This document shows positions 1-64,000 of a DNA stretch of 64,000 bases, piece by piece. Source of the stretch: Zootoca vivipara (lineage: Eukaryota); the NCBI RefSeq assembly GCF_963506605.1, contig NC_083288.1, positions 25,730,001-25,794,000 on the forward strand. The letters are read 5' to 3'. Both the position numbers and the translations under genes were made by a program. Position 1 is the first letter of the stretch. Every line of letters starts with the position of its first letter. The notes below the pieces were generated by a model. The model was not told the DNA's origin. It saw nothing but the letters and a program-made list of their open reading frames with translations, and made no database searches.

Positions 1-231
1 CTGGGGGTGCTCAGAACCTTTTCCTGCCAAATGTTAAAAGTGCGGCACTTACTGTAACAACTTCATGGTGGGTACGGACACCTTTTTTCTCTTAAAAAAT
101 AAACAAAGCACTCCTTACAACAACCCTGCCAAGTGGACCAGCATCACTGTAGTACATTACATATTAGACTGCAGAGATGGCCCAAGCATAATCTTGGCAT
201 CACATGCTCTTGAGCAGAACCCTGACTAGAG

Positions 232-505
232 TACAGTGGTACCTCGCAAGACAAATGCCCTGCAAGACGAATTTTTTGCAAGACGAATGCGTCTTGCGAT
301 CTGATGGTGACTCGCAAGATGAATTCATTTTGCGAAAAATTCGTCTTGCGAATCGCGGTTTCCCACAGGAATGCATTGAAATTTAATTAATGCGTTCCTA
401 TGGGCAAAAAAAAAGAAATTTCAATGCATTCCTATGGAAAACCGTGATTCGCAAGACGAATTTTTCGCAAAACGAATTAAATTCATCTTGCGAGGCACCA
501 ATGTA
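232..505. mobile_element. Tc1/mariner (Tigger/pogo-like) MITE
   Basis: TA-CAGTGGTACCTCGCAAGAC ... TCTTGCGAGGCACCAATG-TA inverted termini with internal repeats. Confidence 0.75.
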
Positions 506-3339
506 TTGTTTGAATCCGCAGAGCACACCATGTTTTTACAACCCAACAACTATCTGCATTTAAGTCTACCTCTGGAGTATGCAAGCTTTCAAGTCATACA
601 GCATTCTTCAGCCAAACAATACAAAGGCTGCAACACCTACTTGCACTCAAATCCGCCTCCTTCATTGGCAACTTTTTGACTGACTGGTACATCCTAATTC
701 TACACATTTCCTAAATCTCCAAATATGTGTGACTGTGTTAATTGATTTAAAATATAATATGCAGGAGAAAAGACCATCTGGGTTGTGAACACATTTCTTA
801 AATCCCTGGCCACAAACAATTCTCATGCACCTGGTGGTAGGGAGAAAAGCAAACAGGAGTCTTTGAGCCCCAGCAACCCCTCACTTTGGAACCCAACCAC
901 TGGATTTTCTTAGCGGGATTATGAAACAAAACAAAAGATGACGAAATCCAAGGGATTAAAAAATTATTTACAAACAACACAGCCTTTGCCTGCTGCACTT
1001 CACAGTAAAAAGAGCCAAAGGACAGCATGTAGCAAAGCAAGGAGCCAGTAATGACAAGAATGGATGATCAAATAATCCCCTTTGTGTCATTTACAGCATG
1101 TTGTTAGCATATCTTCCCTTGCCACATCAGAAGTTTTGCAACATTCCAGTAAACCCCATCAAATTTTCCTTCCTTGCCTAAAATAACATCATCAACTCAA
1201 GTCAGATTTTGGTCCAACTTAAGTCCCAACTCTAAACATTTAAATTGTGTGTAGTTACTAGAGCCAATTTGCCAGGGCTGCTGGCAGAATTCACATTCTC
1301 CATTCAAGATGCAGAACCAGGCTGAAATGCAAAGCCCAACCAACACCAATGAGAACAGTTCCCCTTGCTCCATTCCTACATGCACATCTCTTCAGATCTC
1401 CAGAGACAGAAAGCTGGCTCCAGTGGTGAAAACGGGGCCCCCACTTCAGGTATTATTTGTATAGCCACTCTGGAGATCTGTGGGATGCAGAGTATCCAGC
1501 ATGAAGCCCATATACACTTATCAAACCATTCAGCATACAGTTTCAACCTCTTTGCTTTGCACCAGCCCTGCTCCTCTGAGTTTTAACATCAACCTGGCAT
1601 AATTTAATTGGTGAAGTCCCCACGAACACAACATGAGAGGTAGGGGGAAACTTCATCAGCTGAATTCCTGCAGCTCGTGCTCTTGGTTCCATTCCGGCAT
1701 TTGATTCTTCCCTTGGCAGGGTTCCTTGCAGCTAAACTATATGAACAGTTTTGTGTTTGTTTTGCAATCAAACAATTAAGAACATCGATCATAAAAACCA
1801 CAATGCAAAAAAATTAACCCACAGTTTTACAATAGCTCAAACTCATCAGATGAAAGCTCTTATGGGAATGTAATATCTTATAGAGTCAGTCCATCTAACG
1901 CCGTATTGCCTCCCACCTGGAGAGGTCAGTGATCAAACCTGGCACCTTACACGCAAAACAGATGCTCCCCACCCCCCAGCTACAGTGCTTCTCCTCTCCT
2001 AAATAAAGATGACTTTACATATCTTCACCTACTCTTCAAGGATGGTCCTGTGTGGTGGGGCTTCCTTTGAAAAAGAACTGGAAACTCCAGCTAGCTCAAA
2101 ACAGGGCAGCAAGATTCCCAAAGGGGAGGGTTCTTTTCATCTGCACTGGTCCAATTCAAAGTGCTAGTATTATTTTTTTTAAGCCCTAAATGATTTGGGA
2201 CCAGTATTATTGGCATCTGTCCGTCTCAGAAGACAACAAAATAAGCCTCCAGAGAGGCTCACTGAACACCTAAACTTTCAGCACCAGGTACAGTACATAT
2301 CTCTTTATTCACAAATAATAACAACTATGGTTTTACTGCATTTTAGTCCTTAGATTAGTTTTGTGTCCACCCACCCCTTTCTTGGTTGTGCTTCACATTT
2401 TTATGGATCTTTTACAGCCTCTTGATGGTACAGGCCTGGGGATCGGCGCCTCTCCATATTGCTTCAGGACTCCCCATGTCAATCAACCCCAGGCAGCACA
2501 GGCCATGGTCAGGATGGTGGAAGTTGTAGTCCTGCAACAATATGATACCTCAAGGACTGCCTCCTTCCATATGAACCTACCTGGACCCTGAGATCATCTT
2601 CTGAGGCCCTTCTTTGTGTGCCTCCTCCATGAGAAGTCGTGGCAACACGAGAACGGGCCTTTTCTGCGGTGGCTCCCCATTTGTGAAATAATCTCCCCAG
2701 GGAACTTCTCCTTTTATACACCTTTAGGCGCCAGTCAAAAACGTGCCTTTGGCTGAGGGACATCCGATGTCCTTTTAAATGTGTTGTGGGAATGGGAGGG
2801 ATTATCGGTTTCTTGCTGCTCTTATTTTTACTATGTTTTTCATGTTTTAAAATTGTGTTTTTATGCGGTCAACCGCCCCAAGATCTGCGGATGATCTGCA
2901 AATTTACAAAGTTCTTGAACAGACGGCTGTGCTCATCCAGATGTTGCTGTACTTCCAATTTCTCTCCTCCTTGCCCACTGGGCCATCCTTGCTAGGGCTA
3001 ATGAGAGCTGGGGGATGGGGGGCAAAGGTTCCCCACTCCTGCCATAAGGCACTTCTTATGTTTTTAAGGAAAGGCATTTGGAATCTCCGGAGCAATGCCC
3101 TTCGGCAAGTTTTGACACACGGCGGGGGGTAGCCTGCTGGGGATTTAAGTCACGTTAACTCGCCGAGACTGAATGAGAACAAGTCCCGCTCCGTCCAGCA
3201 CCATCTCCCGCCTCCTCCTTCCCAGGCAAAACCCTCCCCTTCTCTCTCTCACACATCCACTGCAATGTGTAACCCAAACAACAAGGCTACATCGTTTAAC
3301 TCTGCCCTAACCGACTCAAGAGTAGAGCTGTCTCTCCAC

Positions 3340-3429
3340 CATAGCTGCCAAGTTATCCCTTTTTTACAGGGATTGTCCCTTATGCTGAATAGGCTTCCTC
3401 GCGAGAAAAGGGAAAACTTGGCAGCTAAG
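3340..3429. mobile_element. 90-bp hAT-type MITE, TIR CATAGCTGCCAAGTT
   Basis: 8-bp TSD CTCTCCAC; near-identical copies at 34278 and 46902. Confidence 0.85.
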
Positions 3430-4098
3430 CTCTCCACCGCCCAGCTTGCAAGCGATTGCCAACGCGGAACAGAAGCGCCCTGCGCGAGTCGCGCAAAAAC
3501 ACGCGTCGCAAGGGCGGCTCTGCAAACATGCACCCTTTTCCCGTGCAGCTCGGGCTTGGAGGGGGGCGAAAAGGGGGCAGAGAGGGCGGCCGCCGACATC
3601 TTCAAGGGCAGCTAATCCGCGCCCCAACGAGTTCTTAAAGGGCCCGTTTCCTTGAAGACGCGCGTGGCCCGAAATCTCGGCGCAACCGACGATCAGAGGA
3701 GCGTAAAGTTCTCCCTGGCCCCATTTCCCAGACCCAACTCCCACAACGTTTGGAACAATGCAAAGAACTGAGCTTTTGTAACCCCCCACCCACCCACCAA
3801 CGCCCCCGCCCCCGGCCACCCACTTGACCCGGAGACCAGGAATTAATTAATTAATCAAAAACACGCGGCTAATTCATTAAATAATCCCGCCCCGAACAAC
3901 GAAACCCGAAAATCAACAAGTTTGCATAGGTTTCTCCCCCCCCCCCTCTTATTTCTTCCAACTTGGAGCTCCCTTTCTTGGTTGCAAAACTGGCTGAGAG
4001 ATTCCCTCCTTGATGCCTTCCCTCTTCTTCTTTTTCTTTGCCTCCCCCCCCCCCACCAATAAACAGAAATAGAAACAAACATAAGGGTTGAAACTTAC

Positions 4099-4183
4099 CT
4101 TCCGTGCTCCAAACAACTCCTGGCCAGACCGAAACCAAGAAGAACCCCATGCAAAAACAGCAGGGGCTGGGGATGGGCCCCAT
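4099..4183 (-). CDS. ERBB2: ERBB2 coding exon 1 (signal peptide MGPIPSPCCFCMGFFLVSVWPGVVWSTE+G); remainder of the gene lies beyond position 1
   Basis: 85-nt ATG-initiated exon with a hydrophobic signal peptide ending STE and a phase-1 GTAAGT donor, like human ERBB2 exon 1 (...STQ|V). Lies in a CpG-rich region, head-to-head with PGAP3 as in human, and is preceded by a HER2-like 6-codon uORF. Identity rests largely on synteny. Confidence 0.78.
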
Positions 4184-4190
4184 TGTTTTT

Positions 4191-4211
4191 TCATTGCAAA
4201 TCCCAGCTCAT
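4191..4211 (-). promoter_or_regulatory. 6-codon upstream ORF (MSWDLQ*) ending 7 nt before the ERBB2 ATG
   Basis: Minus strand reads ATG AGC TGG GAT TTG CAA TGA aaaaaca ATG. Confidence 0.75.
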
Positions 4212-4818
4212 AATTTCGTCCGGGCAAGAGAAGGAAGGTGGGAGGAGATTTTTATTTTTGTTTTCTCCAAGCGCCTTGGCAATCGTGCCCGGTTTGTTTT
4301 CTCGAGTTTCGCTTCCCCCTTTGCACTTTTCCTTGCAACCCAACTTTTCAACCCTTTTCACTTCCTTTACAAAAAAAAAAAAAAGCCACTACCAGAAGCC
4401 ACCACCTCTTCTCAGTGTCTCTCCCACCAGCACCAGGCGTCGGGAACGCGCTCCGAGCGCGCTCCGGAGCAGGATTCCTGCTCCCTCGGGAGTGGCAAAC
4501 AAGTTCTTCGTCGGAGCACGCCAAAGCCGTTCTTTGCCTCGTGGGAAATCAAAGCTGGAGAGAGGAGGAAACTTTGCGAAACGTTTTGCTTTGCCTCCTT
4601 GTTGCTGAAGGTGGAATTCCATTCCTTCTCCTTGGGCGATTTCTTTGGACACTTTCCAGTTCAGAGCATCGACCTTGAATGGACAAAGAGAAGGGAAATA
4701 TATATATTTCTTGGAATGAAATTAAATGAAGGCTCCGCTTGCCAAATAATTTAAGGTGGAGGGGGCGGTGGGGAGAGGAAAGTATGTAAATCTGGAATGG
4801 GGTTGGGGGGGGGAGAAA

Positions 4819-4836
4819 CAGCTGTGTTATAAATAG
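4819..4836. promoter_or_regulatory. E-box (CAGCTG) adjacent to a MEF2 consensus site (TTATAAATAG) upstream of ERBB2
   Basis: cagctgtgttataaatag; exact YTAWWWWTAR match 2 nt from an E-box; motif only. Confidence 0.35.
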
Positions 4837-5391
4837 AACTGTCCAATATTTCAAAAGACCTTAATTAACCGATTAGGAGGCAAATAATTAATATTGGTTG
4901 TTTGAATACTGTAAAATACATGATTCCGGACCGTCACCAGAAATCGGTATAGTTACCTTTCTGAAGGACCTTACGATTTAATAAAGCACATGTGATTTCT
5001 TGAGAAATCACAATCCGCTCGAGCCAGCTAGCAACAGAAACCGTCATTTAGAATCATAGAATTGTAAACTTGGAAGGGACCTCAGGAGTCATCTAGTCCA
5101 ACCCCCTGCAATGCATTTGAAATATCAGATTACAAAAATCCGAAAAGCAAGACTCAAAGGAGCCTTAACCCGTAACATGCTGGTAGCTCAAAGCACCCTG
5201 GATGTTGCCTTATGTCAGGTCAGACCAATTCGCCCATCTAGCTTCCTGTTGTCTACACTGACTGGCAGCAGCTCTGGTTTCAGGCCAGAATCCCCTACCT
5301 GTGGATGCTGGGGATTGAATTCATATTAAAATTCAGCCTCAGCAGTCAACTTTTACATTGCAGTTGTATATAATAGGGCTTAAACTCAAAA

Positions 5392-5907
5392 GCAATGACA
5401 AACCTAGACAGCATCTTAAAAAGCAGAGACATCACCTTGCCGACAAAGGTCCGTATAGTTAAAGCTATGGTTTTCCCAGTAGCGATGTATGGAAGTGAGA
5501 GCTGGACCATAAAGAAGGCTGATCGCCGAAGAATTGATGCTTTTGAATTATGGTGCTGGAGGAGACTCTTGAGAGTCCCATGGACTGCAAGAAGATCAAA
5601 CCTATCCATTCTTAAGGAAATCAGCCCTGAGTGCTCCCTGGAAGGACAGATCCTGAAGCTGAGGCTCCAATAATTTGGCCACCTCATGAGAAGAGAAGAA
5701 TCCTTGGAAAAGACCCTGATGTTGGGAAAGATGGAGGGCACTAGGAGAAGGGGACGACAGAGGACAAGATGGTTGGACAGTGTTCTCGAAGCTACGAACA
5801 TGAGTTTGACCAAACTGCGGGAGGCAGTGCAAGACAGGAGTGCCTGGCGTGCTGTGGTCCATGGGGTCACAAAGAGTCGGACACGACTAAACGACTAAAC
5901 AACAACA
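5392..5907 (+). mobile_element. Bov-B (RTE) LINE, 5'-truncated
   Basis: RT C-terminal peptide (SRDITLPTKVRIVKAMVFPV...RRIDAFELWCWRRLLRVPW), (CAA)n tail, TSD aaactcaaaa. Confidence 0.92.
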
Positions 5908-8900
5908 AAACTCAAAATAAGTCTGTAAGCTTGAACCACTTAAAGCTGACAACTTATTATTTGTTACATTTACAACCCAGCATGCAGACTTCTCCTTTTA
6001 ACCTCACAACAACCTTGTGAGGTAGGCTAGGCGGAGAGTGAGTGACTGGCCCAACATAACCCATTGAGCTTCATGGCTGAGTGGGGATTTGAACCTTGTT
6101 CTCCCAGATCCTAGCCTAGCCCTCTAACCACTGCACATTTCTAACGTAAATCTAAAATGTACTTGGGAGAGATCAGCAGTCATGTAGTAGACGAATCAAT
6201 CTAAAATGGGAAGGACTGAGAGATTTCTGGAATAGCCAAGGTTCAGCTCCAGGACTTGTTGCCACTGACAAAGCTCAAACCCCATCTGCCCTGTGCATTT
6301 AAAGCAGTATCATAATACTTTAAACCTGCCCCCAGCCCCAATTGTGGGAAGCATAGTTTGTTAAGGGTGCTGAGAGTTGTTAGGAGATGCCTTTCCCCCT
6401 CGCAGATCCGCATTTCCTAGAGTTGCTTGGAAAGAGTGATTTTTTATTTTTGGTGAAGCCACTCCGAAAATTGTAGCTCTGTAAGGGAAATAGAGGTCTC
6501 CTAGCACTTTTCCGCACCTTTTGCAAACTACAGTTCCCAGGGTCCTTTGAAGGAAGTTGTTACTGTTTCAACTGGTATGATAGTACTTTAAATGCATAAG
6601 TGCAGGTGGGGCCTCAGTTCTGCAAAATGATATTAAATGAACATTTATATACCATTTTAGAATTATCAAGGCACTTTGCGTGATAAGTACTGTACAGTGA
6701 TCCTTACAAAAAAAACCTATATGTATTGTACTTCCCATTCTGCAGGAAGGGAGGCTAAGAGAGAGGAGAGGCTTACCTAGCAACTTCATAGCTGAGATGA
6801 GATTCAGGTCACAATCCTACATCAATTTCCTGAAAGTAAAACCACTTGTACTCAGTGGGACTTACTCCTGAGTTGATAGGATTGCAGTACATGTCAGTGC
6901 ACCAGGAATTTCCAGATTTCTTAGCACAATCTCTTGACCGGGACTTTGTACCATTAATGTGAGCTACTTGTGCAGATGGCAGTGCCTCTGGGCATGTGAA
7001 GGCTTCCAGATTGGAGGCTGCCCGCTGTTGGGCAAGCTTGAGCTCTGGGCCCTTTGCACTTGCAGGAACAAAGCAGTTCAAAATGTTTACATTTTTAGTC
7101 AATCACGCAAACCTGTCTGACTATGAAAAGAGACAGAAGAATGACTGTAGAAGATGAGTATTCTCGGGTTGGGGGTGGGAAAAGAGCGTTAAAAGCCAGC
7201 ACAATACAAGAATACGCCCCCTGAAATACTGGAATACGCCCCCTGAAAATGATCTGATGAAGAACAACACACAAAACACGCTCCCTGCAAAAAGGTTCCG
7301 GCAAGTAGGTGAAGTAAATGTGAAAGGGAAATGTGGATCTCAGGGAAGTAGCCGTAATAATTAATTGGTGCCTGGTCCCGATAGAAAGCTCTCTTGTCCA
7401 CACCCTGACGAAGTCAACAGGAGAGCCGTGCAAGAGGTCCTGCTTGCAGGGAGGAGCATGTCACTCCCAGTTGCGACAGCTCCGCTGGCTCATTTACAGG
7501 CACAATTCAAAGTACCCTGAATGGCCGAGGAGGTGTATTTACCTAAAGGACTTCCTTCTCCCTGTAGGAACCTGTCCGAATCTTGAGGTCTCCCCAAAGG
7601 GCCCTTCTCTCAGTCCCTTTGATATCCGAGGCATGTTTGATGAGGGTCAAGAGGCAGGGCCCGGGGGGGGGGGGCTTCTCAGTAGTGGCACCCCCACCTT
7701 TGGAAGGCACACACACCTTCATCCAGGTAGGCAAGAGGCATTATCTCAGGTCAAGGATCCATTCCAGCCAAAAATAAGTGAGGAGTCTGAGAAGTGAGAG
7801 GCCAGAGAGGGCATGGCTTAAAGTAGAGTCTTGAGGTATTTTCCCCCTGGCCCAAGGTTCTCCCCTGCCTGCCCCAATTAGCTCTGTTCAGTCATTCATC
7901 CTGACCAACAAACATCTCAGGGACTCAAGGCGTGTACAAACCCATTCCTCTTTCCCAACACTCCAGGCAGCTACCGGTAGTGCTTATCATTGTGCCATGA
8001 CAGGCTTCCACCAATTTATTATTTTCCCTGTGGCCTAAGAGGAAGTTACATGATGTACAGAGCCTCCAGCTGTAGGAACCCTCTACCTCGAACGCAGAGC
8101 TGGTGTCGGAACTTGGTGTGGTAGCAGGTTTAGTCTGAGAGAGTACAGGAAATGTTTCCTCCCCTGGCCAAAAGCCTTGAACCGAATAAGGGAAATATTT
8201 CTCCTTGGGTGCTAATGGTGTGCTTTTTCGTTTTAGCGCTTACAAGGAAGTTTGCTGCTCCCCCCCCCAACTGCCTTCAAAACACCAGGGTGACTGTTTA
8301 AGAATCCCTCTCTTCTCGATCCTCCCACAGCCTTGCTGCTCTCCTCTGCCTAAACCCCTTTTCAGGAAGAGCCTCCCAGATGCTTTGAGCACTGCTGGGC
8401 TTGTGGCAAAATCCTGACTCCTGACGGATTATGAGAAAGTCGTTCGTGCAGCAGACCTTGCCAGTTTGCTGTACTTCCTTGCCCATTTTGGCAGCCTCGC
8501 TTTGCTGCCAATTGCTGCTTTGCTGGGCTTGTTGTAGTTTCTCTCTGTGTTTGTCTGTCTCAGATATGAAAGGCCAGTGGGTGGGAGACGACTTTAGAAG
8601 AAGGGGCAGTTGGCTTGAGAGGCTGCACTCTGCGGAGGAAATTCTTGGAACGTGGAGGAATTGCTAGAGAATGGGTTCTTTCAAGGCTTCCTTTAAACCC
8701 TGCAGCAGGCAGCCAAAGGCTCTCTGTGTGTGACTTTCTTGTGGTGTTAACTGATTCTTTTCTTTCCCCTCAGTCATATTTTTTTCCCATGCCTTGCAGC
8801 TGTTTGCAAGGAGTGGGTTTTAATTCCCTGGGTTCCACCTGAAAGAGAGGAGAACATTTACCTTTGCAATCCCAGCATTGCAAAACACCAGGGCCTGAAA

Positions 8901-10572
8901 AGAATATCTTCCCTACCAGTATTGGGACAATGGAATATAAAAAGGCCTTAGGAAAGGGACTGATTTTTTAAAAAGCCTTATCATCATACAGACATTATGT
9001 ACATTATGCTACATTTACACAGGAATCAGCTGCTGGTCACCCCGCACCCCGCCACCCCATCTCAAAAAGGAATTTCCAGAGCTACAAGAAACAATTAAAG
9101 GGGCCGATTAATAGCCCAATCCTTTGCAGAGGCAGAAATGTCTAGATTTACTGGCTCAGATCCTAATGTAAGTTAACTTAAGGAAGTTCATGAAATGAAA
9201 GTTTCACATCCCTTCTCCCCACAGTAGTCGGCTGTGCCTCCCCAAAAGCATCTCTGGAGAGTTGGGGGCCCTTCTTTTTATGTGGGATATGGCAGATGGG
9301 GAGCTGCTGAAGGTTGGAAGGGGCCTCAAGGGTCATCCAGTCCAACCCCCTGCAATGCAGAAATCACAGCTAAAGAATCCCTGGCAGACCAACCTGTTTT
9401 TAAAAACCTCCAGTGGAGTGCACCACCTTCCAAGGGAGTCCGTTCAACTATTGAACAGCTTTTCCCGTCAGAAGAAGAGGAATTGTCCCAAGCCAGGGAG
9501 AGGTCCACACAATTTTAAGTGATTCCATCTTTCCCATCACACAATCTTCAATAACAGCCCCTGACCCTCCAGACAGGCTTTCCAGAAGACACAGGTGGTT
9601 ACTGGGGGGGACGGGACAATGAGGACAGGAAATCTTTCCTTCTGTGAACTTAACTAATCTTGGTATCCATGCTTAGTCTGTCCACCTAATTCTGCACAGA
9701 ATGAGGCTGTAAAAAGACTGGAAAAACAGAGCATGTTGCAGCTTATGTGGGGTAGGGAAGAACACTTAAGAGGCAGCTTTTTGGTTTTAATCCCCCCTAC
9801 CCTATGACGATGTAATCTCAAAATTTATAAATTGATGAATGGTATGGAGAGAATGAATAGGGAGAGAGAACTATCTCCCTCTTTCAAAACATGAGAACCC
9901 AGGGTCATCCAGTTCAGGCTACTATCGGGCAACGGGTTCAGGTCTGACAGGTATTCAGTGGAATGCATAATTATCATATAGAATGTATTTAAATTAACGT
10001 CGGAGCTGTAATCTCTGCAGAGCAGCCCTTGGAAGAGTATACACATGAATCCCTGGAGGTGTCTACTTAGAGAAGTAATTTTCATTGAATTCATTGGGAC
10101 TTTGTCCCTAGCAAAAAGGGCTGCTACCTTGAAATATTGAGTACAATCAAATGCATACACTGTCCAGGCAGCAGTCACTGAAAAATAAAATTTGCCACGC
10201 TTCATTGTAATGCTGATGCGGTCATAACCACAACCATAGATTGTTTTAAAACAATTAGTTCACATCTATAACCTTTAAGCAATGGACAGTTCTGTTGGTA
10301 CATGAATTAGAATAAATTTGCAATGGCTTCTACCCTTCCTTTCTGACGAAGCTGGGAGATGAAGAAATTCAGGAGCCACAACCAGGATGCTTTCTGACCA
10401 CAGAGGCAAACAATTCCTCCAGATTCTGTTGCTCATGAGGTCTGGTTAGGGTGGTTGCTATTTGTTAGGCCTGCAGATCTAACCAGACCTTTCAAGGGAT
10501 TAAGCCTCTTCAGGAAAAGGAATAAAGTCTCAGGGGAAAGAGATAGAAGCATGGGTCGCTTTATTTATTGCT

Positions 10573-10890
10573 AGTCCCATGGACTGCAAGAAGATCAAAC
10601 CTATCCCATTCTGAAGGAAATCAGCCCTGAGTGCTCACTGGAAGGACAGATCCTGAAGCTGAGGCTCCAATACTTTGGCCACCTCATGAGAAGAGAAGAC
10701 TCCCTGGAAAAGACCCTGATGTTGGGAAAGATGGAGGGCACAAGGAGAAGGGGACAGAGGACGAGATGGTTGGACAGTGTTCTCGAAGCTACGAACATGA
10801 GTTTGACCAAACTTCAGGAGGCAGTGGAGGAGAAGTGCCTGGCGTGCTCTGGTCCATGGGGTCACGAAGAGTCGGACACAACCAAAGGAC

Positions 10891-10921
<31 letters not shown>
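10573..10921 (+). mobile_element. Bov-B LINE 3' fragment
   Basis: Same 3' sequence as the 5392 copy; long (CAA)n tail. Confidence 0.9.
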
Positions 10922-11266
10922 GGCTTTCCTATTACTTCACTTTGCTATGAGCTCTGCCTGTGGGTGTCCACGACTTTTTCTGGGGTGAAGAGTAAAAAAC
11001 TGACAGGGAAAGCAGCTATAAAACAACAGTATCTGCACATTTTGCCTCATCTCTGCTTCTACTGCAAATGTTAAAAACTATGGTCACACCACATATTTTA
11101 AGCACATAACTTTCTTACTGCCCCAATTAATGCTATGCCGTATTTACTTGTCAATAGCCAGTTCTTCACTTGATTGAAAAGCCAGGGTGTTTGTTCAGGT
11201 TGAAGATAGGCAAGGAAAGCATACAATACGTTATCTTCAATCTGTTATCAAAATTAACCTCACCAG

Positions 11267-11458
11267 TACAGTGGTACCTCGGTTTAAGTATACAATTGGT
11301 TCCGGAAGTCTGTACTTAACCTGAAGCGTACTTAACCTGAAGCGAACTTTCCCATTGAAAGTAATAGAAAGTGGTTTAATCCATTCCAGATGGGTCCGCG
11401 GAGTACTTAAACTGAAAGTATTCAAACCGAGGCATACTTAAACCGAGGCATGACTGTA
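11267..11458. mobile_element. Tc1/mariner MITE
   Basis: TA-CAGTGGTACCTCGGTTTAAG ... CTTAAACCGAGGCATGACTG-TA. Confidence 0.8.
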
Positions 11459-12059
11459 TGTGAAATGGCAGGTGGAGCTACATGAAACTCTATGCATGAC
11501 GGGTGTGCATGTGTGGCTGCATACATACTAAAGCACATTCAAAGCACATTTCCCCCTCTCAAAGAATTCTGGACACTGCAGTTTGCTGGGAACTGTAATT
11601 CTGTGGTAGGTAAACCACAGTGCCCAGAATTCTTTTAGGCAAATAATGTGCTTCAAAGGTAGTGTGCAGACTGCCAGTGTGTGTACATGTTGCTTACACC
11701 GATGTGCATTGGAGGGAAGCTATATATCTGTTCCCACAGCCCAAGATTGAACTTCTAGAGACCCAGAGGAGAGGAGTGATCATTCAAGAAACCTGCACCG
11801 AACAAAGGAATTTTTGAAGGGCAAAAATAAGGGCAATAATATAGGGACTGGGTTTTTTTGTTTCTTTTTTTAAAGGAAAATTGGGACAGCTGGAAGAGAT
11901 TTTAAAAAGGTAATTAGAGATGACAATACTGCTTGTAAGTGGACGAGACACGATTGTAAGCGCTTGAAGGGGAGGCAGAGATGGGGATTCTTCTCTCTGC
12001 TTCTAAATGGAAGGGGAAATTTCGCTCAATAGTTTCTCAAGCCTTGAAGTAGAACAAAG

Positions 12060-12081
12060 AACTACATCTCCCACAATCCCC
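12060..12081 (+). promoter_or_regulatory. ZNF143/Staf-binding (SBS)-like motif in the PGAP3 CpG-island promoter
   Basis: aACTACAtcTCCCAcAATccc matches ACTACAnnTCCCAnAAT about 140 nt upstream of the PGAP3 ATG; ETS-like ttccgg also nearby. Confidence 0.55.
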
Positions 12082-12204
12082 TGCCCTAGCCACCAAGGCG
12101 GAACCTTTGCGCGTGCGGCTCGGGTTTCCCCCAGCTGCTTAAAACAAAGGGCCGGTTCCGGTTCCCAAAGCAGAAGTGGCGCTTGCAGCCGCCCGGCAGG
12201 CGGG

Positions 12205-12394
12205 ATGGCGGCTCGGACCGCGCTCCTACTGCTGCTGGGGGTGGCGGGCGCCGGCCTGGCCCCCGCCCAGGCCTCGCGGGGGGACCGGGAGCCCGTCTAC
12301 CGAGAATGCCTGACGCATTGCGAGAAGCGCAACTGCTCCGGGCCCGGGCTGCGGCACTTCCGCTCCCACCAGCCGCTCTACATGAGCCTCACAG
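12205..12394 (+). CDS. PGAP3: PGAP3 exon 1 of 8 (gene CDS span 12205-22875, 322 aa; post-GPI attachment to proteins phospholipase 3, Per1 family)
   Basis: [46 protein letters not shown]...QPLYMSLT: signal peptide plus the [10 protein letters not shown] motif; 190 nt, phase-1 GT donor; CpG island. Confidence 0.95.
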
Positions 12395-12973
12395 GTACTG
12401 CAAGGCCCCCGGCCGAGGGAGGGCCACGCCCACCGCCTAGGACGAGGCGCAAGGCGCATAGCCACGCCCACAAATGACTGTGCCCTCCCAGTGTTTCCCC
12501 CATAGGACGGCTTGGTGGCACCGCCTACTCGCCCTCTCGACCAATTCCTGGCGCTCTTTCCCGCTGCCCTCTGTGGGAGGGGGTTAATCGCGGACAGTAG
12601 CGTCTGAGCATGTGCAGAGTGTATTTTCCAATTAAATTGGCAATGGTTTTGGGGTGTAGTGCCGATCTGATGTTACCCCCCCTGCCCCTCTTAACTGTGC
12701 AGTCCTACTCAGAAGTAAGCCTCACTGAGTTGAATTTGCACATAGGGTTGCAGCCTGGGGCTCTAGAGCAGCGAGGCTGCGCACACAGCTGTTGCACTGC
12801 TGCATCGTTATTTGCAAGCAGGACTGTGCTATGCCCCAAAAAGGGCTGCTGGGGCAGCTGCTCCGTCTCTCTCCCTGCTTCAGGCCTTGCGAGCTGTCTC
12901 TTGTTTATTATTGTTGTTTTACTTATTTAGGCTGTTCATATCTCATCCTGAATTAGGGAGAGTAGCCGTTCCT

Positions 12974-13627
12974 TTGTTGTTGTTGTTGATTTTGTTGTTG
13001 TTGTTGTTAGCTTCGAGAACACTGCCCAACCATCTTGTCCTCTGTTGTTCCCTTCTCCTTGTGCCCTCCATCTTTCCCAACATCAGGGTCTTTTCCAGGG
13101 AGTCTTGTCTTCTCATGAGGTGGCAAAAGTATTGGAGCCTCAGCTCAGCTTCAGGATCTGTCCTTCCAGTGAGCACTCAGGGCTGATTTCCTTCAGAATG
13201 GATAAGCTTGATCTTCTTGCAGTCCATGGGACTCTCAAGAGTCTCCTCCAGCACCATAATTCAAAAGCATCAATTCTTCGGCGATCAGCCCTCTTTATGG
13301 TCCAGCTCTCACTTTCATACATCACTACTGGGAAAACCATAGCTTTAACTATACAGACCTTTGTCGGCAAGGTGATGTCTCTGCTTTTAAAGATGCTGTC
13401 TAGGTTTGTCATTGCTTTTCTCCCAAGAAGCAGGCATCTTTTAATTTCGTGACTGCTGTCACCATCTGCAGTGATCATGGAATTCAAGAAAGTAAAATCT
13501 CTCACTGCCTCCATTTCTTCCCCTTCTATTTGCCAGGAGGTGATGGGACCAATGGCCATTATCTTAGTTTTTTTATGTTAAGCTTCAGGCCATATTTTGC
13601 ACTCTCCTCTTTCACCCTCATTAAGCC
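12974..13627 (-). mobile_element. Bov-B LINE fragment in PGAP3 intron 1
   Basis: Minus ORF 13140-13559 is a Bov-B RT C-terminus; (TTG)n tail on the left. Confidence 0.9.
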
Positions 13628-14781
13628 ATTCCTTACCCATTAGGTAAAGACAACTATTTTCTAACGTTTTAAAGTATCTCTCTTCAAGTGAGATTCTCCC
13701 CTCCCCAATTGATTTATTTCTCCCAGGTTTCTTATGGCGCTGTTGAAAGTGAGCCCATTGAGTGGCTTGTTGTAGCATTCACTGCTAGGTATGTGGTTCA
13801 ACTTCTTATCTGCCCTCCACGTTTCTTGGAGGTTATAGCAAGTAAGTGGGAAGAAGCCACAATTCTTTCATTAACTAGGTTGCTTGTGGGTGGCATAACA
13901 TGCACCATCGTTTACATGCAGTTGGATCTTCTGTACATTTATTCAGAAGTAAGCCTTCTGAGTTCAGTTATATATACACCCCAATTAAAGCAGGCAATGT
14001 GATGTTGTGGTTAAGAGTGTTGGATAATCTCTGCTCAGTCTTGTAGGCCACTGGGTGGCCTTTGGCTAGTAGCTATATCTCAGTGTAACCTAACACAAAG
14101 GGTTGTTGTGAAAATAAAAAGGGTGCCACTTTGAGCCTCTTCAAGGGAAAATGGGATACAAAATAAAATAAGTGTATATGATTGCAACCCTAACATCCCT
14201 CACTCTGCCTCTCTCACTCAGGAAACCTTAACCCCTCTTGCCCATTACATCTCCTATTCAATAGTTATATATGTGTGGCAGAACTGACAGACCCAGGTTT
14301 CAAACATACATTTAATTTTGAGAAATCCACATGGCAAGGGAGTTGGAACCTGTGGTCCTCTAGATCCTGGATTACCATCCCCACCACCTTGGATGCTGTC
14401 TGGGTCTGATGGCAGTTGGAGTCCAAAAACATCTGGTTCCATACTGCAGTCATATGGGTTATCAGATTGTAGCTCTATTATGTAGTTGCATTTGCAGGTT
14501 TCCTGATTCCAAGCAGAAAACATGCAATATATGCTTCATTTAAAACAAACAAGTTAACTGTCAGAATTCATCCTGGCAACAAGTGGCTGGCCAGGATGAG
14601 ATAAAGTCAGACATCCATAAATTATGGTCCCTTAAAATAAAACAAACTCGGCAAATCTGAGTACGCTCCCCCCCCCCCTGGTATTTTAAAATTATTTCAC
14701 AGAGTTGCATTGCATTCAGGCGTCAGGCAAATGAATTCATTTGCACTAATTTTAATTTGTCCTCCCCCAACCGTATTCTAG

Positions 14782-14879
14782 GATGGACCTGCAGAGATGA
14801 ATGTAAATATGAATGTATGTGGTTGACGGTGGGCCTTTACGTCCAGGAAGGATACAAAGTGCCTCAGTTTCATGGAAAG
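14782..14879 (+). CDS. PGAP3: PGAP3 exon 2
   Basis: (G)[32 protein letters not shown], 98 nt, AG/GTAAGT. Confidence 0.95.
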
Positions 14880-14899
14880 GTAAGTAACATTTGTGTGCA

Positions 14900-15385
14900 G
14901 CAGCTGGGAAACGTTGGGAAATCATTGAAATAGGAATTGAAAATGAAGCTGCTATCATAATGCTGTTACACAAACCTGTGGCACAACTGCATTTGGAATA
15001 CTGTGAACCGTTCTGGTTGTCTTGCCTCCAAAAGGATATTGCAGAGTTGGAAAAGTTTCAGAAAAGGGCAACCAAACACAGCAACTGTGGGCCTTTGATC
15101 AGGGTGCATGGCTGTTGCATCCCCACACCATCCTCCCCGAGTCGCTTTGCAGGGCTCGGATCTGGGGACAGTGGCGCGAGGAAGGTGCAGCAGCAGCCAT
15201 GCTGCTTGGGGCTGGTGCGTCGACAGACCCACACACTGCGCGTAGCTTGGAGACACACTCCACCACAGGGGCAAGATTCAGGACGGATAAAAGAAAGAAC
15301 TTCCCCACACAACGCATAGTTAAACTGTGCAACTCGCTCCCACGGGAGGCAGTGATGGCTGCCAGTTTGGATGGCTTCAAAAGAG
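14900..15385 (+). mobile_element. Degenerate CR1 LINE 3' fragment
   Basis: HLEYC...KDIAELEKFQKRATK peptide and CR1-like 3' tail (ttcaggacggataaaag...gtgatggctgccagtttggatggcttcaaaag). Confidence 0.6.
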
Positions 15386-15721
15386 CTGCCCGAGAGAGAA
15401 AGAAAGAGCTTGAAACTTACCAGATAGTTGGTAGTAACTTTGAACCCTCCTGGGATGGGATTTTGTTTTGTAGTGGAGGTTTCTACAAAAGTGGGTCACC
15501 TGACATCATTGTGATGTTAAGTGAGTGACCTGTGGGAGTAGCCCTCCAAGGGTGGTGGTGGTGGTGGGGAGCCCAGGATCTGGCCCACTGGCCAAATCCA
15601 GTTCCCCACCATTGCCTCAAACCGTCCTGAAAGAGCATGTATACCTTCTCATTTCTGGTTGATGACATATTTTTTTCCCCTTCTTCTTCTCCCTCCCTTG
15701 TTTTCCCACCCGACCCCTCAG

Positions 15722-15874
15722 TGGCCCTTTTCCCGCTTCCTGTTTTTCCAGGAGCCTGCTTCTGCCTTTGCTTCGTTCCTTAACGGACTTGCCAATTTAG
15801 TGATGCTGAACAGATATAAAGCTGCTGTCCCCCGTTCTTCTCCCATGTACCATACCTGCATTGCCTTTGCTTGG
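15722..15874 (+). CDS. PGAP3: PGAP3 exon 3
   Basis: [22 protein letters not shown]...YHTCIAFAW, 153 nt, AG/GTAAGT. Confidence 0.95.
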
Positions 15875-16296
15875 GTAAGTCATTCTGGACGGTTAATTTC
15901 TCACCACGGCAAGATGGGTGCCTTAGCTTCCTTCTCGTCTTTTCAAAGAGGTGGGAAACATGGAGAACAGAAAAGACAAGGAAGGCTTCCTGTTGCTTGA
16001 GATCTTGATGGGAAGGAAGGGGGGGGAGGACACGACAGGTCATCCCCTACAAGAGGAGTCACAGAAACACACGGTGTTCTGCTCCTCAGTCCAGGCTGTC
16101 TCAAAAAATGCAGAGCAAAGTAAGGAAGTAAGGAGGGCATCTCCCATGAGGAACAAACTCGAGCCATAGTAGAGTGCAATGTGTTTCCAGTGGCATTGTG
16201 GGTATTTGGACAAAGGTTTGCTGAATTATGTGATATTTTCCTCTGTGCTTTTTTTTAAGGGTTATGTTTTGGCACAATGCTTATAGTGTTGGTTTC

Positions 16297-16320
16297 TGTT
16301 ATAGGCATTCCAAGGTCATG

Positions 16321-16389
<69 letters not shown>

Positions 16390-16959
16390 TTTGTACCCCG
16401 CCCATCCAGCTGGGTCTCCCCAGCCACTCTGGGCAGCTTCCAGCAAAGATTAAAATACAATAAAATGTCACAGATTAAAAACTTCCCTAAACAGGGCTGC
16501 CTTCAGATGTTTTCCATACATATATATATATGTACATAAATGTACAAAGCAAACACGTACATGTCTGAAATAGTACAAGAGAACAATCCTGAAGCCCAAA
16601 TTGACCTCAGATGGAAAAAGCTTTCCAATTGTCTTTGGACTGTAGGGGCTTACACATCCCTGTAAATACAGTCTGGCAAGGATCTGATAAGCTGAGCACA
16701 CTATCAATATGTGATTCAAGAACTAAGTATTTACCATCTCAAAGGAATGGCCAGGCTACCCAGAAAAGGCAATCAGATAAGACATTATCAAGTATACTGG
16801 CAGACAGGAGAGAAGCAACACTCTCAAATTTCTGCTGGGGACCACCTCTTTCTGTGATGTATGTATGATGATTTGGGGTGGTGGTGGTCTTGAGCTACAG
16901 GGTAGGCAGTTTTAAGAGCTTTCACATCTATGTTCTGGGTTCCTCCTCCCTCCTGCTTG

Positions 16960-17017
<58 letters not shown>

Positions 17018-17188
17018 CGCACCCTGTTGCAACAGTTTAATAAAGAACAGGCTTACTAGCTGCTTTGCTTCTCAATATTCTCTGGTTTGGCCTGTTATTT
17101 TCTCCTACCAATAGAGAACCTACATAAGGACTCTATACGGGCTCTTGGGTACCCCATAAGGGGAAAGGAGCAGTTTTTTCTTACATCA
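16297..17188 (+). mobile_element. Solo LTR (ERV-like) carrying (TA)n, an L2-tail insertion and (GT)n(GA)n
   Basis: TG...CA termini, 5-bp TSD GTTTC, AATAAA after accctgttgcaacag; related to the 26070 element. Confidence 0.65.
16323..16384. repeat. (TA)n microsatellite
   Basis: About 30 units seen directly. Confidence 0.95.
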
Positions 17189-17569
17189 GTTTCTATCTAG
17201 GCTTTTTCTTCTACTCTGCAGACAAATTGTGTTTTGATTCAGAAGCAGTTTGAGGGAAAGGGTGGGATAGAATTGATAGATGATGATAATAACAGATAGC
17301 ATGTATCTAGGACTTTTTGAGCGTTTCACATACAGTATTATTGCAGCAGTCCAAAAGACTAAAGAAGCATGATTCCTCTAATGTTAAAGATGGGGTGGGA
17401 CTTGCTTCTGGGTTTGCTGATTTAAGTACCGCTTATCCCGGTTATCCCAGAATGGCTCGTTTTTATTACTTCTGTGGTAGAAGCTGCTTTTAACAACCTA
17501 ACCTCATAGATAGAATGTGGTATTTTCAGGATAACCATTTCTTTCCCTGCTCCCTCACTCCCCCTGCAG

Positions 17570-17632
17570 GTTTCTTTAAATGCATGGTTCTGGTCTACAG
17601 TTTTTCATACTCGAGAAACGAATCTAACTGAG
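17570..17632 (+). CDS. PGAP3: PGAP3 exon 4
   Basis: [21 protein letters not shown] (CREST-superfamily SxxFH motif), 63 nt, AG/GTGAG. Confidence 0.95.
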
Positions 17633-17731
17633 GTGAGCAATTTTGCTCTCGTATCATGAAAATTGTTGGTATGGGGCCCGAGGGAATTTTGAAGGCATGG
17701 CAAAAACCTCTCTAGTGGGTTAAAAACAAAT

Positions 17732-18091
17732 AAAGGTAAAGGTAAAGGGGCCCCTGACCATCAGGTCCAGTCGTGTCCGACTCTGGGGTTGTGGCGCTCA
17801 TCTTGCTCTATAGGCCGAGGGAGCCGGCGTTTGTCCGCAGACAGCTTCCGGGTCATGTGGCCAGCATGACAAAGCTGCTTTTGGCGAACCAGAGCAGCAC
17901 ACGGAAACGCCGTTTACCTTCCCGCCGGAGCGGTCCCTATTTATCTACTTGCACTTTGATGTGCTTTCGAACTGCTAGGTGGGCAGGAGCTGGGACCGAG
18001 CAACAGGAGCTCACCCCGTTGCAGGGATTCGAACCGCCGACCTTCTGATCAGCAAGCCCTAGACTCTGTGATTTAACTCACAGCGCCACCT
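17732..18091 (-). mobile_element. Sauria SINE
   Basis: (AAAGGT)n tail on the left (ACCTTT on minus), tRNA-like head with GGTTCGAATCC B-box on minus. Confidence 0.88.
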
Positions 18092-18564
18092 AAAAAAACA
18101 AATAGATAAGGTAAATGGTAGAAAAAAGGAAGTTATGTGAACCCCAGGTAAATAGTGCAGCCACCATGACAGCATAATCCTAACTATGTTTACTCCGAAG
18201 TAAATCCTATTGAATTCATTGGGGGTTCATCCCAGGGAAGTGAGGTTAGGATTCTATCCTGAGACTTGGTTTCAGATATGTGTGCTCAGGATCATCATCT
18301 CGTCAAGGTGTTTTTGAGGTCGGATAGGAGGACAGCTATCACCAGGAAGAACCTTCCCTGTTGGGTGTTAAAAATACTACTAGTAGGCTTCTGAGTATTT
18401 GCAGGCCACAATCCCAGGGGAAAGAGAGAAAACTTTCAATGCAGTTCCATGTTACTGGAGAAAAGCCATGAATAAACATGAATACCACAAGGATTTTCTA
18501 AAGAGAACGCGTAGCACTGAATGAGAACTGGCCCCGATTTCTAACGACATTTCTCTTCCCACAG

Positions 18565-18626
18565 AAAATGGATTATTTCTGTGCATCAGCCGTCATCCTT
18601 CACTCTGTCTACCTGTGTTGCGTCCG
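18565..18626 (+). CDS. PGAP3: PGAP3 exon 5
   Basis: [20 protein letters not shown](R), 62 nt, AG/GTGAGT. Confidence 0.95.
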
Positions 18627-19383
18627 GTGAGTTTCTCTCCTCCTTAAGAACATAAGGAGAGCCTTGCAGCTGGAAAAGACCAAAGGCCCATCCCGTTCAG
18701 TGTTCTGTTATCCCACAGTGGCTAAGCAGACCGATGTGGTTGGCACAAGCCCAGTAGCACTTCCCTACTTGCAGTTTGTATCTAATCCCCTTCCCAGGCG
18801 GCTTCTGTTGGTCACCATCTTCCGGTGACAAGCTTTACCACTTGCCCTGCGAGCATATACTTTTTGTCTGTCCTGCCTCTCCCACTTTTCAACTTCACTG
18901 GTTGAAATGTTATGGTGGGGTGGGAAAACTTTTTGGGGCTCCACGGGCCAGGTCTTTATCAGCCTTGCCCACCTGTCGAAATCCCTTGCGTATCTTTGCC
19001 AGTATCCCCAGGCTCCCCCTTTAAGCCCCCGAGCTGGGAGGTTTAGGAGGGAGAGCGCAGAGAAACTCGCAAAGGCTTCAAAGCAGCTCCCACACTCCCA
19101 GTTCATTCCTCCAGAGCTGTTGGGAGCAGCTCATGTTTCCCTTTTTAAGGGAGTGGGTGAGTGGCAGCAGCAGAGAGGAGTCTCCCCTGACCACTCACAG
19201 CTCCCATGTTTAGCTTTTATTCAACAACTGGGCATCTGCAAAAGGACAGGTCGAAACCGCAAGAGGAAATGTGTGCGGACAGGATATGTGCAGATAGAGG
19301 AAGAGCAACCCAAGGACAAAGCAAAGGAACAGCAAGTAAGGAGAGCCTTCAGCACCATCTCTCTTTTTTTCCTTTTCTTTCAG

Positions 19384-19520
19384 GACTCTGGGTCTGAAAC
19401 GGCCAGCCTTTGCCACCGCCATTGGGATCTTCCTGCTCCTCTTCCTAGCCTGCCATGTGTCGTATCTGACGCTCGTGCGCTTTGACTATGGTTACAATAT
19501 GGTTGCCAATGTGGTAATAG
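19384..19520 (+). CDS. PGAP3: PGAP3 exon 6
   Basis: [45 protein letters not shown](G), 137 nt. Confidence 0.95.
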
Positions 19521-19811
19521 GTGAGGGCGGTGGAGCAATGTTCTTCCCCTGCGGCAGGGGTTGGTTGGTATGGAGGTGTAGCCCAGCAGATAACCTTTGT
19601 ATGGCCTTCTCCACTTACGCCAGGTCAAGGTCTCTCATCTGGGCAGCCAGAACCTCCATACACACTGCCCAGGCTTGTGCACCAGGGAGGTCACTTTAGT
19701 GCCACCAATGCAGCAGTTTGACTTCACCCCCGGAGGCGCACTCCATTTTCTCTTGAGACAGGCAGATGTCAACTTGTAACTTGCTAAGAGCATTATGTAG
19801 CTACACCCTTT

Positions 19812-19857
<46 letters not shown>

Positions 19858-19866
19858 AAAATAGCT

Positions 19867-19998
19867 AAATTCCTTCCAGTAGCACCTTAGAGGCCAACTA
19901 AGTTTATCATTGGTATGAGCTTTCGTGTGCATGCTACTGGAAGGAATTTTTTTTATTTTGTTTCGACTACGCCAGACCAACACAGCTACCTACTTGTA
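19867..19998. mobile_element. Penelope-like element remnant with inverted terminal segment
   Basis: aaattccttccagtagca...tgctactggaaggaattt inversion; flanking direct repeat accaaaatagct. Confidence 0.55.
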
Positions 19999-20098
19999 AC
20001 CAAAATAGCTGTTAGCATAACTTGGAGACTGCACCAAATTACTAGAACATATCTCCCTTACTCCTTCCCTGCACTCCCAGAGCGTTTGTAGTATAGAG

Positions 20099-20234
20099 CA
20101 GTGTTTCCCAACCTTGTGCCTCCAGATGTTTTGAGACTACAATTCCCATCATCCCTAGCTAGCAAGACCAGTGGTCAGGAATGATGGGAATTGTAGTCTG
20201 AAAACAGCTGGAGGCACAAGGTTGGGAAACACTG
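20099..20234. mobile_element. 136-bp palindromic hAT MITE
   Basis: TIR CAGTGTTTCCCAACC, 8-bp TSD GTATAGAG. Confidence 0.88.
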
Positions 20235-20709
20235 GTATAGAGCACCAGGACCCTCAGGGCAGGTTCCCTGGGATCAACCAGCAAGAAAAGGGCACCTCAG
20301 TTATGGTTGTTCAGCATTATAGAGGCAAAGAGAGAGCAGGTCTGTAGATCCGTAGCGCCATGATTTCCCACAACAGTGCAAAACCTTGTGTTGTTACATA
20401 TTTGCCCAGAGCTTCCTCCCTCTGACTTCTGGCTCCATCAGGGCTTGGAAGCAGAGTCACCACTTGCAGCTCCCCAGATCTTTCTAGTTCCCTCCATACT
20501 TTCTCAGTGGATGATTCTGGGGGATGTATGCATGGGGACAGGATATTGCTGGCACTCCTTGGGATTTGGTGCTGAGGAGCAAGGGGTCTGGGGCCCAGGG
20601 CTGCTAGTGCCTCTGTTGCATCGCCATGTGCGTAACATATCTAGGTTCCTGCCCCACTGTGACTACTACCAGGCATGAAGCGCCGTCCTCTTTCTGCCGT
20701 ACCTTGCAG

Positions 20710-20914
20710 GCCTCCTCAACCTCCTCTGGTGGCTGGGTTGGTGCATGAGGAACCAACAACGCCTGCCGTACGTCTGGAAGTGTGTGGCGGTTGTGCTTCT
20801 TCTGCAAGCCTTGGCCCTCCTGGAGCTCCTGGACTTCCCCCCGCTGCTCTGGGTCTTCGATGCCCATGCCATCTGGCACATCAGCACCATCCCCGTCAAT
20901 ATCCTTTTCTACAG
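20710..20914 (+). CDS. PGAP3: PGAP3 exon 7
   Basis: [20 protein letters not shown]...[31 protein letters not shown] (HxxWH motif), 205 nt. Confidence 0.95.
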
Positions 20915-21403
20915 GTCAGCCAAGTTTGCTTGCCTTTGCGGGTGGGCCTTCTGCTGCCATTGGTTCTCTGTGATTGGTTGTCAGGGCACTGCTTGGACTC
21001 CCAACTCCCATCAGCCCCAGCCAGCATGGCGGAGGCTCGGGGATGATGGGAGTCGTGTGCTCCAGCAGCATCTTGAGTGACACACACACCACTGATCTAT
21101 TTGTTTTGTATCCCGCCTGTCATCATATTCAGGGAAGTTCACAGCACAAAAATACAAGATGAAAACACAACATGATAAAAACAAAAACCAATGCCACCAC
21201 CTCCCACTTCACTCCCACAAACACATTTGATATAGGCCTGGTTGAAGGGGAACTTCTTCACCTGGTGCTTAAAGGTGTATGTATAATGAAGGCGCCAGGC
21301 AAACTTCCCTGGGCAGAACATTCCACAAACGGGGAGCCACCACAGAAAAGGCCTGTTTTTGTGTTGCAACCAAAAATTGTCATGGAAGAGGCATGATCTG
21401 CAG

Positions 21404-21589
21404 CAGTGGTTCCTTAATACCGAAGTACTGAGTACCCCCTTGTTTTTCAAAAGCCAAACTATGGACCCTTTACTTTTGAAAAGTCAAATATATTTATGGT
21501 AGTTTTTGTTATGTGAATGATGCCATGGACCCCCGGGTGAGTTATGCAGACCCCTTGGGGTCTGCGGACCATCAACTGAGGAACCACTG
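21404..21589. mobile_element. hAT-like MITE
   Basis: CAGTGGTTCCT...AGGAACCACTG termini; imperfect 8-bp TSD atctgcag/atctagag. Confidence 0.6.
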
Positions 21590-22239
21590 ATCTAGAGCAC
21601 ATACAATCCGAAAAGCTAGAACTTGTTGGAATCTGTAGCCTGTAGCCAGTTCCATGTAATGTATTTAATATACTTTTGTGAAATGAGGCTACAAGCAGCC
21701 ATTTTCCTGGAGCATAAAGTGTATTCATTCATTCCAGCCTTCATATACAGTAGCAATGTACAGAGAAGCAAAAACAACAGGAACCTTAGGCAGACCATAC
21801 AAACCAATAGAAAAACGGGAGATACTGAATTAGATCACCAAAATTATATTTGGGAAAGGCAGTAGGGAAAAGGTGAGCTTTAAAGACCTCCTTCAATGCC
21901 CAAACTGAAAGGAGCCAAATGAATGTTGACTGAAAGAGGGTTCCACAACTGCGGGGCCACCACCAGGAAGGACCTGGTTCATGTGCTCACCAGCTCTAAT
22001 CAATTCTACCGCTGGGGCACGCAAGCAGGACCTCAGGTGTGGACCTTAGATTCGAGGGAGGGCAATATGGGTGCTGCACCTTCCTTGCGGTTCAGGTAGC
22101 TTTAGATTTTAGAAGACATCTGAAGGCAGCCCTGTTTAGGGAAGCTTTTAATTTTTAATAAACCATTGTATTTTAATATTCTGTTGGAAGCCGCCCAGAG
22201 TGGCTGGGGAAACCCAGCCAGATGGGCAGGGTATAAATA

Positions 22240-22291
<52 letters not shown>

Positions 22292-22353
22292 TAGCTGCTA
22301 TTTCTGGAGACTTGCATTTCAAGGTTTACATGGAACCTAAGGCAGGTTCTGTT

Positions 22354-22690
22354 GGGACGCGTGTCAGAGCCACAGAGCCTAGGGCTTGCCGATCAAAAGG
22401 TCGGCGGTTCAAATCCCCGCGACGGGGTGAGCTCCCGTTGCTCAGTCCCTGCTCCTGCCAACCTAGCAGTTCGAAAGCACGTCAAAGTGCAAGTAGATAA
22501 ATAGGTACCGCTACAGCGGGAAGGTAAACGGCGTTTCTGGGTGCTGCTCTGGTTCACCAGAAGCGGCTTTGTCATGCTGGCCACATGACCTGGAACCTGT
22601 ACGCCAGCTCCCTCAGCCAATAATGCGAGATGAGCGCCGCAACCCTAGAGTCGGTCACGACTGGACCTAATGGTCAGGGGTCCCTTTACC
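22354..22690 (+). mobile_element. Sauria SINE
   Basis: Reverse complement of the 17732 copy; ends ccctttacc. Confidence 0.85.
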
Positions 22691-22814
22691 TAAGGCAGGT
22701 CCTACAGGTTGAAAGACAAGATGGGGACATTCTAGTTCTAGGCATATTGGGTAGCTCAATCCATCCCTTCATTCGCCAGTCAATCCAGCAACTTCCTCTT
22801 TCCTCTCCTCGCAG

Positions 22815-22875
22815 TTTCCTTGTCGACGACAGCCTCTATCTTTTGAAGGCCAACTCCATCCTTAAAATAGACTGA
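22815..22875 (+). CDS. PGAP3: PGAP3 exon 8 (terminal)
   Basis: (S)FLVDDSLYLLKANSILKID*, polypyrimidine tract + AG; total CDS 969 nt in frame. Confidence 0.93.
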
Positions 22876-24030
22876 AGGGGCTGGTGGAGCACAGCTTGGA
22901 GAATGGCACTGGTCTCAATGGAAGACATCCATCAGTTCGTTTCCAGCATCTGAAGAGTGTGCTGTGTTCTGAGAACTGGCGGCAGTTTGCACTTCCTGTT
23001 TCTGCCCTTCTACTTCTCCAGCATCCACGTGTGGGTTCTGCTGCCATGGTGTCGTAAACTGACTGACTGCCTTTCTCCTGGATGTATCAGGATATACATC
23101 TCGCCTCTCCTGAAACTTGCGCTCGAGTTCCTCGCGCTGCCTTCCCAAGCCTTCCCATGCTTCTCTGGGGAGCTTTTGCTCGTCGCTTGTCCTAGTTGAT
23201 TCATTTTTAAACATTTCTTTTTATTATCCCGCCCCAATTAGCTCTATGGTGTTAGATCTGTTGGTCTAATATGCTTTTGCTAAGTGGACTTCCAAAAGCA
23301 GCAGGGACGATGCTTCTTGAAGCAGAATTTTCAGAAGCCTTCCTTGTCATGTGCCATGGGTGAAACTGAAATGTCAACTGTTTCAGAGAAGCAGTCCTGA
23401 CATGCTGTTTCATTGACAGGTTGCCTTTTGTTCTTTGCCAGCCCATCAGATAATACTGCTCTGCGAACACTACTTCCCCACCTGTCGTGATAAAAACAAG
23501 AACTAAGATTCCAGGTTGCAGTGACTTCTAGGAGGAAAAATGGGGCTGGGCTCAACCTGCCTAGAAGATTTTCCCTCTGACCTCGAAGCTTTGTGCACAT
23601 ACTCTTTGGTGGTGTGAGCTCTCTGTACGGGCTCAGACGAACCTTGGTTCATTCTTATTGTTTCAGAGCAGAGTCCTGGCATTAAAAACCAGGGGTTGGG
23701 CCTTGTCTCAAATTAAGTCTGAGCAGAATGGAAAAATATATATATATAAAAGACTTCTTTAAAAAAAAGAAAAGAAAACAATTGGGGTGAATCTCTGAAA
23801 TTGTTCATCATGAAGACTATTCCTTCCAGTCTGTGGAAGCTGTATTCCTGTGTTCAAGCTGCTATGCGATTCATGGGGGAAATAAATGGCATTTCTCCTT
23901 TCCCTTGACATATCTGCTCTGTTTTTAAAATAGACACGGACTGTGGTGGTGTATGAGAGAGAGAGAGAGAGGAGACTTGTCATGTCCACCAAAGTTGCAT
24001 CTAGTCTACTGACCTTGGGATGCTTACAAG

Positions 24031-24274
24031 TACAGTGGTACCTTGGAAGTCGAACGGAATCCATTCCAGAAGTCCGTTCAACTTCCAAAACCAAAGTGCA
24101 GCTTCTGATTGGCTGCAGGAAGCTCCTGCAGCCAATCGGAAGCTGCGGAAGCCACATCGGCCATTCAGGTTCCAAAGAACATTCGCAAACCAGAACAGTC
24201 ACTTCCGGGTTTGGGACATTCGGGAGCCAAAACACCCGAGTACCAAGACATTTGACAACCAATGTACGACTGTA
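24031..24274. mobile_element. Tc1/mariner MITE
   Basis: TA-CAGTGGTACCTTGG ... CCAATGTACGACTG-TA; central palindrome gattggctgcagga/tcctgcagccaatc. Confidence 0.7.
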
Positions 24275-25287
24275 AGGCCCAATTGTGTCCCCAGCATCTC
24301 TGAAATGCAGCATGGTTCCATCTTAGATTATAGTGGCTATATTATAGTGGCTAGCAGCCATTCCTGGAGACCCTTTAGCCCCCTATGAATTCTGGGGCAG
24401 AGATCTCAGCCTTGAGATCTCCTCTGTCCCATTGGTGTGGGCCTGTTTTGTCTTTTGGAAAGACTTGACATTGCAGAAGATTCCCTTTTAAGGTGGGGCT
24501 GCAGATAAGCTGCCTCAATATTTCTGGCAAAGCCGACTGATTTTGCGAACCTTCCCAGCAATTTTGGGGGCGGCGGCGGGGGGGGGGGAGCAAGTTCCCC
24601 ATGACTCATCCTAATGACACACCTCTGCAGCCCTGAAATGGCATCAAACTTGGCACCACTCTCTCCAAGCGCTGGGTTGCAGCGCTTTCAGCAAGGTGTG
24701 CACAAACACTTAAGCATTTCCTGCCAGAAAAAGAGAGACAGAGACAGCGCAGCAGGAGGAAGCCAAGACTGCCAAGGGTTCTTCAGAAAGTGACCCAAGA
24801 CAAGAGGAGAAGCAAAGTAATAGAACTGGCTGGCTTGCTGGTGTCAGGTGTTCTATGACTCGAATCAGCCACCAGGTGGCAATGGAGGCCAGTGGTGGCT
24901 TGGAAGGTACATTAATCTCAGAATTGTAGAGGGGTCCCCAAGGGTCAACTAGTCGAACCCTATGCAATGCAGGAATCTCAACTATTATTATTATTATTAT
25001 TTCTTTATACCCCGCCCATCTGGCTGGGTTTCCCCCACCACTCGGGGCGGCTTCCAACAAATACCAAAATACATTAAAATATCACAGATTAAAAACTTCC
25101 CTAAACGGGGCTGCCTTTAGGTGTTTTCTAAATGTCAGGTAGTTGTTTATCTCCTTGACCTCCGATGGGAGGGCGTTCCACAGGGCGAGCGCCACTACCG
25201 AAAAGGCCCTCTGCCTGGTTCCCTGTAGCTTTGCTTCTCGCAGCCACCCAACCTCTGCTTAAAAACCGGCAAAGTAAGGGGAGTTCA

Positions 25288-25507
25288 GGGATGCGGGTGG
25301 CGCTGTGGTCTAAACCACTGAGCCTAGGGCTTGCCGTTCAAAAGGTCGGCGGTTCGAATCCCCACAATGGGGTGAGTTCCTGTTGTTCGGTCCCAGCTCC
25401 TGCCAACCTAGCAGTTTGAAAGCACATCAAAGTGCAAGTAGATAAATAGGTACCGCTCTGGCGGGAAGGTAAATAGCGTTTCCATGCGCTGCTCTGGTTC
25501 GCCAGAA
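25288..25507 (+). mobile_element. 3'-truncated Sauria SINE
   Basis: gggatgcgggtggcgctgtgg head plus B-box; body interrupted by L2 sequence. Confidence 0.75.
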
Positions 25508-25514
25508 TGCGTTT

Positions 25515-26000
25515 AATCCAGAATGCGGCAGCTAGACTGGTGACGGAGTGGCTGCCAAGGCCATATAACACCAGTCCTGAAAGACCTACATTGGCTCCCA
25601 GTACGTTTCCAAGCACAATTCAAAGTGTTGGTGCTGACCTTTAATGCCGTAAACAGCCTCGGCCCAATATACCTGAAGGAGCCTCTCCACACCCATCGCT
25701 CAGCCTGAAAACTGAGGTCCAGCTCCAAGGGCCTTCTGGCAGTTCCCTCACTGCGAGAAGTGAGGTTACAGGGCACCAGGCAAAGGGCCTTCTTGGTAGT
25801 GGCGTCCACCCTGTGGAACGCCCTCCCATCAGATGTCAAGGAAATAAACAACTATCGGACTTTCCAATGACATCTGAAAACAGCCCTGTTTAGTGAAGTT
25901 TTTAATGTTTTATATTTTATCGTGTTTTTAATATTCTGTTGGGAGCCGCCCAGAGTGGCTGGGGAAACCAGATGGGCCAGGGTATTAATTAATTAATAAT
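25515..26000 (+). mobile_element. L2-clade LINE 3' fragment
   Basis: QNAAARL...HITPVLKDLHWLPV...FKVL peptide followed by the recurring gccgcccagagtggctgggg...(aat)n tail. Confidence 0.75.
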
Positions 26001-26069
26001 AACCACTTGAGAGCACTGTTAGGCAAGGGAAGCTGGCTGAGCTAGAAGAATCAACCAAGCCAAGGCTGG

Positions 26070-26766
26070 TGTTATAAGAATTTTAAGGTCATATATATAT
26101 ATAATAATTGTTCATAAAACATGTACATGAATGTACAGAAACATGTCTGAAGCAGCACAGGAAGATAGGCCTGACTGACACCATTTTGACTCTCTCAGAC
26201 CTGGCATTCCTCTGCAAGGAAGAAGGGGGGGGAACCTTCTCATTGTCTCAGGAATTAAAGTGATAATCCCTGGCATCCTGATACCTGACTGCCAGACAAA
26301 AGGGTGTGATTAACTTGGCTGGGAAACAGGGAAATGTAAATATCTCTCAATTTTGTTGATTAGGTTTTGGGGGCAGGGGGCAGGGTCCAGGATGCTCAGA
26401 TTACTGCCACCAGACCTCCCCTTTCATGATGTACCTATGATGAATCTAGGGAGAGGGGTCTTGGGCTACACCCCTTCTGTGACATATGGATGATGCTTCT
26501 GGGGGGTGGGCTGAAACCAATTTCAAATCTCTTTTTAAGGACAAGACATCTTTGTTTGGGGTTTCCTTCCTTGTTCTCCTGAGTGAGAGGAAGGACCCTG
26601 TTGCAACAGCGAAAATAAAAGTGCCTTGCTTCGTATGTCCTGGTTTGGTCTTTGTTATTTGGTAGGCAGGAGACGCTTAAATTCGTCTGTTTCCTGGATC
26701 CTTGGGCTCTCCCTGGGCAGGATCCATTTCTCTGGGTTCATAGGAACCAGCTTAAATTTTACAACA
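26070..26766 (+). mobile_element. Solo LTR (ERV-like)
   Basis: TGTTATA...ACAACA termini, 4-bp TSD CTGG, AATAAA; motifs shared with the 16297 LTR. Confidence 0.7.
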
Positions 26767-29700
26767 CTGGAAACCAGATCTTCTGCAAGTCACTAAAAGC
26801 AGGAGGGGGAGCAGCCTGCCTTCTGCCCTCTTCGCCACCCAGGTGCCAGTTTTGGGCTCTGGTGCCCGCTGACCAGCTGTATTTGTGCCATGCTGGATTT
26901 TCATATAGTATCTACCTTCTGGCTAGATGTGTGCGCTGAATTAACAATAATCCTCCTGCGGCCATGAAAAGGGCACTTCTTCCCCTTTGAAAGTCCAGAC
27001 CGCTTTCAAAGAACTGTACATTCTGCCCGTCCTTTTGGCCGGGAGCTCGGAAACGGGTGGGTGAAGGTGACCTGCTGGAGCTTGTCGTCAAAGGCCACCG
27101 CTGTGCTTCTGCCAAAGGCCAGAGAGCATTAAAGGGCTGCTTTGCACCCTCCCTTTAGGACAAGTGCCCATGCTAGTGGATCCTCAGTGGCAGGACAGAG
27201 CACATGCTGTTACCGGGGGAGGGCTTGAGAAAATAGAAAGAGCCAAATAGTCATTTCCCCCCCCCAACCCCCCCAAAAAAACACTGAAGCATTTTTGAGG
27301 GGGGGAATAATAGGGGCAGAAGTCCCCGCAAAAGTGGGTTAAATTAGTTATGTATGCTACCACTGCAGCCAGAATTCTGTACGCACAGAAATGGAAAGAA
27401 TAAGAAGTTCTAACAAAAGAGGAGTGGATTTTAAAACTATTGGACTATATGGAGATGGTGAAACTGGCGGTCAAAAAACAAGAGGCCCCCCAAATCGAAA
27501 TGTTTGCGGAAGAGCGGAGGACCCCCATTATTATTATTATTATTATTATCTCAGAAAACATAGTTCAATGAAATCGCAGGCAGGGACTGTAGAATATAAG
27601 CCAAGGAGTGGGAATGATAAAAGAATGTAACGTGGGACATATGCTCTAGAAATAATTTATTACATTTAAGGCAGTAGGTAAAAGGATTTGAACAGAGGTA
27701 AGGGTGGGAAGTAGGGTGATGACTTTTTCATTTTTTCCCTCAAAAATTATTTCCTGTAGCACAAATGGATGAACTTTTGCCTATTAATGACTAAACTGAG
27801 GTATATTCCATTGAAATATTTAAAAAGGTTACGCACAAACCGTTTTTATTTTTTTTGTATGCCGTTTTACCATTTCATAAAATTGTATTAACAATTCTAT
27901 ATATATTTCGTATCAGATTTGGACACAACACCACATTCCACAATGGGGAGTGTTCTTAGCAACATAGGGTATACAAATGTCACACCCGAGCAAGGTAAAA
28001 GCCCCTTTTGGGGACCTCAAAACTCAGCCAGCAGACCCTGCCGGGCATGCTGGGGAAAGAACCTACAGGAGAGGTAGCAAAACATCATCCTCTAGCGGCG
28101 TCTATACTGTTACTGCAGCTAAAAAAAGCTTCCTTGTGTGTTTGATGACCCTATGTAATGTTGTATATATGTGACTCTAAAGCTTGGGTTCAATTTTATA
28201 TCTGCTTACAGTGACTTCAAAAATGGTCAAAAAACTGATAAATAAAATTTTTAAAATCATTTTTTGCGTGAGGTTTTTTTTTTTTAAATCAAATCTCTTT
28301 CAAAGTAAGATTTTATCTAATCTTTAATGAACGCCCATCAAATTATGATACAGGGAAATGAGGTTGTAAAAAAGTCATCACCCTAGTGGGAAGTCAAAAT
28401 GCTAAGGGAACATTGTGCGGAAACTGAATTGAATGTGTTCAATTGTATGGGAAGTGAATAAAAATTTATGAGGGAATAAAGGAAATAAAAAGAGCCCTCG
28501 TGGATCAGGCCAAAGGCCCGTCCAGTCCAGCATCCTATTCTCACGAGGTCAACCAGGTACGTGGGGGAAACCAGCAAGCAGGACATGAACAGAAGACCCC
28601 TCCCCGCTCCTGTGGTTTCCATCAACTGGTCTACCGAATCATTACTGCCTCCAACAGTGGAGGGAGGGTACAGCTATTAGGGTTAGGAGTCCATAATGGC
28701 TGGTGACTTGCAGGGGTGCCAACTTGAATAAAATACTGGGGGTGCCCAGGCAAGCCCCGCCCCACATAATTGACCACATGATGCAGCACATGCACACCAT
28801 TTGAATGGCAGCATCCATCAACTTTGGGAGGGGGGGCTGGCCCCCTCAAATATTTTATTGAGGGGGAGCCAAAGGGACCTCGACCCCTAGGAATTGGATG
28901 CCCCTTTGGTGACTCCTTTTGCCAGTCAGGACATATTATCCCAGGCTAAATGGACTTGATATTGAGCTGCGTAAGTCTGACTTCGTAGGAGGCCCCCCCT
29001 CCTATGTTCCTACCGCTGTGCCTGAAAGCTCGCCCATATTCTTGGCGAGCAGAGATACATTTTGCAAACGGAATATTTTTGTTGTTAAGGTAAAATTTTA
29101 TTCGTTTTGTTTGTTTAAACAATTTATATGCCACTTAGCTACAGCCATCTCAAGGATACAATGCAACAAGTAAAAACGAGTGAAGACTATGAAGTCAAAA
29201 TTCGATTACCATGGCTGCTGGAATTTTTAAAAAAATGTCTCCGGAGATTCAGTAGGGAGGAGGGGGCCTGTCTGGCCTCCATTGGAAGGGAGTGCCTTTG
29301 CCTGACACACAGCACCTTTTTGGTTTCCTGGCCCTATCACTCTCCCCTGGAACATTCATGGAGCATTTCCGCTCATCGGCACATGTGTGACGGCTGCCTC
29401 AAACATTCATATTATCGCTTATTCCGCATTCAGTTTTCGAATTGGATTGGTGGGGGAATGCACCAGACAGCAGCGTTTGTGAGGAAAACCACTGGCTTGA
29501 TCTCGATTGTGGCTGGTGCTGTGTGAAAGCTAAAAACTTAGCAGTGGGAGCGCACTGGTATGTGGTAATGTGAACATTCCCTTAACCTGGACTGTGCCAC
29601 AAAGGGAAGGGGTTTTAAAAAAACAACATCCCAATCTGATATCCGCCCACCAGCAACTGCTATTTAAATAAGAAATCGAAACATGTCTGGTGAAGTACTT

Positions 29701-30476
29701 AATTTTGTCCTCCGATGCCTCCGTTTTTTTTAATAAAAAGATCTCAGGACTGCCACACCCAATTCAGACTCTAACGACTTGTTCTCCTCAGCAAGAGGAG
29801 ATTTCCCTCTTAGATTTCTGCCTTTGTGTCACAAACAGGTACGGTAATAAACTAGTGCCTGGGTTGTACTGGGCAAGCGGAGGGCTCATATTACAAAATG
29901 CTGCTCCATTACGAAACATTGCACACGGAAAACCAGCATGTCAGGGTTTCCTGACTTCAACCCTTGTCCCTGACAAACTTGTTTTCTATGTGCAAGGGAT
30001 TTATTCACTTCTGTGCTTCTACCCAAAACTTAAGGTTCCCTCAAGCCTTCTGGTACCTCCCTCTTGTGTGTGAGTGGTGCTTTTTACTACACAAGCAACA
30101 AGACCTCCTGCCTGAACATTGGCAGGAAAGGGAATAATAATGGCAGCAAAGCTTACCTGAAATACAGGTTTTGCTTGCACCATCCTACTGATTTTCTCCT
30201 GCAGTGATCAGGGAATATAGGGGACTGACGGCTCTCTTCTGGGTTGCACTTTCTGAAGCCCAAGAGGCCTGGCCAGTGCCTCACACAGGAAGACAAAAGC
30301 CTACCACAGGCCATGCCCCAGAATCTTCTGCAACATGCTAGGTTGCCTTTAAGTTAATATGGAAAGTTAAAAAGGTCAACATTTGGGAAACCTCCATCCT
30401 GCTTCATGTCCTAAAGAACATGTACCAAGGAAAGGTACTTCCAGATTTATTTCATAACAAAATTTATATACCACTT

Positions 30477-30830
30477 AAAGGTAAAGGTAAAGGGACCCCT
30501 GACCATTAGGTCCAGTTGTGACTGACTCTGGGGTTGTGGCGCTCATCTCGCTCTATTGGCTGAGGGAGCCGGCGTACAGCTTCCGAGTCATGTGGCCAGC
30601 ATGACTAAGCTGCTTCTGGCGAACCAGAGCAGCACACAGAAATGCTGTTTACCTTCCCGCCGAAGTGGTACCTATTTATCTACTTGCACTTTGAAGTGCT
30701 TTTGAACTGCTAGGTGGGCAGGAGCTAGGACCGAGCAACAGGAGCTCACCCCGTCGCGGGGATTCGAACCGCCGACCTTCTGATCGGCAAGCCCTAGGCT
30801 CTGTGGTTTAACTCACAGTGCCACCCGCAT
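30477..30830 (-). mobile_element. Sauria SINE
   Basis: aaaggtaaaggtaaagggacccctgacc... same family as the 17732 copy. Confidence 0.88.
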
Positions 30831-31312
30831 CGTAGTAAAACCTCTAAGTAGTTTACAAGAAACATCAAGCGCTTTACAATATATGGGGGACGACGACTTG
30901 ATATTGCAAACAGGTCATTCAGATGTCACGAAAGGGCTGTTAGCAACAAGATTTTTGTTTAGATTTCAGCACTATATTTTCCACAGAAATTGATCCATGT
31001 GAACGATGCAAGAAAACACTTTAAGCATCTGGCTTCCTCCCAAAGCATTCTGCAAACTGTAGTTTGTTAAGGGTGATGGGAACTCTAGGTCCGTGAGGGA
31101 TAAACTACAGTTGGGGGGGGGCATATGCTTTAAACGTGTTAAATGTATGGTGTGGACATGAACACACACTTATTTGCACCCACAGAACGGAGGATCAGCT
31201 ATTAGCACAGGAGCAGCAATACAGAAGAGAACAGGGGCAGCATGCAATAAGCTGGGTTTTATGGGGCAAGGGCCTTGTGTGTGTGTGTGTGTTTCTGCTA
31301 GGCGAGCTGGGA

Positions 31313-31742
31313 TCAGGCTGTTTTCTGCGCATGGATGAAGAAGATCCCTTGCACGTCATCCACGCCAATCTTCAGGCTCGGCGGCATGACGTAGGAGCGG
31401 AAGCTGCGGGTGCGATAGCCGCTCTTGGCGAAGGATTCCTTGACATCTGCCTCGCTGATGGGCACGACCGACAGCTTGGCTTCTCCAGCCAAATAGAAGG
31501 ACTCGTCCAAAGCCCCGATCATGAGGAAGTGGCCACCGGGCTTGAGAAGCGTCGTGACATTCTGCAGGGCCCGGTCGAAACTCGGCCTGTCAGGGCTCAC
31601 GGCTTCCAGGCAGAAAGCAGAGACCAAAGCGTCGGCTGGTTGGCTGAGAGAGGAACCTAGAGGTTTGGCCTGGTGGACATCGATGGGAAGGATCCTTCTG
31701 AGTTTCTTCTTCAGCTTTTGCTCTTTTTCCTTCCACGGTTCC
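31313..31742 (-). CDS. PNMT: PNMT exon 3 (terminal)
   Basis: EPWKEKEQKL...ADALVSAFCLEAVSPD...LKPGGH...GALDESFYLAGEAKL...GVDDVQGIFFIHAQKTA*; residues equivalent to human E185, E219 and D267 are kept. Confidence 0.95.
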
Positions 31743-32904
31743 CTAAATAAAAAATAATTTGTTATTTATATGCCGCCCATCCGACTGGGTTGCCCCAGCC
31801 CCAGCCACTCGGGGCAGCTTTCAAAACAAATTACCGTATAAAACCACAGTAAAACATCGCACATTTAAAACTTCCCTATACGGGGCTGCCTCCAGATGTC
31901 TTCTAAAAGTCAGATAGTTGTTTCTTAATCTAAAAAGGAGCAAAGTCAGAATGAAGAATATACGAGAAATCTAAAGAAGAAAAAAGCAAGAGAAAAGGAA
32001 AAGAAAGGGGGGGGGGACTGAAGGAAGATAAAATAAAAGGACATCCAGCTCTCTGCGGCCACATATTATATTTATTCTTTAAGATTCAACCATTCTATCT
32101 TCTATAAACCAGCATTTTTTCAATCTTCAAATCCAGATATTACAAGCTCATTTTCTCTTTCATGCAAAAAGTCCATAAGAAATTTCCAATCCTTAAAAAA
32201 TGTTGGTAATGATTTTTCTCTAATTAAACATGTTAGCCGTCTCAGCCAAGTCTAATACGCAATTTTATCAGCCATTCTTCTATAGTGGGTAAGGCTGTGC
32301 CTTTCCATCTTTGTGCATATAGCAGTCTTGGCCGCAGTAATCATATATTGTAGGTGTTTTACCTCAGTATATTATAAAAAGCTGCTCTGCAATGGGCATG
32401 CATTTCTGTATACTTAGATGGCCATAGGTTTCCCATCCCTCTGCTAAGCTCTTTGTCACCTGCACTGCACATTTGTGAGACTGGCACCTGGGCCAGCTAG
32501 CACTGATTTTGACATTCTGTCCCCTGGTGGATGGTAGGACTGCTATAGTTCAAAAAGTGAAAATCTGGACACACATGTTGTTGAGCTTCTTTTGCAAAAT
32601 CTCCAAAGAATTTGACATTTCAAAGGAAATTCGCTTCCATCGTGAGTTGCCATACAACTGGGTTTCCCCGGACATTTTTGCAATTTTCAGAAATTCCACC
32701 CAGATGCTATTGGGATGGATGAATCCTGGATATGTCCAGAAAAACCTGGACATAATGGAAGCCCTAAGTAGGAAATCGCACCCCCCCCCCAGGCTGTGTA
32801 CATATAGTTAAAGCATGTTCCTGGGAACTGTATCTTACCTCTCACAGAGGCGTACTTCCCAGACACCTTTAACAAACTACACTTCCCCGGATCCTTTGGG
32901 GGAT

Positions 32905-33222
32905 GTTGTTGTTGTTTAGTCGTTTAGTCGTGTCCGACTCTTCGTGACCCCATGGACCATAGCACGCCAGGCACTCCTGTCTTGCACTGCCTCCCGCAAT
33001 TTGGTCAAACTCATGTTCGTAGCTTCGAGAACACTGTCCAACCATCTTGTCCTCTGTCGTCCCCTTCTCCTAGTGCCCTCAATCTTTCCCAACATCAGGG
33101 TCTTTTCCAAGGATTCTTCTCTTCTCATGAGGTGGCCAAAGTATTGGAGCCTCAGCTTCACGATCTGTCCTTCCAGGGAGCACTCAGGGCTGATTTCCTT
33201 AAGAATGGATAGGTTTGATCTT
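32905..33222 (-). mobile_element. Bov-B LINE 3' fragment in PNMT intron 2
   Basis: Bov-B C-terminal ORF 32916-33161; TSD ctttgggggatgt. Confidence 0.9.
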
Positions 33223-33282
33223 TGGGGGATGTAATGTGCTATAAATGCGTAGTGTGTATTCAGTCAAAGGCAGTAAAAGGTA

Positions 33283-33864
33283 AAAAAAGGTAAAGGACCG
33301 CTGGACAGTTAAGTCCATTCATACAGACGCTTCAGTTTACAGACGCTTCAGGTTACAGACTCCGCTAACCCAGAAATAGTACCTCGGGTTAAGAACTTTG
33401 CTTCAGGATGAGAACAGAAATCGTGCGGCGGCAGCGGGAGGCCCCATTAGCTAAAGTGGTACCTCAGGTTAAGAACAGTTTCAGGTTAAGAACAGACCTC
33501 CAGAACGAATTAAGTTCGTAACCAGAGGTACCACTGTATGGGATTGTGGCGTCCATCTTGCTTTCTGGCAGAGGGAGCCAGTGTTTGTCCACAGACAGCT
33601 TTCTGGGTCATGTGGCCAGCCTGCCTGACTAAAGCACTTCTGGTGCAACAGAACATCGTGACAGAAGCCAAAGCGCATGGAAACGCCGTTTACCTTCCAG
33701 CCGCAGCGGTACCTATTTATCTGTTTTCACTGGTATGCTTTTGAACTGCTAGGTTGGCAGGAGCTGGGACAGAGCAACAGGAGCTCACCCCGTTGTGCGT
33801 ATTCGAACCGTCAACCATCTGATTGGCAAGCCCAAGAGGCTCAGTGGTTTAGACCACAGCGCCA
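33283..33864 (-). mobile_element. Sauria SINE interrupted by a Tc1/mariner MITE (33322-33538)
   Basis: SINE tail, then a TA-flanked element ending GAGGTACCACTG-TA, then the SINE body resumes. Confidence 0.75.
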
Positions 33865-33954
33865 TCAGCCAGTAAGGCGTGGTGGATCACAGGTAACCAT
33901 GATTGGCTTATTCCTTGGGAAGCTGTGCCCCTCCCTCCCGTGTTTATTGCTTAC

Positions 33955-34165
33955 CCCTTGCCTTCAATCTTACAAGTATACTGGATGTAAGGAGACCAGT
34001 CAAAGCAGCTGGAGTCTTCACCGAGCACCCAGTTCTGTATCTCGGCCCGATTCACTTCCAGGTAGTCTGTGGCCACTATCTCCTCAAAGTAGTCGCAGGC
34101 ACTGAGGAGCTGATAAATGGTGGGGCCTGTGCCAATATCAATAAGGGTACGGCCGCAGATTTTCC
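33955..34165 (-). CDS. PNMT: PNMT exon 2
   Basis: KICGRTLIDIGTGPTIYQLLSAC...DYLEVNR...FDWSPYIQYTCKIEGK(G); SAM-binding motif I; 211 nt. Confidence 0.94.
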
Positions 34166-34277
34166 CTGCAAGGGGTGAGAATAAAGGACTAAGGTGCGAT
34201 CATCTCAGGCGACAAACAATTACATAAAAAACTGGAAACCTCTTAGAAAATAAATAAATCTGTATTCATGATGGGGG

Positions 34278-34367
34278 CATAGCTGCCAAGTTATCCCTTT
34301 TTTAAAGGGATTTTCCCTTATGCTGAATAGGCTTCCTCGCGAGAAAAGGGAAAACTTGGCAGCTATG
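34278..34367. mobile_element. 90-bp hAT-type MITE
   Basis: TIR CATAGCTGCCAAGTT, TSD GATGGGGG. Confidence 0.88.
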
Positions 34368-35179
34368 GATGGGGGTGGAAGGGAGTGCAAGTCTTTCCCA
34401 AATACAATCATAAAAGAGGATTCAATACCCTGGCCCCTAATTTTCTGCCCAGAAATCACCTTCCCATAAGGTGAAGGGTGGAAGTCAAATGGGTAAAGTC
34501 GTATCTTGAGGAAAAAACTAGAATCCTGGCTGCTTGGTTCCCTTTTCTGTTTGTGTGGGGAAATGTAATGGAGAAGCTTGTGCAAATGCTCCGCTTCTCC
34601 CCCTCCCCGACACCAACAGATTTGATCCCCTGGGGGGTGCAGCTCACAGGAAGATTTCCCACCGAAATTATATTGAGAGGGAAGCAGGATCCAGTACATG
34701 TGATACTCAAGAGATACAGGAAAAACAGCACCTGCCAAAAATGCCCGCTTCTAATAAAATATCACAGGCACAAGAGGCTTGTATTCTATTGCATTTGGTC
34801 ACCTTATCGCTGATGGACAAAATGCCCCAGGGAAAGTCGGATAGAAGCTCCCAGCCAATCAAGGCCTGGAGGAATGAGGGGCAGCTCGAAAGATGGTCCT
34901 GTTTTCTGGATCTTTCCAAGCTAGCAGAGTTGTAAGAATCTGCTCATGCATGACATTTTAAGTCTTCCATGTAGCTGGAAGAGCAGGTTCCATACTGAGA
35001 TGTCTCACAAGCCACCTACCAAACTAGCATCCCTTTAACTCCACATCGCAACACGAGAAGCCTTGTAGAAGTGACTCAGTCGCCTCTTCCTCCAGGATCC
35101 CCCTGGCCATAAGGATACTCCCCTCTCATTGGTCAATTGCCCTTCTCACACTCATGATCTGATTAAGCTAGATAAAATG

Positions 35180-35243
<64 letters not shown>
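35180..35243. repeat. (CTTT)n microsatellite
   Basis: Seen directly; other SSRs at about 19814 (CA), 22240 (ATT), 36464 (GTT), 42333 (ATT), 49269 (CA), 53035 (AAT), 53119 (AAC). Confidence 0.95.
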
Positions 35244-36377
35244 TTATACATTTCACTAATTTTACATTCATTTTGATATTTCAAAACTTGATTTCCTTCC
35301 CCCTCTTTCTGTGGTCCCTTAAATTTGTTTTTAATATCTTCTGCATATCCAGATAAACTTAATTTGCTTATTTTTTCATCTGCTTTAAATATATACTCTT
35401 ATAAAACTGCAGGTTATTATGATAATCCTGCCAATGTTTTTATCTGTTTATAATTTATCTGTAAATATTCAATAAACCATTTCCATTCTTTTATATATAA
35501 ATAAAATGTTATTTTGATTTCATATTCTTCTGGTAAATTTCCCCATTCCTGCACATTCCATAAGTTTTTAAATCCATTCTTCCTTTACTGGGACTTCTGC
35601 TTCTTTCCATTTTGGGGCAAGTGACATACTTGCTGCTGTAGTAGCATACATGAATAAGTTTCGATACATTTTAGGTAGTTCTGTCCCTGTGATTCCTAAA
35701 AGAAAAGCTTCTGGTTTTTATTTATTTATTTACAAAGGTTATTTTAAACATCCTTTTCGTTATATTATATATCATTTCCCAGTAAGCTTTAATCTTACTA
35801 CAAGACCACCACATATAATAAAAAAAGAACCTTCTAAGCTGGATAAAATGTGGCAGTATGCTCTCCTACTTTGGCTGCAAACATACATTTAAGAACACAC
35901 ACACACAGCCTCCAAAAGGCTCCTAGGAACTGTATTCACAGAACTACACTTTTTGTGCCACCCCCAAACTAAGTAATTGACACAGCAAATTGGGGCCACA
36001 AGTTAATGCCCCCCCCCATCCAACCTTGTCCGATTAGCACTAAACTTTGGCATCAGTTGTGGTTTTTTTGGAGGGGGGGGGATCTGAAATTTCAAGGCCG
36101 CATGTTAATGCAGCTCTTGCAAGATCCGAGGCAGGAATCTATCACAGTCTATCAAAGCAGTCAGCTTTGTGAGATGGCTCAGCTGCTCTGCAAACTTTGC
36201 AAGAGAAATTTGCAAGTTGCCACCTTTCCTAAACTTAAGTGCCCACAGCGCAGAGCAAAGATCTTATAGGCAGACCAGCAGCTCAGTTTACCTCCTGATT
36301 CTTGACTCCTGTTTCGTTTATTTGCCAGCAAATGAAAAGGTAAAGAGGTTGTGATTTACAAACTGTACGGAGTAGCA

Positions 36378-36463
36378 CAGTGATGGCGAACCTATGGCAC
36401 ACGTGTCAGACGTGACATGCAGAGCCCTCACTGCTGGTACGCGCCCCATCGGCCCATTCGCGC

Positions 36464-36506
<43 letters not shown>

Positions 36507-37072
36507 ATTTCCCCCCCATTTGTTCTCCCGCGCCTCCTACAGCTTGTCTCCGCTAGAGCTTGTCTGCGCTGTTAAAACCCGGATCCTTTGTTGTTGTTGT
36601 TGCTGGTAGCCAGAGATTGGTTTTTTAACCCTTTCTGTGCTGTTTTTGCGCTTTGGCAGACTATGTTGGTGCTGCGTGTTAGTTCCAGCGAAGGTATTAT
36701 TCGTCATTTATTTCTGTTCTCTTCCCCCCCCAAAGCGCAGCAGCTTTGGGGCATCCCCCCCCAAAAGCAAAGCAACTTTTGCACCCCCCAAAAAAACCCT
36801 CCAAAACTTTGGTCAGCAGCTCCCCCCAAAAAGCTCAACAACTCTGGGCACTTTGTGATAAATCAGGGGTTTTTGGTTTGGTTTGGTTAAATAATTAGTT
36901 TTTGGTTTACTAAATACAGTTATATATTACAATTATACATTTTTGTTATTTAAACTATAAATATTGTGAAAATTATGGTGTGTTTTTTTTCTCGAAGTGA
37001 CACACCACCCGAGTTATGCTCTGTTTTTTGGCGAATTTTGACACACCAGTCTCAAAAGGTTGCCCATCACTG
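36378..37072. mobile_element. Non-autonomous hAT, resembling the hAT1/Myotis_hAT1 type
   Basis: TIR CAGTGATGGCGAACCT / AGGTTGCCCATCACTG, 8-bp TSD GAGTAGCA. Confidence 0.82.
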
Positions 37073-37912
37073 GAGTAGCAGTTTGCAACTAATATATCAT
37101 CAGTCTGTAAGATTGCCAGAGTATCAGGCTTGTATTCAACAAAGATCTATTCGGAGAAGACCTGTTCATATTCATGAACCTGAATTAGTCGTGTCCCTTA
37201 ATGCTAAGACTAGCATTGGCTACAATCCTCAGTATTTGGTGCAAAGTTCCAGAGCTCTCGAAACAGGCACAGCTCAGAAATCCAATTAAGAAATTTCTTT
37301 AAGAGAAGTATTTTTTAAAGGGAGAAATTGTAATCACTATCAATATGAAAACAAAACACCAAACTAGGAAGCTGGCCTGTCTAGTCCTATGCTAAGCAAG
37401 CTAATGGAGTGAAGACTTACACCTGGGATCACTTCTGTGCTTGATAGCCTCTGGGGATGGTTAAGAAACGAGTAACGTGGGCTGCATTGGTACCATACAT
37501 GTAAAGAGCATTTAAAGAATCCTAAGGATGCTGGAACTCAGGGTTCGCAGCACAAAATGCACTAAACTAGCACTAAACTTTGGCATCAGTTTCAGGGGAA
37601 AGCAAAATTTTTGGGCCACACGTTAATGGAGCTTCTTACAAGGCCAAAATCTCACCCAATCTAAGTCAGTTGCCTGTAGGGTTGCCAGACTCAATAGAGG
37701 ACAGGACTTCTGTGCCTTTAATTGCCCTGCTCTCTTTTGAGTCCGGAAACCTTAAAGAGAAACCAGCAGACCCTTTGAGGCGGACGTCTCATCTTGCCTC
37801 ATGGGCCCTGTCAAGAGGGAAGGCATATGCTTAACGTTGTTCCACAACAATGAACCGCAGGGAAAATGTTGAATGGTTTAAGTTTTAAGGTTCATTATTG
37901 TTTCACATAATT

Positions 37913-38296
37913 CAGAATTGATGCTTTTGAATTATGGTGTTGGAGGAGACTCTTGAGAGTCCCATGGACTGCGAGAAGATCAAACCTATGCATTCTGAAG
38001 GAAATCAGCCCCGAGTGCTCACTGGAAGGACAGATCCTGAAGCTGAGGCTCCAAGACTTTGGCCACCTCATGAGAAGAGAAGACTCCCTGGAAAAGACCC
38101 TGATGTTGGGAAAGATGGAGGGCACAAGGAGAAGGGGACGACAGAGGATGAGATGGTTTGACAGTGTTCTTGAAGCTACGAACATGAGTTTGACCAAACT
38201 GCGGGAGGCAGTGGAAGACAGGAGTGCCTGGTGTGCTCTGGTCCATGGGGTCACAAAGAGTCGGACACGACTAAACGACTAAACAACAACAACAAC
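37913..38296 (+). mobile_element. Bov-B LINE 3' fragment in PNMT intron 1
   Basis: ORF 37953-38282 is a Bov-B C-terminus; (CAA)n tail; TSD attgtttcaca. Confidence 0.9.
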
Positions 38297-38432
38297 ATTG
38301 TTTCACAAGGTGTGTATCTCTTTAAAAGCCAGAAGCAAATGCCATGACCTACCGTAGTTTTGCAACTGTGGGGCAGTACAGCAGGTGATGTTAAGTTTGT
38401 GTTAATTAAGCTGTGTCAGCAATTGGATATGG

Positions 38433-38618
38433 TACCGTATATTCCGGCGTATAAGACGACTGGGTGTATAAGACGACCCCCAACTTTTCCAGTTAAAATA
38501 TAGAGTTTGGGATATACTCGCCTTATAAGAAATACGACCCGCCATATAAGACGACCCCCGACTTTTGAGAAGATTTCCCCGGGTTAAAAAGCAGTCTTAT
38601 ACGCAGGAATAAACAGTA
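38433..38618. mobile_element. Tc1/mariner-superfamily MITE with CCGTA-type TIR
   Basis: TA-CCGTATATTCCGGCGTATAAGAC ... GTCTTATACGCAGGAATAAACAG-TA; repeated tataagacgac motifs; related fragment near 57571. Confidence 0.7.
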
Positions 38619-38904
38619 TATAAGAAGCATTGTGTGCCTCTCTCGGTACCTTGGTGGGTGGGTCACTGGATGGGTGGTGTTTTGCAGTGTTAATGTAACT
38701 TCTGTTATTTTCTATAATTAAAACCAAGCGAAAGATTTACTTTGCATTCTCTTAATTATGCGCAGAACGTGTAGTCTCCTCAGCATGCTTTCTGCAGCGC
38801 AGTTACTCAGTTTAAATTTCATAACAAGAAGATTTTCAAACGAGACAAAGGGAGGTCACCTTTGAAACCCGCTTGCAAAGGAAAACAATTACAGGTCTAC
38901 CTAC

Positions 38905-39064
38905 CTGTGGCAAAGGCATCTGCCAGGCATCGAAGTTTCCAGGGCACTGCAAACTCTTCGCTAGCGAAGTTGGCACGGGGTGGCATGTAGTTGTTTTGCA
39001 GGTAGGCCCGAGGGTTGAACTTCTGGTAGCTTTCGGCCACAGTCGCAACACCATTGGCGCTCAT
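38905..39064 (-). CDS. PNMT: PNMT exon 1 of 3 (gene CDS span 31313-39064, 266 aa; phenylethanolamine N-methyltransferase)
   Basis: MSANGVATVAESYQKFNPRAYLQNNYMPPRANF...VPWKLRCLADAFAT(G); PNMT-type AYLxNNYxPPR and PWKLRCL; 160 nt; GTAGGT donor. Confidence 0.93.
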
Positions 39065-39120
39065 GTCTGGGGAAATGCTTGGCTGTGTCCGGCTCACGCA
39101 ACTGGCTCTGGGTGAGTGGC

Positions 39121-39126
39121 TTTATA
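39121..39126 (-). promoter_or_regulatory. PNMT TATA box (TATAAA)
   Basis: Minus strand gggcTATAAAgcc about 57 nt upstream of the PNMT ATG. Confidence 0.65.
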
Positions 39127-41073
39127 GCCCAGGTTGACCGAATGCAATTAGTCCCGAGTACTTTGGGCTGATACCATCAGAAACAGCCTGCGGGGCCTCT
39201 CTAAATTGGGGCCATTTCTCTCGCACACTCTTCCGCTTGCGGTGGAGTAATTGAGAAGACCTTTCCAGAAGCTTGATGGAGGTCCTGGCAACGCCGGGGG
39301 CGAGGGAACGGATTGCTTTATCTCGCACTGGATAGTCGTTTAATAACTCTATTGAAAGGACACTTTATTGAAGCTGTTCATCCCGTATAACCAAATTACT
39401 GTCAGGAACTAGGGTGGGTCGGGAGGGGGAGTCTGTGCCATTTGTCAGGGAAGAGCCTCGCTGGCAGAAGGTTAGACTGTCTAGTGGTTTTTACTGTTGA
39501 GCCCTCTTCTCAGAAAACTCTGAGATTTGTAACTCCGTGAAGGGAATAGAGTTCTCCTAGCAACTCTCAGCCCCTTAACAAACTACAGCTCCCAGAATTT
39601 GAGGGTAGAAGCCATGACTGTTTACAGTGGCACATAGTGCTTTAAATGTATGGTGTGAATGTGGTTCTTTCTGCTTTTCACATTGTTACCCTATCTTTCC
39701 CCCCCAAAGAGCTTGGGATGGCATACACAGACCCTATTTTCCAGGGACTGTCCTGGATTTATAGAAGCCGTCCCCATTTCTGATTTGATCCCGGAATGCC
39801 TCACTTTTCCTTAGGACGTACCTATTTTCATCAGAGAAATGTTGGAGGGTATGGAGTTATCTGACCCCCCCCCCCCCGAGCCGTCTGAAGGCAATCCTGT
39901 ATACTGGGAAGGATTTGTTTTTTTAAAAAAATGTTTTATTATGTTTTTGTATATGTTGGAAGCTGCCCAGAGTGGCTGGGGCCACCCAGTCAGATGGGTG
40001 GGGTTTAAATAGTAAAATTGTTGTTGTTGTTGTTATGGAATAGGACGCCCCAGTTTTCATGAGAGAAATGTTGGAGGGTATGCCTACGCTTCTAACCGTT
40101 TGTCCTCACAATGACCCTGTGCAGCAGGCTAGGTTGTGAGAGGATGACTTGGCCTCAAGTGACCTCCATAGCCAGGATTTGAGCCCAGTCCTCTTGCCTG
40201 GTCAAGGCCTGACACACCACTAACTAGTTTTCCTTCTCTCTTTGCCACCCTCTGCCTTCCCTCCAACCAATGCCTCCCGCAATCTCTTGCACACACAGAG
40301 AGACATGTGCATCAAGAGTCCTGCCCTCTCTGCCCACAACACTCCATACTGCGTTACTTTTTTGCCCAGTCGGCTTGTCACGTTGCCCCCTGTCCCCACC
40401 TCACCCTGTAGGAGGAGACAGCTCAGTCCACTCAGGACATTTTCTCCCCGTTATGCCAAAGTTTTGACATTTTGTCTCTGGGGCTGATCGAAAGTGCCTT
40501 TGAACCTGGCACTGTGTCCATGTGAGAGAGAAGAAGGGAAGGAGGGAGGGCTGTTGGTCCTCCTGAAACCAGAGTGAGGTAGTGAGGGGAGGGGAAATGA
40601 GTGGGTGGAAAGATATTTCTTTCCCAATGACTTCATCCCCCAGACGCGTCGTTACTCAGCTGTGCTGGCTCAGTGCAAAACTCTCCGGCCAGTGAATCCC
40701 GTAACCCTTTTATCCATCCATCACCAAATGTCTTTCTGAATCGCATCCCCATACTCGTAATTTCTCTTCGTCAGAGGAAAGGACACCTAGGTTCATTTCA
40801 TTATCCAAAGCCAGAAAGTTCCAGAAATTCTGCTGAGATTTCATGTCTGCATAGTGACATCGTAGGAACATATGAGATCATAATAAGGGTCATGTACATT
40901 ACAGAAATTAGTATCCCTGCAGCACATGAGATCACAGCGGTAAGCGTTCTCATTATCAACCTGGATGAGGCCGCCCCATGTCACAGCAGTCTTCTTCCGG
41001 CAACCAAGTATTTTCTCAAAAAACCTTCCCATATGAGATGAAGAGTAAACAAGAGAAAGGGGGGAGATTAAAC

Positions 41074-41326
41074 CAGGGGTAGGCAACCTAAGGCCCGGGG
41101 GCTGGATGGATCCAGCCCAATCGCCTTCTAAATCCGGTGCGCAGATAGTCTGGGAATCAGCGTGTTTTTACATGAGTAGAATGTGTGATTTTATTTTAAA
41201 TGCATCTCTGGGTTATTTGTGGGGCACAGGAATTCATTCATTTCCCCCCAAAAAATATAGTCCGCCCCCCCCAAGGTCTGAGGGACAGTGGACCGGCCCC
41301 CTGCTGAAAAAGTTTGCTGACCCCTG
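41074..41326 (+). mobile_element. hAT MITE, OposCharlie1-like termini
   Basis: CAGGGGT...ACCCCTG, 8-bp TSD GATTAAAC. Confidence 0.82.
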
Positions 41327-42334
41327 GATTAAACATTTGCATTTCCCCTAGTAATCAACTGGATTTCACATGAAATGCTCAACCTCCTTCGAAATCACTG
41401 CTTACCCTTGAAGTTAAACACATCCCCATTTTACAGATGATACAAGGGAAGTAAAATCCACTGCTGATCAAAGATTAGAATCCAGATCTCAGACCCTCCA
41501 ACTGTCCCCATTTTCAAGGGACTGTCCCGGATTTACAGAAGTCATCCCAGTTTCTGATTTGATCCTGGAATGTCCTGGTTTTCCGGCTTAGGGCGTCCTT
41601 ATTTTCACCAGAGAAATGTTGGAGGGTATGCCATACATGCTCCTCTTGCCACTGAGGAATTGTGAACTTCCAATTCATTAGACGTTGGGTTCTTTTGACA
41701 GGTGATGAATATGGGCACCCATAAGTTGTCAAATACTAAATATTGACTTCTATTCAGCAGCGTCATGCTGCATAAACCACTGCATATACCGCTGTGTGCT
41801 GACCGTCAAAGACTGCTGTGGCTTCAATATTTGGAGGAGCCAGAGATGGCCACCAGCTTTAAAAGAGGATTAGACAAATTCATGCAGGAGAGGGCTATCG
41901 AAAGCTGTCGCTATGACCTTCCTCCACAGTTAGAGGCAGTAATGCTTCTAAATAGCAGTCATAAGAACATAAGGAGAGCTTGAGGGATCAGACCAACAGC
42001 CCATCTAGTCCACCATCCTGTTCTCACAGTGACAGACCCGTTGTTGGAAACCGCAATGGGAGAGTGTCTCGCATGTTTGTGGAGCTGAGCCTCAGCAATT
42101 GAGAGAGATATTTCTCTAGTCGAGGACCTGGGCATCCCTCTTGAGAATCAAAAGAAACCGTTGTATCTTGGCTTCCAGTGGGCCCAGATTGGAAGCACCG
42201 AACTAAATGGCAACAAACATTATTTCTATAATGTTTAGGGAGGCTTTTAATGTTTAATAGATTACTGTGTTTTATTTTTCTGTTGGAAGCCGCCCAGAGT
42301 GGCTGTGGAAACCCAGCCAGATGGGCAGGGTATA

Positions 42335-42380
<46 letters not shown>

Positions 42381-42655
42381 CTCTCCAGCTCCCATTTCAG
42401 AATAGTGCATGTTTTGATCTTCCGTGCTAAATTAATGAAATGACCCGTCGACAGCCACAAGTTGCTGCCAGGAAATGACAGGGTTAAAAATGTATTTTAA
42501 AAAAATATTGTCACGTCACAAATTTGGTTTCCAGTAGCAAACGCACCCAGGGAAAGGGAGGGGAGGTGTCCAGTATCAGAATGCTCCACCAGTGACTTTG
42601 CAAGACTGATATAGCTCTGAATGCCAACCCCTCTGGAATCGGCATTCAGGAAACC

Positions 42656-42663
42656 TATATAAA
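42656..42663 (+). promoter_or_regulatory. TCAP TATA box (TATATAAA)
   Basis: ccTATATAAAtc about 85 nt upstream of the TCAP ATG. Confidence 0.65.
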
Positions 42664-42746
42664 TCACCCGCAGCAGGGACAATAGGCTAGACCGAAGGGA
42701 GACTCTGAGAACTCATCCTAGTTCAAGCAGAAGCCCAGCCGCAACA

Positions 42747-42895
42747 ATGCACGGAAAGAGCGTGGTCCTTCGCAGCTCCGGGAGCCTGGCTGCAGCCGAG
42801 CTGAGCTGCCAGGTATCAGAGAGAGACACATCCCGGAAGGAATCCTTCAGTGCGGAATGGAAGGACCTCTCACTCACCGCTAGGCCTGAGAATGG
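42747..42895 (+). CDS. TCAP: TCAP (telethonin) exon 1 of 2 (CDS span 42747-44309, 177 aa)
   Basis: MHGKSVVLRSSGSLAAAELSCQVSERDTSRKESFSAEWKDLSLTARPEN(G), cf. human MATSELSCEVSEENCERREAFWAEWKDLTLSTRPEEG; 149 nt, phase-2 GTGAGT donor. Confidence 0.92.
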
Positions 42896-43924
42896 GTGAG
42901 TGTTGGGCTTGGGTCTGGTTGGGACCCTAGCCTTGGTCCAAACTGTTATAATCCAGCCAGGTGGCTTTGTATTTGTTAGAGAAGTCTACTGGCTTGATCC
43001 TCCCAAGGAAGCCTAGATAAAGTCAAGTATTGGTAGATGTTAAACATGCATTGCAGGGGGTTGGACTAGAGGACTCTTGGGGCCCCTGCCAGCTCTATGA
43101 TTCTATGATACAGTCAAGTCTTGGAGGTGCCAGACATGTGGGAATTCTGTCAAAGAGGAGGGGCAGGGGGAGACAGCTCAGGCCCCATCAGTGTATAAAG
43201 TTTGGGGGCTTTTTTTGCCCCAGTGTGCATCACATCGAGGCACTTACCCATTCACTCAGCTTGCAGAGATCCTTTCGCCAGAGCTGATTTCCAGGCGCTG
43301 TTTGCTTTTTTATGCTCTGAATAATTTGGTGTGCTCAGCAAATGAGACCACGGCATGGTTCACCTCTGACAATGAAAGCGTAGACTCTGCTTTTAGCAAT
43401 TGTGGTGATTCAGTTTTGAGTGCTAAATCTCTGCTCTGGTTAATCTGTCCCTTTCCTTTCTAACCCTTTGCAACTTGTATGAGTATGAAATCAGGGGAGA
43501 AAGTATTTCGCCCGGTATGAAGCAGTCTAATCATATTTGCCAGGCTAGGGCTGGGATGGTAAGGTGTGGGGGGGTTTTAAGACTGGGAGAGGGGGCTTTG
43601 GGGTGCATAGAATAACAGAAGGAGGTGTTGCTCAGCGCAGGATTCGTAACACTGGGTGCAACTAGGGCATCACTGTCAGATGGCTGCCTAGTCTCTGCTT
43701 GTCAACCTTTTAAGCAAAGAAGAGCATAGGAACCTAGGAAGCTGCGTTAAACCAAATCAAACCCATTGGGCCATCTAGCTTAGCACTGTCTACAGGGACT
43801 GGCAGTGGCTCTCCAGGGATTTGGGCAGAAGTCTCTTCCAACCCCACTTGGAGATGCTAAGGCATGACTGAACCAGAGCCTTGGGGTGAATCTATGATTA
43901 ATTCTCCACTCCTTCTCTCCACAG

Positions 43925-44309
43925 CTGGTCTCGGTTTGAAGCAGACAAGCAGCGCAGAGAAACTTACCGCCAGCAACGGGAAGCCCGGGTCATAGTGCAG
44001 AGGTCTCCATGGGGCATCCTTCGCTTGGGTCTGCTGGGCCATCCTCTGACCTCCTACCACCTGCCCTACCAGCGGCCTTTGCCCCTGCCCATCTTCACAC
44101 CGACCAAGCTAAGCGCCAGGGAGCTCACCCCAACTCCCTCAGAGTCTGTGGAGTCCTTGCCGGCGTCCGGCGTGTGTCTTGATAAGAAATCTGTGGCCGA
44201 GATCACCAAGGAGCTTCCCCTGGTCATCCAGCCCACCTGCCCCGACTTCAAGAAAGGCTTGCCCCGCTCCTTGTCCCGTTCCATGTCTCAGGATGCCCAG
44301 AGAGGCTGA
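43925..44309 (+). CDS. TCAP: TCAP exon 2 (terminal)
   Basis: WSRFEADKQRRETYRQQ...VQRSPW...YHLPYQRPLPLPIFTP...VAEITKELP...RSLSRSMSQDAQRG*; hallmark telethonin C-terminus. Confidence 0.96.
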
Positions 44310-45812
44310 GCGTCCGGGACCTTTCCCCAACGCAACGACTTTCCTTCGGGAACTGGCTTGGATGCCTCGGGGGTGGTGGCCCCCACCCCACACCTGTTGC
44401 TGCATGAGGACAATCCGAAGGGGGCCAGGGACATAGAAAAGATTTGGTAGGATCGAAGCCACCTTGAGGACTCCAACGGAGAACTCTTGGGGGTGGGGTG
44501 GGGGCAAGGACTAGGACTAGGGCTATCTCTGTGTGTAAATGTATATATTAGATGTACAGCATCGCGCACTTCTTCCACCAGTGCTTTCCTTTCTGCACCG
44601 TGCATTGCAGTGGTGTTTATTTTATTTTTTTAAGGACTACCTCCCCAGGGAGAGTTAGGGAGAGCCCCTGAATTAAAGGAGAGAGAAACAGAAAACAGCA
44701 AGAATGTCATACACAAAGCAGCTCGTGGAGGTGAAGGGCCCTCCTCCCTGTGGTTTCACATAGCTGGGTGAAACATATTTGTAGATGGATGGTGATGGGA
44801 GCCCTGCTTCGTGAGTTTAGCAGGAGAGAGCGAGGGTTCCTTGCAGAAAGAAGAGGAAGGTTGAAGGGTTAGCGGCAAGTGAGAGAGTATGGAAGACACT
44901 GGCGATGCTCCTGGTTCTGTTTCAGCCGATGTGGCCTGTGCAGGTGTTTGGTGGGTGGAGAGGAATCCGAATGTTGTACTTGAGGAGCGGGGAGAGCTTA
45001 ATGGGACTAAACGACTTCTGAGGTGGTGTTCTCTCACCCTCCTCCCCAGATAGACCTGACTTGGGGTATGGGGGCTTAGTAAATTTCCCAGTGCATATAT
45101 AATGAGGAACATCTGCATCTTGGGGAGGTGAAGATGAGCCAAAGTTGAATTAAGGGGCTAATAGAGAAGGAAAGGAAGAGGCCTGGATAGAAGAGGTTCA
45201 AGGAACAGATTTGGTTTTACACCTCATCCCACCAAACTCCTCCTCATAGGGTATGATAAACTATAGAGAAATCATTAACAATTGTAGAGAAATCCACTGT
45301 GAATACCCCCTCCCAAAATGTCCTGTATTTCTTGTCCTTTGTTTTACTTTTGAAGAAAGTAAAAAATATCGATCATAGTGGAATGCTGTTTGGTGATTTA
45401 TTGTATTCTTACAAGATAAATAAAAATGAGGGGAATGACGGAAAAAAAAATGTCTCCTTAATTTCAAAGACCTCCTTACTTTCGAAGACTTTGCATCTTT
45501 GTCAGTTGCCTGGCAAAGTTGCCCACCTCTCTTTTTCATGCTCAAGGGATGTGTGCCCTGAAGAGTGACGCAGAAGTCCAACGGGTGCAAAGGAAAGGAA
45601 GCTGGTGTCCCAACTATGAAGAAAGCCAAGTCGGCCACTGATTCTGTGCTGCAACCTCGCAAGCAGACGTCAGTCTCTCAGTTCATTTCACGCTGCAGCA
45701 CACATTAGGAAGCAAAGCAAAACGAAGCAAACCTTACCTTGCTGCTTTTGGAAACACAACATCGAATTGGGTGGCATAGTTTGGTTCAGTCCAGCTTGCG
45801 TTAGTCAAGGAG

Positions 45813-46600
45813 CAGGGGCGTACCCAGGATCAAAACTAGGGAGGGGGGCGAGCCATGGTCGTTCAGGTTGTGACATTTCAGCACGGAAAAGGCGAATGAA
45901 ACCAAACTTTTAAGAAAATTATATATAATTATAGCAGTGCTTTATTACGGTAGTTATTACAATTATTTGCTTGAATTTTTTTAAATTTTTATTCTAGTTA
46001 CATGTCTTATACTAATATCATTTTTCTTGGGTTTGAAGAAAACTTGTTCAAAACTTTCGTTTCAACCCAGTCCTGATTTTCCTTGAAGAATTTCCGATGG
46101 ACGCTCATCAAACACAACCCAGTCAGTCTGTCGTCTCCCATTGTACTTCTGAGCCAGGTCTTTACCCTTTTAAATTTAATTTTCTTACAGAAATTACTTA
46201 ACTTACCTTTTTGGAACCAGTTTCTTATATCCATTTAGGCAGCCTCAATGTCTTCTAAATGTAAATAAGAAGGTAAACTAATAGCGGGCGGCTCAGTTTA
46301 GTGACGCGGAACTCACTAGACCCCTCTAGAAGATTCCCTCTTCTCTCTGCTAGAGCCCGCTAGAGACCTCTCCCTCTCTTGAATCCCAGTGGCTGGCTGA
46401 CATAGATTCTTCTACCAGTTGCTAGGTGGCTCTAGATACTTCTCGGTTTTTACACCATTTTAGTGTGTAAACACCATGTTTTTACACCATCACCCTACCT
46501 AATTTTGTTTCGTTTCATCACTTTATAATCATTAAAAAAATTTTTTTTTGCTTCTCGGGGGGGGCAGCTGCCCCCCTTCCCCTCGCTGGGTACGCCCATG
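45813..46600 (-). mobile_element. hAT deletion derivative keeping the transposase C-terminus
   Basis: TIR CAGGGGCGTACCCAG/CTGGGTACGCCCATG, TSD TCAAGGAG; ORF 46007-46234 contains KRVKTWLRSTMGDDRLTGLCLMSVH (hAT dimerization-domain motif). Confidence 0.88.
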
Positions 46601-46901
46601 TCAAGGAGCATGCAGCTGTTCACATGACTTCCATTGCGGAAAGAGGGAATAAACATGGTTTATTTACCCTTACAAATGAACATGGCTGGAAGGATGAGCC
46701 CACAGGAGCAAGAACTGCAGTAGGGAAACAGTGGGGAGGGGCAGGATTAAGCTGCTTCTGTGTCTCCATTTGGGATCTCTCCCTCCTGGAGCTGCTACGA
46801 CACGTGTATGAATGCAACATCCTCCTTACTTACCAGAGGTAAAACACCCTCAAAACAAGCACCCTTCCATCACAGCCAGCCCCACACCAGGATGTGTGAA
46901 T

Positions 46902-46991
46902 CATAGCTGCCAAGTTTTTCCTTTTCTTGCGAGGAAGCCTATTCAGCATAAGGGAAAATCCCTTAAAAAAAGGGATAACTTGGCAGCTATG
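46902..46991. mobile_element. 90-bp hAT-type MITE
   Basis: TIR CATAGCTGCCAAGTT, TSD GTGTGAAT. Confidence 0.88.
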
Positions 46992-48321
46992 GTGTGAATG
47001 GAAGTCCCCCTTCAAACACACATACGCCCAGGTACTGCACAGGAACATGGACCTCCCCGGTGATTATGAGCTGTATTCAACTAACAGCGAAGTATAACCC
47101 CATGGGTATATGCTGAATAAAAGTTAGTTGAACACAACCCATAGAGACAAAAAAGTGATCGCAAGATGTCCTTTTAAACCACAACATCTTTTTCGCAACT
47201 CGGACCTGGATGTTGTTGAGAAGAGACCTTTGAATCAGCAAATATTTTCCCCCTTCACCAAAATCTCCCCTCAACTCCACAAATCCCCTGAGCTCCATTG
47301 TTGAAAATGTGCCTGAGCCGATTCATTAGCTAACAGTTTATAGCTAGCTAACCGCATGTTCACAATGATCAAAGCATGTAGACCCTTGTCGAAATCTGTG
47401 ACTCCCTAAGGATATCCAGGATATATCCAGGGAGTAAATCTGTGACTGAAGGCAGGTTTAGCATTGGAAGTCATGTGACGTTTGAAAAGAAACACCTCAG
47501 AATGCAGTTATTGAGTTCACTGGAAAGGCCTACGTCCATCTCCAGCCTATGTGAAAACAGGGAGTTTTGCGGCAACTTAAAAGACTTTAAAAGTGGATTG
47601 TGGCATAAGGTTTTGTGGAGTAAAGTGGACAACTCCTTTTGCCACAATAAATTTGCTAGTCTTAAAGGTGCCACAAGGGAAGGGCTGCTCAGTAGCAGAG
47701 CCTGTGATTTGTATCCTAAAGGCCACGGGTCCAAACCCTGGTGCCTGCAGACAGAGACGGAAAGACTTGTTTAAAATTCTGGAGAGCTACTGCCAGTCAT
47801 TGTGGACTATGGACTCAGCTACATTAGCCAAAAAACAGTGTTTTGAATGCGTTATAAACATGCAACACCATATGGTGCTGGAGAGCAAATAAAAAATAAA
47901 AAATATATTTGCAATTTCCCATTTTGTTTTCTTTCCTTGTTATAACAATTTAATTTCTGGCTTACTTATAGCGTTTTTTTTCCTTGTGTGAAGATCCACC
48001 CTAATTAAATGAAAATTTGGGGTTGCCTTTTACAGCCCAAATCTCCCAAGGGACTCAGAGTCCCCTATGTCCATGACTGGTCAGAGAAGAATGGGTAGAG
48101 GCAGGAATCAGTAGAAAGAAGGAAGGGATATCTTTATTTTTGTGTGGCAACAGAGTCCCACCACCACCACCTTTCACAATGGTGAGGAACCAGAACAAAA
48201 GTGTGTAACAACTTTTAAAGATTTTAAAAATTGCCCAAGTCCTTCGCCAAAGACCACCCAAAAGCGTCATACAATCGTTACAGAAAGAGGCAGTCTACAA
48301 CAGAAATTTGATCGTGTGGCC

Positions 48322-48571
48322 CAGGGGTCAGCAAACTTTTTCAGCAGGGGGCCAGTCCACTGTCCCTCAGACCTTGTGGGGGGCCGGTCTATATTTTGGG
48401 GAAAAAATCGAATGAATTCCTATGCCCCACAAATAACCCAGAGATGCATTTTAAATAAAAGGACACATTCTACTCATGTAAAAACATGCTGATTTCTGGA
48501 CCGTCCACGGGCCGGATTTAGAAGGCGAATGGGCCGCATCCGGCCCCCGGGCCTTAGTTTGGGAACCCCTG
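48322..48571 (-). mobile_element. hAT MITE, same family as 41074, inverted
   Basis: CAGGGGT...ACCCCTG, TSD GTGTGGCC. Confidence 0.82.
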
Positions 48572-49264
48572 GTGTGGCCTGTCTGCTGTCAAGATCCATG
48601 ATAATGCTTGCCGAATGCATTACCCGGGCCAGTCTGGACCATTCTTTGGAAATGGTAAATGCTCTAGTTTCTGAAATCATTGTCACAGACCTCTCCTGTT
48701 CATACACAGGATTTGTAGGTGAAAAGAAAAGGGTTTTCCAGGATATTTCCCTTTACTGCAGGGGAAATATTTGGGGTTACCAAGAGAGCTAAAATGACAT
48801 TGGTATTGACCTATGTACTAAAATAAAGTGTCTACTTCTTCGGAGAATATTTCCTAATTTTGAAGGATGAAGGATTGGTTTTCTGTGGAATGTGTGTCCC
48901 TTAATTTTTTTTTTAATAACACAATACAGACCAATGGTCTGACTTGGGATAAGGCAGATCCGTCCTATATTTGTTGTTGTTTTCCTTAGGCTGCAGACCT
49001 CTTTGTTGCTTCTGCTGCCAAGGCAGCTATGCCTCTAGAAATTCAGCCTAACCCAGTATAACATAACAGCATGAGATACTTTCGTAGGGGATGCTGCCTG
49101 ACAAGACCATGCCTTGGCATTGTGCTCTTAAGGAATGGCGAGAGCAGTGCGGAATGTGTTTATCTCCTTCAGAAGGACGGATCACATTTGGGTTTGTCAC
49201 ATGTGTAAACAGATCCCAGAATTCTGTTGGGGCTCTGATTGTTTTGCACTGTGCAAACAGCAGC

Positions 49265-49314
<50 letters not shown>

Positions 49315-52300
49315 GGAATGGGGCAAGCAGCCTTGTTCCTGTACAGATGCAAAAACAAAACTATACTGAGATAAATCCCCGAAATGAGATATTGATATAG
49401 TGAATGATATTAAAACTAAACTAATAATTGTTCAAAAAAACAAAACAAAATTAGCTTAAATCTCCCGAGAGAAACCTTGATATAGAAAAAACATAAATTT
49501 CTCAAAGAAACCTCTAAATAAAGTAAACCTTGACGAGGTGCTGGCTGAGTGACTCGTTTCACTGGGAAAAAAATCTCTGTTTCCTCAGAAGGAAAATATT
49601 TAGGGGCTGAGGTTTTCTTATCAAAAACTAGACAGGAACTGTAGACTCTGAAAAGAACTGAAAGCTACACCGCAGCCTGGGGTAAAACCCCCCCAAAATA
49701 AGACTCTAATTTTGTTTAAACTAAAGGTTAGCTAATATTATGAGACAGTTCAAATAAGGAATATCATAGCTATTTGAAAAAGATTAGGTAGAGGGTTGTA
49801 AAAGCTCTCCTAGTTGTGATGTTATAATGCCATTGCTAAGACTGCTGATGGATAAGAAAGATTATTGCTTTTTTGCCATTTTGTTCCTGTACAAGGCTGC
49901 ACGCAAACAGGGTCTGAGCATACTAAGGGACATGTAATGGCCCCTAACTCAGGACACACAAGCGGGGCAGAGAGAACGGAATGGTATCCTGGAAGAGGGC
50001 ATGGCTGGCTGGCTGGCTGGAACACTGAAGAGGAACACAGGGCAACGTTTTGTTGCTTGTCCCACTTGTACACAAATAATAACCACCCCCACTCCATGCA
50101 CAAGAAGATCCCTCCTCCCCTAGCAACCTCCGAAACCAAACTCTCTCTTACAAACAGTAACCAAAGTTAGGGCAGAAGACCTTGGCGACCGACCCCAAAG
50201 ATAGCCTGATATGTACAGGCTCGGGCTCCCCTTTGCAGCCCAGCCTTCACATGTCTCTGCCCGTGAGGAGCCCAAGTCACTAGGACGATAATAGGGCAGG
50301 CCTGGTGATCTGGCCCCTTGGGGATGTGGGCGAGACCCTGCGGTGGGAGGAGGAAGGGATGGGACAGCTAATCCAAGCCTTTGGGCCAGGTCCGTGATGC
50401 CAGAGCAGGGCCAGGGCATTTGGCAATGGTACAAGGTATGGAGTGGGCTGGGAGGGAGTTATATAACCCAAAACCAACAGGGCTGCCAAATCCTTCTAGC
50501 GATTCTACTGGGAAGACAGTGTGATTTGGCAGGCTCAAAGCCAGGATTCCTGAATGCTATTTATATATATGGGGGAGGAGGGCACTGCTGAAGGGTTAGA
50601 GCAAAAGAAATGCTGTCAGCTATGACACTGGGGGGTCAGGACCCACTGCTGTGCCATGGTCTGGTGGTCTAATGTGAAACCCAACAGCAGCAACAGCATC
50701 TGAAAGGGCTGAAGACCACCGACCTCCTACAGCTGCAAAAAAGGAACAGAGAACAGCAAGTAGCGTTTCCTTTCCCAGTTTTCCCAGTCTTAAATCCCAT
50801 TTCCCACATCCGTTGGCAATGTTTTAAAAAGACCTCGTGAAAATTCATTAGCATTTCTAACGAGAATTTCCCCTGGTACGCAAAGCTTTGCGTGCAAATT
50901 TGCCTAACGTTACACAGTATTGTCAAGCAATTCCCCTTCATACGACACAGTTTGTATGTTCTTTTCACTATCATATGCATTTATATGCACACTTTATCGC
51001 AGCTTGTGTGTGTGTGTTTTTGGTACATGTTTCTTAGCTGGAGAGCCACACTGCAAAATTCAGAGAAGTGTGAATTCCAAAAGATGGCTGGGTTTCGGTT
51101 TGTGTGTTGCAATACCGTCCAACATTCCTCTGATGAAAGTAGGGATGTCCTGTTTAATAATAATAACAATAACAATAATAATAATACCCTACCCCAGCCA
51201 CTCTGGACAGGCTTCCAACATATATAAAAACAGCATAAAATATTAAACACTAAAAAAAACTTCCGTGTACAGGGCTGCCTTCACATGTATTCTAAAGGTT
51301 GTATCGTCACTTATCTCCTTGGCTTGGGGGTTGCATAACTCCATACCCTCCAATATTCATCTGATGAAAATAGGGACATCCTAAGGAAAAGCGAGACATT
51401 CCGCTATCAAAACAGAAACTGGAACAGGGACAAAATGGAGGGTCTGGTATTGTTTTGAAAAATGCAAATTGGGCATCTTTCCTTTGAAAGAGGACCTGCC
51501 TATGAGAGCCCACACCTGTGGTCTGAAATGGAGCAGTCTAGGCAGTTTAGTTTATTCCCCACCCACCCCCAAATAAACAAATAACCTTTTCATACTTACA
51601 GGCCATCATGATAGACATTTTGGTCACTAATCAATAATACACCTTATCAGGGTTTGCCCCCCTCCTCCACCCTCAACCACCCCATTAACTTTGTGGATGT
51701 TGACCTCTAATAACTGGAGCAGAGCCTTTCCCTTCTCCCAAGCACACATTCTTATCAGCTTCCCCTGATTTAAAAGCATTCTTGTACTTCTGTATTTGGA
51801 AAGATGCTCCCTCCTCCCTCCTCCCTCCTCCCTCCTCCCTCTCCCCCCCCCTCTTTAAATGGGATTGAGCTTTAAAAATAGAATGAGGACTTGGCAGGGG
51901 ACTATCAGCATGTCCTTTCCTGGATGGAGAAGTAAACTGTATCTTTGTTTATTTGGGTGGCAGGTGAGTAGGGAGGTCAAGAGTGGTTGTCTCCAAAGGC
52001 CATGAAATAAACCATAAAAAGATAATCCTGGCAGATTAGCACATACACAACCAAGCGCACAAACTTCTAGGTGGTAACTGCCTGCTGTGTGTGTGCTGTT
52101 CCTCCCCTCTCCCCCCAGTTTTCCTTTTAAAGCATTCCCCTCCACGTGAGACCACTTCCTAACATAACAGCACAAACCCCTCCAACGTGACCAAAGGTCA
52201 GAGCATCCAACACGTGTGGATGGCAGAGGAAACAGGAGACTTCTGGTCCGGGTAAAGCAGCCGATTCCCCTGAAACTCAGCCTGCAGGTTGCAACCCATT

Positions 52301-53032
52301 TCCACCTCATCAACCCAAAGGGTTGGGAGGGGAGCAGCGAGAAAGTTACAAACTGCAGCAAAATGAACTAACACGTATCACCCTATTACCCAAGGATCTC
52401 GTTTATTAGGTATGGGAAATATTAACTATGGATCAGATATTCAGTTAAGATAGGGTTGCTGTATTTCAAAAAGTAAAAACCAGGACCCCCCCAAAAAGTT
52501 GACTTGCCTAAGATCCAGTACAAAGTGTCACCTTTTGGAGATCCCCCCCCCGACTTCAATTCCACCTTTGAAATCCTAGTAATGTCCCCCTAGTTAAGCC
52601 CTAGTTAATATAAGACATATGGTGCAAGGCTACAGCCAATCTCACATTTAATCTTGGTTTTTATTGTTGTTGTTGTTGTTTAGTCGTTTAGTCGTGTCCG
52701 ACTCTTCGTGACCCCATGGACCATAGCACGCCAGGCTATGGTTTTTATAGGGGGGGGGAATGGCAGCCTAATAATGAAATAAAAATCATAATAACAGTCC
52801 TCCCCCCCCCCACTGTTACAGGCCATAGATTATCTATTAGCCATAGGCCTGGGTAAATAGGAATGCTTTTGCCTGGTGCTGTAAGAAATGTAAAGATGGT
52901 GCCAGATGAGCCACAGAAAAAGGTGGTATGAAATGGGCAATCTATGGTATGTATTTTTTGTGTTTCGATATTGTAAACTGCCCTGTGATCCTCAGATCAA
53001 AGGCAGTATAGAAAATATAGCAATAATAATAC

Positions 53033-53078
<46 letters not shown>

Positions 53079-53119
53079 TAGCTCTGTACAGGGTAGCAAC
53101 AAATCAGACTTCCACTTTT

Positions 53120-53157
<38 letters not shown>

Positions 53158-53183
53158 AGCAGAGCGGACCTATTCTCTCTCAA

Positions 53184-53279
53184 CAGTATTCTGGCTGACA
53201 GACCTTCTCCCATCCAAGTACTTGCTTCACCTCTGAGATCAGACAATTTGGGAGAGTTCAGGATGTTCTGGCCGTAGGG
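53184..53279 (-). pseudogene. 5S rRNA-derived relic (pseudogene or 5S-headed SINE)
   Basis: Minus strand CTACGGCCAGAACATCCTGAAC...GTCTGATCTCAGAGGTGAAGCA/AGTACTTGGATGGGAGA aligns by eye to vertebrate 5S with an internal deletion of roughly 17 nt. Confidence 0.75.
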
Positions 53280-54378
53280 TGGCTGACAGGTCTTCATAGA
53301 CAAACCCACAAACTCTCCAAGCCAAACAGAAACTGAGGCCGCATCTGCTTTCCCTTCCCCATCCATTTTGGGAAAAACATTGCTTGCCCAATGCAGATAC
53401 CGTACAGAGCGGCTCACGTTGACCAGACCCAACGTGTAAGGGAGAGGAGGAGGCAGCTGTAGACTGGGTTGGGTGAAGCATCAATGTGAGGCTTACCAGC
53501 ACACTTGTGGCCCAGGGAGGATATCATTTGGCTTGCTGTCCCTACAAGGCCCCTAGCCAAAAAACAGGAGTAGCTATTTGTTTTCCCATAGTGAGGATCA
53601 TAATATGCTGACCTTTGCTCAGGGCCAAGAAGGGAGCGAGACTGTTAAGGCTTAGGCAGTTGGTGAAAACAAACAAAACACACACACTTATTGCCATTTT
53701 GTTATTTATACGAAGATTTATAACTTGCTTTCTCCACTCAAAAAAAAAAGTCGTCGGTCAAAGTGGCTTATAAAAATTTAAAAGGCATACAAAAACAACA
53801 ACAATCCATCAGTAAAAACACAAATGCAGCACAGAGCAAGAATACAATAAACCCAGGCTGACAGATTAAATTAAATTGAGCCGCAGCAGAAGCAAAAGCC
53901 ACTGGGAAAAGAAAGCTTTTTGTTGGTAGAAGACAGAGAAGTCTTGGGGCAAGGAGTTCCACATGCAAAGGATCATCAGCTATGCCTCAGAAGGCAATGG
54001 GCCAGCAGGAAAGAGAGGTTTTAGCCCTTCCCACTTGCCTTTTGTAGGGGGAGTCAAAGGAGAGCACATTGCCATGCCTTCTGACTGCGCCCTACCAAAT
54101 CGGACTGAGTTTCCATCTAGCTCCCTGCAGTATGCTCTAAAATACTCCAATCCCTTCATCATTTTATGGTGTGATCCTATGGAAATCTGCTCAGAGGTCC
54201 TTCTGTGGCCAATGAGACTTACTCTGAGGTGGGTATGTTGGATTGCAGGTTTAGTTGAACATTGCACAGTTGTGTTGTGTTCTTTTAAAAAGCATACTAT
54301 CTAGCTCTATGATATGGGTCTATGATATTCCAAAAGTGGCTGTTCCAATGTATTCATATAAAGGCATTATGTGACTTG

Positions 54379-54540
54379 GCCCTGGATAGCTCAGTTGGTA
54401 GAGCATGAGACTCTTAAACTCAGGGTGGTGGGTTCGAGCCCCATGTTGGGCGAAAGATTCCTGCTTTTGCGGGGGGTTGTACTAGATGACCCTCGTGGTC
54501 CCCCTTGCAACTTGACAGTTCTGTTATTCTGTTATTCTGT
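54379..54540 (+). mobile_element. tRNA-Lys(CTT)-derived SINE with CR1-like 3' tail
   Basis: Head TAGCTCAGTTGGTAGAGCATGAGACTCTTAAACTCAGGGTGGTGGGTTCGAGCCCCATGTTGGGCG is close to tRNA-Lys-CTT; followed by gggttgtactagatgaccctc...(ttctgtta)n CR1-type tail. Confidence 0.78.
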
Positions 54541-55350
54541 TTTCAATCTCTTCAGTTCAAAACCAGGGTGCAACAGTTAACGTGGGCATCTGTACACACA
54601 GGCAGGCGTATCCCTTCCAAGAGGCCCAGAGATTCCTGCGAAAGGTGTAAAACCACAGAAACCTTGACAAGGAAGAACAAAATCATCACAAGGAAAGTTG
54701 TTAAATGAGCTGGAGGTGGGGGGGGCTGGGAGAAGACGGCTCATTAATTATCTAGCATTTCTCAGCTGTCAGAAAGGATAGTGACAGGAAGAGATACAGT
54801 ATATGTGTTTGTGCATGTCTCTGCCAAGAGGGACAAGTAGAGCAGTTTCCAACATTTCTTGCCAACCTCTAGGCTGGATGCTTGAAACCCTGCGATCCAG
54901 AATCCAGGAAAAGGCCGCCCTGGGTCCATCGCATGCTTGGAATATTGTGGGGAAGGAGAAGAAAGGGAGAAATTTCCCCAGCCAGGCCTTTTGTTTCCCG
55001 CAAACGGAGACTCTGCTATTTAGAAACAGGAGCCAGGGGGATTAGCGACAGGGACAGCAGCAATCCTTGTCACCAGGCTCCGGGCGGCTTGTATATCAGG
55101 GACAGGTTGTACACAGAGAGATTGGAGAGAAGAGGGTGAGGACAGGAGAACAGGTGGCCTGGAAGCACACGCAAAAATGGACAGGGAAAAGGAGGAGGAG
55201 AGAAAACAACCCTTCTTGTAGAAAGGACAGGGGGGAAAACATTTGATAGGCAGGCATGGCCAATGGGCAACATTTATGTATGTTGTTTGCCATGGACATA
55301 CACAGGATTATTTTTTTGCAGGTGCGGTAGAGAAAACAAATACTCTAGGG

Positions 55351-55575
55351 CTGTTGTTGTTGTTTAGTCCTTTAGTCGTGTTCGACTCTTCGTGACCCCA
55401 TGGACCAGAGCACGCCAGGCATTCCTGTCTTCCACTGCTTCCCGCAGTTTGGTCAAACTTATGTTCATAGCTTCGAGAACACTGCCCAACCACCTCATCC
55501 TCTGTTGTCTCCTTCTCCTTGTGCCCTCCAATCTTGCCCAACTTCCCAGGGAGTCTTCTCTTCTCATGAGGCTGC
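55351..55575 (-). mobile_element. Bov-B LINE 3' fragment
   Basis: Bov-B C-terminal peptide (ORF 55364-55648 part); (TTG)n tail; a shorter piece lies at about 52664-52735. Confidence 0.85.
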
Positions 55576-56724
55576 CATATTTCAAAAAGTGAAAATCCGA
55601 ACTTCTCCAAATTAAGTTTTGGGTTTGTTTGTTTTTGCAACATCTCAATTTTTTTTGAAGTTTTTGAGCAATTTTAAAGGAAAATCAAAATCAACACTTC
55701 CAAAAATAAAAATAATATCCACACTTCCAACATGGGTTGCCATGATTTTCGGTGGTTTTTGGAAATTCAACCCGGATGCTATTTCTGACGGACAAATCCT
55801 GGATATATTGCATCCCTAAAATACTCCAAATAAGCAAACACACATAAATGAAAGGTAGGAGCAGGCAAGCTTCTCTCGAAACAAAAGAGAGGGATACCGC
55901 CCGCACCTTTTGCTTTGCATCTCTGGTTCTACAACTGCTAAACATGTACAGTGCACTTGCTTTTCAAAGTGAAAGCTGGGAACCTGGGGCTTATGCTTCA
56001 TCCAGAGGTGGGGTAACTCCCCCCCCCCCATTTGTATGCCTATGTTGTGTACATTAAACACAGAGTAGGGTTGCCATACATCCAGATTTTCCCGTACATA
56101 GTCAGAATACGGCAGCTGGAAACAGTGTCCGGGTAGAAACCAGTTCAATATCTGGGAAAATCTCTAAGGTGCTTTATTTTGTTTCAACTATGACAGACCA
56201 ACATGCCTACCTACCTGTAACACCCTGAGAATGTTTGATATATTATTGCGTTTTTAATATTCTGTTGGGAGCCGCCCAGAGTGGCTTGGGCAACCCAGCC
56301 AGATGGGTGGGGTATTAATAATAATAATAATTATTATTATTAGTCTTGAGCAGCAAAGCCAAAATAAAGGCACTGTATCAAGGCAGTGTGGTAAAGCCCC
56401 ACATTTTTGGCCATGGAGAACATTTCAGCTCTGGGTTTTGGTTTATGTTTTTCCATCCAAATGTTCACCTCTTGTTTTATAGAAAACTATTGACTGAGAG
56501 TCATGAGAAACGATGCTATTTGTTAACCCATGACATTAATACAGAAGAAAAAGGGTAAAGCATGAACGGGAAATGGGGGCGCAAGTTCTTTGTGCCAAAG
56601 GGAGTTTCCAACAGGTTCAGTAGTCTACTCTGAATATGCGGACTCCATTCGTTCTTCCATCCAAAGGTAGAGTTGTGCCTGCCTCTTTCTTCAGTGTCTG
56701 CCTCTCTTCCACCTTCTCCTCGGC

Positions 56725-56910
56725 TTAATCCCCGTCTACGCCCTCCTCCATCTCTTCCTGAGCTTCGTTGCTCATTGTGACCAAGACAGGACCAGGTGTT
56801 GTAGGTCCTCCATCGCTGGAAGATCCCTCATCCTCTTCGTCCTCCACGGGGTAGAAGTGCCGAGCCGCTGACAGGAATTCATCTCCCACATCAAGGAGAA
56901 GCAGCCTGTC
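56725..56910 (-). CDS. Melanoregulin-like exon 5 (terminal)
   Basis: DRLLLLDVGDEFLSAARHFYPVEDEEDEGSSSDGG...EEMEEGVDGD*, cf. MREG DRLIALDAAEEFFKLARRTYP; total CDS 681 nt in frame. Confidence 0.9.
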   Translation of the reverse strand, partial: DRLLLLDVGDEFLSAARHFYPVEDEEDEGSSSDGGPTTPGPVLVTMSNEAQEEMEEGVDGD

Positions 56911-58321
56911 CTAGGGAAGGAAGGGTGACAAAAATAAAGGGATCTAAGACACCTAAGAAGTAGAAAATTTAAAAATGATGACCACACCAAGCCAGCAGTA
57001 AATATTGGATTCAATTGCATTTTACCTCACAGTAATTGTGAGGTAAAATAATGGAAGAGAGAGTGGCAATCCTTGGGTCACCGGAGAGGTCAGGGATCCC
57101 CCAAATCTTTAAGCAAACAAAAATACTGATTTTTGCCAACTGCCTCTACCCCACTTTTAAAAGTCAGGGGATGTGAGGGAAACACATATAAAATAAACCG
57201 AACAAATGGTCCCTGTTTGGGGCAGGGGCCAAAACACTTCAAGGAGCCCCTGTTACGAGGGAGATTCCCAGGTTCTTAGTAGCACAGGCCTAGTACTGAA
57301 TGGGTAGGGTTGGAGTATGTAATTAACTACCAAGACACAAGTATCTGGTAATAAAATGTAATATTAGATTTATTAAGGGAAGTCTGAGTCTAAAAGCATT
57401 CAAAAGGAGATAAAGTGATTTATTGTTGTTCCGCTCTGTTTTCTGGCCTAGGAGACATCCACCCTTTGTTGTAGAAAAATAGTTCCCATTAAACTATTTG
57501 GCCTTCTTTAAAGAAGAAGAAGAAGAAACAACAACAACAACAACAGGAGCTGGCACACCCTTAATTTAATTACCGTATTTTTCCGTCTATAAGACACCCC
57601 CATGTATAAGACGCCCCCTATTTTGGGGGACTCGGATTTTAAAAAATGGGGGGAGATGACCACATACCCAGAGGTCTCAGGGCGGTTCACAAAACAAAAT
57701 CAAAATATAAAACCACAAAAATATAATCAAAATTAAAACAACCTAATAATCCCCCCCCCCCCGAATGAAATCAACCAAAGGCCAATGAAATCAACCAAAG
57801 TCCTGTTCCAGACAAAGGAAAATATTCAACTGAGATCTTTCTCCCTCAAAGTGAGAGAACTGACTAACCAAGCAAACGCCACGTATTTTTAGCCATTAAC
57901 AAGGCTACCTGCAGAAGGGGGAGAATTTCAAAAGGATTGCTTTGTCCTGAAAGCATGACCCTCTATGTCGAACAAAAGACTTGGCATCACACTCCCAACA
58001 CTAGGAGGGGAAACATCTCCACTTAACTTGGAGGACAAAGGAAAAAATATTTGGGAGAGGGTGGCAAGGTGTTAAAGGATTTGTAAGGCCAATCAGCACA
58101 TTAGAAGGAGTCGATTCACAGAGGCTTCATGACATTGGAAGCAGTTATTTGAAAACCACAATCAGGCTACCTGGAGGAGCTTGCTTTCCACTCCTACCTT
58201 CATGGTAGCTGCTTCCATGCCACGGTGGGTCAGGCCCACAGCTTCTGTCCCTGCGGTGATGTACTGCACAGACAAGCACATGCCCCAACAGAAGTTTCTA
58301 CCGAATCCTCCCTCTACTCAC

Positions 58322-58488
58322 AATGACAAAGAGGTATCTCTCGGGTGGACCACCACGATGCCGGCCAAAAATGGTTGTCTGCTCAGCCAGGGCAGTGTGG
58401 ATCCTGCGGGCCTCTTGAGGATTGTGAAGGGATTCATATGAGGTGCTGGATGTGACAGTGAGGAGCCCATCTGCTTCAGCTTTGAATC
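58322..58488 (-). CDS. Melanoregulin-like exon 4
   Basis: FKAEADGLLTVTSSTSYESLHNPQEARRIHTALAEQTTIFGRHRGGPPERYLFVI, cf. MREG FQKEADSLLSVT...LAEETNIF...ERYLFVV; 167 nt, TAG/GTGAGT. Confidence 0.92.
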
Positions 58489-58514
58489 CTACATTGGGAA
58501 GAGATCATTTATGC

Positions 58515-58650
58515 CAGGCTTCCTCAACCTCAGCCCTCCAGACGTTTTTGGCCTACAACTCCCATGACCCCTAGCTAGCAGGACCAGTGGTCAGGGATGA
58601 TGGGAATTGTAGTCTCAAAACATCTGGAGGGCTGAGGTTGAGGAAGCCTG
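58515..58650. mobile_element. 136-bp palindromic hAT MITE (MREG-like intron 3)
   Basis: TIR CAGGCTTCCTCAACCTCAGCCCTCCAGA, TSD ATTTATGC. Confidence 0.88.
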
Positions 58651-58918
58651 ATTTATGCCCAAATCCACTCCAAACACCAACTCAATAAATAATAAACAAG
58701 AGCAGCCCTGTTGGATAGGAACGGAATCCAGTATCCTGCTCTCACAGTGGCCAAGGATAGGTAAATAATAGTCTTCACCCCTCCAAAGTCAACAGGGAGA
58801 AGGCTCTAGTAGTTCTTAGTAGTGGAACACTTGAGAGAAATGAAAACGAGTAAGGATAACAGCTCTCTTAACACTCTCCACTTTGGTCGGTGGTGGAAAT
58901 CTCCCAAGGACACCATAC

Positions 58919-59009
58919 CCAAGACTTCCAGGATTTGCTTCCATCGGTCCTTCATCTTCCGACGGATCTGCCGGTGAGCGATGATGTCAAAGCTCAAGCG
59001 TCGGTAGTC
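58919..59009 (-). CDS. Melanoregulin-like exon 3
   Basis: DYRRLSFDIIAHRQIRRKMKDRWKQILEVL(G), cf. MREG [31 protein letters not shown]; 91 nt. Confidence 0.92.
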
Positions 59010-59293
59010 CTTTGTCAGGATACAGGAGACCATCAAAAGAATGAACCACTAAGCTACGCTTTTCAGCAAAACGCCCACCATCATGCAAACTATGTGTGGA
59101 GAAAGGCCTATATATTACAGGGGTCTTTAAAGGGCTGCTTTGTGTGTGCACCTACATGTGCATTAACACACTGCACCCCACTGAGGCCCCTATTGCTGAA
59201 GATCATGCCACCCAGGCAGATTGCTCCTACGATGCATCACTTTTCTTGCTCCCATCCATGGATGCAAACAGCAGAAGCTCATCCGTATGTGGC

Positions 59294-59429
59294 CAGGCAC
59301 CCCCAAACTGCGGCCCTCCAGATGTTTTGGCCTACAACTCCCATGATCCCTAGCTAGCATGACCAGTGGTCAGGGAAGATGGGAATTGTAGTCCAAAACA
59401 TCTGGAGGGCCGAAGTTTGGGGATGCCTG
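59294..59429. mobile_element. 136-bp palindromic hAT MITE (MREG-like intron 2)
   Basis: TIR CAGGCACCCCCAAAC/GTTTGGGGATGCCTG; flanking duplication gtatgtggc. Confidence 0.85.
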
Positions 59430-59743
59430 GTATGTGGCAGACAGTTAAGGGTTACATCACTGCTCTTTCCGATGCTATTTTTTGTCAGGAAAGGGGTTGG
59501 ATTCCCCGAAGAAGTTTCTTTTGGCCCAATATAACTCAATGTAAGCCATTAGCCCATCCCACCTGCATAGCCCTATGCTGGTTTGTATTTGTTGGTCACA
59601 CTAGAGTGCGGCAGAAACTAGAAACTGGCTTATATTATTTTAATGCTTACATCAATGCCTCACTGTGTTTGTGGGCACACATACACAATAATTCTTGTTC
59701 ATGGACATCATTGTCTGGCACTTACTCCTCCAGATGAACCAAC

Positions 59744-60190
59744 CATAGAATCATAGAGTTGGAAGAGACCACAAGGGCCATCCAGTCCAACCCCCTGCCA
59801 AGCAGGAAACGCCATCAAAGCATTCTTGACATATGCCTGTCAAGCCTCTGCTAAAGACCTCCAAAGAAGGAGACTCCACCACACTCCTTGGTAGCAAATT
59901 CCACTGCCTAACAGCTCTTACTGTCAGGAAGTTCTTCCTAATGTTTAGGTGGAATCTTCTTTCTTGAAGTTTGAATCCATTGCTCCGTGTCCGCTTCTCT
60001 GGAGCAGCAGAAAACAACCTTTCTCCCTCCTCTATATGACATCCTTTTATATATTTGAACATGGCTATCATATCACCCCTTAACCTTCTCTTCTCCAGGC
60101 TAAACATACCCAGCTCCCTAAGCCATTCCTCATAAGGCATCGTTTCCAGGCCTTTGACCATTTTGGTTGCCCTCCTCTGGAGACGTTCCA
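59744..60190 (-). mobile_element. CR1 LINE 3' end
   Basis: LERLQRRATKMVKGLETMPYEEWLRELGMFSLEKRRLRGDMI...VRQWNLLP peptide plus ctctatgattctatg tail. Confidence 0.9.
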
Positions 60191-60266
60191 GACTGCACGT
60201 GGGCAAATGTCTTGCAATTAAATTCTCCCCCAAACAAAAAATATTCCGTGCGCAAGGACAACATAC

Positions 60267-60426
60267 CTCTGATCCCCGGCGCGTTTTTGACCTTTTCTCC
60301 AGCAACATGTGGAGTTTATGATCATCATCCCGTTCCACGTGAGTCTTGTCCATTGGTTCATTCCATAAGTTGACGGCCTCCAATTCCCGTCGCTTCTGCA
60401 ACTTGTTGAAATACTGAAGCGTATCG
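60267..60426 (-). CDS. Melanoregulin-like exon 2
   Basis: DTLQYFNKLQKRRELEAVNLWNEPMDKTHVERDDDHKLHMLLEKRSKTRRGSE, cf. MREG NLWSMPHDVSHTEADDDRTLYNLI; 160 nt, CAG/GTATGT. Confidence 0.9.
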
Positions 60427-60508
60427 CTGCAACAGAAAGGTTACAAACAAACAGCATCACAATGGCTGCTCTTCAAACCAAGTAGAAAATGGAGTTCTTG
60501 GTAAAGTC

Positions 60509-61079
60509 CAGAAATAAACAGTAAATTGCAAGAACTCAGGCCAAAAGAAAAATGGATTTCAAATATATCTTCACAAGGTTTTATTTGTGTGATGAAGAGT
60601 TCAAATAGGAATCAATCCCAGTATAGTAGGCAAAATAAAAATAAATTCCAGTAAAAATCAGGACAAGGCCCTGTTTTGACAATTCTTCATCAGCTGGAAT
60701 ATTGAAAAATTAGAAATGAATCTTAAAATAATTCTCCTTATAACAAAAAATCATTCAGATCTCTAAACATAAAGTCTTATCATATGTAAAAGACAGAGAA
60801 TATGCTTAAATGAACATTACAGGTATATCTATGAATAACTAACCTTACATCAAAATTACATTCTGTTTTCTAAATAAAGAGTTGAATTGCTTATAATGTA
60901 CAAAGATAGCTTGTCCATGTTTTAAATGATAAACCATCTTAAAATAATTATCCTTACATCAGGAATACATGTAATTTTCTAAAGACGAAGTTATATCACT
61001 CATAATAAACCTTGTGAAGATATATTTGAAATCCATTTTTCTTTTGGCCTGAGTTCTTGCAATTTACTGTCTATTTCTG
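60509..61079 (-). mobile_element. Penelope-like insertion with ~72-bp terminal inverted repeats and a hammerhead-like motif
   Basis: IR cagaaataaacagtaaattgcaagaactcagg...cacaaggttt and its reverse complement at about 61007-61079; direct repeat gctcttcaaaccaag on both sides; AT-rich interior. Confidence 0.6.
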
Positions 61080-62238
61080 CTCTTCAAACCAAGACAGGAC
61101 TCCTAGGTCTACTCCTCACCAAGTAACTCAGTGGTAGAGCACATGCTCATTCTCCAACATCTGCAGGTAGGGCTGCGATTGCCCCTGGAGAACCTTTGCT
61201 GGTCATTGTCAACCATACTGTGCTACATGGACCAATGGTCTGGATCAGTAGAAGGCAGCTTCCTAGGTACAGTACTGTATCTGATATCTGGGCTTTATCA
61301 CTTTGGATTGAAAGTGGGAGCTCACATGGGCAAATGCTTCTCACATACCGTAACCTCCTCCATTTCTCTGATGAAAAGAGGGAAGTCCAATACTATTTTT
61401 CTAGGAAAAGAAGTGCTGGAACTCACCACGAACACCTCCTTCATTCTCTTAGAATGCAATGGTGCCCACCTGAGAGGTGCTGGCAAGTTCCAGCTGAAAA
61501 AAAGCCCTCGGAACATTCTATGCAATGCATCTCTTTAGCCCGGTAGATGCCACATTGGGACTGGAAACCTTGGATTTGAGCCTTGCTCCGTACATTTATT
61601 CACAACAACTTTTCAAACTAAAGAGTCACCCTCAATTAAAGTAGACCAATTAATTAAAAGCTGATTAATAGAAGCATTTAATGTTGCAGCCCTAGAATTA
61701 AAGTGTGCATATAATTCAAGAGGGCTTTTGTAAAGGCACACCCAAAGATTGTGAATCAAACAAAGCACTGTACATTGAAACAGTAGCTAAACTGTAAAAG
61801 CGAGAAAGGCGGAATCCTTTCATGATGAATCCTGTAAGTTACATTATAATCAAAACACCATTGCAGCAGGAGGAGGAGGTTTTTAGCAGACTTGGGGGAA
61901 TGCTAAGATTTGCAAAAGTAGAACTGAAATATTTAGACACAGAACTCTAATGGAGGAAGGAAATGCCATCTAGTTGTTGGGAGTGGGGATGAAATGGAAT
62001 ATCCTGGGAAAGGGTGGGGTTCGTCTGGCCAACTGGGGCCCTAAACAGCAATGCTCTGTACTTCCCACTTCATGAGAGATGGATTCCGGAACTGCCAGCT
62101 TCCGTACAGCATCACTTTGAAAGCCGAACACACTTACCTTAATTTATGCCGTTGTCTGCCATTGCTTATTATAACTTATTATAAATTTGGCGGAAGCTCG
62201 GGGCTTGCTAAATGAAAAAGCTAACTTGTAACACATAC

Positions 62239-62315
62239 CCAACGACCAATGGATTCTTCTCCAGGTCTTCTTCTATATGGCAACAGCAGCAGCAAACTTT
62301 GTACCAGAAATTCAT
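62239..62315 (-). CDS. Melanoregulin-like (MREG paralog) exon 1 of 5 (CDS span 56725-62315, 226 aa)
   Basis: MNFWYKVCCCCCHIEEDLEKNPLVV(G): Cys cluster and EKxPLV as in MREG (…TVCCCC…EKEPLV); 77 nt, phase-2 GTATGT donor. Confidence 0.85.
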
Positions 62316-64000
62316 CTCTCTCCCTCTCTCTCTCTCAAAGTATAATAAATGCTAAGACAGGCTGGAGACCAGCATATTGAAACGCGATAAAATAGAAGAT
62401 GGAGAGAAAATAGATAGGGTAGATCCAAGTCCAAGTAGTAAAGGAATTCCACTTGGGAAGGCAAAGGAGTTCTATGAATTCTCTTTAAATATCATCTGCA
62501 CATCATAAGCAGTGATCATGTGAGATTCTCCCCCTTCCGCCATAGCTTAAGGCCTTTAAAACAAACTGCAGAGTGTGAAATAGTGTATTGTATGTTGCCT
62601 CTGTGTTTATATGGAATGAAAAGTAGGTTTGTTTTTCAAATCTTCAAGAAAGACCACAGGATTAGATGAGTTGCGAGGCACTGTGGAACCACATGAAGCC
62701 AAAGGATTAGAGGCACAGAAAGGCAGAACAGAACCCAGGCCTTGCTGTGGTTATCCACTGGGAGAAATTCTGCAGTCTATTCTTTTTGCAACCAGCCCTT
62801 CCTCCAAGCAGCTCAGGGTAGCATAAATGGAGCCATCTCAGTTTATCCTCACAGCTACTTTGCAAGTGTCGTTACAGTGGGCAAGACAGTGGCTTGCACC
62901 CAAAGAGCTTCTTAATCGCCAAGTAGGTTGTTTGAGCCTAGCAGGGCTGGTCCTGTCATTAGGCAGAGTAAGGTGACTGCTTCTGGCGGCATATGCTAAG
63001 AACCAGTGGTGCCCCATAGCTCTTCTTCCTTTGTTGTGCATCTTGCCCTCCCCCTTAGGGTCTGTGCTTTGCCCTGTTATTAGTACTGAAGTAGGATTCA
63101 GTGGCCAGCCCAGTTGGCTACTAGAGGTGGAAAGAGCATGTTGTATGGGCTATTTTGCCCGAAGCAACATGTCTTGGTCCAGCCTTGGAGTTAGACTTGG
63201 GCCACATTCCACCTTAAAATACTATAACAGTTTAAAAACAGTCATGGCTTCCCAATTGCCAGAGTGGATTAACCCACAATCGATCCACAGTGACAGGGAC
63301 CTCTGGGAACTGTAGCTCTGGGAGAGGAATAGGGGTCCACTAACAGCTCTGTGTTTCATGAAGTCTCTGGAGGAAGTGATGGCTGTTTAGAGTAGCCTTA
63401 CTCTGCCCAGGGTTAATAGAATAACCACATACCCATTTGCAATTCTTAGCCTTTTCCATTTAATTTTATGTCCCCACTTCTGCTATAAAACTCGTTGCGT
63501 GACCTTGGGTCGTGCATGGATTTGTTTCCACTGGAAGGCCAACATCCCATCTTGTGCTAAAAAGGAGTATTCTGCTCATGTGGACAGTAGATCTCCAAAG
63601 CTGCAACCCTGCAGAAGTTCACCACTTGGCTGGCACACTAGCTGTGCAAGTAGACCGCACCCGTGAGCAGTTTCTAAATGTAAGTTGCTAACTGGTGTTA
63701 TCAAGATCAGAGTCTAATATAATTCTAATATAATTTTCCATCTGTAAAATGCCGAACAGTAAATCTTCCCAGGATTGCTCCTAGGGCAAAAGCAACAGAA
63801 CACTTTGAAATTCCCAGGCAAATGATCTGGGGAGGAATCCCAATGAACACACGGAGATTTGCCCCTGGGAAAGCAGGGTTGTGATCATGCTGCCAAAACG
63901 CCAGTAAACTGTGTAATTGTTTTATTCCGCTTTCCAGATAATTACTGTCTCCCAAAGCAGCTCACATAAGTTAAAAGAGAGAAGGAGGAGGAGGAGAAGG

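What the first reader, a model, noticed from the sequence alone, without database searches (positions are those of the whole stretch)
56725..62315. Intact 5-exon melanoregulin-like gene: a probable second MREG (ohnolog) absent from the mammalian ERBB2 locus
Seen: five minus-strand exons (77+160+91+167+186 = 681 nt) with canonical GT-AG sites and consistent phases give a 226-aa ORF. By eye it aligns end to end with melanoregulin (Cys cluster, EKxPLV, NLWxxPxDxxH-E-DDD, RQxRRxxxxRWKxILExLGF, EADxLLxVT, LAExTxIF, ERYLFVxDRL, ARxxYP) but is clearly divergent. Known: mammalian MREG (dilute suppressor) acts in melanosome/lysosome-related organelle transport and maps to human 2q35 near ERBB4/IKZF2, which is paralogous to the 17q12 ERBB2/IKZF3 block; human has STARD3, not an MREG gene, next to TCAP. 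Inference: this is the 2R-WGD sister of MREG, kept in squamates and lost in mammals. It is a candidate pigment-organelle trafficking factor in animals with several chromatophore types. The ORF track misses it because the exons are short.
Basis: partly seen in the sequence, partly recalled or inferred. Interest (0 to 1): 0.85.

Follow-up and report, generated by a model that had tools for sequence, protein, structure and literature searches.

The report
Annotated lizard melanoregulin gene beside TCAP
The five exons are a real, intact melanoregulin-family gene of the common lizard that public annotation already lists; it belongs to an old gene line shared by sharks, fishes, frogs, turtles, crocodiles and lizards, and is probably a sister copy of the mammalian coat-colour gene MREG.

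Summary
Five minus-strand exons (62315-62239, 60426-60267, 59009-58919, 58488-58322, 56910-56725) are open in the stated phases, and all four introns are GT-AG. Exons 2-5 cover the Pfam MREG profile in order. Exon by exon they match the 226-aa NCBI protein "melanoregulin [Zootoca vivipara]" (P0024), so the gene is already annotated.

A spliced RNA contig confirms the exon 4-5 junction, and another supports exon 3-4. Three deep RNA-seq runs show no reads on the exons.

The gene lies next to TCAP, PNMT and PGAP3, the block that flanks ERBB2 in human.

A 44-protein tree follows the species tree from sharks to squamates and includes zebrafish Mreg and Xenopus melanoregulin. So the gene is not a squamate speciality. 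No bird or mammal member turned up.

P0024 is about 43% identical to mouse MREG (PDB 6CMY). Column signatures suggest mouse MREG branched off before the jawed-vertebrate gene line, which fits an old paralog. I could not get a canonical MREG by reference, so there is no tree test, and I could not check whether this genome has a second MREG.

This scan had only this same note on this stretch. The gene itself is ordinary; the evolutionary reading is of modest interest.

The parts
62239..62315 (-). Coding exon 1 (77 nt). ATG at 62315-62313. Encodes residues 1-25, including the Cys cluster C8-C12, plus 2 nt of Gly26. GT donor at 62238-62237. A (GA)n run lies directly upstream of the ATG.
   Evidence: No RNA coverage was seen.
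60267..60426 (-). Coding exon 2 (160 nt), residues 26-79. Pfam MREG profile 2-42. AG acceptor and GT donor.
   Evidence: No RNA coverage was seen.
58919..59009 (-). Coding exon 3 (91 nt), residues 80-109 plus 1 nt of Gly110. Pfam MREG profile 43-72.
   Evidence: The exon 3-4 joint (58487|58918, CT..AC on the + strand) is in an X1 contig at depth 14.6, with only 28 nt on the shorter side.
58322..58488 (-). Coding exon 4 (167 nt), residues 110-165. Pfam MREG profile 74-127.
   Evidence: The exon 4-5 joint (56909|58321) is in a 762-nt X1 contig at depth 23.4, with 169 nt on the shorter side.
56725..56910 (-). Coding exon 5 (186 nt including the TAA stop at 56727-56725), residues 166-226. It holds the end of the MREG domain (profile 128-148) and an acidic tail.
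   Evidence: The RNA contig carries one coding difference, at 56830, which is synonymous (GAT to GAC).
56317..56724 (-). 3' UTR of at least about 400 nt. The lower bound is approximate.
   Evidence: The X1 contig covers 56480-56909 and has 163 more letters beyond 56480 (table 8). Sequence.
43995..44309 (+). Context: TCAP (telethonin) last exon, the nearest recognised neighbour gene.
   Evidence: Pfam PF09470, 111.5 bits, E 4.9e-32.
31313..31627 (-). Context: PNMT-family last exon.
   Evidence: Pfam PF01234, 88.5 bits.
15659..21080 (+). Context: PGAP3 (Per1 family) exons. An ORF at 12007-12477 looks like its first exon but has no Pfam hit.
   Evidence: Pfam PF04080 hits at 15659-16000 and 20745-21080.

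Best explanation
This is a functional, conserved protein-coding gene: the melanoregulin-family gene of Zootoca vivipara, already in RefSeq as 'melanoregulin' and called 'melanoregulin-like' in many other reptiles and frogs. It belongs to one gene line present across jawed vertebrates, which includes zebrafish Mreg (zgc:91968) and Xenopus melanoregulin. In the lizard it lies in the TCAP-PNMT-PGAP3(-ERBB2) block. It is most likely an ancient paralog of the mammalian MREG (dilute suppressor) gene, separated before the jawed-vertebrate radiation, plausibly in the 2R genome duplications. No bird or mammal member of this line was found.

Inferred mechanism, by homology and not shown here: a small helical protein is anchored to the cytosolic face of endolysosomal or pigment-organelle membranes through acylation of its N-terminal Cys cluster. 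Like mouse MREG, it would act as an adaptor that biases organelle movement or maturation, for example by coupling to dynein through RILP or by LC3-linked phagosome handling. The basic helix (RQIRRKMKDRWK) and the ERYLFV-DRL core are kept.
For: The gene model is intact with canonical splice sites. Pfam MREG scores 184.5 bits on the identical database protein and is tiled collinearly by the exons. A spliced RNA contig joins exons 4-5 and another supports exons 3-4; the only coding difference is synonymous. The family alignment has 33 invariant columns over 47 proteins from lamprey to lizard, which shows purifying selection. An ML tree of 44 proteins recovers the species tree: squamates 100/100, sauropsids 100/100, ray-fins 99/98. 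The window holds TCAP, PNMT and PGAP3. Mouse MREG (PDB 6CMY) is hit at E 4e-33 with about 43% identity. For paralogy: states shared by amphibian and sauropsid members (N48, P133, V/M173, G174, no K187) are absent from mouse, which has fish-like S48, A173, A174 and K187. R58, Y81 and Y127 are near-invariant in all 54 jawed-vertebrate members but are A, W, M in mouse and T, W, L in lamprey. Mouse MREG is no closer to amniote members than to coelacanth or chimaera: 117.9 and 135.2 bits against 150.1 and 144.8.
Against: No canonical MREG sequence could be fetched by reference, so no likelihood tree or AU test places mammalian MREG. The signature argument rests on one canonical sequence read by eye. 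I did not find any species that carries both gene types; only the '-like' names hint at that. Three true RNA-seq runs of the species gave zero depth on all exons, with about 6% of each run read. Exons 1 and 2 have no RNA support. The Foldseek match to 6CMY has probability 1.0 but a TM-score of only 0.25-0.30. The function is wholly inferred.
Confidence: 0.75

Rival explanations
1. There is only one gene, and it moved. This would be the true ortholog of mammalian MREG. The vertebrate ancestor had a single MREG beside TCAP/ERBB2, and in mammals (and birds) it relocated to the 2q35-type region and evolved fast.
For: No species with both types was shown here. All non-mammalian 'melanoregulin' entries recovered, including Swiss-Prot-named zebrafish Mreg, are of this type. 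NCBI calls the Zootoca and snake genes plain 'melanoregulin'.
Against: Mouse MREG lacks four of the five derived states shared by amphibian and sauropsid members and keeps fish-like states. It shares W81 with lamprey against Y in all 54 jawed-vertebrate members. Human MREG lies about 3 Mb from ERBB4/IKZF2, the known paralogous counterpart of ERBB2/IKZF3 (established knowledge). That placement is what duplication of a whole block predicts and would be an odd coincidence for a random move. Many reptile and frog entries are named '-like'.
Confidence: 0.15
2. It is an ancient paralog, but from a small-scale duplication in an early vertebrate rather than from the 2R genome duplications.
For: Nothing here dates the duplication beyond 'before the jawed-vertebrate crown'. 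Only one lamprey sequence is in hand, and it sits on a long branch.
Against: Both loci lie in the well-known ERBB/IKZF paralogous blocks: the window for this gene and established knowledge for human MREG.
Confidence: 0.08
3. It is a decaying or silent gene: an intact-looking ORF that is no longer used in this lizard.
For: Depth on the exons is zero in three deep RNA-seq runs. The squamate stem branch is long (0.29), and squamates have lost a C-terminal motif kept from sharks to crocodiles.
Against: The ORF is intact with all splice sites. A spliced transcript contig at depth 23 exists in another sample. Eleven squamate orthologs are 73-80% identical with the same invariant core.
Confidence: 0.02

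Closest known systems
Mouse/human melanoregulin (MREG, dilute suppressor dsu; PDB 6CMY)
   Same: Same Pfam family (PF15812). It aligns over residues 43-187 at E 4e-33. Both have an N-terminal Cys cluster, a basic RQ(I/V)RR..RW helix, the EAD.LL.VT block and the ERYL.V.DRL core. 6CMY is the top Foldseek hit.
   Different: Only about 43% identical. Different chromosomal neighbourhood: TCAP/PNMT/PGAP3 here, against PECR/XRCC5 near ERBB4/IKZF2 in human (established knowledge). The RRGSEGY motif is present here and replaced in mouse. The C-terminus is an acidic tail rather than the mammalian Pro-rich end. Gly2 is absent in the lizard. The structural overlay is poor (TM 0.25-0.30).
Zebrafish Mreg (MREG_DANRE, zgc:91968) and Xenopus 'melanoregulin'
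   Same: Same gene line in the tree, 44-55% identical to the lizard protein, with the same invariant core.
   Different: Basal fishes, frogs, turtles and crocodile carry a C-terminal DE[ED]x[FL][LM]xx[LS]L[ED] motif that all squamates (and derived teleosts such as zebrafish) lack. Fishes begin with Met-Gly; squamates begin with Met-Asp or Met-Asn.
'Melanoregulin-like' RefSeq genes of other squamates, turtles and crocodilians
   Same: Direct orthologs: 73-80% identity within squamates and 56-59% to turtles and crocodile. The squamate clade has 100/100 support.
   Different: Nothing of substance. The Zootoca copy has a few private changes (for example E40, L41, K63, I139) and the shortest tail.
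LAMTOR1 (p18, Ragulator anchor)
   Same: It is the nearest non-MREG clusters in the language-model feature search (scores 0.88-0.89). Like MREG it is a small, N-terminally lipidated adaptor on late endosomes and lysosomes (established knowledge).
   Different: No Pfam LAMTOR hit on this protein. This is a lead only and was not tested further.

Membership tests
Melanoregulin family (Pfam PF15812 MREG) | MREG domain above Pfam's gathering score, full length | tested here: met
   P0024, which is identical to the exon translations, scores 184.5 bits against a cut-off of 27 and covers profile 3-148 of 149. Exons 2-4 each pass the cut-off on their own.
Melanoregulin family (Pfam PF15812 MREG) | Significant sequence similarity to experimentally studied mouse MREG | tested here: met
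   phmmer against PDB 6CMY_A: E 4e-33, 117.9 bits, about 43% identity over 145 residues.
Melanoregulin family (Pfam PF15812 MREG) | N-terminal cysteine cluster (the acylation and membrane-anchor site in mouse MREG) | tested here: met
   CCCCC at residues 8-12 in exon 1, conserved in nearly all members. Acylation itself cannot be tested here.
Melanoregulin family (Pfam PF15812 MREG) | Same helical fold as the solved mouse structure | tested here: inconclusive
   The AF2 model has mean pLDDT 72 and seven helices. Foldseek's top hit is 6CMY (E 4.7e-5, prob 1.00), but TM is 0.25-0.30 and rmsd 16 A.
Melanoregulin family (Pfam PF15812 MREG) | Role in melanosome or lysosome-related organelle transport (RILP/dynein, LC3 binding) | not testable with these tools
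   Homology only. Skin transcriptome papers report 'mreg' in snake scales and frog melanophores (PMC11988092, PMC11640764) but do not say which paralog.
Canonical (mammalian-type, 2q35-type) MREG orthologs | Neighbourhood of PECR/TMEM169/XRCC5, near ERBB4/IKZF2 | tested here: not met
   The window holds TCAP, PNMT and PGAP3 instead.
Canonical (mammalian-type, 2q35-type) MREG orthologs | Nests with mammalian and avian MREG in a gene tree | not testable with these tools
   No canonical sequence could be obtained by reference. By-eye column signatures argue against nesting.
TCAP/ERBB2-linked melanoregulin line (fish mreg, 'melanoregulin-like') | Nests within the clade in the position its species predicts | tested here: met
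   ML tree: inside squamates (100/100) and inside sauropsids (100/100). All seven taxon groups are monophyletic.
TCAP/ERBB2-linked melanoregulin line (fish mreg, 'melanoregulin-like') | Same neighbourhood (TCAP/PGAP3/ERBB2) in other species | not tested
The only hint is that the X. tropicalis member lies on a 52,432,566-bp record, a length I recall as Chr10, the 17q-like chromosome (from memory).
TCAP/ERBB2-linked melanoregulin line (fish mreg, 'melanoregulin-like') | C-terminal DE[ED]x[FL][LM]xx[LS]L[ED] motif | tested here: not met
   The motif is present in sharks, basal ray-fins, lungfish, amphibians, turtles and crocodile, and absent in all 11 squamates including Zootoca. This is a lineage-specific loss and not a reason to exclude the gene.

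The most novel reading that the evidence does not exclude
Hidden paralogy with reciprocal loss. The 'mreg' of fishes, frogs and squamates (this gene, TCAP/ERBB2-linked) and the MREG of mammals and birds (ERBB4/IKZF2-linked) would be different 2R ohnologs. Zootoca and snakes would keep only this one, which NCBI names plain 'melanoregulin' there. Results from zebrafish, frog or reptile 'mreg' and from mouse dsu would then concern non-orthologous genes. The squamate copy has also shed a C-terminal acidic di-leucine-like motif that is kept from sharks to crocodiles.
Probability: 0.3. Interest if true: 0.5.

Novelty: already known. Interest (0 to 1): 0.27.

Why it matters
The gene itself is ordinary and already annotated. 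What could matter is bookkeeping. Suppose the fish, frog and reptile gene that is routinely labelled 'mreg' in pigment studies is a paralog, not the ortholog, of mouse and human MREG. Then functional inferences carried over from the mouse dilute-suppressor work to chromatophore biology need a caveat, and the family becomes a clean case of differential ohnolog loss in the ERBB/IKZF paralogous blocks. I found no paper that says this. It is a modest point for gene-family and pigment-cell specialists, not a surprise of wide reach.

Tried and rejected
1. phmmer with exon 4 against 1.84 billion representatives gave 19 hits, all of the TCAP/ERBB2-linked type and none canonical.

2. All three word-indexed homolog searches (gecko protein, 12-sequence profile, frog region 108-187) returned about 200 proteins. 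None was from a mammal or a bird and none was a canonical MREG. This is a sensitivity limit of the word index, because mouse MREG clearly exists in PDB.

3. The PDB chain 6cmy_A cannot be used as a reference in other tools. I did not type its letters into a script, so the tree that would include canonical MREG was left out.

5. The exons were never joined by me.

6. RNA runs X19-X21 showed only intronic repeats lighting up and zero reads on exons. This is not taken as evidence of silence, because the tissue is unknown and only about 6% of each run was read.

7. Paper searches for an MREG ohnolog, for MREG with TCAP/PGAP3, and for MREG with PECR in chicken were all blank. One broad search was uninformative. 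The structure paper PMC6170685 is not held, so conservation of the cholesterol-recognition motif was not tested.

8. Scan notes for PECR and ERBB4 in this genome gave nothing.

9. The metagenome scan was not used. It would at best give single mammalian exons.

Full report
**Observation**

A script that handled the exons one at a time found GT after exons 1-4 and AG before exons 2-5. It also found split codons GG|C and G|GA, both Gly.

Scanned separately against Pfam, exons 2, 3, 4 and 5 hit the melanoregulin model PF15812 at profile positions 2-42, 43-72, 74-127 and 128-148. This collinear tiling cannot be chance. Exon 1 carries the Cys cluster (CCCCC, residues 8-12).

**The gene is already annotated**

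A phmmer search with exon 4, followed by a homolog search, returned P0024, NCBI/UniRef 'melanoregulin [Zootoca vivipara]', 226 aa. The five exon peptides map onto it letter for letter at 1-25, 27-79, 80-109, 111-165 and 166-226, with Gly at 26 and 110.

The window therefore comes from the common lizard or a near-identical genome. P0024 scores 184.5 bits on Pfam MREG.

**Expression**

Three genuine RNA-seq runs of the same species label gave no reads on any exon. About 6% of each run was read, and all laid reads fell on intronic repeats.

A fourth data set (X1, Logan contigs) has two relevant pieces:
- A 762-nt contig at depth 23.4 runs through the 3' UTR and exon 5, then jumps 1411 nt exactly to exon 4 (56909|58321, CT..AC on the + strand).
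- A second piece joins exon 4 to exon 3 (58487|58918), though with only 28 nt on the shorter side.

So there is spliced RNA support for the last two junctions, strong for exons 4-5 and weaker for 3-4. Junctions 1-2 and 2-3 have no RNA support. The one coding difference in that contig (56830) is synonymous.

**Surroundings**

Pfam identifies these neighbours in the window:
- a telethonin (TCAP) last exon at 43995-44309 (+);
- a PNMT-family last exon at 31313-31627 (-);
- Per1/PGAP3 exons at 15659-21080 (+).

This is the gene block that flanks ERBB2 on human 17q12 (established knowledge). Another first-stage note places an ERBB2 leader near 4183; I did not test that. The window ends 1.7 kb upstream of the ATG, so the next gene on that side is unknown.

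**Relatives**

Three homolog searches gave about 200 proteins, all carrying PF15812:
- squamates, named 'melanoregulin-like' in Eublepharis, Hemicordylus, Elgaria, Sceloporus, Anolis sagrei, Varanus and Tiliqua, and 'melanoregulin' in Zootoca, Heteronotia and snakes;
- crocodilians and turtles;
- some 40 frogs, plus salamanders and a caecilian;
- lungfish and coelacanth;
- Polypterus, sturgeon, gar, bowfin and many teleosts, including zebrafish Mreg;
- sharks, rays and a chimaera.

A lamprey protein was also found. No bird and no mammal appeared.

An ML tree of 44 of these proteins, rooted on lamprey, reproduces the species tree:

| Group | Support (bootstrap / SH-aLRT) |
|---|---|
| cartilaginous fishes | 89/99 |
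| ray-fins | 99/98 |
| amphibians | 87/87 |
| crocodile + turtles | 96/88 |
| squamates | 100/100 |
| sauropsids | 100/100 |

The window's protein sits inside squamates, with 79% identity to Hemicordylus. This is one gene line shared across jawed vertebrates, not a squamate peculiarity. Thirty-three columns are invariant across 47 sequences, so the protein is under long-term constraint.

**Relation to mammalian MREG**

The only canonical MREG I could reach is mouse MREG in PDB entry 6CMY. P0024 hits it at E 4e-33, with about 62 identities in 145 aligned positions (43%). Scores of other members against the same chain are below:

| Member | Bits against 6CMY |
|---|---|
| Zootoca | 117.9 |
| crocodile | 135.2 |
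| X. tropicalis | 143.6 |
| chimaera | 144.8 |
| coelacanth | 150.1 |
| lamprey | 104.1 |

Mouse MREG is thus no closer to amniote members than to fish members.

I compared the printed mouse letters by eye with a per-column table of 54 members plus lamprey.

- Five states are shared by amphibian and sauropsid members against fishes: N48, P133, V/M173, G174 and loss of K187. Mouse has S48, T133, A173, A174 and K187, which is the fish-like state at four of the five.
- Three residues are near-invariant in all jawed-vertebrate members: R58, Y81 and Y127. They are A, W, M in mouse and T, W, L in lamprey.

Both patterns are what an ancient paralog predicts and not what an ortholog nested among tetrapods predicts. 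Human MREG lies about 3 Mb from ERBB4/IKZF2, the counterpart of ERBB2/IKZF3 (established knowledge). Together these give about 0.8 to paralogy, with 2R the most economical origin.

This is not a tree test. The PDB chain cannot be passed to other tools, and I did not type it into a script.

**What remains open**

- Whether this lizard also has a canonical MREG.
- Whether any species has both types.
- The tissue of expression.
- The function.

The naming pattern is suggestive only. Plain 'melanoregulin' in Zootoca and snakes could mean that no second gene is annotated there.

**Mechanism (inferred)**

The AF2 model is helical, with mean pLDDT 72 and the core at 85-95. Its best PDB match is mouse MREG (probability 1.0), but the geometric overlay is poor, with TM 0.25-0.30.

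By homology I expect an acyl-anchored adaptor on endolysosomal or pigment-organelle membranes. The Cys cluster, the basic helix and the ERYLFV-DRL core are kept.

Squamates differ from all other tetrapod members. They lack a C-terminal DE[ED]x[FL][LM]xx[LS]L[ED] motif that is conserved from sharks to crocodiles, and they sit on a long stem branch of 0.29.

**Literature**

I found no paper that discusses a second MREG or an MREG ohnolog. 'Melanoregulin-like' occurs only as a lake-trout QTL candidate (PMC7263693). Snake-scale and tree-frog skin studies report 'mreg' expression without saying which type they mean (PMC11988092, PMC11640764).

**Verdict**

- The family assignment is right.
- The gene is already annotated.
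- 'Kept in squamates' is too narrow.
- The ohnolog reading is likely but not proven here.
- Interest is low to modest.

Noticed in passing
window 54379-54452 (+): A tRNA-Lys(CTT)-like sequence. Rfam tRNA gives 38.7 bits (gathering score 29), and ARAGORN calls it. It is a single copy in the window and is followed by a 'gggggttgtactagatgaccctcgtggtccc' tail typical of reptile SINE/CR1 ends, so it may be a SINE head rather than a working tRNA gene.
   Followed up: partly
window 58511-58650, 59293-59430 (introns 3 and 2 of the gene) and 20107-20226 (PGAP3 region): Three copies of a palindromic MITE-like element of about 140 bp. They are 87-91% alike, and each matches its own reverse complement. 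They attract thousands of RNA-seq reads that run on into unrelated sequence, meaning transcripts from other copies in the genome.
   Followed up: partly
window 59745-60195 (-), intron 2: A CR1-like LINE 3' fragment (reverse-transcriptase tail) on the gene's strand. The 216-aa ORF at 59751-60401 in the ORF list is exon 2 read through its donor site into this element. It is an artefact, not an alternative product.
   Followed up: partly
proteins P0020-P0037 against P0033, P0035, P0042, P0094 and others: All 11 squamate orthologs, and derived teleosts such as zebrafish, pike and medaka, lack the C-terminal motif DE[ED]x[FL][LM]xx[LS]L[ED]. The motif is otherwise kept in sharks, basal ray-fins, lungfish, amphibians, turtles and crocodile. 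It looks like an acidic di-leucine-type sorting signal, but its function is unknown.
   Followed up: partly
window 62316-62342 (-), just upstream of the ATG: A (GA)n microsatellite ('gagagagagagagggagagag') abuts the start codon. The reads tool skipped 62309-62342 as a repeat, which may add to the lack of laid reads on exon 1.
   Followed up: no
model mad05bbd43aac: After mouse MREG, the next Foldseek hits are the C-terminal helical prodomain of plant and mammalian legumains (TMq 0.33-0.39, E 0.2-0.5). The language-model search puts LAMTOR1 clusters next to MREG clusters. Both are leads only.
   Followed up: no
P0018 (Amblyraja radiata 'melanoregulin-like, partial'): This skate entry sits as sister to the sawfish ortholog on a long branch (0.52). 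It looks like a divergent or mis-modelled ortholog, not a second shark paralog.
   Followed up: partly
window 43995-44309 (+) against 31313-31627 (-): The TCAP and PNMT last exons lie on opposite strands here, whereas both genes are on the same strand in human (from memory). This may be a small local inversion in the lizard.
   Followed up: no
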